This document shows positions 1 to 32,000 of a stretch of 32,000 bases of DNA, one piece after another; the first letter of the stretch is position 1, and each line of letters starts with the position of its first letter. The notes under the pieces are model-generated. The model ran no database searches. It saw nothing but the letters and a program-made list of their open reading frames with translations, and was not told where the DNA came from. The stretch spans positions 1,410,001 to 1,442,000 of the forward strand of contig NC_014833.1 of assembly GCF_000179635.2 (NCBI RefSeq), in the 5' to 3' direction. Source of the stretch: Ruminococcus albus 7 = DSM 20455. GTDB taxonomy: Bacteria > Bacillota > Clostridia > Oscillospirales > Ruminococcaceae. The translations under genes and the position numbers were made by a program.

Positions 1-1
1 T

Positions 2-1021
2 GCTGAGGGAATACCAACACCAACAGCATACGCCATATCACAGGGCAGGAATCCCGTAAACAAAAACGCCAATCTTAAACGCTGGGACGGTAGAACAGTA
101 TCGGGAATCCTCGTCAAGGCGGAGTATTGCGGGCACACCGTCAACTTCAGGACACGCAAGAAGTCATACAAGATCAAAAAGACTATTCGTAATCCGCAGG
201 AAGAATGGCTTATATTCGAGAACACACATGAGCCTATCGTGACGCAAGAGCAGTTCGACTTGGTGCAGGAACTCCGCAAACATAAGCGTCGTCCGACTAA
301 GCATGAGGAAGTCAATCCATTTTCGGGTATGGTCTACTGTGCGGACTGCGGAAAGAAGATGTATCTGTGTCGTGCGACAAGTCTGACCGCCGACCAGGAG
401 CATTTGAAGTGTTCCACATATTCCTCGGACAAGGACGCTTGTTCCGCACACTTCATCAGAACTGTTGTACTGAATGAGATTGTGTTGAACGAGCTAAACA
501 AACTGCTTGTCAGGGTTAAAGAGCATGAGGACGAGTTTGTGCAGGCGGCTATGGACAATTCCGTTCAGAAGCAGTCCTCTGAGCTTACAAAAGCAAAGAA
601 AGCCCTGAAACAGGCTGAAAAGCGTATCATTGAGCTTGACAGGCTGTTTACAAGGCTTTATGAGGACAATGTATCAGGGAAAATTTCCGATGAGCGATTT
701 GCTGTCATGTCCGAAGGATATGAGAACGAACAGAAGCAACTAAAGGCAAGCGTTACTGAGCTTACTGCCTATATCGAAACCGCCGAACAGAAGTCCGCCG
801 ATGTGACCACTTTCATCAGCGTGGTGCAGAAGTATGAGCATATCACAGAGCTTACGCCTGAGATCATGCACGAACTGATTGAGAAGATCGTGGTTCATGC
901 TCCAGACAAGAGCAGCGGGCATCGCACGCAGGAAATCGAAATACATTACCGCTTTGATGTTGCCGTAACGACTGCCGTTGCTGACAGTATGAAGTACGAC
1001 AAAAAGAGAAAGGTTGCGTAA
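2..1021 (+). CDS. Large serine recombinase, C-terminal part (5' end lies outside the window). Contains the recombinase domain, a Cys-rich zinc-ribbon region, a coiled coil and a DUF4368-like tail.
   Basis: The frame stays open from base 2 with no stop upstream of the listed 239 GTG. Translation reads AEGIPTPTAYAI...WDGRTVSGILVKAEYCGHTVNFRTRKKSYK...ENTHEPIV, then CADCGKKMY...LKCSTY (zinc ribbon), then a long coiled coil and LYEDNVSGKISDERF, as in TnpX/TndX-like large serine recombinases. TAA stop at 1019-1021. Confidence 0.85.
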   Translation, partial: AEGIPTPTAYAISQGRNPVNKNANLKRWDGRTVSGILVKAEYCGHTVNFRTRKKSYKIKKTIRNPQEEWLIFENTHEPIVTQEQFDLVQELRKHKRRPTKHEEVNPFSGMVYCADCGKKMYLCRATSLTADQEHLKCSTYSSDKDACSAHFIRTVVLNEIVLNELNKLLVRVKEHEDEFVQAAMDNSVQKQSSELTKAKKALKQAEKRIIELDRLFTRLYEDNVSGKISDERFAVMSEGYENEQKQLKASVTELTAYIETAEQKSADVTTFISVVQKYEHITELTPEIMHELIEKIVVHAPDKSSGHRTQEIEIHYRFDVAVTTAVADSMKYDKKRKVA

Positions 1022-1040
1022 CCAAGGCAGTTACGCAACC
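1012..1040 (+). terminator. 11-bp perfect hairpin overlapping the recombinase stop codon. It could be a terminator or an element-end structure.
   Basis: GGTTGCGTAAC (1012-1022) pairs with GTTACGCAACC (1030-1040) around a 7-nt loop. Only a weak T-tract (TCATCTT) follows. Confidence 0.4.
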
Positions 1041-1157
1041 TCATCTTAAAATCTTAAATACTTCTTTATCGGCGCTCCTCTAAAGCTCTCCTCCTTGGCA
1101 TTCTATCTTCAGCACAGCTAAATCACCCACTTATCAAAACTTTTACACCCCAGTCTC

Positions 1158-1186
1158 TTTACATTTATAAAAAAATATGCTATAAT
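1158..1186 (+). promoter_or_regulatory. SigA-type promoter for speD
   Basis: TTTACA (1158-1163), 17-nt spacer, TATAAT (1181-1186), with an extended -10 TGc immediately upstream (1178-1180). Confidence 0.6.
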
Positions 1187-1300
1187 GATTTGTAGTTTGC
1201 TGTAAGATGTTTACAGCATATCACCATACCATGTTCAACCACCGCAAACCCGCCTGTTTACGCGGCTTGCTTTAAATACACCGAAAGGATAGATGGCAGA

Positions 1301-2104
1301 TTGGAGAATAATAAGATCACCCTTTACGGCTTCAATAATCTTACCAAGACCCTCAGTTTTAATATCTACGATGTTTGCTACGCTAAAGGTCAGAAAGAAC
1401 AAAAGGATTATATCGAGTATATCGACGAGCAGTATAACTCCGAACGTCTTACCAAAATACTCTGCGACGTTACCGAGATGATCGGTGCCCGCGTGCTTAA
1501 TATTTCCAAACAGGATTATGAACCCCAGGGCGCTTCCGTGAATGTCCTCATAGCCGAAAAGGAGCTGGATAAGGATTCTATCGACCCCTCCTGCAATCTG
1601 GGCATTCTACCCGATACTCCCGAGATGATACACGCTCATCTGGATAAGAGTCATGTGACCGTGCACACCTTCCCCGAGTATCACCCCGATAACTCTATCT
1701 CCACTTTCCGCGTGGATATAGACGTATCTACCTGCGGTACTATATCTCCCCTTAATGCCCTGAATTATCTGATAGCCAGCTTCGATTCCGATATCATCAC
1801 CATCGACTACCGCGTTCGCGGATTCACCCGTGATGTGCTGGGCAAGAAGTTCTTCATCGACCACGATATCACTTCCATTCAGGATTATATCGATAAATCT
1901 ACCCTTACCAAGTATGATGCCATCGATGTCAATGTATATCAGTCAAATATTTTTCACACCAAGCTGCTGATAAAGGAGATCGACCTCCAGAACTACCTGT
2001 TCAAAAAGGACGTATACGAGCTTACCCCGAAACAGCGTCTTGATATCACCGACAGCCTCCGCCGCGAGATGATAGAGATATACAGCGGAATGAACATTTA
2101 TTAA
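1301..2104 (+). CDS. speD: S-adenosylmethionine decarboxylase proenzyme, E. coli-type (class 1B)
   Basis: Near-collinear with E. coli SpeD as I recall it: [46 protein letters not shown] (self-processing K|S site), [40 protein letters not shown] start at 1301, with AAAGGA about 12 nt upstream. Confidence 0.95.
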
Positions 2105-2112
2105 GTTGTCAC

Positions 2113-2149
2113 CAAGCCCCTTCCCCGAAAAACGGGTCAAAGGGGCTTG
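2113..2149 (+). terminator. Extended hairpin between speD and speA. It may be a partial terminator or attenuator.
   Basis: CAAGCCCCTT (2113-2122) pairs with AAGGGGCTTG (2140-2149), and an inner CCCG/CGGG helix is present. No clear U-tract follows. Confidence 0.4.
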
Positions 2150-2274
2150 ATATGCATATCCTCTTCAAAACCGCAATAGAAGATATGTCCCGAAAAGAAT
2201 TTTTGTAGTACTGTTTTTTGTACATTTTGAATATCACATTTTTCGCAGAGTCAAGTGCTTTGCGTTAAAGAGGA

Positions 2275-3729
2275 GTGAGCATTTTGAGCTTAGACCAGAC
2301 AAAAGCGCCGCTTTACGAGGCACTGAAAAAACACATGAAAAACCGTATCGTCCGGCTTGACGTGCCGGGGCACAAGGGCGGACGTATGAATAAAGAACTT
2401 AAAGCCTTTCTGGGAGACCAGTGTATGGCTTGCGATGTCAATTCCATGAAAAATCTGGATAACCTCTGCCACCCCGTTTCGGTCATAAAGGAATCCGAAC
2501 AGCTGGCGGCGGACGCTTTCGGGGCTGACCACGCTTTCTTTATGGTGGGTGGAACTACCTCCGCAGTGCAGACCATGGTATTCACTGCCTGCAAGGCGGG
2601 GGAAAAGATAATCATGCCGAGAAACGTCCACAGGAGCGCCATAAACGCCCTTGTTGTATGCGGTGCTGTGCCTGTCTACGTTGATCCCGGCACCAACAAG
2701 CGTCTGGGCATACCCCTCGGTATGTCGGTAAGCGCAGTTGAAAAGGCTATACGCGAGAACCCCGACGCCAAGGCGGTGCTGGTGAACAATCCCACCTACT
2801 ACGGCATATGCTCCGATATCCGCGCGATAGTCAAGCTTGCCCACGAACACGGTATGCTGGTACTTGCGGACGAAGCCCACGGCACCCACCTCTATTTCGG
2901 TGAGGGTCTGCCATGTTCTGCAATGGCGGCAGGGGCTGATATGGCGGCGGTCAGTATACACAAAACAGGCGGCAGCCTTACCCAGTCTTCACTTCTGCTG
3001 TGCAAAAACACGGTATCCGAGGGCTATGTCCGCCAGATAATCAACCTGACCCAGACAACCAGCGGTTCATATCTGCTGATGGTCAGCCTTGATATCGCAA
3101 GAAAGAACCTCGCCATGAACGGCAAGGAACTTTTCGCAAAGGCAGTGGCTTATTCGGACTACGCCCGCGAGGAGATAAACAAGATAGGCGGCTACTATGC
3201 CTACGGCAAGGAACTTGAAAACGGCGATGATTTCTACGCCTTCGATTCCACCAAGCTGAGCGTTCACACCCGTGATATCGGGCTTGCGGGAGTTGAGGTA
3301 TATGATATCCTCCGTGATGACTACGATATCCAGATAGAATTCGGCGATATCGGCAATATCCTCGCCATAGTATCCGCGGGAGACAGAGAGCTTGAAATAG
3401 AGCGTTTCATATCCTCACTCAGCGAGATAAAGCGCCTTTATTCAAAAGACCCCACAGGTCTTTTTGACCACGAGTATATCGACCCGCAGGTGGAAATGAC
3501 CCCGCAGAAAGCCTTTTACAGCGACAAGCGTGCAATGTGGATAAATGAGAGCGAAGGTCAGATATGCGGAGAATTCGTAATGTGCTATCCCCCCGGAATA
3601 CCCATACTTGCCCCCGGCGAGCGCATAACAAAAGAGATAATCAGTTACATAAACTACTGCAAGGAAAAGGGATGCCTGCTGACAGGTACCGAAGACCTTG
3701 AGATAAACTATATAAATGTGGTAGAATAA
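2275..3729 (+). CDS. speA: PLP-dependent arginine decarboxylase (Orn/Lys/Arg decarboxylase family, Bacillus SpeA type)
   Basis: Strong resemblance to B. subtilis SpeA: PLY..LKKH, D.PGHK.G, FGADH.FF.V.G.T.A...M, IIMPRNVH.S, NPTYYG, ADEAHG.H, SIHKTGGSLTQSS (PLP lysine), EFVM.YPPGIPI..PGE. The true start may be TTG at 2284, 9 nt after AAAGAGGAG, rather than GTG at 2275. Confidence 0.9.
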   Translation: MSILSLDQTKAPLYEALKKHMKNRIVRLDVPGHKGGRMNKELKAFLGDQCMACDVNSMKNLDNLCHPVSVIKESEQLAADAFGADHAFFMVGGTTSAVQTMVFTACKAGEKIIMPRNVHRSAINALVVCGAVPVYVDPGTNKRLGIPLGMSVSAVEKAIRENPDAKAVLVNNPTYYGICSDIRAIVKLAHEHGMLVLADEAHGTHLYFGEGLPCSAMAAGADMAAVSIHKTGGSLTQSSLLLCKNTVSEGYVRQIINLTQTTSGSYLLMVSLDIARKNLAMNGKELFAKAVAYSDYAREEINKIGGYYAYGKELENGDDFYAFDSTKLSVHTRDIGLAGVEVYDILRDDYDIQIEFGDIGNILAIVSAGDRELEIERFISSLSEIKRLYSKDPTGLFDHEYIDPQVEMTPQKAFYSDKRAMWINESEGQICGEFVMCYPPGIPILAPGERITKEIISYINYCKEKGCLLTGTEDLEINYINVVE

Positions 3730-3742
3730 CAAGGGTAATAAT

Positions 3743-4258
3743 ATGGACAACAAAACAACTAAAAAACGGCTGGGCTGTATAATAATCTTTGCGGTCATAG
3801 CTGTCGGACTTGCGGTGATGGTCATATTTGCTCCCGATATAGCGAATTTTCTGCTTATGAAACAGTCTTTTCAGGAGTACACATCTTTCGGAAATAAAGA
3901 GATAAAGATGATACGCGATGATATGGGCGTGACTGTTGAGGGCAGTACAACTCCTGTTAAGCTGACGGTCAGCCATGCTGCGGGGGACTATTGCTATCAG
4001 CTTTGGTTAAAAGATATCGATGGTGCCGAAAAGTTTATGGAAGAATGCTTTGACGGCACATACTCTGCCGCTGAGATAACTGACCAATATAATATGTGTG
4101 TTTATGATTACGAGGACTATAAATTGGACAGTTCGTGTGCTTCGTACAGCTGTGAGTTTGTAAACAGCAAGGGTGTTAAAAGGTTCGATGAATATTACAT
4201 AGTGTTTTACAAAGAAGACGAGAGTTTTAAAGCAAAGCTATTTGCAAGAAAAACATAA
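3743..4258 (+). CDS. Hypothetical protein with an N-terminal membrane anchor
   Basis: ATG follows AAGGG 13 nt after the speA stop. The N-terminal hydrophobic segment is LGCIIIFAVIAVGLAVMVIF. I do not recognise a family. Confidence 0.6.
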   Translation: MDNKTTKKRLGCIIIFAVIAVGLAVMVIFAPDIANFLLMKQSFQEYTSFGNKEIKMIRDDMGVTVEGSTTPVKLTVSHAAGDYCYQLWLKDIDGAEKFMEECFDGTYSAAEITDQYNMCVYDYEDYKLDSSCASYSCEFVNSKGVKRFDEYYIVFYKEDESFKAKLFARKT

Positions 4259-4280
4259 CAGACACAAAGAGGGTAATAAT

Positions 4281-4532
4281 ATGGACAACAGACAAGATCT
4301 TAAAAACCCCAACGAGATAAAGCAGCCCCTTAGCAGTAACAATATACAGGGCTTTCAGGGCAACGGGGCATTCTATCAGGAACTTGCACCCACAAAGCAA
4401 AAGCGTGGTCTGCGTATAAACGCAAGTATATCGGGCAAGACCTTCGGCAGACTGGTGCTGGGCTTTGTGGCGGCTTCTGCCATCGGGCTGATAGCGGCTG
4501 TAATAGTGATACTCAGATTTATCTTCGGGTGA
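4281..4532 (+). CDS. Hypothetical small protein with a C-terminal membrane anchor
   Basis: I prefer the internal ATG at 4281 (MDNRQDLK...) because the same 21-nt RBS/start block precedes it as at 3743. The C-terminal TM is LVLGFVAASAIGLIAAVIVIL. Confidence 0.5.
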   Translation: MDNRQDLKNPNEIKQPLSSNNIQGFQGNGAFYQELAPTKQKRGLRINASISGKTFGRLVLGFVAASAIGLIAAVIVILRFIFG

Positions 4533-4536
4533 AGCC

Positions 4537-4971
4537 ATGGCTGAATTTATCATACGTGAAGTACGCCCCGAAGATGCCGATGATATCGCAGAGATAAGCC
4601 GCGAAGACCTGGGATATCCCTGTGATGCGGAGATGGTAAGAGCGAATATATCGGGGCTTGACAGTTCCCGTGAATCTGTTTTCGTTGCCGAGACGGACAG
4701 CAGTGCCGTGGGATATATCCATGTGGAAGAGTACAAAACTTTGTACTTTGAAAAGATGGTGAACTATCTCGGGGTGGCTGTAAGCGGCAAATACAGACGT
4801 CTGGGAATAGGTTCGGCGCTGATAAAAGCGGCGGAAAATTGGGCTGTGGAGCGCGGTATACATCTTGTCCGCCTGAATTCGGGCAGTACCCGCACAGGAG
4901 CTCACGAGTTCTACAAGCGGCAGGGCTACATCAGCGACAAGATGCAGGTACACTTCACCAAGAGATTATGA
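4537..4971 (+). CDS. GNAT-family N-acetyltransferase
   Basis: 144 aa with the acetyl-CoA binding motif LGVAVSGKYRRLGIGSALIKAAE and the C-terminal A.EFYKRQGY, both typical of GNAT enzymes. The substrate cannot be read from the sequence. Confidence 0.85.
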   Translation: MAEFIIREVRPEDADDIAEISREDLGYPCDAEMVRANISGLDSSRESVFVAETDSSAVGYIHVEEYKTLYFEKMVNYLGVAVSGKYRRLGIGSALIKAAENWAVERGIHLVRLNSGSTRTGAHEFYKRQGYISDKMQVHFTKRL

Positions 4972-5001
4972 GTACATAAAACAGGGCAGGAATGAATTTG
5001 A

Positions 5002-5619
5002 ATGATAGAGGACTTTGACGAAAAAAGATTCTCAAAAAAATTAAATACAGGCTGTTTCACTACGCTGATAATATTTGGCGGGCTGATACTTATCGGTTTG
5101 GGTTACCTGATATATACTGCAATACACTACGCAAGAATCACCAATATCAAGTGGGACAGTTTTGATAAGGAACGCATAGCAAGGATCGAGATATTTCTCG
5201 ATATGACCATGCCCGATGATGTCAAACCTGTATGGTTCAGACGGGAGTCAGGTGCGGGGGACAGCTATTCGAGGCTGATAGTCGAAAATATTAGTGACCC
5301 GCAGGATTTTCTGGGTAAAGCATTTCCCGATTCCGAGATAACAGAGTACACCACCGATGAGGAAGATATCACGAAAAATGAGGTATCCTCACCCGGCAAT
5401 GAAAAGAAAAACGAACTGCAAAGAATCAGCCCCGATAGTGAATTGTTCAGCAGTTTCAAAGACGACCTGAACTTTGCAATCAAGGAAAAGGGCTACAGCA
5501 TTGAATTCACCGAGATATATGACCGCGTATTCGCCGATAGAATCAAGGGTATGTATGACATCGGCTTTGGCAAAACAGACAGCGGATACTGCGCTGTGAT
5601 AAGGTTTTTGACATATTAA
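5002..5619 (+). CDS. Hypothetical protein with an N-terminal membrane anchor
   Basis: One TM (CFTTLIIFGGLILIGLGYLIY) followed by an acidic soluble domain. It sits inside the operon with short gaps to its neighbours. I do not recognise a family. Confidence 0.6.
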   Translation: MIEDFDEKRFSKKLNTGCFTTLIIFGGLILIGLGYLIYTAIHYARITNIKWDSFDKERIARIEIFLDMTMPDDVKPVWFRRESGAGDSYSRLIVENISDPQDFLGKAFPDSEITEYTTDEEDITKNEVSSPGNEKKNELQRISPDSELFSSFKDDLNFAIKEKGYSIEFTEIYDRVFADRIKGMYDIGFGKTDSGYCAVIRFLTY

Positions 5620-5641
5620 AATATAGAAGAGAGGGAACACC

Positions 5642-6490
5642 ATGGATCTTTGGTTTACTGAAAAGCATACGGACGATGTTAATTTTACAATAAAAGTAAA
5701 GAAACAGCTTTACTCGGGCAAAAGCTATTATCAGGAGATAGATGTATTCGACACCTACGAATTCGGGCGGGTGCTGGTGCTGGACGGCTTCATCATGCTG
5801 ACCGAAAAGGACGAGTATATCTACCATGAGATGGTAACAGCCGTGCCTATGGCTGTCAATCCCGATATCAAGAATGTGCTGGTCATCGGTGCGGGTGACG
5901 GCGGAACTGTCCGCGAGCTGACCCGCTATGAATCCATCGAAAATATCGATATGGTGGAGATAGATGAACAGGTGGTGGAAGTCTGCAAGGAGTATCTCCC
6001 ACAGACAGCCTGCAAGTTCGATGACCCGAGAGTACACCTGTTTTTTGAGGACGGTCTTAAATACGTCCGCAGAAAAAGCAGTGAATACGACCTTATCATC
6101 GTGGATTCCACCGACCCATTCGGTCCGGGAGAGGGACTTTTCACCAAGGAATTCTACGGCAACTGCTTCAAGGCACTGACGGACAGCGGCATACTGATAA
6201 ATCAGCATGAAAGCACCTACTACGACAGCTACGTGGATATGGTGACAAGGACGCACAAGCGCATCGGCGCAAGCTTCCCCGTATCCATGGTGTATCAGGC
6301 GCATATACCCACCTATCCCTCGGGACACTGGCTTTTCGGCTTTGCCTCGAAGAACCTGCACCCCGTATACGACCTTAAAGCCGACCGCTGGAAAGAGTTC
6401 GGCATAAAGACAAGGTACTACAACACCGACCTCCACAAGGGCTGTTTCGCACTGCCCAATGATGTGCTGGAGATACTGGAGAATTCGTAA
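5642..6490 (+). CDS. speE: Spermidine synthase (polyamine aminopropyltransferase)
   Basis: LWFTE, QEIDVFDT..FGRVLVLDG, TEKDE.IYHEM, VLVIGAGDGGTVRE, VEID..VV, DLIIVDSTDP.GP...LFT.EFY are classical SpeE motifs. Confidence 0.95.
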   Translation: MDLWFTEKHTDDVNFTIKVKKQLYSGKSYYQEIDVFDTYEFGRVLVLDGFIMLTEKDEYIYHEMVTAVPMAVNPDIKNVLVIGAGDGGTVRELTRYESIENIDMVEIDEQVVEVCKEYLPQTACKFDDPRVHLFFEDGLKYVRRKSSEYDLIIVDSTDPFGPGEGLFTKEFYGNCFKALTDSGILINQHESTYYDSYVDMVTRTHKRIGASFPVSMVYQAHIPTYPSGHWLFGFASKNLHPVYDLKADRWKEFGIKTRYYNTDLHKGCFALPNDVLEILENS

Positions 6491-6505
6491 CAACTGGAGG
6501 TTACT

Positions 6506-6799
6506 ATGAAAAACATATCGTTGAAGAGAAGTTCAATTATATTCAATCTGATCGAAGGCGTTATTGCGGTTATCGCATTAACAATAAGCTATGCTTTTAT
6601 TTTCGAGAAAAATAATCAAGACCATGACATTGGATTAGGTTTGTTTATTTCATTTGTATGGATGTTAGTTTTACTGATACCGAATATTTTTTACAAATTA
6701 ATTGGAAAATTCCATATAAAAGATACTTTGTATTTTCAATTAGCTCCACTTGTTTTAGGTTCCGGAATATATATTATATTTCAATTAGTTCTGTATTGA
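6506..6799 (+). CDS. Hypothetical small polytopic membrane protein
   Basis: 97 aa with about three hydrophobic segments. It lies in a visibly AT-rich stretch, 15 nt after the speE stop. Confidence 0.5.
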   Translation: MKNISLKRSSIIFNLIEGVIAVIALTISYAFIFEKNNQDHDIGLGLFISFVWMLVLLIPNIFYKLIGKFHIKDTLYFQLAPLVLGSGIYIIFQLVLY

Positions 6800-6884
6800 T
6801 TACTGACCTATCTTGGGAACACTTTTATAAAAGCAGGAGATAATGTAGAATTCGTGATTGCTGGTACTCAGGTGGTGATATAAT

Positions 6885-7391
6885 GTGAAAATCGTTATCC
6901 GTATCGTGATCGCTTGCTATATTGTTATCCTAACGGTCTTTCAAGGACTATATATTTATTACGGCGGAAAACCTACGCTTTTCTGGCTGTCGGTGTTATT
7001 GGAAATACTCTCTGTTCTATCATTGCTTGGATCTGGAGCGGGGATCAGTCATTTTCTTTCAGTAAGAGAAATTGTTAAAAATGGGATAAGCACCAAAGCA
7101 GTAATAAAAGATCATCACGTTGAATGGAGTAAAATGAAAAATTATTATCCGATCATTCAGTTTCTTGATACCTCAAAGATCTCACATAAATATCAAAGCA
7201 AGGTCGGAATGACTATACTGCTCAGAAAATACAGAAAAGGCTCCAAAGTTAAAATATCATATCTCGAAAACGAACCGTGGGAATTCGTTATTGTTCCTGC
7301 ATACTATTATCAATCGATAATAGAGATGATAATGTTTACGTTTTTGGGGCTCCCGGCTGTGATCGGCTCTTTCATTTTAGTGAAGTGCTAG
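6885..7391 (+). CDS. Membrane protein, DUF3592-like
   Basis: N-terminal and C-terminal TMs flank a beta-rich core (GISTKAVIKDHHVEW....YYPIIQF....KGSKVKISYLENEP). This matches my recollection of the DUF3592 pattern. GTG start after GGTGGTGA. Confidence 0.55.
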   Translation: MKIVIRIVIACYIVILTVFQGLYIYYGGKPTLFWLSVLLEILSVLSLLGSGAGISHFLSVREIVKNGISTKAVIKDHHVEWSKMKNYYPIIQFLDTSKISHKYQSKVGMTILLRKYRKGSKVKISYLENEPWEFVIVPAYYYQSIIEMIMFTFLGLPAVIGSFILVKC

Positions 7392-7465
7392 ATACGACCT
7401 ATATTGTGAACCCTTTTATAAAGCAAGTTTTAAACACCAACGTCTATACCGAAAGGAGAATAATA

Positions 7466-8320
7466 ATGTTAGAGAAAAATGTACAGACTTTCATCGCCTG
7501 CGACTGCGAGTACGATGAAGCAAAGATAGTAATGTTCGGCGCACCCTTTGACAGCACCACTTCATTCCGCCCGGGAACGAGGTTTGCAAGCCAGGCGATG
7601 AGGAGCGAGAGTTTTGGCATCGAGACTTTCTCGGTATATCAGATGAAGGATATGCTGGATATAAAGGTATTCGACAGCGGCGACCTTGAACTGCCTTTCG
7701 GTTCTCCCGAAAGAGCGCTGGACGATATCAAGAAAAGGACTGCCACTATCCTTGGTGACGGCAAGATACCCTGCATGATAGGCGGCGAACATCTTGTTAC
7801 CCTTGGGGCAGTAAGAGCCTGTGCCGAGAAATATCCCGACCTGCACGTTATACAGTTCGATGCCCATGCCGACCTCCGCGAGGATTATCTGGGCGTTAAG
7901 CTTTCTCACGCCTGCGTTATGCGCCGCTGTCAGGAGATACTGGGCGACGGAAAAATATTTCAGTTCGGTATACGCAGTGCCGATAAGAGCGAAGTTGAAT
8001 TCGTTATGCAGGAGCATACCTCCCTCAACCTTTTCGACTTCCGCACTCTCCGCGAAGTAGCGGGCTATCTCGGCAACGCACCTGTATATTTCACCCTTGA
8101 TATGGACGTTCTCGACCCCTCGGAATTCCCCGGCACAGGCACTCCCGAAGCCGGCGGCGTGCATTTCGATGAACTGCTTGACGCTATCGAAGTCCTTTCC
8201 GAGCTGAATATTGTGGGCTTTGATATGAACGAGCTTTCCCCTGCCTATGACCCAAGCGGCAGAAGCACAGCCCTCGCCTGCAAGACTATGAGGGAGATGC
8301 TGTTGAGATTTCACAGGTAA
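7466..8320 (+). CDS. speB: Agmatinase (ureohydrolase family)
   Basis: ATG at 7466 follows AAAGGAGA. The listed upstream extension from 7277 overlaps the previous gene and has no homology-like content. Motifs: GAPFD...S.RPG.RF, IGGEH..T, FDAHADLR, LD.DVLDP...PGTGTPE.GG (Mn-binding His/Asp set). Confidence 0.93.
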   Translation: MLEKNVQTFIACDCEYDEAKIVMFGAPFDSTTSFRPGTRFASQAMRSESFGIETFSVYQMKDMLDIKVFDSGDLELPFGSPERALDDIKKRTATILGDGKIPCMIGGEHLVTLGAVRACAEKYPDLHVIQFDAHADLREDYLGVKLSHACVMRRCQEILGDGKIFQFGIRSADKSEVEFVMQEHTSLNLFDFRTLREVAGYLGNAPVYFTLDMDVLDPSEFPGTGTPEAGGVHFDELLDAIEVLSELNIVGFDMNELSPAYDPSGRSTALACKTMREMLLRFHR

Positions 8321-8372
8321 TATTTTCCTGCTTTCACTTTAGAACACCACTTGACCGTCGGTATACTCGGGT

Positions 8373-8407
8373 GTCATCTTCCCCCGCCGCAGGCGGGGGA
8401 AGATGAC
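8373..8407 (+). terminator. GC-rich 16-bp hairpin after the polyamine operon
   Basis: GTCATCTTCCCCCGCC pairs with GGCGGGGGAAGATGAC around a 3-nt loop. There is no U-tract on either strand, so its role as an intrinsic terminator is uncertain. Confidence 0.45.
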
Positions 8408-8470
8408 CAACAGCTATCCGCGGGATAACAAATCGCAACCGACCGTTGCGCCATTGCCTTTGCGTGACGG

Positions 8471-8499
8471 TTGACAGCGGGTGCTGTCTGTGTTATCAT
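8471..8499 (+). promoter_or_regulatory. SigA-type promoter
   Basis: TTGACA (8471-8476), 17-nt spacer, TATCAT (8494-8499), with an extended -10 TGt. Confidence 0.55.
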
Positions 8500-8536
8500 G
8501 GGTTTAAGGTCAGTACGGCAAAACTTTGGAGGGTGT

Positions 8537-8941
8537 ATGGAATTTGAAAAAAAGCCCGAAACAAGCTTCCTTGTCAGGGACGAGGCAGAGAAAGTAAGCA
8601 GGGATAAGGGCATACCACCCGAGAGGTTATCAGAGTTCGCAAAATCGGGCTGGAAGGACATCATCACAAAATTCTGCTATACATTCCTGGATATGAAAAA
8701 ACAGCGCGGAAGCAGCCTTGCTTACAGCTGGCTGAATTTCAGGGAAGGACTTGCCCACAGTGAGCCCGTGAGATGTGGGGCTGACGAATTCGCCTATTTT
8801 GCGCAGGTACGTGAGCTTATCCTCGCAGAGGACAGGGACAAAAAGCTGTTCCTGATACTTTCACAGGGCTGGGTCTATGAGGGCTATGCCGCGGAGATAT
8901 TCTCGCTTCTGCCCGAGCTTTTCTATCTTGAAGATGCTTAA
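8537..8941 (+). CDS. Hypothetical cytoplasmic protein, possibly truncated by an in-frame TAA (see findings)
   Basis: ATG at 8537 follows GGAGGG and lies downstream of the 8471 promoter. The listed 8471 start would sit inside the promoter. The same frame stays open for a further 26 codons after the TAA at 8939-8941. Confidence 0.55.
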   Translation: MEFEKKPETSFLVRDEAEKVSRDKGIPPERLSEFAKSGWKDIITKFCYTFLDMKKQRGSSLAYSWLNFREGLAHSEPVRCGADEFAYFAQVRELILAEDRDKKLFLILSQGWVYEGYAAEIFSLLPELFYLEDA

Positions 8942-9063
8942 ATACTTTCGCCTAAATTCAGGTGGGTGATATGCCACTGCGATGACGGCGAATGTGCTGT
9001 GTTTTCTGCCGTTAAGAACTAACCGAAGGCAGCACCGCGAAACCATATTATAGCAGGTCTTCC

Positions 9064-9205
9064 TTTTGTGAAGACTGCACATGAAACGCTCCGTATAATT
9101 GTTGATGATAACACCAAAAATCTCTGCCGCCGAAACGTATATATGATATAAGCGGCAAGGTGCTTCAGAACAGGTGAAAAAATTATTACGGAGGTTACAG
9201 CTATG
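9064..9205 (+). promoter_or_regulatory. Copy A of a duplicated, conserved ~140-nt leader. It is a candidate cis-regulatory RNA with an anti-SD/SD helix.
   Basis: It shares these blocks with copy B: TTTTGTGAA, AACGCTCCGTATA, CTGCCG..GAAACGTATAT, GCGGCA and ATTACGGAGG. CTCCGTATAAT (9089-9099) can pair with ATTATTACGGAG (9182-9193). Confidence 0.35.
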
Positions 9206-9250
9206 ATATGTTTGCGCGGTATTGCCCTATCTTACTAACGGGGTGATATT

Positions 9251-9922
9251 ATGGACAGAAAACTCATGATAAGCGCAGTGACAAAATTTCTTGCAGGGCT
9301 TGTAATGCTTGCTCTGCTGATATTCCTGCCTGCGGGGACGCTTGCTTTCACACAGGGCTGGATATTTATGGCAGTGCTTTTTCTGCCGATGCTGATGATA
9401 GGCATCGTGCTGGCGCTGAAAAGTCCCGAACTGCTGAGAAAGCGCCTTAACAGCAAGGAACAGGAAAACACCTAGAAAGGCGTGGTCATATCAAGTCTGC
9501 TGATGTTCCTTGCGGGCTTCATCACGGCGGGGCTGAGTTTCCGCTTCGGGTGGCTGAGACTTCCAATGTGGGTCAGCGTTACTGCGGCGGTGGTATTCCT
9601 CATCGGCTACGCCATGTACGCCGAGGTACTCCGCGAGAATGAATACCTCTCCCGCACGGTGGAGGTACAGGAGAAACAGAAAGTCATCGACACGGGGCTT
9701 TACGGCGTTATACGCCACCCCATGTACACCGCCACCATTCTTATGTTCTGCTTTGCACCGCTTGTACTTGGTTCGGTGATATCCTTTGTGATATTCCTTG
9801 CCTACCCTGTTATAATAGTAACAAGGATAGGCAACAAGGAAAAAGTCCTGGAAAACGGACTCAAAGGCTATATCGACTATAAGAAGAAAGTAAAGTACAG
9901 GCTGATGCCTTTTGTGTGGTAG
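9251..9922 (+). pseudogene. ICMT/PEMT-family membrane methyltransferase interrupted by an in-frame TAG at 9473-9475
   Basis: The two listed ORFs (9251-9475 and 9482-9922) are in the same frame and are separated only by TAG. Joined, they give a ~220-aa polytopic protein carrying VIDTGLYGVIRHPMY and a C-terminal YRL.PFVW, typical of isoprenylcysteine carboxyl / phospholipid methyltransferase-like proteins. Confidence 0.7.
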
Positions 9923-9970
9923 ATATCTGCGGTCAGAAGCTTTCTCCGCTGTATTTTTACCAACGAAATG

Positions 9971-10110
9971 TTTTGTGAAAAACATACATCCAACGCTCCG
10001 TATATTTATGTAAAATCACGCCATAAAAAGGCGCCTGCCGAAACGTATATTAAATGTACGCGGCAGATGTCCGCAGAAGTGATAAAACTATTACGGAGGA
10101 ACCAATTATG
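9971..10110 (+). promoter_or_regulatory. Copy B of the duplicated leader
   Basis: By eye it is about two-thirds identical to copy A over ~140 nt, with the same conserved blocks in the same order and nearly the same spacing (AACGCT to GGAGG is 105 nt in A and 103 nt in B). Its GGAGG directly serves the ATG at 10108. Confidence 0.35.
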
Positions 10111-11097
10111 AAAACAAACAGGAAAATCCCGTCAGTGACTTCAATTTTAGATAAGATAGAAGTCCTGATGATAATATTAGCAATAGCAGGGATAATTTAT
10201 TTTACTCATTCGTTATTCGCTTTGATAATCGGCATAGCAGGGTTAATTCTCTTCAGATACGTGAATTTATTTTCACAGACAAGTGAAAATGATATGCGGA
10301 CAGGCTATGAAAAAAAATCCGGAAAAATCAAAGCAATAATGCCTGTTTTGAAAAAGATATGGGTTGTGATGATACCGTTAAGCATATTATGCTTAGCTTA
10401 TGTTTCTAAGTCATTTCATAGGATTCCGCATTTTGACAGAACACAATTGGAAATAGAATACAGCGATGTGCCCGAAGGAACTGCATATGTAGACGTTCTC
10501 GTTAAGATAGACAGCAGTGATGAAAATTACACCGATTTCAATGTTATTCCCCAAAAGCTCATAAGCAAGGGAATTGACAACGAAGGTAGCTCGGTGTTCA
10601 ATTCTGAACCTATAGATATAAATAAAAACAGTGAAATAGCTAAGTATGACGATGACGGCTATAAGTCACTTTCTCTACATTCAACATATGTGAAAGATTT
10701 TGACGTAGTTAAGCCATACGGATATGAACATGATGATATGATGCTGAAATGCTCTGCTGAAAAACTGTATAAACAGTACGGAAAGTTCAGGCTTGCTTAT
10801 GTAGGCAAAAACGGCGAAGTTCTCGGCGTAACGAAGAAAACGTCCCACACCTATGATATTGATGAACCTTATAAAGTTATCGCTGATGGCGACAAGGCGA
10901 CGTACAGTACATGGGGTAACTCACCTTTGTTTTATGTGGCTGTGTACATCATTCGCATCACGTTCTATGTAACGATCATCATTATTGCAGTGGCGATCAT
11001 TAATCATAGCGCTGAAAAGATCAGCTGGGATAGCTGGGTTCGGGAACAGACCCGAAAAGACCGCGACAACAATGGCGAAAGTGGTAGAAATCTATGA
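10108..11097 (+). CDS. Hypothetical membrane protein (N-terminal TM pair plus a further TM, a soluble middle domain, and a C-terminal TM)
   Basis: ATG at 10108 lies 8 nt after GGAGG. The listed start at 10054 falls inside the conserved leader. The region is AT-richer than its flanks. I do not recognise a family. Confidence 0.6.
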   Translation: MKTNRKIPSVTSILDKIEVLMIILAIAGIIYFTHSLFALIIGIAGLILFRYVNLFSQTSENDMRTGYEKKSGKIKAIMPVLKKIWVVMIPLSILCLAYVSKSFHRIPHFDRTQLEIEYSDVPEGTAYVDVLVKIDSSDENYTDFNVIPQKLISKGIDNEGSSVFNSEPIDINKNSEIAKYDDDGYKSLSLHSTYVKDFDVVKPYGYEHDDMMLKCSAEKLYKQYGKFRLAYVGKNGEVLGVTKKTSHTYDIDEPYKVIADGDKATYSTWGNSPLFYVAVYIIRITFYVTIIIIAVAIINHSAEKISWDSWVREQTRKDRDNNGESGRNL

Positions 11098-11756
11098 ACA
11101 AGGAATGGTCCGATCTTAACAAGGCTATGCAGCAGCTGCTGAAAAAGCGAGATACTTTCAATGAGGGCATCGCCGCACTTTTCAGACTGCGTGACGAGCT
11201 TTATAATACAATGCTTTCTCTGCGGGAAGAACTTTCACGCGGGGACTTTGATGCCATGCCGTACCCAAAGGCTAAGGGCTATCATTGCAAGAACATCGCC
11301 TACTCACTGTGGCATATTTTCCGCATTGAGGATATTACGGCGAATACCCTTATCGCTGACAGGGAACAGGTGTTTTTCACAGGTGACTATCAGCGCCGTA
11401 TCAACTCGCCTATCATCACCACAGGCAACGAACTTTCGGGCGACGAGATAGCCGGTTTCACGAAAGTGCTGGATATCGGAGCGCTTTACGAATACACCAG
11501 TGATGTAAAGCAAAGCACCGAGGATACCCTATTGGGTATGGATTACGATAAGCTGAAAACAAAGATACCCACAGAACGCCGTGAAAAGCTTATATCCCTT
11601 GAAGTCGTCAGCCGAAGCGAAGACGCATTCTGGCTGGTGGACTACTGGTGCGGCAAGGATATCCGTGGGCTGATACAGATGCCCTTTTCCCGCCACCACA
11701 TAATGCACACCGAAGCTATGCTGAGGATAAGGGACGGTCTGCCGCGGCGGACTTGA
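11094..11756 (+). CDS. Hypothetical protein, possibly DinB-like (helical bundle with a His-rich putative metal site)
   Basis: The ATGA overlap with the upstream gene indicates translational coupling. SLWHIFRIEDI and the C-terminal FSRHHIMHTEAM resemble DinB-superfamily His motifs, but this assignment is weak. Confidence 0.45.
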   Translation: MNKEWSDLNKAMQQLLKKRDTFNEGIAALFRLRDELYNTMLSLREELSRGDFDAMPYPKAKGYHCKNIAYSLWHIFRIEDITANTLIADREQVFFTGDYQRRINSPIITTGNELSGDEIAGFTKVLDIGALYEYTSDVKQSTEDTLLGMDYDKLKTKIPTERREKLISLEVVSRSEDAFWLVDYWCGKDIRGLIQMPFSRHHIMHTEAMLRIRDGLPRRT

Positions 11757-11822
11757 TATGATAATACGCGGATATTCTCCGCTTTACCCAAATAAATTAT
11801 TAAACCGAAAGGAAGATGTAAA

Positions 11823-13025
11823 ATGTCAAGAGCTTTGATAATAGGTGCAGGAGGAGTAGCAGGTGTTGTTATACACAAGTGCTGCCAGAACAGCGAGGTG
11901 TTCACAGATATCTGTATCGCCAGCCGTACAAAGGCTAAGTGCGATAAGTTCAAGGAGGAGCTTCAGGGCAAGACCAAGACCAACATCACCACCGCACAGG
12001 TAAACGCTGATAACGTTCCCGAGCTGGTTGCGCTGATGAAGGAGTACAAGCCCGATATCTGTATCAACGTGGCTCTGCCCTATCAGGATCTTCATATCAT
12101 GGACGCTTGTCTTGAATGCAAGGTTGACTACCTTGATACCGCAAACTACGAGCCCGAGGATACTGCTAAGTTTGAATACAGCTGGCAGTGGGCTTACCGC
12201 GAGAGATTCGAGAAAGCAGGCATCACCGCTGTGCTGGGTTCGGGCTTCGACCCCGGCGTTACAGGCGTATTCTGCGCTTATGCCCAGAAGCACTACTTCG
12301 ATGAGATAAACTACATCGATATCCTCGACTGCAACGGCGGCGACCACGGCTATCCTTTTGCGACCAACTTCAACCCCGAGATCAATATCCGTGAGGTAAG
12401 CGCAAAGGGCAGCTACATTCAGGACGGCAATTGGGTAGAGACCGAGCCTATGGAGATCAAGAGAGTATACAACTTCGATCAGGTTGGCGAAAAGGATATG
12501 TACCTGCTCCACCACGAAGAGCTTGAATCCCTGGCACTGAATATCAAGGGCATCAAGAGGATACGTTTCTTCATGACCTTTGGTCAGAGCTACCTGACAC
12601 ACCTGAAATGTCTGGAAAATGTTGGTATGACCTCCATCGAGCCTATCATGTACGAGGGCAAGGAGATAGTACCTCTCCAGTTCCTGAAAGCAGTTCTCCC
12701 CGACCCTGCAAGCCTTGGCCCCAGAACAAAGGGCAAGACCAATATAGGCTGTATCTTCCAGGGCAAGAAGGACGGCAAGGACAAGACCTACTATGTATAC
12801 AACGTATGCGACCATCAGGAGTGCTACAAGGAAGTCGGCTCACAGGCTATATCCTACACCACAGGAGTACCCGCTATGATAGGCGCTATGATGGTGCTGA
12901 CAGGCAAGTGGAAGAAACCCGGCGTATACAACGTCGAGGAATTCGATCCCGATCCTTTCATGGAAGCACTGAACAAGTGGGGTCTGCCCTGGACAGAGAA
13001 TTTCAATCCTGTACTGGTAGATTAA
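11823..13025 (+). CDS. Carboxynorspermidine/carboxyspermidine dehydrogenase-like (saccharopine dehydrogenase family)
   Basis: 400 aa with an N-terminal Rossmann motif IIGAGGVAGVV. It carries DICINVALPYQD, DYLDTANYEP, GFDPGVT, NFNPEIN and a C-terminal EF.PDPF...L..WGLPW, consistent with CANSDH/CASDH as I recall it. Confidence 0.8.
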   Translation: MSRALIIGAGGVAGVVIHKCCQNSEVFTDICIASRTKAKCDKFKEELQGKTKTNITTAQVNADNVPELVALMKEYKPDICINVALPYQDLHIMDACLECKVDYLDTANYEPEDTAKFEYSWQWAYRERFEKAGITAVLGSGFDPGVTGVFCAYAQKHYFDEINYIDILDCNGGDHGYPFATNFNPEINIREVSAKGSYIQDGNWVETEPMEIKRVYNFDQVGEKDMYLLHHEELESLALNIKGIKRIRFFMTFGQSYLTHLKCLENVGMTSIEPIMYEGKEIVPLQFLKAVLPDPASLGPRTKGKTNIGCIFQGKKDGKDKTYYVYNVCDHQECYKEVGSQAISYTTGVPAMIGAMMVLTGKWKKPGVYNVEEFDPDPFMEALNKWGLPWTENFNPVLVD

Positions 13026-13155
13026 TTCATAACACTAAAAGCGAATCGTTAGTGTGTTCATTAATTGTTGACATTCGCTTATACGCCGCTGTGGACGGTC
13101 ATTCCAGCGCACGTAAAGACGCAGCTGAGTATCTCTTTAGCGGCGTGTTAAGGGA

Positions 13156-13488
13156 ATGCTATATGGTTTCAAAACTATGATTTTTTTTGAGAGACATTTT
13201 CCTATATTATGCGAGCTGTTTGAGTCGGACTCGGTGGTATTTCTTATCATCGGGGCGATGTTTGGATTCCTGTTTGGTTTCAAACTAACAAACCGCAAAA
13301 GCAGGATACGCGCTGTGATCTCATGTGTGGCGGTATACGCGGTATGTGAGGGTATAGGCAACATCCCTATGCGTGTAAACTTTTTGCTGGATTTTATTTT
13401 GCTGATCGTAGGCACAGCTGCACTTGGGGCTGTTTTGGGGATACTGCTGAATATGCCTGTTTACGGTTTTTTTGCTGAAAAAGAATAA
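13156..13488 (+). CDS. Hypothetical small membrane protein (about 3 TM)
   Basis: The sequence is hydrophobic throughout, and AAGGGA lies upstream of the ATG. I do not recognise a family. Confidence 0.5.
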   Translation: MLYGFKTMIFFERHFPILCELFESDSVVFLIIGAMFGFLFGFKLTNRKSRIRAVISCVAVYAVCEGIGNIPMRVNFLLDFILLIVGTAALGAVLGILLNMPVYGFFAEKE

Positions 13489-13532
13489 AGATATCGTGCG
13501 GCAGCATGATAGGTATAAGGGAGGTCAGAAAG

Positions 13533-14138
13533 ATGACTTTGTGCGAACTTGAAAGACAGCAGGAGATACGTTTCCCGCAGGCTTTCCACAGGATATACGA
13601 CAGCGGTGCCATGAAGTGGCTGGAGCTTAGTCGGGCGGAGCTGAAAGCAAGTATCAAGGAGTATGTCAGTGATACCACAGCATTTCTCATGCTGGACTGC
13701 GACTGCGAGATGTACCTTTTTGAGGAAGTACAGTCGGCGGCAGAGGAACTTGCACAGCTTTCACAGTGGCAGGAGGAGGACAAAAAGCTCCGTATAAAGG
13801 ACGGACTTCGGATAGTGCCTTTTGGTCACAGCGGCGGCGGGGACATCTACTGCCTGCTGTATACTCCCGATAATGCAGAGCCTATGGTGATAAGGTACTT
13901 TCACGACAGCTACGAAGCACCTCAGATCATGGGGCGTGACTTTGACGAGTTCATGTACATACAGCTTCTTCTGGCGGCGGAAAACGAGCAGGATGTTGAG
14001 GACGAGTATTTCCGCAATAATACTGCGTATCTCAGTGAGAAGTACCGTGATCTTACAGAAGGGAAGTCCGCAGATGAGCTGACAGATGCACTGTCTGAGA
14101 TCAATTTCGCTCCCGCGGACATATTTGAACGAATATGA
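13533..14138 (+). CDS. SMI1/KNR4 (SUKH-1) family protein
   Basis: ATG at 13533 lies 8 nt after AAGGGAGG. FPQAFHRIYDSG, IVPFGHSGGGDIYCLLY and GRDFDEFMY match the SUKH-1 pattern (ligand-binding or immunity-type fold). Confidence 0.7.
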   Translation: MTLCELERQQEIRFPQAFHRIYDSGAMKWLELSRAELKASIKEYVSDTTAFLMLDCDCEMYLFEEVQSAAEELAQLSQWQEEDKKLRIKDGLRIVPFGHSGGGDIYCLLYTPDNAEPMVIRYFHDSYEAPQIMGRDFDEFMYIQLLLAAENEQDVEDEYFRNNTAYLSEKYRDLTEGKSADELTDALSEINFAPADIFERI

Positions 14139-14773
14139 CTATAGTGCAGAAAAAAGACCTTGCAAACAAGGTTATAGAACGGCTTGAAGAACAGTACCCC
14201 GATGCGATATGTTCGCTGGAATATGCACAGCCCCATGAACTGCTGATAGCTACCAGACTTTCGGCACAGTGTACAGATGCGCGGGTGAACATCGTGACTA
14301 AGGAGCTGTTTGCGAAGTTCCATTCAATCAACGAATTTGCCGATGCGGATATAGCTGAAATTGAGGAGATAGTGAAGCCCTGCGGACTTTACAAGACTAA
14401 AGCGAAGTCCATAAAAGAGATGTGCATACAGCTTCGGGACGAGTACGGCGGAGTACTTCCCGACACCCTGGAGGGGCTTACGAAACTCAGCGGCATAGGG
14501 CGCAAGACGGCGAACCTCATAATGGGGGACATATACCACAAGCCTGCGGTGGTAACGGACACCCACTGCATACGCATAACTGGCAGACTGGGACTTGTGA
14601 AGAACAAGGAGCCTGCAAAAGTTGAGGCGGAGCTTTGGAAGATACTTCCCCCGGAGAAGAGCAGTGACCTGTGCCACAGGCTGGTGCTTTTCGGCAGGGA
14701 GTATTGCACGGCAAGAAGCCCGAAATGCGGCGGCTGTCCGCTGAATGACATTTGTATTTCAAAAACTGAATAG
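14135..14773 (+). CDS. nth: Endonuclease III (DNA glycosylase / AP lyase)
   Basis: It has a helix-hairpin-helix L.GIGRKTANL, TD.H..R...RLG, and a C-terminal 4Fe-4S cluster C.....P.C..C.....C. The ATGA overlap couples it to the upstream gene. Confidence 0.95.
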   Translation: MTIVQKKDLANKVIERLEEQYPDAICSLEYAQPHELLIATRLSAQCTDARVNIVTKELFAKFHSINEFADADIAEIEEIVKPCGLYKTKAKSIKEMCIQLRDEYGGVLPDTLEGLTKLSGIGRKTANLIMGDIYHKPAVVTDTHCIRITGRLGLVKNKEPAKVEAELWKILPPEKSSDLCHRLVLFGREYCTARSPKCGGCPLNDICISKTE

Positions 14774-14796
14774 ACTGCAGTTTTGCGGGTATAATG

Positions 14797-14824
14797 ATAC
14801 CGAGGGTGACCTCGGTATTTTTTT
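14797..14824 (+). terminator. Intrinsic terminator after nth
   Basis: ATACCGAGG, loop GTGA, CCTCGGTAT, followed by TTTTTT. Confidence 0.85.
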
Positions 14825-15118
14825 ATGGGGGTGTATGTATTGGAAGAAAATAAAGGTCTTGCCGAACTGCTGGGTAAGGATAAGGAGAGCAGAGCGTTTT
14901 TTGCATCCCTTTCTCCTGAACTGCGCAGGCTGTTGATGAAGAATGATGCGGGCAATTTCATTATGCTTCACCGCGCAGTCTCAGAAAGCGGCAGACAGAC
15001 ATTCGCAGCAGGGGATATGACCGACGGACAGACAGTATCAGCTTCTGAAAGAACGGGTTCATTCCCGTGTGGAGATGATATTTCCCGGGAAACATGGGAA
15101 AAGCTTGGCGGCAGCTGA
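14825..15118 (+). CDS. Hypothetical small protein (doubtful)
   Basis: This is an open frame with no convincing RBS at the ATG, which directly abuts the terminator U-tract. An alternative TTG start at 14840 follows GGGGTG. I do not recognise a family. Confidence 0.3.
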   Translation: MGVYVLEENKGLAELLGKDKESRAFFASLSPELRRLLMKNDAGNFIMLHRAVSESGRQTFAAGDMTDGQTVSASERTGSFPCGDDISRETWEKLGGS

Positions 15119-15125
15119 TAGTATT

Positions 15126-15163
15126 ACAAAAAGACACTTCCGCCATAAACAGGCAGAAGTGTC
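15126..15163 (-). terminator. Intrinsic terminator for the EAL gene (minus strand)
   Basis: GACACTTCCGCC pairs with GGCAGAAGTGTC (one mismatch). On the minus strand it is followed by TTTTTGT. Confidence 0.6.
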
Positions 15164-15317
15164 CGTTGATTAATATATTCTGATCATCCGGTTTACACTC
15201 CAATTGATTTGGTGTAATATCAGAACTAGAAATACTCGGCGCTTATCCTGATAACATCAACACGATGATTCATTGTTATATAGCACTTTGTAATGGTGTG
15301 TTAATGGGATGACCATG

Positions 15318-17261
15318 TTATATATTGTAATCAGCAACATTATTACGCTCGGTGATCAGGGTGATGAGGTCACTTTTGGATATCGGCTTTGAGTAGAGAT
15401 ATCCCTGAGCGTAGTCAACCTCAAGATCGCGAAGCATTTGCAGCTGATGTTCTGTTTCAACGCCTTCCACAAGTATCTTGCGGCGCATCTGTCTTATCAT
15501 ACGCACGCTGCTTTCAAGGATTATCTGTCCCATCTGACCCTTTTCTGCACTCCATAGAATACTCTTATCTATTTTGACAACATCAAAATCAAGTCGGAAT
15601 ATAGACTGCATATTTGAATATCCTGTGCCGTAGTCATCCATAGAAAAGCGGAATCCCTGCCTTTTAAGGATCCGTACGACGCGGCTGAGTATGCTGTAAT
15701 CACTGGCAGCTATGGATTCGGTTATCTCGAAATTTATCATTTTTTTGTCAATTCCGAAGCTTTCTGCTATCTCTATGATATGTTCAGCAAATGAGGGCTG
15801 CATACACTGCAGCACCGATAGATTAACATTTATGCATTCCATGCCGTTTTCTTCGGGAAATCCGCTGTTGATAAATGAGCATACTTCACGGAAAACATAT
15901 TCATCAACTTCGTCGATAAGACCTATCTGTTCTGCTATTGGAATGAATTCATCGGGGAACAGGTTGCCCATTTCGGGATCATGCAGACGAATTAGTGCTT
16001 CAGCACCGTACAATCTGTTATCCTCGACGTAGAAAGTAGGCTGGTAGAATACCTCAAAATTATGCTGTTCAAGTCCGCGGGCAATAGCACTTTCAACAGC
16101 AGCACGTCGAAGCAGATAGTCAAGGTCTGAGCCTGTGAGGATGTTTTTATCAAGCTTATTCGGAACAGGGCTGTCCGCCATATACAGCGCATCACTGACA
16201 CTTCGTATTCTTTTAGGTACATCAGCTGACATTATGAGTACTTTCAGAGGGATCTCATTATCGCCTATACGCCATGGCTGTTCAAACCTTTCACTTATGG
16301 TTTTTGCAAGCCATTCTACCTTTTGTTCGTCTGTGCCCATGACAGTTATCATAAATGTGCCCGGATTTGTGCTGTAGATATAGTATCTTGGCACAAGTGA
16401 ACGCAGGTATTCAGCCACAAGTCTTGAAAGTGCTTCTGAATTATCCGAACCTGTAGCACGTTTGATTATCTCGGTATTCGTGATTTTTATACACAGCAAA
16501 GAAAGATTTTTTCCGCTGACTAAATATGTATGCATATCAGCTGTGACAGCGCGGCGGTTATATATGCCCATGCCTGCATCCATGCGGTCATCTTCTATTT
16601 CGATAGCTACCATAACACCGAGAAGGGCTATAGCCTCTGAAAGCAGCTCAGAGCGGATGTCATAGTTTATCAGCTGTAAGCATATCCCGAATATCACCAG
16701 TATAAAGAAGTATAGCATAGCTGTTCTGCGTTTACGGTTCAGTGCACGCCATGAGAACAGCAGCATGAATATTGCCATGGTTATATACAATCCGCTTATG
16801 ACATAAACTACCATCAGTCCCCAGTTGCGGTGATAAGTCATATTGCGGTCATAGTAATACATACAGTTTGTAGCCGGATTAAGAAGTACTATCAGTTCGA
16901 TTATTATCTCGGGGAAGGCGAGGGCGATATAGCGTTTTCGCTTGCCGTTGAAATTAACACCGCATACCGAAAATACGTATAGCAGGAATATTGCGGGAAC
17001 GGATGAGTGTATCAGGAAGTAAGAAAAATGCCCTGTTTTTACAAGTATCTCAGCTGTATGAGATATAGCAGCGCGGGAATTATTGCAGACTGCAAGTATC
17101 TCGGATATGCAGTTGAGGTCCAGCATTATAAGCATAGTAAGATATATTTTATTCTGCTGTTTGTCCGTACGTCGGTTAAGCAGCGTAAAAAGTATGCCGG
17201 TAGTGCCTATGAGCATTGAAGCGGCGTACATTACGATCTTTGATATGGTTATATATGACAT
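15318..17261 (-). CDS. Membrane sensor protein: multi-TM N-terminal domain, degenerate GGDEF-like domain, and EAL c-di-GMP phosphodiesterase domain
   Basis: The C-terminal domain has EALIR, NVNLS, EITES, DDYGTGYS, KIDKS, EGVET and QGY, which is the full catalytic EAL set. The middle ~170 aa has a GGDEF-domain layout but carries STNPGTF where GGDEF should be. About 7-8 hydrophobic helices occupy the first ~215 aa. RBS is GAGGAGGG. Confidence 0.9.
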   Translation of the reverse strand: MSYITISKIVMYAASMLIGTTGILFTLLNRRTDKQQNKIYLTMLIMLDLNCISEILAVCNNSRAAISHTAEILVKTGHFSYFLIHSSVPAIFLLYVFSVCGVNFNGKRKRYIALAFPEIIIELIVLLNPATNCMYYYDRNMTYHRNWGLMVVYVISGLYITMAIFMLLFSWRALNRKRRTAMLYFFILVIFGICLQLINYDIRSELLSEAIALLGVMVAIEIEDDRMDAGMGIYNRRAVTADMHTYLVSGKNLSLLCIKITNTEIIKRATGSDNSEALSRLVAEYLRSLVPRYYIYSTNPGTFMITVMGTDEQKVEWLAKTISERFEQPWRIGDNEIPLKVLIMSADVPKRIRSVSDALYMADSPVPNKLDKNILTGSDLDYLLRRAAVESAIARGLEQHNFEVFYQPTFYVEDNRLYGAEALIRLHDPEMGNLFPDEFIPIAEQIGLIDEVDEYVFREVCSFINSGFPEENGMECINVNLSVLQCMQPSFAEHIIEIAESFGIDKKMINFEITESIAASDYSILSRVVRILKRQGFRFSMDDYGTGYSNMQSIFRLDFDVVKIDKSILWSAEKGQMGQIILESSVRMIRQMRRKILVEGVETEHQLQMLRDLEVDYAQGYLYSKPISKSDLITLITERNNVADYNI

Positions 17262-17360
17262 TTGCTCCCTCCTCTTTGAAAGGATCTTATAATCCGGTCA
17301 GTCTTTAATTACAGCAGATCTATTTTTAAACGCTGTAGACTGACCTTATTTTATAAAATT

Positions 17361-17389
17361 ATTATAACATATTATTACGCAAAAGTAAA
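17361..17389 (-). promoter_or_regulatory. SigA-type promoter for the EAL gene
   Basis: On the minus strand: TTTACT, 17-nt spacer, TATAAT, with an extended -10 TGt. Confidence 0.5.
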
Positions 17390-17512
17390 GATATAGAGGG
17401 GGAAAAATGAATATTTTTCTGATAATGCTGCTTTACCACAAAGATACTGAGGATATGTTTACCTGAATTATAACTTCAAACCGCTTTTATCGACCAAGAT
17501 CGCTTATTTGTG

Positions 17513-17552
17513 TACAAAAAAACTCCCTTGCCGATTATCAGCATGGGAGTTT
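17513..17552 (-). terminator. Intrinsic terminator after the sortase cassette (minus strand)
   Basis: On the minus strand, AAAACTCCC...GGGAGTTTT is followed by TTTTTTTG, immediately after the stop at 17560. Confidence 0.7.
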
Positions 17553-17559
17553 TATATAT

Positions 17560-18468
17560 TTAATAATCAATTTCTTCTGTTATGCTCTGGGCATAGCGTA
17601 CACGGAAAACGTGTATTATCTGTGCAAATATTATAAACACAAGACCCAGTGCAAGAAGTATGCAGTTTACTATGATCAATCTGTCAGTAACACCGTATAT
17701 CGCACCGGTGATCGCATAGTAGATACTTGGATCTTCCATGAAAAGACCGTCAAAATAGCCTGAGAAGCGTAAGTAAAGTGACGGTATCAGGAATAACAGT
17801 GAGCTGCAGAATAAGATTGTTCCGATCCAATAAGGCAGATCAAATGGATGATGCCTGTCAATGTACCACATCATACCCAAAAGGCTCAGAAGTAAAAACA
17901 GACATATACCCATAGCCATGCCCATTTCAGGCACGATCTTCTTAAATATAGAAGAATAATGGCTGTCAGCCAGTTTCTTTACCATAAGTATATCAAAGGA
18001 TGATACAACTTTCTTTTCAGCATTATCAAGGGTGTTGTCGATCAAAGAGTAATATTCCTGATCCTTTTCTATATTATTGGCTTCTGAATATTTCTCAACA
18101 TAGTCGATAACATCAACTTCAAAGTCTGTAAAATCGTAATCAACAACAGGTTTTGAAAGAGATCTGCCGAACATATATTCAAGAGAGCTTCTCACAAGTT
18201 TTTTAGCAGTTGCAGAAACTTTCTTTTGGTTAAGACTCTTGGTATAGACTTCCTTGGGAATGGATGTTGGATTGGAGTACTGACCGAAGTATTCATCCAG
18301 TTCATTATACAAGGCGGTATCAGCTCCGCTTTTACTTATTGTCCAAACGTAATAATCTGTATTGAAGATCATAGTATCGCAGAAAATAAGCAGCTGCATG
18401 ATTACTGCGGCAATTGTTGCGAATATGGCTAAGGTCAGCATCGGGCCGTAATGATATAATCTTTTCAT
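17560..18468 (-). CDS. Hypothetical polytopic membrane protein, third gene of the sortase cassette
   Basis: One N-terminal TM, a ~150-aa extracytoplasmic region, then about four C-terminal TMs. The start is ambiguous between 18468 and 18501. I prefer ATG at 18468, 9 nt after GAAGGA. The longest form overlaps the sortase stop. Confidence 0.6.
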   Translation of the reverse strand: MKRLYHYGPMLTLAIFATIAAVIMQLLIFCDTMIFNTDYYVWTISKSGADTALYNELDEYFGQYSNPTSIPKEVYTKSLNQKKVSATAKKLVRSSLEYMFGRSLSKPVVDYDFTDFEVDVIDYVEKYSEANNIEKDQEYYSLIDNTLDNAEKKVVSSFDILMVKKLADSHYSSIFKKIVPEMGMAMGICLFLLLSLLGMMWYIDRHHPFDLPYWIGTILFCSSLLFLIPSLYLRFSGYFDGLFMEDPSIYYAITGAIYGVTDRLIIVNCILLALGLVFIIFAQIIHVFRVRYAQSITEEIDY

Positions 18469-18473
18469 TCCTT

Positions 18474-19220
18474 TCATTCCTTCGTCTTGACCTCTTTCCA
18501 TTCAATATCCTCCAGCTTGCATATATACGCAAGTCGATATTCAGACATACCGAGTTTACCATTGTTCCAGCACGTATACATAGTAAGTCTGTCATCGTCT
18601 GTGGGATACACGTATTTGTAATCCTTCTCGTGGAAAACGACTCTTTCATTTATAACGTAGGTACACTTGCAGTAAACAGTCTCAAGTGTAACAACGTCGC
18701 CGATCTCGCACTTTGGCAGATTGTAGAAAAATGTATGGTTGTGACCTGCGATAACTACATTACCGGGTCTGCCTATATATACAGAACCGTTATACCAGCC
18801 TGCACCTGATTCGAGAACATACGGATCAGTACCGCTGTATACAGGCACGTCTTTAAGACCTGCAGCCTGACAGTTCAGCGTAGCATAGAAATCACCGTAG
18901 TAAGGATAGACAATGACGTGTTTTTCCTGCTCGCCATTGACCTCTACCTCGATCTCCTTTATCTGATCCGGAGCATCATCATCACGGTACTTGTTAAGTG
19001 TACGCAGATTTCTGACTTCCATTGGTGTAGCACCAAAAGCAGTGTCAAGATAAGGTTTATACTCTTTATAGGGTTTGAATAAAGCAAGAACAGCCACACT
19101 GCACAATATCGCCAATATCAAAAAGGGTGTGAGAACATAAGTGAATGTCCTCAACACCCGTGATGACGAAGTTTTATGCCTATGAGTGCGGTGTTCCGTC
19201 TTTTTTACGGCATCACTCAT
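18474..19220 (-). CDS. Sortase-family transpeptidase
   Basis: It has an N-terminal TM anchor. The catalytic His is in VIAGHNHTFF, GD is in CEIGDVV, Cys is in LTMYTCW (TLxTC-like) and Arg is in EYRLAYI. RBS is GGAGTG. Confidence 0.8.
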   Translation of the reverse strand: MSDAVKKTEHRTHRHKTSSSRVLRTFTYVLTPFLILAILCSVAVLALFKPYKEYKPYLDTAFGATPMEVRNLRTLNKYRDDDAPDQIKEIEVEVNGEQEKHVIVYPYYGDFYATLNCQAAGLKDVPVYSGTDPYVLESGAGWYNGSVYIGRPGNVVIAGHNHTFFYNLPKCEIGDVVTLETVYCKCTYVINERVVFHEKDYKYVYPTDDDRLTMYTCWNNGKLGMSEYRLAYICKLEDIEWKEVKTKE

Positions 19221-19250
19221 AATAATTCACTCCGAAATGTTTACTTTAAA

Positions 19251-19898
19251 TCAAGCCTTGTTCTTCTTGGCGATCATGAATACACCAAAGCCTGCAACTG
19301 CAAGTGAAACTGCTGCAACAGCTGCTGCTGCGTTAGAAGTTTCAGTCTCAGCACCGGTAGCTGCTACGGGGTTGTCACTCTTGATAGTTGTACCGCTGCC
19401 GCCATTGTTGTTTTTGTTGCCGTTGCCGTTAGAAGAGCTGTCATTACCATGCTTATGCTCAGCTGCAACAGAGAAGTGAGCGTCATCTACCTTAGTGATA
19501 GTAACGATAACATCGTGCTTTTTACCCAGAGCGATAAGGTCATCCTGAATAGCCTTCTTATCAGCCTCAGTCCACTCCTTACCGATAAGGATCTTATCAG
19601 CCTCGGTCAGATCAGCGGGAGCCTTATTAACTACCTGCTTAGCGCCGCCCTTGCAGTAAGGTGCAACATAAGTATCTCTGATGTTGTTCAAATCAGCGAT
19701 CATATCATCATACTGAGCGCTTGTGAAGCAATCCTTATGTACCTGCAGGAAATTATCCAGTTCCTGTACGTTGTTGGACTGTACACCTGCTTCTTTAGCA
19801 GCCTGAACTGTTTGTTCATATGTTGCAGCAAATGCAGATACAGACATTGTTGCTGCCATGATAGCAGCAGCTGCAAATGCGGAAATCTTCTTGATCAT
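19251..19898 (-). CDS. Secreted, cell-wall-anchored surface protein (putative sortase substrate)
   Basis: ATG at 19898 lies 7 nt after GGAGGA. The signal peptide is MIKKISAFAAAAIMAATMSVSAFA|A. The C-terminus has a Gly/Asn-rich linker, then NPVAATG, a hydrophobic helix and a KKNKA tail, which is the tripartite architecture of a cell-wall sorting signal. Confidence 0.75.
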   Translation of the reverse strand: MIKKISAFAAAAIMAATMSVSAFAATYEQTVQAAKEAGVQSNNVQELDNFLQVHKDCFTSAQYDDMIADLNNIRDTYVAPYCKGGAKQVVNKAPADLTEADKILIGKEWTEADKKAIQDDLIALGKKHDVIVTITKVDDAHFSVAAEHKHGNDSSSNGNGNKNNNGGSGTTIKSDNPVAATGAETETSNAAAAVAAVSLAVAGFGVFMIAKKNKA

Positions 19899-19964
19899 CT
19901 TTTTTTCCTCCAAACTCAAATGATTTAAGGCATAGCCTTAACTATTCCTTCTTTGACACCATTA

Positions 19965-19993
19965 ATGATATCATAAAACGTTTGAAATTGCAA
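19965..19993 (-). promoter_or_regulatory. SigA-type promoter for the sortase cassette
   Basis: On the minus strand: TTGCAA, 17-nt spacer, TATCAT, with an extended -10 TGa. Confidence 0.5.
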
Positions 19994-20101
19994 TAGCGTA
20001 TATGTAACTTTGTGCAAAGTGCATAGATTTTTTTTAACCAATCTAATAGAATATAATAAAATAACGGTATTATTTTTTTGATTTATGCAGTATTTTGTTA
20101 A

Positions 20102-21604
20102 TCAAATATTATCAGATGTGGAAAATGGTGCCATTGGTAAACCATTTTTACCAAATACTGTAACTTCACCGTAGTTTGTCCAGTTATACCTGACAGCTTT
20201 AGGTGACGGAACTTTTTCTGAAGCAACTATTGCTTTTCCGCCTCCGAGTGCAACATCTGCGGGGTGGAACACACCGTCTTCACCTGCTATCTCAAAGCCT
20301 TTTATACAGCCTTTGACTTCAAAGCCTTTTTCGGCATTGGAAAATTTGACCTCAGCTTTTCCATCTTTGAAAACGCAGCTTTCAAAGATCGGGCCGAAAG
20401 CATCTACGTCCATACCGTATACCAGCTTTTCAGCCTGCAGACAAAGTCTTTCACCAACAGGGAGTTTATCCTTGGGGTGAATCTCGTTGAATTCGCCCTT
20501 GTCAAGTATTACAGCTATACCTGTATTTTTAATAGTACGGAATGCTTTCATCTGTGCTGAACGTATCTTGCACCAGTGTTTATAGTCAGGGTCAGCGGCA
20601 TAGCGGTGCATGGGGAGCTGTACCATTATAAAGGGCAGCGTATCATCGCCCCACACTTCGCGCCATTTTGCTATCAGTGTTGTCAGAAGTACGTAGTAGC
20701 TGTCGGGCTTGTGGTCATCCGATTCACCCTGATAATACAAAAATCCGCGTATTGTATAAGGACATACCCTCATTACCATGTTTTCAAACATATTACACGG
20801 GCGGAAGGGATTGAATTCATTTTTTGGTCCCGGCCATCCGTATACGCCTATCTTTTCTTCAAGCTGTCCCCATGACATATCCGGATCATCTTTCCAGTAT
20901 TCCTGTGCTTTTGCTAGCCAGTCTTTTTCATGCTCAAGAAAGCCTTCGTATTCGGCTTTCTGTTCTTCAAGGGTCTTGCCTTTTATGGTTTCCTCATATT
21001 CCTCTATGTAAGCGGATATACGCTTGTCATTTTCAAGTGATGCTCTGTCCAGCCAGCATGAAGCCGATGTACCTCCCCAGTTGCATCCGATAAGTCCAAC
21101 AACTACACCAAGTTCCTTTGAAAGCTTGCGGGCAAAGTGAAGACCAACTGCGCTCCAGCATTTTGAAGCTTCGCTGCCTGCTCTGCTCCATACTGCATTT
21201 TTGCTTTGTTCTTCAGCAGCCTCTGCTGATGCTACCTTTGGAGTGTAGTAGTAGCGTATCGGTGTATCTTTGTCAAGTTCAGCAAGATATGAGGCGCCGT
21301 CCTTTGCGTTCTGTATCTCAAGCTCCATATTGGATTGTCCGCCAAGGAACCATACCTCACCAACGGCAATATCCTTGAAAGTCAGTGTATCAGTGCCGTC
21401 TGATACCGTCAGCGTCAGATCCGCGGCTGCTTTCATCGGAGAAAGCTCGCAACGCCATTTGCCGTCCTTTACGGTACACTCTGCACTGTTATCACCGATA
21501 GCCGCAGTGATGAGTTTACCGTCTTCGCCTGTACCCCATACAGTTATGCACTTTTCGCGCTGGAGCACCATGCTGTCAGAAAACATCTGTGAACATTTCA
21601 ACAT
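20102..21604 (-). CDS. SASA-family (sialate O-acetylesterase-like / carbohydrate acetylesterase) protein
   Basis: N-terminal MVLQR.....WG is followed by GEVWFLGGQSNME (SGNH-like nucleophile motif) and WGGTS. This is the typical ~500-aa DUF303/SASA architecture. No signal peptide is present. Confidence 0.8.
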   Translation of the reverse strand: MLKCSQMFSDSMVLQREKCITVWGTGEDGKLITAAIGDNSAECTVKDGKWRCELSPMKAAADLTLTVSDGTDTLTFKDIAVGEVWFLGGQSNMELEIQNAKDGASYLAELDKDTPIRYYYTPKVASAEAAEEQSKNAVWSRAGSEASKCWSAVGLHFARKLSKELGVVVGLIGCNWGGTSASCWLDRASLENDKRISAYIEEYEETIKGKTLEEQKAEYEGFLEHEKDWLAKAQEYWKDDPDMSWGQLEEKIGVYGWPGPKNEFNPFRPCNMFENMVMRVCPYTIRGFLYYQGESDDHKPDSYYVLLTTLIAKWREVWGDDTLPFIMVQLPMHRYAADPDYKHWCKIRSAQMKAFRTIKNTGIAVILDKGEFNEIHPKDKLPVGERLCLQAEKLVYGMDVDAFGPIFESCVFKDGKAEVKFSNAEKGFEVKGCIKGFEIAGEDGVFHPADVALGGGKAIVASEKVPSPKAVRYNWTNYGEVTVFGKNGLPMAPFSTSDNI

Positions 21605-21645
21605 TATTATTCCTCCCCGTATTACCCATTTTTATCCATACAGGA

Positions 21646-21930
21646 TCATTTAATTACCCAAAGTATCAGTCTGGCGATAAGGTATACAGCCTGATACAGC
21701 AGAACCACCCAGCCGCCGCAAACCGTTAGTATAAACCCAAGTGCGATGCCGCTTGTGAAGCCTTCACGACCGTACTCCCTCGGGCTATTGCTGTTCCTGA
21801 GTGCAGGCGCTGCCCAACCTGAGTCGATACCGAATATGGCTGAGTGTATGCCCAGATAAAGCCACAGCACATAGTATATCAGCGAAATGCGGAATATCCA
21901 TGTGAATATGAGCCCTATAATATTCAGCAT
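21646..21930 (-). CDS. Hypothetical small membrane protein (about 3 TM)
   Basis: ATG at 21930 lies 7 nt after GGGAGG and downstream of its own promoter. The listed upstream extension to 22059 would run through the promoter and the galE terminator. Confidence 0.55.
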   Translation of the reverse strand: MLNIIGLIFTWIFRISLIYYVLWLYLGIHSAIFGIDSGWAAPALRNSNSPREYGREGFTSGIALGFILTVCGGWVVLLYQAVYLIARLILWVIK

Positions 21931-21988
21931 CACGGCACCTCCCGAACGGTCATCCTTACTCGTCCCGATACTCTTGATCTTTCTTTTG

Positions 21989-22017
21989 ATTTTACCACAA
22001 CGATATGGTTTTGTCAA
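21989..22017 (-). promoter_or_regulatory. SigA-type promoter
   Basis: On the minus strand: TTGACA, 17-nt spacer, TAAAAT, with an extended -10 TGg. Confidence 0.55.
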
Positions 22018-22056
22018 CGTAAAAACGCCCGGAAAACGTAAATTTTTTCGGGCGTT
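22018..22056 (-). terminator. Intrinsic terminator after galE (minus strand)
   Basis: On the minus strand, AACGCCCG...CGGGCGTT is followed by TTT. Confidence 0.6.
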
Positions 22057-22089
22057 CATGTTTAATTATTTGGTCGGTCTTATTTAAGA

Positions 22090-23100
22090 TCAAAGACCCT
22101 CAGGATTGTTCTTTATAAAATTCCAGCTGCTTGCAGTCATTTCATCGAGGGTCAGCTTAGCTTCCCAGCCGAACACTTTCTTTGCCTTGTCGGGATTTGC
22201 ATAGCAGGTGGCTATATCGCCCGCACGTCTGGGCATAACCTTGTACGGAAGTTCCTTGCCGCAGGCTTTCTCAAAGCTGTGAAGTACATCATAAACGGAA
22301 GAACCCTTGCCTGTTCCGAGATTCACCGCATCGCAGCCTGTATTTTCCATAACGTATTTCAGTGCGCACAGATGCCCCTTTGCAAGGTCAACAACGTGTA
22401 TATAATCGCGCACTCCCGTACCGTCGGGGGTGTCATAATCATCACCGAAGATACCCAGCCTTTCCAGCTTGCCCACAGCTACCTGACATATATACGGCAG
22501 CAGATTGTTGGGTATGCCGTTGGGGTCTTCACCGATGAGTCCGCTCTCGTGTGCACCGATGGGATTGAAGTATCTCAGCAGCGATACCGACCACTCGGGA
22601 TCTGCCACACATACATCACGTAGTATCTGCTCTATCATCACCTTGGTGTAGCCGTATGGATTGGTGGCAGATGTAGGCATATCCTCGGTGTATGGAGCTT
22701 TGTTCACGGGACCGTAAACAGTAGCAGAGGATGAGAATACTATCTTCTTGCAGCCTGCCTTGCGCATAGCCTGTATCAGCAGGAGAGTGCCTGTGATATT
22801 ATTATGATAGTATTCAACAGGCTTGGCAACGCTCTCGCCAACAGCTTTGAGTCCTGCAAAATGGATAACTGCATCGATCTTGTTTTCCTCGAATATCCTG
22901 TCCATCGCAGCGAGATCGAGCATATCAGCTTCATAAAAACCAAATTCCTTGCCTGTTATCTTCCTTATCCTGTTAAGTGCTTCGGGCTTGGAATTGGAAA
23001 AGTTATCCATAATAACTACATCATAGCCTGCATTCAGCAGTTCAACAACGGTGTGGCTGCCTATAAATCCTGCACCGCCTGTAACGAGTATCATAGCCAT
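22090..23100 (-). CDS. galE: UDP-glucose 4-epimerase
   Basis: ILVTGGAGFIGSH, the YG.TK active-site motif (PYGYTK), RYFNP.GAH and DY.T.DGT..RDYIHV.DLA.GH, collinear with GalE across 336 aa. Confidence 0.95.
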   Translation of the reverse strand: MAMILVTGGAGFIGSHTVVELLNAGYDVVIMDNFSNSKPEALNRIRKITGKEFGFYEADMLDLAAMDRIFEENKIDAVIHFAGLKAVGESVAKPVEYYHNNITGTLLLIQAMRKAGCKKIVFSSSATVYGPVNKAPYTEDMPTSATNPYGYTKVMIEQILRDVCVADPEWSVSLLRYFNPIGAHESGLIGEDPNGIPNNLLPYICQVAVGKLERLGIFGDDYDTPDGTGVRDYIHVVDLAKGHLCALKYVMENTGCDAVNLGTGKGSSVYDVLHSFEKACGKELPYKVMPRRAGDIATCYANPDKAKKVFGWEAKLTLDEMTASSWNFIKNNPEGL

Positions 23101-23142
23101 GTCAGATTACCTCCGGTAAATCATTTTAATTAATATATAATC

Positions 23143-23170
23143 ATTATACCATATTCTGCTCATATTTCAA
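23143..23170 (-). promoter_or_regulatory. Candidate SigA-type promoter for galE
   Basis: On the minus strand: TTGAAA, 16-nt spacer, TATAAT, preceded by TGg. Confidence 0.45.
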
Positions 23171-23220
23171 TTGACAATTCTGCTAAAAATATGTGACTGA
23201 TGCTGTTACCCGCGCGAGGG

Positions 23221-23733
23221 TTATGACAGCTTTTCTTTCAGCTGCTTTTCGATATTATCAGCATCGTCTGAGATTATCAGGATATCAAAACCGCCTGCGC
23301 TGAATATCTTTGCGTTATCAAGTTTGGTCATTTCATCGGGACGGTAATCGCGGAATGTGGAGATGCGGTCATCAAGACGCTGTTTCAGCAGTTCCTGACC
23401 GTCAGTGCCCTCAGCGAACTTTACAACGGATACCTCGTCTGCATATCCGCCTTCTTCATTATAAAGTATGGCGCCGTCACTGATATTCTCAAAACCTGTG
23501 CCGTAAAGCCTTGCAGCGTATTTGTCATATTTCCCCTCAGACTTATGAAGCCTGCCGTCCAGGTTATCTCCGCTTATGCCTTCGATCAGTTCTTCCGCAG
23601 AGATATCCGCAGCTGCCTCTGTGCTTTCCGCCGAAGAGGACTTATCTTTATCTGCATTGTTTTTTGCGCTGCAGCCGCCAAGCATTATCGCAGCGGCAAG
23701 TATAAGTGCTGTGTATCTATTTTTCTTCGTCAT
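23221..23733 (-). CDS. Lipoprotein, DUF4358-like
   Basis: ATG at 23733 follows GAGGTGG. The lipobox is AIMLGGC|S. The mature part resembles DUF4358 as I recall it (YGTGFENISDGAILYNEEGGYADEVSVVKF...). It overlaps the end of the upstream gene by 17 nt. Confidence 0.6.
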   Translation of the reverse strand: MTKKNRYTALILAAAIMLGGCSAKNNADKDKSSSAESTEAAADISAEELIEGISGDNLDGRLHKSEGKYDKYAARLYGTGFENISDGAILYNEEGGYADEVSVVKFAEGTDGQELLKQRLDDRISTFRDYRPDEMTKLDNAKIFSAGGFDILIISDDADNIEKQLKEKLS

Positions 23734-26323
23734 AGTTGTCTGCCACCTCAAAATCTTCATATCCGTCTATCTCGTGATTTTCGTAAAGATATGATATTAT
23801 AGTATTGTATATCACGCGTTTGCAGCAATCGGCAGGAATACCGAAATATTCGTCCGCCTTTTTGGATAGTTCTTCTTTTATATGAACTCCGTCATTAAGA
23901 TAACCGCAAAGGATATCGGCAAGCTGTTCTGTCGTTTCTGCGCTTTCACCGAAATTCTTGCATTTCGCAGTGTTGGCGTAGATGATCGGCTTGCGCATTA
24001 TGCCGGGAGATATCTCGTCGGGATCATCAGTGATTATAAGCGAAGCGCGGCTGATAAGTTTATCTGCATCAAAATCATCAGTAAGCAAGGCTATATTGTC
24101 GTGCTTCGGCAGAGCGCACGCTTCGTCATTTGTAACACCTTCAAATGCTATGGTGAAGGTGTATCCGCTTTCTGTCAGCGCATTGAGCATACTTTCGTTT
24201 TCCAGCAGTTTTTTGAAGCTGCAGAAGAATTCGCTGTCAGCAAAAGGCTCCTGCTTCACGGGGATATACCTCGCAAGCATTAGCAGCATCTTTTCGTTTC
24301 CTGATCTGTCTTTCACAAGATCGTATGATGTAAGTCCTGTCATACGCAGTACCTCAGTGTTCTCGTAGCCGTATTCAGGCTTTCTGAGTTCTTCGGCATA
24401 CTCGCCGGTACCACAGAAATACAGCCGAACATTGTCGTAAAGACGGTGATTCTTCTGCAGCGTCGGCATATCACACGGACTGTTCTGTAAAAATATGGTA
24501 TTAGCATGGCAAAGGCTTGCAGCTGTATTGAGCTCATCTTCGTTTGTAGGAAAATTGGTCTTCATTACATCGGGTACGGTAGTTATGTAGGCCTGTGCAT
24601 TCATGAAAAGAAGCTTGTGCAGCAAAGTGCCTTTGTATAGCGGCTTGTAGCCGTCTGCGATAAGACGCTGTGCGGCAGGGCTCTCCTTGTCTGTAAGATA
24701 GTAGCAGTACAGCTCATCGTGCCTTGTCATAGCGTAACGGAACATATCTTCCGCCGCACCGCCGCCATTTTCTGTATCATCTGCAAATATCCATATATTC
24801 CTGTTCTTGAACCACGCTCTGCTGCAGCGATAAGCGGTCCTTAGTGTAAAGGGCATACCGCTGTATGCCGCACGTGCCATGGTCTGTCGGAAGTACCTTC
24901 GCTGCTCCTTCTCTGTCAGCGGAAGTGTTACCAGTCTGCCGCTTTCGGCACGGGCGAAATATCCGTTGCCCAGTGGGAAAATGCTGTCAGGAGCTCCGTT
25001 TTCAAGTTTGCTCCCGCGAGAACTGAACAGCGCTTTAAGTTCGTATTTGCAGCCTTTGAACAGTATAAAGAACCTGAGCTCATTTCTGCCATCTGCGATA
25101 GGTACGCTCAGATGGAACGTGCGCTTTCTTTCCAGCTTTTTTCCGAAAAACATTGTGGGCTTGCCTTTTCGGTCATAGGTAAGCTTGTATTCGCTGCCCG
25201 CGTATTCTGCCGTGACCTTTGTGCGGCGCTCACTGAAAATGTTGTCGAAGCTTCCGTCTATCTCAATATTATCCTTGTAAAGGTTAAGCTGTACTATCTC
25301 GATGAACATATTTGTGCTGTCTGAAAGGATTATGTCCTTCTGCACCGAAAACAGTTTTTCGCTGTTGTAGCTTATATCGGGGAAATAGTTTTCGTGACCG
25401 TGCTTCAGACCTAGCAGAAGACGCTTTTCCTCAAAGCGGCAGTTAGATATTTTGTCCAATATTCCGTACACATCACATATTACTTTGTCCTCTACGGGAT
25501 GCAGTACCTTTTGCAGAGTGTCCGTCAGATATTTTCTTTCTTCCTCGGGATATTCGTTTTTCACCAGACCTCTGTTTATGCACCTGATTACTTTCGAAGT
25601 TATGAAATGCTGCAAAAACAGTGGCAGTCTTCCGTCTTTACCCTTGCAGTTTTCGGTAAGGGGGATAAGACATTTTTCAAATACAGCTACCGGGTTTTCT
25701 GCAGGAGTAGGCTTGCGGTCTGCCAGCCATGCGGTCAGGCGGTCATCGTAGTAGAATCTTTTGCCTTCGCACAGGGCATTCAGCATACATTTCTGCTGTG
25801 TGAATTCTCCTGCTTCTGTTTCAAATATGTGCTGTGCAGCAAAAGATGTACGAAATAATGTACACTCAAACGATGACGGGAAGCAGCTGTGATCCTTGTC
25901 AAGCATGATAATACCTGCTTTTGCTGACATCGGGAAGAAAAGATCCTCACCTCTGCCCACAAGTCTGCCGCAGGCGATATCTATGCTGCTGTCATTATCC
26001 AGCTTTGTTATCAGCTTTGAAAAATAGTAAGGATCTACCTTTGCGCCTGCACGCATAACGGTGCAGTGATCTGCATTGGCATATTTGATGAATGTGTTCA
26101 GCAGTTCGGCTTCACTCTTGCCGCCGATGTTTATAAAGGCTGTCATTCCGAAATCCGAAGAACGCTCCAGGTACAGCTTTTTTCTGTCGTCCTCGGTGAA
26201 GTCACCTGCGATGATGAGGAAGATATCCTTAACGAGTCCGCCCGATTGTCCTGCGATGTTTTGTACAGTGTCTAGTGCGACTCTGTCGGAAGCCCCTGCT
26301 ATAAGCAATACAGAAAGCTTCAT
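23717..26323 (-). CDS. Large teichoic-acid-type biosynthesis protein: the C-terminal half is CDP-glycerol glycerophosphotransferase (TagF)-like, and the N-terminal region is GT-A-like
   Basis: The C-terminal half carries NIWIFADDTENGGGAAEDMFRY...YYL.D..S.....L...GY..L..G.L.H..L...A.....T, typical of the Glyphos_transf N-terminal lobe. The N-terminus LSVLLIAG....AL.T.....Q is only loosely GT2-like. Confidence 0.7.
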   Translation of the reverse strand: MKLSVLLIAGASDRVALDTVQNIAGQSGGLVKDIFLIIAGDFTEDDRKKLYLERSSDFGMTAFINIGGKSEAELLNTFIKYANADHCTVMRAGAKVDPYYFSKLITKLDNDSSIDIACGRLVGRGEDLFFPMSAKAGIIMLDKDHSCFPSSFECTLFRTSFAAQHIFETEAGEFTQQKCMLNALCEGKRFYYDDRLTAWLADRKPTPAENPVAVFEKCLIPLTENCKGKDGRLPLFLQHFITSKVIRCINRGLVKNEYPEEERKYLTDTLQKVLHPVEDKVICDVYGILDKISNCRFEEKRLLLGLKHGHENYFPDISYNSEKLFSVQKDIILSDSTNMFIEIVQLNLYKDNIEIDGSFDNIFSERRTKVTAEYAGSEYKLTYDRKGKPTMFFGKKLERKRTFHLSVPIADGRNELRFFILFKGCKYELKALFSSRGSKLENGAPDSIFPLGNGYFARAESGRLVTLPLTEKEQRRYFRQTMARAAYSGMPFTLRTAYRCSRAWFKNRNIWIFADDTENGGGAAEDMFRYAMTRHDELYCYYLTDKESPAAQRLIADGYKPLYKGTLLHKLLFMNAQAYITTVPDVMKTNFPTNEDELNTAASLCHANTIFLQNSPCDMPTLQKNHRLYDNVRLYFCGTGEYAEELRKPEYGYENTEVLRMTGLTSYDLVKDRSGNEKMLLMLARYIPVKQEPFADSEFFCSFKKLLENESMLNALTESGYTFTIAFEGVTNDEACALPKHDNIALLTDDFDADKLISRASLIITDDPDEISPGIMRKPIIYANTAKCKNFGESAETTEQLADILCGYLNDGVHIKEELSKKADEYFGIPADCCKRVIYNTIISYLYENHEIDGYEDFEVADNYDEEK

Positions 26324-27432
26324 ATCTCTTCCTCCTTTCTGCCGAATATCTCAGCTATTATCCTGTCGGTGGAATGTCCGTCACAGCTGCCCATGTGATA
26401 TCTTACACATTTTTCCAGTTCTGCGGCAGAACGGTGATAAAGTTCATTTTCTATGGCATCAGAAAGCTCAGCTGCATTCTGTGCAACTGTGGTTGGAAAA
26501 CTGTGATAATCAACATAGAATCCGCGCTCCGTATCGAAGTCGTCAAGATCGGGCGCGAAGAATACGAAAGGCTTGCGGTAAAGCAGCCAGTCGAATACCA
26601 CGCTGGAATAATCTGTTACAAGTATATCTGCCACAGCAAAAAGCCGTTCTGCAGGGAAACCGTCATCTGGCTGCATATGCGGATGCAGCTTTTTAATAAG
26701 GTACCAGCCGTTATCGGCGCATACTTTTTCAATATCCTCACCGCCTACCACGTATGGCTCGGCTGCGTTTCCGCGGAATGTGGGAGCCCAGAGCACTATC
26801 TTTCTGCCGACAGCCTCGGGGTGGGCTTCAAAGAATTTTTTCCTGCAGAGGTCATTGTACTTGCGGCTGTAATATATGTCAGTACGGCTTATACCCAGTG
26901 AGCGCACATTATCGTATCTCTGGCGGAAAGAGCGAGCTATCACGGGGGCAACACAGGGTGCGCTTACCGTCCACAGGTCATAACCGCCAAAGACCTCACC
27001 TTTATAAAAGGATGGTACACAGTCTTCGGAATCATAGCCTGCTTTTTTCAGCAGTCCCCCAGAATGCCAAAGCTGTGTGACAAAGGTACCGCTGCGCTTG
27101 CGGCAGCTTGATACGGGCAGGAAGGTGTCACATATAAACACATATTCAGCCCTGCCGTAAGCTATCATAAAATCAAGTATAAATCTTACCAGCTCATGCT
27201 TTGAGCATTTCTTGAGATCAAGGTAAAACTCCTTTACGTGTACTCCCTTCATTTTTGCGACTTTGTGCCGCATCACACGCATACTGAACGGACAATTGCT
27301 GTGGTGGGCATCTGCAAACAGTACAAGACCTTTTTCTATCTTGCCGCGTGAGAAAATAAAATATATACATGGCAGAAGCATATTCTGCAAAAGCATCTTA
27401 GCGATCTGCCTGAGTTTCAGTTTAAGGCTCAT
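26320..27432 (-). CDS. CDP-glycerol glycerophosphotransferase family protein (TagB/TagF-like)
   Basis: WHSGGLLKK.GYD, VLWAPTFRG, LHPHM, ILVTDYSSVVFDW.LY.KP.VFFAPD.D.F....GFY.DY, matching PF04464-type enzymes. The ATGA overlap couples it to the downstream gene. Confidence 0.85.
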   Translation of the reverse strand: MSLKLKLRQIAKMLLQNMLLPCIYFIFSRGKIEKGLVLFADAHHSNCPFSMRVMRHKVAKMKGVHVKEFYLDLKKCSKHELVRFILDFMIAYGRAEYVFICDTFLPVSSCRKRSGTFVTQLWHSGGLLKKAGYDSEDCVPSFYKGEVFGGYDLWTVSAPCVAPVIARSFRQRYDNVRSLGISRTDIYYSRKYNDLCRKKFFEAHPEAVGRKIVLWAPTFRGNAAEPYVVGGEDIEKVCADNGWYLIKKLHPHMQPDDGFPAERLFAVADILVTDYSSVVFDWLLYRKPFVFFAPDLDDFDTERGFYVDYHSFPTTVAQNAAELSDAIENELYHRSAAELEKCVRYHMGSCDGHSTDRIIAEIFGRKEEEI

Positions 27433-27642
27433 GGTGAACTCCTCGTAAGTGATGTTATGTAAAGCCCGCAGTACTAATGGCTGTAACGGGCATATTCTTC
27501 CTTATACAGTATAACACAAATATATCGGGGTGTCAATCTTGCCCCTTTGAGTATGGACAGGGTAGTTACGGTGAAGAGTATCAAGTTAGCAAAAATCAGT
27601 TAAAGAATCACAAAAAATGAACATTAATGCAGGCGCGTATTG

Positions 27643-27671
27643 TTGACTTGTAACTATAAATATGATATAAT
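27643..27671 (+). promoter_or_regulatory. SigA-type promoter
   Basis: TTGACT (27643-27648), 17-nt spacer, TATAAT (27666-27671), with an extended -10 TGa. Confidence 0.6.
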
Positions 27672-27761
27672 AAATACGTTATTTACACGGCAGAGATCTC
27701 TGCCGGACGACTTTATATCATGCGCCTCTGCGGCGCCACAATAATAGAGGAGGATTCATTA

Positions 27762-28382
27762 ATGAAGATCTATTCGGTCAACGATCCCGAATTCAGAGAG
27801 TTCGGAAAGGTACTGGAGGGCTATGATACCAAGGAGCTTATCGCGGCTATGAATGCTGTTGAAATGCCTGCAGATGGCGTTGCATACGAGCCCTGGATAG
27901 ATTCTCTGGAAAAATGCGGCATATTCAAGTCCCTGGAGAATAATGCTTTCGGTGGTATGCCCATAGAACTCGGTATGTGCTGGGGTCATAACAAGTTACT
28001 GAACTGCCTTGAGTACCACAGGAACAGCGAGATAAACATCGGTGCGACAGATTTCGTTCTTCTGCTTGCCAAGCAGGAAAAGATAATCGACGGCGTGCTG
28101 GATACCGCTGATGTAAAGGCATTCCGTGCACCTGCAGGTGCTGTTGTTGAGGTTTATGCTACATCTCTGCACTATGCTCCCTGTCAGACTGAGGACGGTG
28201 GTTTCAGAGTAGCTATAGTACTCCCAAGAAACACCAATACAGATCTTGCCAAGGGCGATATAATTGATTCAGAGGACAAGACCCTCTGGGCAAGAAACAA
28301 GTGGCTGCTGGCTCATGCTGATTCTGCTGAGGCAAAGCAGGGCGCTTACATCGGTCTGAAGGGCGAGAATATATCTATCTGA
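27762..28382 (+). CDS. DUF4867-like protein (cupin / ureidoglycolate-lyase-like fold)
   Basis: ATG at 27762 follows AGAGGAGGA. MKIYSVNDPEF.EFGKV..GYD and LHYAPC resemble the DUF4867 family as I recall it. The function is unknown. Confidence 0.55.
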   Translation: MKIYSVNDPEFREFGKVLEGYDTKELIAAMNAVEMPADGVAYEPWIDSLEKCGIFKSLENNAFGGMPIELGMCWGHNKLLNCLEYHRNSEINIGATDFVLLLAKQEKIIDGVLDTADVKAFRAPAGAVVEVYATSLHYAPCQTEDGGFRVAIVLPRNTNTDLAKGDIIDSEDKTLWARNKWLLAHADSAEAKQGAYIGLKGENISI

Positions 28383-28402
28383 CCACTGTAACAGTGTAAT
28401 AC

Positions 28403-28437
28403 AAAAAAAGAAGCATCGCGGAGATGCTTCTTTTTTT
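28403..28437. terminator. Bidirectional intrinsic terminator between convergent genes
   Basis: AAAAAAA, GAAGCATC, loop GCGGA, GATGCTTC, TTTTTTT. The stem is perfect and U-tracts are present in both orientations. Confidence 0.85.
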
Positions 28438-28468
28438 GTATTATGGTTATCCATATTTTGTATTTAAG

Positions 28469-31400
28469 TCAGGCGAAAAGCTTTTTGCCTTTTATCCTTG
28501 CTGCAAGTTTGGAGATATCTGTAATATTGAATTTACCGTCGCAGTTCACATCAGCGACGACCTGTTCGTATTCGCCGATACTTCTTTTGCTTTTTATGTG
28601 GGCAGCGGCTTTTGATATATCGGTAACATTCAAAGTACCGTCACCGTTTATATCCCCGAGCCTGTTTAAGTACACATCTATATCGGAAGGGACATTGTTT
28701 CCGTCGAATTCCATAACTCTGGTCACATAGCCGTCAGCTTCCATCTCGATCCTGTACTCAGTGTTGTTGGTGATTTGTGAAAACGGATCCGGGCTCCACG
28801 AGTAAAACAAATCCATATTCATTGGTGACGGGAACTGATCGCGGCAATAGATCACTTGACCATCGGAATAAACAGTTACCTTGATGAGTGAAACACCGTT
28901 GACAAGCAGCAGCATGGGATTGCTGTAATTTTCGCATTCTTCGGATCTTACAGCATACCTGATCTGTCTGTTGTTGTATTTCTCGGTAAACCTGGTATTA
29001 TATGGAAGTGCTTCCCACTCGTATGTTTTTTCATTATATATCTCCCAGCCCTTTGAAACTATCTTTCCGTTATAGATATGATCAGGTACCTTTATATCTT
29101 TCAGCAGCGTGCCCTTATCTATACGCTGTGAACTGGGTATAGAGTTGACAAACGGCAGATTTTCGGTATATGTCACTGAATTGTAGCCCCTGTCAGTGAT
29201 AGTGATAGTATAGTCAGAAAGATCGGTTATGTCGTAGCTGAATGTCAGGCAGCCGTTCTCATCGGGAACCGCAGGTAAAGCATCGAAGAAATCATAGTCA
29301 TATTTATCGGGCTGTATATAAAGTACATCATCAAAGAATGAGAACAGATCTGTGCTGCTGATCCTGTTTTTGGGTACAGAACCTACACCCGTTCCGGCAG
29401 GGATGATACTGCTGTTGGGATCCAGGTTGTTTATCGCAGTCTGAACGGTATCAAAAGGTATACCCTTATTATCTCCGCTGCTGCTGCCGATTATGTATAT
29501 TCCCTCGGGATGTTTGTCCTGTGCTTTTATAGTGAGTATCTTTCTGCCGCCTTTTTCAGCGATCTTTATGTCGCTTACAGAGGGAGGCACAGTATCGACT
29601 GTTATGCCTAAAGACTTTTTCTGTGCAGTGATATCACGGTCACTGTGCATCGGTTCCATTTCGAGATCGAGGGTATAATCACCGTCTTCGGCAAAGTATA
29701 CAGGGTCGAGATATATCTGGGATGCCTCTTGTGTGTAGATCGGGTTTTCGTATGACAGAAGGGGTATTATGCTTCCGTTCTGACCGGTCATATATGCTTT
29801 TTTGAGTATGCCTGTGCGTTTGCCGAAATAATTATAGCACATTATGTCAGCTATATCGTCCTGATTGGGTGAAATGAAATATCTGTGACGGGTAGCTTCA
29901 TCCATCTTTTGGGATGCTGTTTCAAAGTCTTCGATCATAAATGCGTTAAGGTATTCGGATATGGATACCGAAGCCGGAAGGTAATTGCCGAGAAGCGGAG
30001 TTTTCATAACGTTTTCCATAAATTCCGTATTGCCTTCAATGAAATCATCACCGATGATCGGTGCAGCGTTCCAGTCACCGTGGAAGCCTGTTATCGGTAC
30101 AGATATGTCTGAACAGTACTCAGCCCCGGAAAGTGTAAGGTAACCCTCAGCGAACCAGCCGTTTTTGAATATCCCGTCAAGTGTGTTAACATTGTCGGGG
30201 TCAAGGGTCACATTAACGGTGAAGGTCATCTCACTGCCGGCCTTTACGGATATATCATCCGTTGAAAATACTGCAGAATGTTCAAGGACTGCCGGCTTAT
30301 CCGTGAGGATCGGTGAATATGTGAATTCATCATCTTCCACTGATTCGGATATCATTATAAGATCCGCACTCTTAAAGTGTACATCCTTGTCACCGTAATT
30401 ATGCAGGGTAACATCGAAACTGAATTCATCACCCAGCATTGAACCGAGGCATACGGATGCATCTCCGTTGTTTGTCATGGTAACACAGCAGTTGCCCAGG
30501 GCATTCATATCCACCATTCCTGCGCCCTGTCTTCTGGGAGAGTATGGGATGTCGTCAAGCATTACCTTTTCGGCGGTATTCATAAGCAGAGCCTTGACAA
30601 GTGCTGTCTTTTCACTGCCCGAGACCTTCCATCCCTTGTTTTCGATATACTCCGCAGCCAGTGCCGAACAGCCTGCCGCAAAAGGTGTAGCCATAGAAGT
30701 TCCGTCCATGCTTTCGTAACCATCATACGAAGCAGAAAGCACTCCCTGACCGGGGGCTGCTATCTCGGGCTTCAGTTCAAGTGTCTGTACACTGCCTATA
30801 GATGAGAAATCAGCTATACCCTTTATTTCATGCTCGGTATATTCATCAAGATCTACGATGATATGGTGATCGGTCTGGGCAAGCACTCTTTTGCTGCCGC
30901 TGAGATCTGTTCCTATGGCGATAAAATCAGGGTCATCAAAAAGCTGATTCTCTGAATGAAAATCATTATCGCATGAGCACAGCAATACACCTGCAGCACC
31001 TGCTTTTTTAGCGTTTAGTTCAGTTTCGTACAGATCATTCCTGAAAGAAACATTTTCTACCAGCACAAGCTTTCCCTTAACGTCATGGGCTTCTATCTCT
31101 TCTTTGCTGCCTGAACCGCAGTTTACAAATTCGTATTTAACTTTACCGTGTTTTTCTTCTGTTGTAGATGCTAAACAATATACTTTCGTGTCGTCAGCAA
31201 GTTCCATTCTGTTATACAGATCAAAGGATACACCGGTGGCTGCAACAGTGAAAACATCATCAAGAAAACCGGGAGTATCTATTATACTGCGGTCAACATC
31301 TGCGGGGTCAGATTCGGGAGTGCCGGAATTTCCTACTGCTGCACATACTACTACCCCTGCATTATCAGCGTTTTTCAGAACTGTTCCGTAAAGTTCTTCC

Positions 31401-32000
31401 TGATCGGTGCTCAGACAGTGCTGCCCGAAACTCAGGTTGACAACGTCTGCGCCCAGCTTTACAGCATCTTCAATACCTGCCACAGCTACAGAGTCATCTA
31501 TAGAAGGTCCGAAATAGGGACTGTAATCAAATCCTGCCATGAATATAAGCTGTGCATCGGGCGCTGCACCGCTCATCATATCACCGTCATCGTACGGATC
31601 CACTCTGTTGCCCGCAGCTATGCCGCATACGTGCGTACCGTGGAACATCTCCTCGACATCACTGCCGACAGCATAGCGATCGTCTTTATTGATAAGTGAT
31701 ACCGCGTATGGGATCTTGCTGCTGCGATAGGCTGAGTCGGGGTCGATATCGAAATTCAATCCTCGGTTCTCCACAGCATTTTTGATATCATCCTTTGTGA
31801 GCTTTACGAAAGAATCATCCTCGAAGGCTGAGAACATCTCATGGTCGAGGTTAAGCTCGGTATCAATAACAGCGATGACCTTGCCCTTGCCTGTGATATC
31901 CGTATCGGCGCAGAATTTATTTATGCCCGTGAGTTCACGGTAGGTCTGCATACTGGGTATCTGGTTTGTTTTTGATATCATTATGTCCTTTATACCGCTG
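28469..32000 (-). CDS. Subtilisin-like S8 serine protease with a PA-domain insert and a C-terminal type-I dockerin (5' end lies outside the window)
   Basis: The catalytic Asp is in VIAVIDTELN, His in HGTHVCGIAAGN and Ser in GTSMATPFAAG. A PA-like insert (KGKLVLVE....AKKAGAAGVLL) resembles lactocepin / C5a-peptidase-type proteases. The C-terminus carries two dockerin repeats, DINGDGTLNVTDISK and DVNCDGKFNITDISK. The frame remains open upstream of the listed ATG at 31981 through base 32000. Confidence 0.9.
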   Translation of the reverse strand, partial: SGIKDIMISKTNQIPSMQTYRELTGINKFCADTDITGKGKVIAVIDTELNLDHEMFSAFEDDSFVKLTKDDIKNAVENRGLNFDIDPDSAYRSSKIPYAVSLINKDDRYAVGSDVEEMFHGTHVCGIAAGNRVDPYDDGDMMSGAAPDAQLIFMAGFDYSPYFGPSIDDSVAVAGIEDAVKLGADVVNLSFGQHCLSTDQEELYGTVLKNADNAGVVVCAAVGNSGTPESDPADVDRSIIDTPGFLDDVFTVAATGVSFDLYNRMELADDTKVYCLASTTEEKHGKVKYEFVNCGSGSKEEIEAHDVKGKLVLVENVSFRNDLYETELNAKKAGAAGVLLCSCDNDFHSENQLFDDPDFIAIGTDLSGSKRVLAQTDHHIIVDLDEYTEHEIKGIADFSSIGSVQTLELKPEIAAPGQGVLSASYDGYESMDGTSMATPFAAGCSALAAEYIENKGWKVSGSEKTALVKALLMNTAEKVMLDDIPYSPRRQGAGMVDMNALGNCCVTMTNNGDASVCLGSMLGDEFSFDVTLHNYGDKDVHFKSADLIMISESVEDDEFTYSPILTDKPAVLEHSAVFSTDDISVKAGSEMTFTVNVTLDPDNVNTLDGIFKNGWFAEGYLTLSGAEYCSDISVPITGFHGDWNAAPIIGDDFIEGNTEFMENVMKTPLLGNYLPASVSISEYLNAFMIEDFETASQKMDEATRHRYFISPNQDDIADIMCYNYFGKRTGILKKAYMTGQNGSIIPLLSYENPIYTQEASQIYLDPVYFAEDGDYTLDLEMEPMHSDRDITAQKKSLGITVDTVPPSVSDIKIAEKGGRKILTIKAQDKHPEGIYIIGSSSGDNKGIPFDTVQTAINNLDPNSSIIPAGTGVGSVPKNRISSTDLFSFFDDVLYIQPDKYDYDFFDALPAVPDENGCLTFSYDITDLSDYTITITDRGYNSVTYTENLPFVNSIPSSQRIDKGTLLKDIKVPDHIYNGKIVSKGWEIYNEKTYEWEALPYNTRFTEKYNNRQIRYAVRSEECENYSNPMLLLVNGVSLIKVTVYSDGQVIYCRDQFPSPMNMDLFYSWSPDPFSQITNNTEYRIEMEADGYVTRVMEFDGNNVPSDIDVYLNRLGDINGDGTLNVTDISKAAAHIKSKRSIGEYEQVVADVNCDGKFNITDISKLAARIKGKKLFA

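Follow-up and report, generated by a model that had tools for sequence, protein, structure and literature searches.

Bacterial leaders that bury a Shine-Dalgarno (SD) sequence are known in several forms. In SD-sequestering riboswitches and RNA thermometers (SAM-II/V, preQ1, ROSE, fourU), a closing helix holds the SD and by default blocks initiation. The ermC and cat leaders are examples of leader-peptide translational attenuation or coupling, and type I toxin mRNAs (hok, tisB, aapA1) are kept translationally inert by long-range pairing of a 5' region with the SD. At the DNA level, counterparts are found among small intergenic repeats (BOX, RUP, Correia, ERIC, MITEs) and among promoters for ECF sigma factors, which carry AAC in the -35 and CGT in the -10 element, about 16–17 nt apart (the consensus for B. 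subtilis sigma-W is TGAAAC-N16-CGTATA).

Within a 32,000-nt stretch of the Ruminococcus albus 7 genome (NC_014833.1, positions 1,410,001 to 1,442,000; hereafter the window, numbered from its first letter), two related intergenic sequences, copies A and B, resemble each of these systems in part. Like the riboswitches and thermometers, they have a predicted closing helix (P1) that holds the SD; like the ermC and cat leaders, copy A has a very short ORF whose 3' part is predicted to pair with the SD of a gene; like type I toxin mRNAs, they are small intergenic modules with several paralogues, patchy among strains, in which a 5' block can pair with a distant SD. They are also short, non-coding, strain-variable sequences with an inverted repeat, located between operon genes, as BOX, RUP, Correia, ERIC and MITEs are, and they and a third paralogue have CGTATA 17 nt downstream of TGAAGA, TGAAAA or TGCAAT, reminiscent of sigma-W-type promoters. 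We tentatively propose that A and B could well be portable, default-off translational leader cassettes found only in R. albus and close relatives, and that, by default, the reading frame after a cassette probably goes untranslated. The two core modules are:

9064..9207, + strand: core module of copy A (TTTTGTGAA ... GGAGG-N8-ATGA; covariance model 127 bits)
9971..10111, + strand: core module of copy B (covariance model 109 bits)

Both copies were confirmed where the earlier note had seen them, as A at 9064-9207 and B at 9971-10111. Its description by eye as aligning almost without gaps at about two-thirds identity was borne out, with an A-B identity of 66.9% over the 145-column core and gaps of one 1-nt and one 3-nt in the MAFFT alignment. 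The conserved blocks that it listed (TTTTGTGAA, AACGCTCCGTATA, GCCGAAACGTATAT, GCGGCA and TATTACGGAGG) occur in the same order in both, and the genes flanking the copies are unrelated. The two copies are the longest direct repeats of the window in a repeat search, and no further copy above 9 bits was found in the 32 kb using a sequence-only covariance model with filters off; block-1-like words at 13786 and 26525, both within coding sequence, were set aside as chance.

Strains KH2T6 and AR67 and one metagenome contig have a third paralogue, copy C, which precedes an ACT-domain gene. Across A, B and C, 88 of the 145 columns are identical and these are clustered (three longest runs summed, p=0.0005, 20,000 shuffles); paralogue pairs are 67–74% identical, with the same blocks kept and the remainder diverged. 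All paralogues keep GGAG(G), the 8-nt spacer and ATGA despite differing downstream ORFs, and the element is supported as a conserved leader ending in a translation-initiation region. Blocks 1, 2 and 3, as read from the sequence, have a common CGTA(T/A)A core. Approximately 25 conserved nt (TTGTG..YACAT..AACG) sit 5' of P1, beyond the proposed fold, and include an imperfect palindrome, which RNAalifold draws in copy A as a 4-bp hairpin and whose counterparts are TGTGA-N5-ATACA in B and TGTGC-N5-TCACA in C:

9067..9081, + strand: imperfect palindrome TGTGA-N5-GCACA of copy A, 5' of P1, from the alignments

Two other readings of the conserved sequence were considered and rejected. A protein-coding element was discarded, as B has stops in the six-frame translation and the frame of block 2 differs between A and C. 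An integron attC-like site was discarded by inspection: RYYYAAC fits B and C, and its GTTRRRY partner is absent.

Blocks 1 and 3 rank with the most conserved blocks and complement each other over at least 7+2 bp including the SD. They can form the two strands of P1:

9085..9100, + strand: block 1 of copy A, AACGCTCCGTATAATT; anti-SD and P1 5' strand at 9089-9100; perfect TATAAT at 9094-9099
9181..9194, + strand: block 3 of copy A, AATTATTACGGAGG; P1 3' strand with the bulged T; SD GGAGG at 9190-9194
9992..10007, + strand: block 1 of copy B, AACGCTCCGTATATTT; anti-SD and P1 5' strand at 9996-10004
10089..10099, + strand: block 3 of copy B, TATTACGGAGG; P1 3' strand and SD of Rumal_1232

That an upstream block could bury the SD in P1, as the earlier note suggested, held in all 9 distinct sequences (97.5% of cells paired), and shuffled versions of block 1 reach the 7-bp run of CTCCGTA/TACGGAG with p=0.004. 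Predicted P1 duplexes range from -10 to -13 kcal/mol (copy A, -13.1 kcal/mol), and partition-function folding gives GGAG-CUCC pairing with P=0.96–1.0 in A, B and the B orthologue from L008. The latter has three substitutions in P1 (a C-to-U giving G.U and two U-to-A) and still makes an 8-bp helix, with a fold z-score of -4.4. The fold of copy A is only as stable as shuffled sequence (z=-0.6), and in copy C the predicted SD partner is a nearer, lineage-specific CUCCG rather than block 1. The covariation check turned up no pair in support of P1: there were no compensatory double changes, and most pairs are invariant among the 9 distinct sequences, a comparison that has no statistical power because these represent only three independent lineages. 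Likewise, across these three lineages, neither shuffle nor slide controls separate the structure by covariation for P1 or for the inner helices P2 and P3. Tracing orthologues by way of the ICMT, ACT and membrane proteins gave only near-identical copies of A, B and C or element-free loci, and therefore no deeper alignment for covariation.

The inner helices drawn in the earlier note fared less well. P3 is not a shared fold, as its 5' strand in copy C is ATCTCC, which is unable to pair with GCGGCA. P2 is not shared with C either and occupies different alignment columns in A and B, and what stands of it is one double change, in one register only. In the two registers, 74% and 72% of the P3 cells are paired, and since these helices use different columns in A and B, describing them as compensatory was loose. 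An inner hairpin common to all copies, CCG-AAA-CGUAUAU-loop-AURURNG-CGG, can be drawn in their place. Its 5' strand is invariant, the changes in its 3' strand (columns 87 and 89) swap one purine for another opposite U, and loop position 9145 takes all four bases (T in copy C; G, A or C among A strains of ~97% identity). In B, it is part of a longer hairpin, in which a C-to-T change in L008 and L069 converts a C.A mismatch to a U-A pair:

9130..9155, + strand: inner hairpin of copy A (CCG / AAA bulge / CGTATAT / 3-nt loop / ATATAAG / CGG)
10030..10072, + strand: long imperfect hairpin of copy B (GGCGCCTGCCG / AAA / CGTATAT-TAA-ATGTACG / CGGCAGATGTCC)

The features downstream of the two copies are as follows:

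9203..9238, + strand: leader ORF of copy A (ATG...TAA, 11 codons, MICLRGIALSY)
9218..9249, + strand: predicted hairpin P4 of copy A (MFE and centroid structures)
9251..9922, + strand: ICMT/PEMT-family membrane methyltransferase gene, with an in-frame TAG at 9473-9475 in R. albus 7
10108..11097, + strand: Rumal_1232, a 329-aa membrane protein that starts at the copy B ATG

Copy A had been taken as the leader of the ICMT-like gene; its ribosome-binding site instead precedes the 11-codon ORF, whose stop codon is 12 nt before the ICMT-like ATG, and the ICMT-like gene starts at 9251 with its own SD. In other strains the leader ORF is retained, differing by two amino-acid replacements, one synonymous substitution and a stop codon that is TAG instead of TAA, and its homologue in copy C is broken by an in-frame TGA at codon 3. 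In P4, codons 6-9 of the leader ORF (GGTATTGCCCT, 9218-9228) are predicted to base-pair with the region around the ICMT-like SD (GGGGTGATAT, 9240-9249). Copy A is thus predicted to have the arrangement of leader-peptide attenuation, in which ribosomes translating a short ORF from an SD of its own would disrupt a hairpin that occludes the following SD; in C the corresponding hairpin is ambiguous and the homologous ORF is stopped at codon 3, and B lacks such an ORF. In contrast to the ermC and cat leaders, this leader ORF has an SD that is itself predicted to be sequestered and has no known inducer or stalling motif, and the regulated gene is not a resistance gene. The TAG within the ICMT-like gene is CAG (Gln) in other strains.

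Rumal_1232 is hypervariable between strains. For the next gene (11094-11756), the DinB-like label of the earlier note is not supported: its sole basis is two PDB chain matches at E=0.07–0.08, one of them named mycothiol-S-transferase, and Pfam returned nothing. Both copies sit within a spermidine/norspermidine operon, and the neighbourhood is rich in inserted small genes and other repeats.

Every copy follows a same-strand gene, with no convincing terminator between them. A hairpin just upstream of B is weak (-8.8 kcal/mol, z=-0.6), and L008 and L069 do not conserve it; it was rejected as an intrinsic terminator. A canonical promoter lies ~590 nt upstream of A and would place that copy within an mRNA:

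8471..8499, + strand: sigma-70-type promoter-like site (TTGACA-17-TATCAT with TG, 11/12), before the DUF6756 gene

Given the preceding same-strand genes, the upstream promoter and the lack of a convincing terminator, the whole element should be transcribed, and, with no terminator, any control would be translational. We infer that the RNA folds as drawn in the cell, that the fold limits translation, and that something opens it, whether a protein, small RNA, small molecule or an event upstream. In the mechanism that we propose, each ~145-nt core would end in a complete initiation region (GGAG(G), 8 nt, ATGA), and on the mRNA the upstream block CUCCGUAUA would pair with UA(U)UACGGAG. This long-range P1 would bury the SD and enclose the bulged hairpin, so that the initiation region would be off by default. 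In copy B, that region would be the start of the membrane-protein gene; in copy A, it would start the leader ORF, the 3' half of which may pair with the SD of the ICMT-like gene, and ribosomes on the leader ORF would open this second hairpin and thereby couple translation to the ICMT-like gene. A type I toxin-antitoxin system was rejected in view of the 11-residue peptide, which is too short for a membrane toxin (~19 aa or more for a membrane span), and no antisense RNA gene was identified. No conserved minus-strand promoter was found, only copy A having a 9/12 site. Also unlike type I toxins, copy B drives a 329-aa protein.

The earlier note had proposed looking for more copies in relatives, which yielded copy C and otherwise only orthologues of A, B and C. 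Apart from one chance match, a scan of 185,579 species representatives with blocks 1+2 recovered only C, from two strains of the R. albus group, and a scan of 241 million metagenome records with blocks 1+2+3 recovered only A and C orthologues plus one chance match. Among viral contigs, a loose pattern gave 42 matches, none recognised by the model, and a second pattern gave none; BLAST of plasmids and phages found no copy. In the databases scanned, the family is thus three loci confined to R. albus and two sister species, with 1–2 copies per genome and never more. Near-identical A orthologues are present in L004, L005, L009-L012 and L055-L058, and A is absent from L008, L059-62 and L069; B orthologues occur only in L008 and L069, most strains being without B. 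As strains exist without A or without B, each downstream gene can do without its copy. The element is also missing from more distant ICMT and ACT orthologues. A 144-nt repeat, a true MITE-like one, is inserted within A in some strains (L012, L057, L058), where the remainder of A shows no obvious decay.

This distribution bears on whether the copies do anything at all. They could be hitch-hiking relics without a regulatory role of their own, slowly decaying, which we consider unlikely; recombination would have carried them from operon to operon, as 5' ends duplicated from a single ancestral small gene or from a short mobile repeat. Each copy is present or absent between strains with ~97% identical flanks and A and B segregate independently, as relics might; A-C homology continues past the core, through the leader ORF and up to the next SD, in keeping with the copying of a segment; and the broken leader ORF of C, the inserted small genes and repeats nearby and the 144-nt insertion that A tolerates all point the same way. 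However, conservation is block-wise, not uniform, the blocks are intact even in C, where the leader ORF decayed, and they are mutually complementary and include an initiation region that is complete. Unlike that of BOX, RUP, Correia, ERIC or MITEs, the inverted repeat is sub-terminal, stopping 25 nt and 13 nt short of where the homology ends, and the paralogues, at 67–74% identity, are not near-identical recent copies. A MITE or other small mobile repeat was rejected on these grounds: there are no terminal inverted repeats or visible target-site duplications, no genome has more than 2 copies, and the plasmid, phage and viral sets have none. It is similarly doubtful that the conserved blocks act as DNA, in a portable promoter/operator with block 1 as the -10 (TATAAT/TATATT, or the ECF-type CGTATA), the TGTGA-N5-TCACA palindrome as a regulator site and the three CGTA(T/A)A-like blocks as operators (two forward, one inverted over the SD). 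Transcripts would then start downstream of block 1, and P1 would therefore never form. All copies have a perfect or 5/6 -10 hexamer in block 1, the palindrome and AACG lie where the RNA fold has no need of them, the CGTA(T/A)A core recurs in the three blocks, and TGAARA-N17-CGTATA resembles the sigma-W consensus; in addition, strains without A have other AT-rich sequence at the same position, and a more distant orthologue has a plain TTGACT-17-TATAAT promoter there. Against this, the -35 hexamer at 16–19 nt from the shared -10 matches at no more than 3/6 positions in any paralogue, for which a sigma-70 (sigma-A) promoter, with its 16–18 nt spacer, was rejected, and a consensus scan found no + strand promoter inside either copy. 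An ECF sigma promoter was also rejected: most copies do have CGTATA, but none of the -35 candidates TGAAGA, TGAAAA and TGCAAT has the defining AAC (GAAGA, GAAAA, GCAAT), and in L008 the -10 is TGTAAA, with CGT changed to TGT. The palindrome has a spacing of N5, whereas CRP/FNR/Rex-type sites have N6, and inspection for cre/CcpA, Rex and CRP-type operators gave only half-site resemblance or wrong spacing. The changes in the inner hairpin are G.U-compatible on the + strand only, inverted operators ~95 bp apart would be unusual, and the conserved SD-N8-ATGA is a signal for translation rather than one read in DNA; a sigma-W-type promoter would leave the conserved downstream blocks, including the SD, unexplained. 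We found nothing relevant in the literature on R. albus transcription starts or riboswitches.

The earlier note suggested a switch responding to a shared ligand or stress. A true ligand-binding riboswitch, in which an aptamer enclosed by P1 binds a metabolite or ion and so governs access to the SD, strikes us as very improbable. P1 does enclose conserved internal blocks and end in the SD, and the invariant single-stranded GAAAC, GCGGCA and CAGAA could line a pocket. That no known class matches was upheld: at gathering thresholds Rfam 15, with the SAM, c-di-GMP, guanidine, fluoride, ZTP, preQ1 and Mn classes included, gave no match anywhere in the window, and relaxing the cut-off to E<=10 over 8900-10300 brought only three chance miRNA/snoRNA matches on the minus strand inside the ICMT gene; a riboswitch would therefore be a new class. 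But it would be one confined to the three loci of R. albus and two sister species, with copies that come and go between strains, inner helices inconsistent between paralogues and no covariation-supported aptamer. The downstream genes (ICMT-like, hypervariable membrane protein, ACT-domain protein) are without an evident common function, and recurrence before functionally coherent genes across taxa was not seen, all three loci being in the R. albus group. Unlike in SD-sequestering riboswitches and thermometers, conserved sequence runs 25 nt 5' of the closing helix, and the pairing spans ~95 nt, compared with the short local hairpins of RNA thermometers. The riboswitch reading is not supported, and none of the observations shows ligand sensing. 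A related idea, to which we give just as little credence, is that the cassette is a new class of sensory translational switch that moves between operons by recombination and opens the leader-ORF SD, with coupling acting on the downstream gene. Here the AAA bulge and CGUAUAU stem, GCGGCA/CAGAA and the bulged U would be a putative site for a small molecule or RNA-binding protein, and polyamines would be one candidate ligand, as A and B lie inside the spermidine/norspermidine operon.

If the copies are promoter fragments or relics, the finding is ordinary, and shows the plasticity of intergenic spaces in R. albus operons. If instead the default-off leader cassette that we propose is correct, the element would be a self-contained, transferable module for translation, which R. 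albus has set before different genes within housekeeping operons. Regulatory cassettes, and not genes alone, would then be shuffled within the pangenome of the species, and the combination of anti-SD, hairpin, SD and leader ORF would offer a compact natural part for translation control in rumen Clostridia.

Alignment, repeat search and covariance-model scores confirmed the two similar leader copies that an earlier note had described in the window:

9064–9207, + strand: core of copy A (alignment, repeat search)
9971–10111, + strand: core of copy B (alignment, repeat search)

The two cores align with only two small gaps (66.9% identity over 145 columns) and are the longest direct repeats of the window, and the conserved blocks listed in the earlier note were each found in place. 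With a sequence-only covariance model made from the first seven sequences, copy A scored 127 bits and copy B 109 bits; the rest of the 32 kb scored 9 bits or less with filters off, so there is no further copy here. The earlier note could not match the leader to a riboswitch class, and Rfam gave no match in the whole window (gathering thresholds) or in 8900–10300 (E ≤ 10).

Genomes representing 185,579 species, one for each, were scanned for block 1 (the anti-Shine-Dalgarno (anti-SD) stretch) together with block 2 (internal); the two real matches are the same third locus, copy C, in the R. albus-group strains KH2T6 and AR67. When block 3 (the SD and the 3' strand of the anti-SD/SD helix, P1) was included, 241 million metagenome records returned two copy A orthologues, one copy C and one chance match, and the viral, plasmid and phage collections searched held no copy. 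As these searches gave nothing more, the family comprises three paralogous loci, all within one species group. Copy C is 73.8% identical to A and 72.9% to B, and the 88 of 145 columns identical across all three are grouped in blocks (longest runs 13, 13 and 10 columns; p = 0.0005 for their summed length).

Each copy is present or absent among contigs whose flanks are 96–98% identical to the window.

Occurrence of the copies (L numbers are other contigs compared with the window; ICMT, the ICMT/PEMT-family membrane methyltransferase gene 3' of copy A)
Copy A present (besides the window): L004, L005, L009–L012, L055–L058
Copy A absent, unrelated sequence instead: L008, L069
Copy A absent: orthologous loci with an ICMT protein 84% or 74% identical
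Copy B present: window, L008, L069
Copy B absent: elsewhere, with an ICMT-to-membrane-gene gap of 47 nt or less
Copy C present: L001, L002, L007
Copy C absent: loci with an ACT protein 87–88% identical

Copies A and B segregate independently, and among the genomes seen only R. albus 7 has both. At the locus whose ICMT protein is 74% identical, a plain TTGACT-17-TATAAT promoter occupies the position of copy A. Some strains and a related species have, in place of copy A, a different and unrelated version of the ICMT upstream region that ends in TTGCCCTGTCAATAATTATGAATTATGCATTATGAAT (L008 293–680; L059 3762–4000; L069 1–33). Inside copy A, after GGTGAAAA and before the P1 3' strand, L012 (2058–2201), L057 and L058 (both 3059–3201) carry a 144-nt repeat (CTATCC...GGATAG ends) with A-runs at its flanks and a long GC-rich hairpin within, which behaves like a MITE because partial copies occur at other loci (L061, L062).

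Copies A and B sit within a same-strand polyamine gene array (window 1301–14770), with the following features:

AdoMet-decarboxylase-family gene
Orn/Lys/Arg-decarboxylase gene
Spermidine-synthase gene
7466–8320: arginase-family (agmatinase-like) gene
8471–8499: canonical promoter-like site TTGACA-17-TATCAT with TG (11/12 matches), 5' of the DUF6756 gene
8471–8941: DUF6756 gene, accessory
11823–13025: saccharopine-dehydrogenase-family gene

Other small genes are interspersed (GNAT, ICMT-like, Rumal_1232, a 220-aa protein and SUKH-family (SUKH/SMI1_KNR4)); several of the accessory genes have no Pfam match, and their content varies among strains. Copy C lies 3' of a 119-aa membrane-protein gene and 5' of an ACT-domain gene, in an array whose other genes include one for a phenylacetate-CoA-ligase-like (AMP-binding) protein and one of the pyruvate/indolepyruvate:ferredoxin-oxidoreductase family. 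No convincing terminator was found between the 8471–8499 site and copy A, nor between the ICMT stop and copy B; a hairpin at 9929–9950 was considered and rejected, being weak and not kept in L008 and L069. Given this position in gene arrays and the lack of a convincing terminator, all three copies should be transcribed whole within longer mRNAs, whether or not they have a promoter of their own.

Several further features of these loci were recorded. Short repeats recur at some gene starts or junctions (D5 at 3732, 4270 and 9240; D14 at 6805 and 7396). A perfect 15-bp GC-rich stem-loop without a U-tail (8374–8407; TCATCTTCCCCCGCC GCAG GGCGGGGGAAGATGA) lies 3' of the agmatinase-like gene, about 60 nt upstream of the 8471–8499 site, and is overlapped by a 23-nt match (8376–8398) to the core of the L012 insertion. 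On the minus strand, 9045–9072 is promoter-like (TTCACA-16-TAATAT, 9/12 matches), its -35 being the reverse complement of copy A's conserved TGTGAA block; copies B and C have no equivalent good -10 for it. At the left edge, an ORF (239–1021) with recombinase zinc-ribbon and DUF4368 domains, which form the C-terminal part of large serine recombinases, hints at an integrated element nearby. In L063 (2896–2975), the start and end of the 119-aa gene found 5' of copy C elsewhere are joined in a short ORF, a remnant of a gene mostly deleted in that lineage.

Every copy allows P1 to be drawn, with CUCCGUAUA opposite UA(U)UACGGAG. In nine distinct sequences taken together, 97.5% of the P1 cells are paired; six of the nine pairs are invariant, another has a C-to-U change opposite G, and none of the nine shows a compensatory double change. 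Chance would rarely make two of the best-conserved blocks complementary (p = 0.004 with block 1 shuffled; p = 0.025 for any 7-mer in the shuffled 120-nt upstream part). B_L008, the copy B orthologue in L008, has three substitutions in P1 (CTCTGTAAA and AATTACGGAG) and still forms a helix of 8 bp, its register slightly shifted (overall z-score -4.4). Partition-function folding pairs the GGAG to the CUCC block with P = 0.96–1.0 in A, B and B_L008; the fold of copy A does not exceed shuffled sequence in stability (z = -0.6), and z-scores for B, C and B_L008 run from -2.2 to -4.4. The SD-burying helix is thus real as conserved complementarity and plausible as RNA.

The inner helices P2 and P3 of the fold drawn earlier occupy different alignment columns in copies A and B, and in copy C the P3 5' strand (ATCTCC) is unable to pair with GCGGCA. 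In its two registers, 74% and 72% of P3 cells are paired, and P2 shows one double change, in one register only. Common to all copies is instead an inner hairpin (CCG / AAA bulge / CGUAUAU / 3-nt loop / AURURNG / CGG) with an invariant 5' strand. On its 3' strand, columns 87 and 89 show purine-for-purine changes opposite U, and column 90 (A or C opposite G) is paired only in B copies; loop position 3 is G, A or C among A strains about 97% identical, and T in copy C. In copy B the hairpin reaches about 21 bp, and in L008 and L069 one C has become U, so that a U-A pair replaces a C.A mismatch. This pattern fits a constraint on plus-strand RNA, short of proof.

At the 3' end, all three paralogues keep GGAG(G) and ATGA, set 8 nt apart. 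In copy B this ATG is where Rumal_1232 is annotated to begin (10108–11097 encodes a 329-aa product identical to it). The copy A ATG opens a different frame:

9203–9238: leader ORF of 11 codons (MICLRGIALSY)

Other strains keep this ORF, with one synonymous change, two amino-acid replacements and TAG in place of the TAA stop. A–C homology runs on through it, with LRGIALSY* (A) and FHGVAVYY* (C) aligning codon by codon and 6/10 differences at third positions; codon 3 is TGT in copy A and TGA in copy C. In copy A, codons 6–9 are predicted to pair with the ICMT SD (GGUAUUGCCCU with GGGGUGAUAU), and the stop lies 12 nt upstream of the ICMT ATG, a layout that, as modelled, is one of translational coupling via the leader ORF. 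In copy C the SD is predicted to pair with a closer CUCCG specific to that lineage, and the start codons lie within a predicted 10-bp helix (AAUCACAUCA with UGAUGUGAUU); this copy looks locked or decaying.

Among the downstream genes, ICMT (9251–9922) has an in-frame TAG at 9473–9475 in R. albus 7. Since this codon is CAG (Gln) in the other sequences checked (ENTQKGVV in three homologous proteins; CAG in L009 DNA), either the gene is a nonsense pseudogene or the TAG is a sequencing error. Rumal_1232, a membrane-protein gene, is hypervariable, with 44–87% amino-acid identity among strains against 96–98% for flanking DNA (window, L004, L005, L009, L011, L055, L057, L069); its alleles differ in an N-terminal two-helix module, L069 has two tandem paralogues, and a second copy (~65–80 nt) of ICMT's 3' end follows the Rumal_1232-type gene in L009, L011, L012 and L057. 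Judged from these alleles, the gene resembles a recombination cassette subject to diversifying selection. The 220-aa protein (11094–11756), previously called DinB-like, has no Pfam match even at E ≤ 5 and reaches only E = 0.07–0.08 to two PDB chains, one named mycothiol-S-transferase, which does not sustain that name.

The conserved blocks could instead be promoter or operator DNA, as block 1 contains TATAAT or TATATT, a TGTGA-N5-YCACA palindrome and AACG are conserved 5' of P1, and blocks 1, 2 and 3 share a CGTA(T/A)A core. However, the best -35 at a workable distance matches at most 3/6 in each paralogue, the AAC of an ECF-type promoter is missing and L008 has TGT for CGT, while the conserved SD-N8-ATGA is no DNA signal. 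A relic or mobile repeat would fit the presence/absence pattern and the plastic neighbourhood, but would leave both the block-wise conservation and the mutual complementarity of those blocks unaccounted for, and the cassette has neither the terminal inverted repeats and target-site duplications nor the copy number of a mobile element. A protein-coding role was excluded, as the block 2 frames differ between copies A and C. A ligand-binding riboswitch is an unlikely reading, for which we found none of the usual evidence. Of the earlier interpretation, the SD-sequestering complementarity stands; the three-helix fold and the riboswitch are not supported.

We therefore tentatively favor, at a little under an even chance, a portable translational leader that is off by default and that in copy A would gate the leader ORF coupled to ICMT. 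P1 would keep the SD paired and translation off by default, and in copy A the opening of the leader ORF would gate translation of the coupled ICMT. In kind, the cassette would add a new sequence family to a well-known type of cis-regulatory leader; its confinement to a single rumen species group makes it of modest interest.
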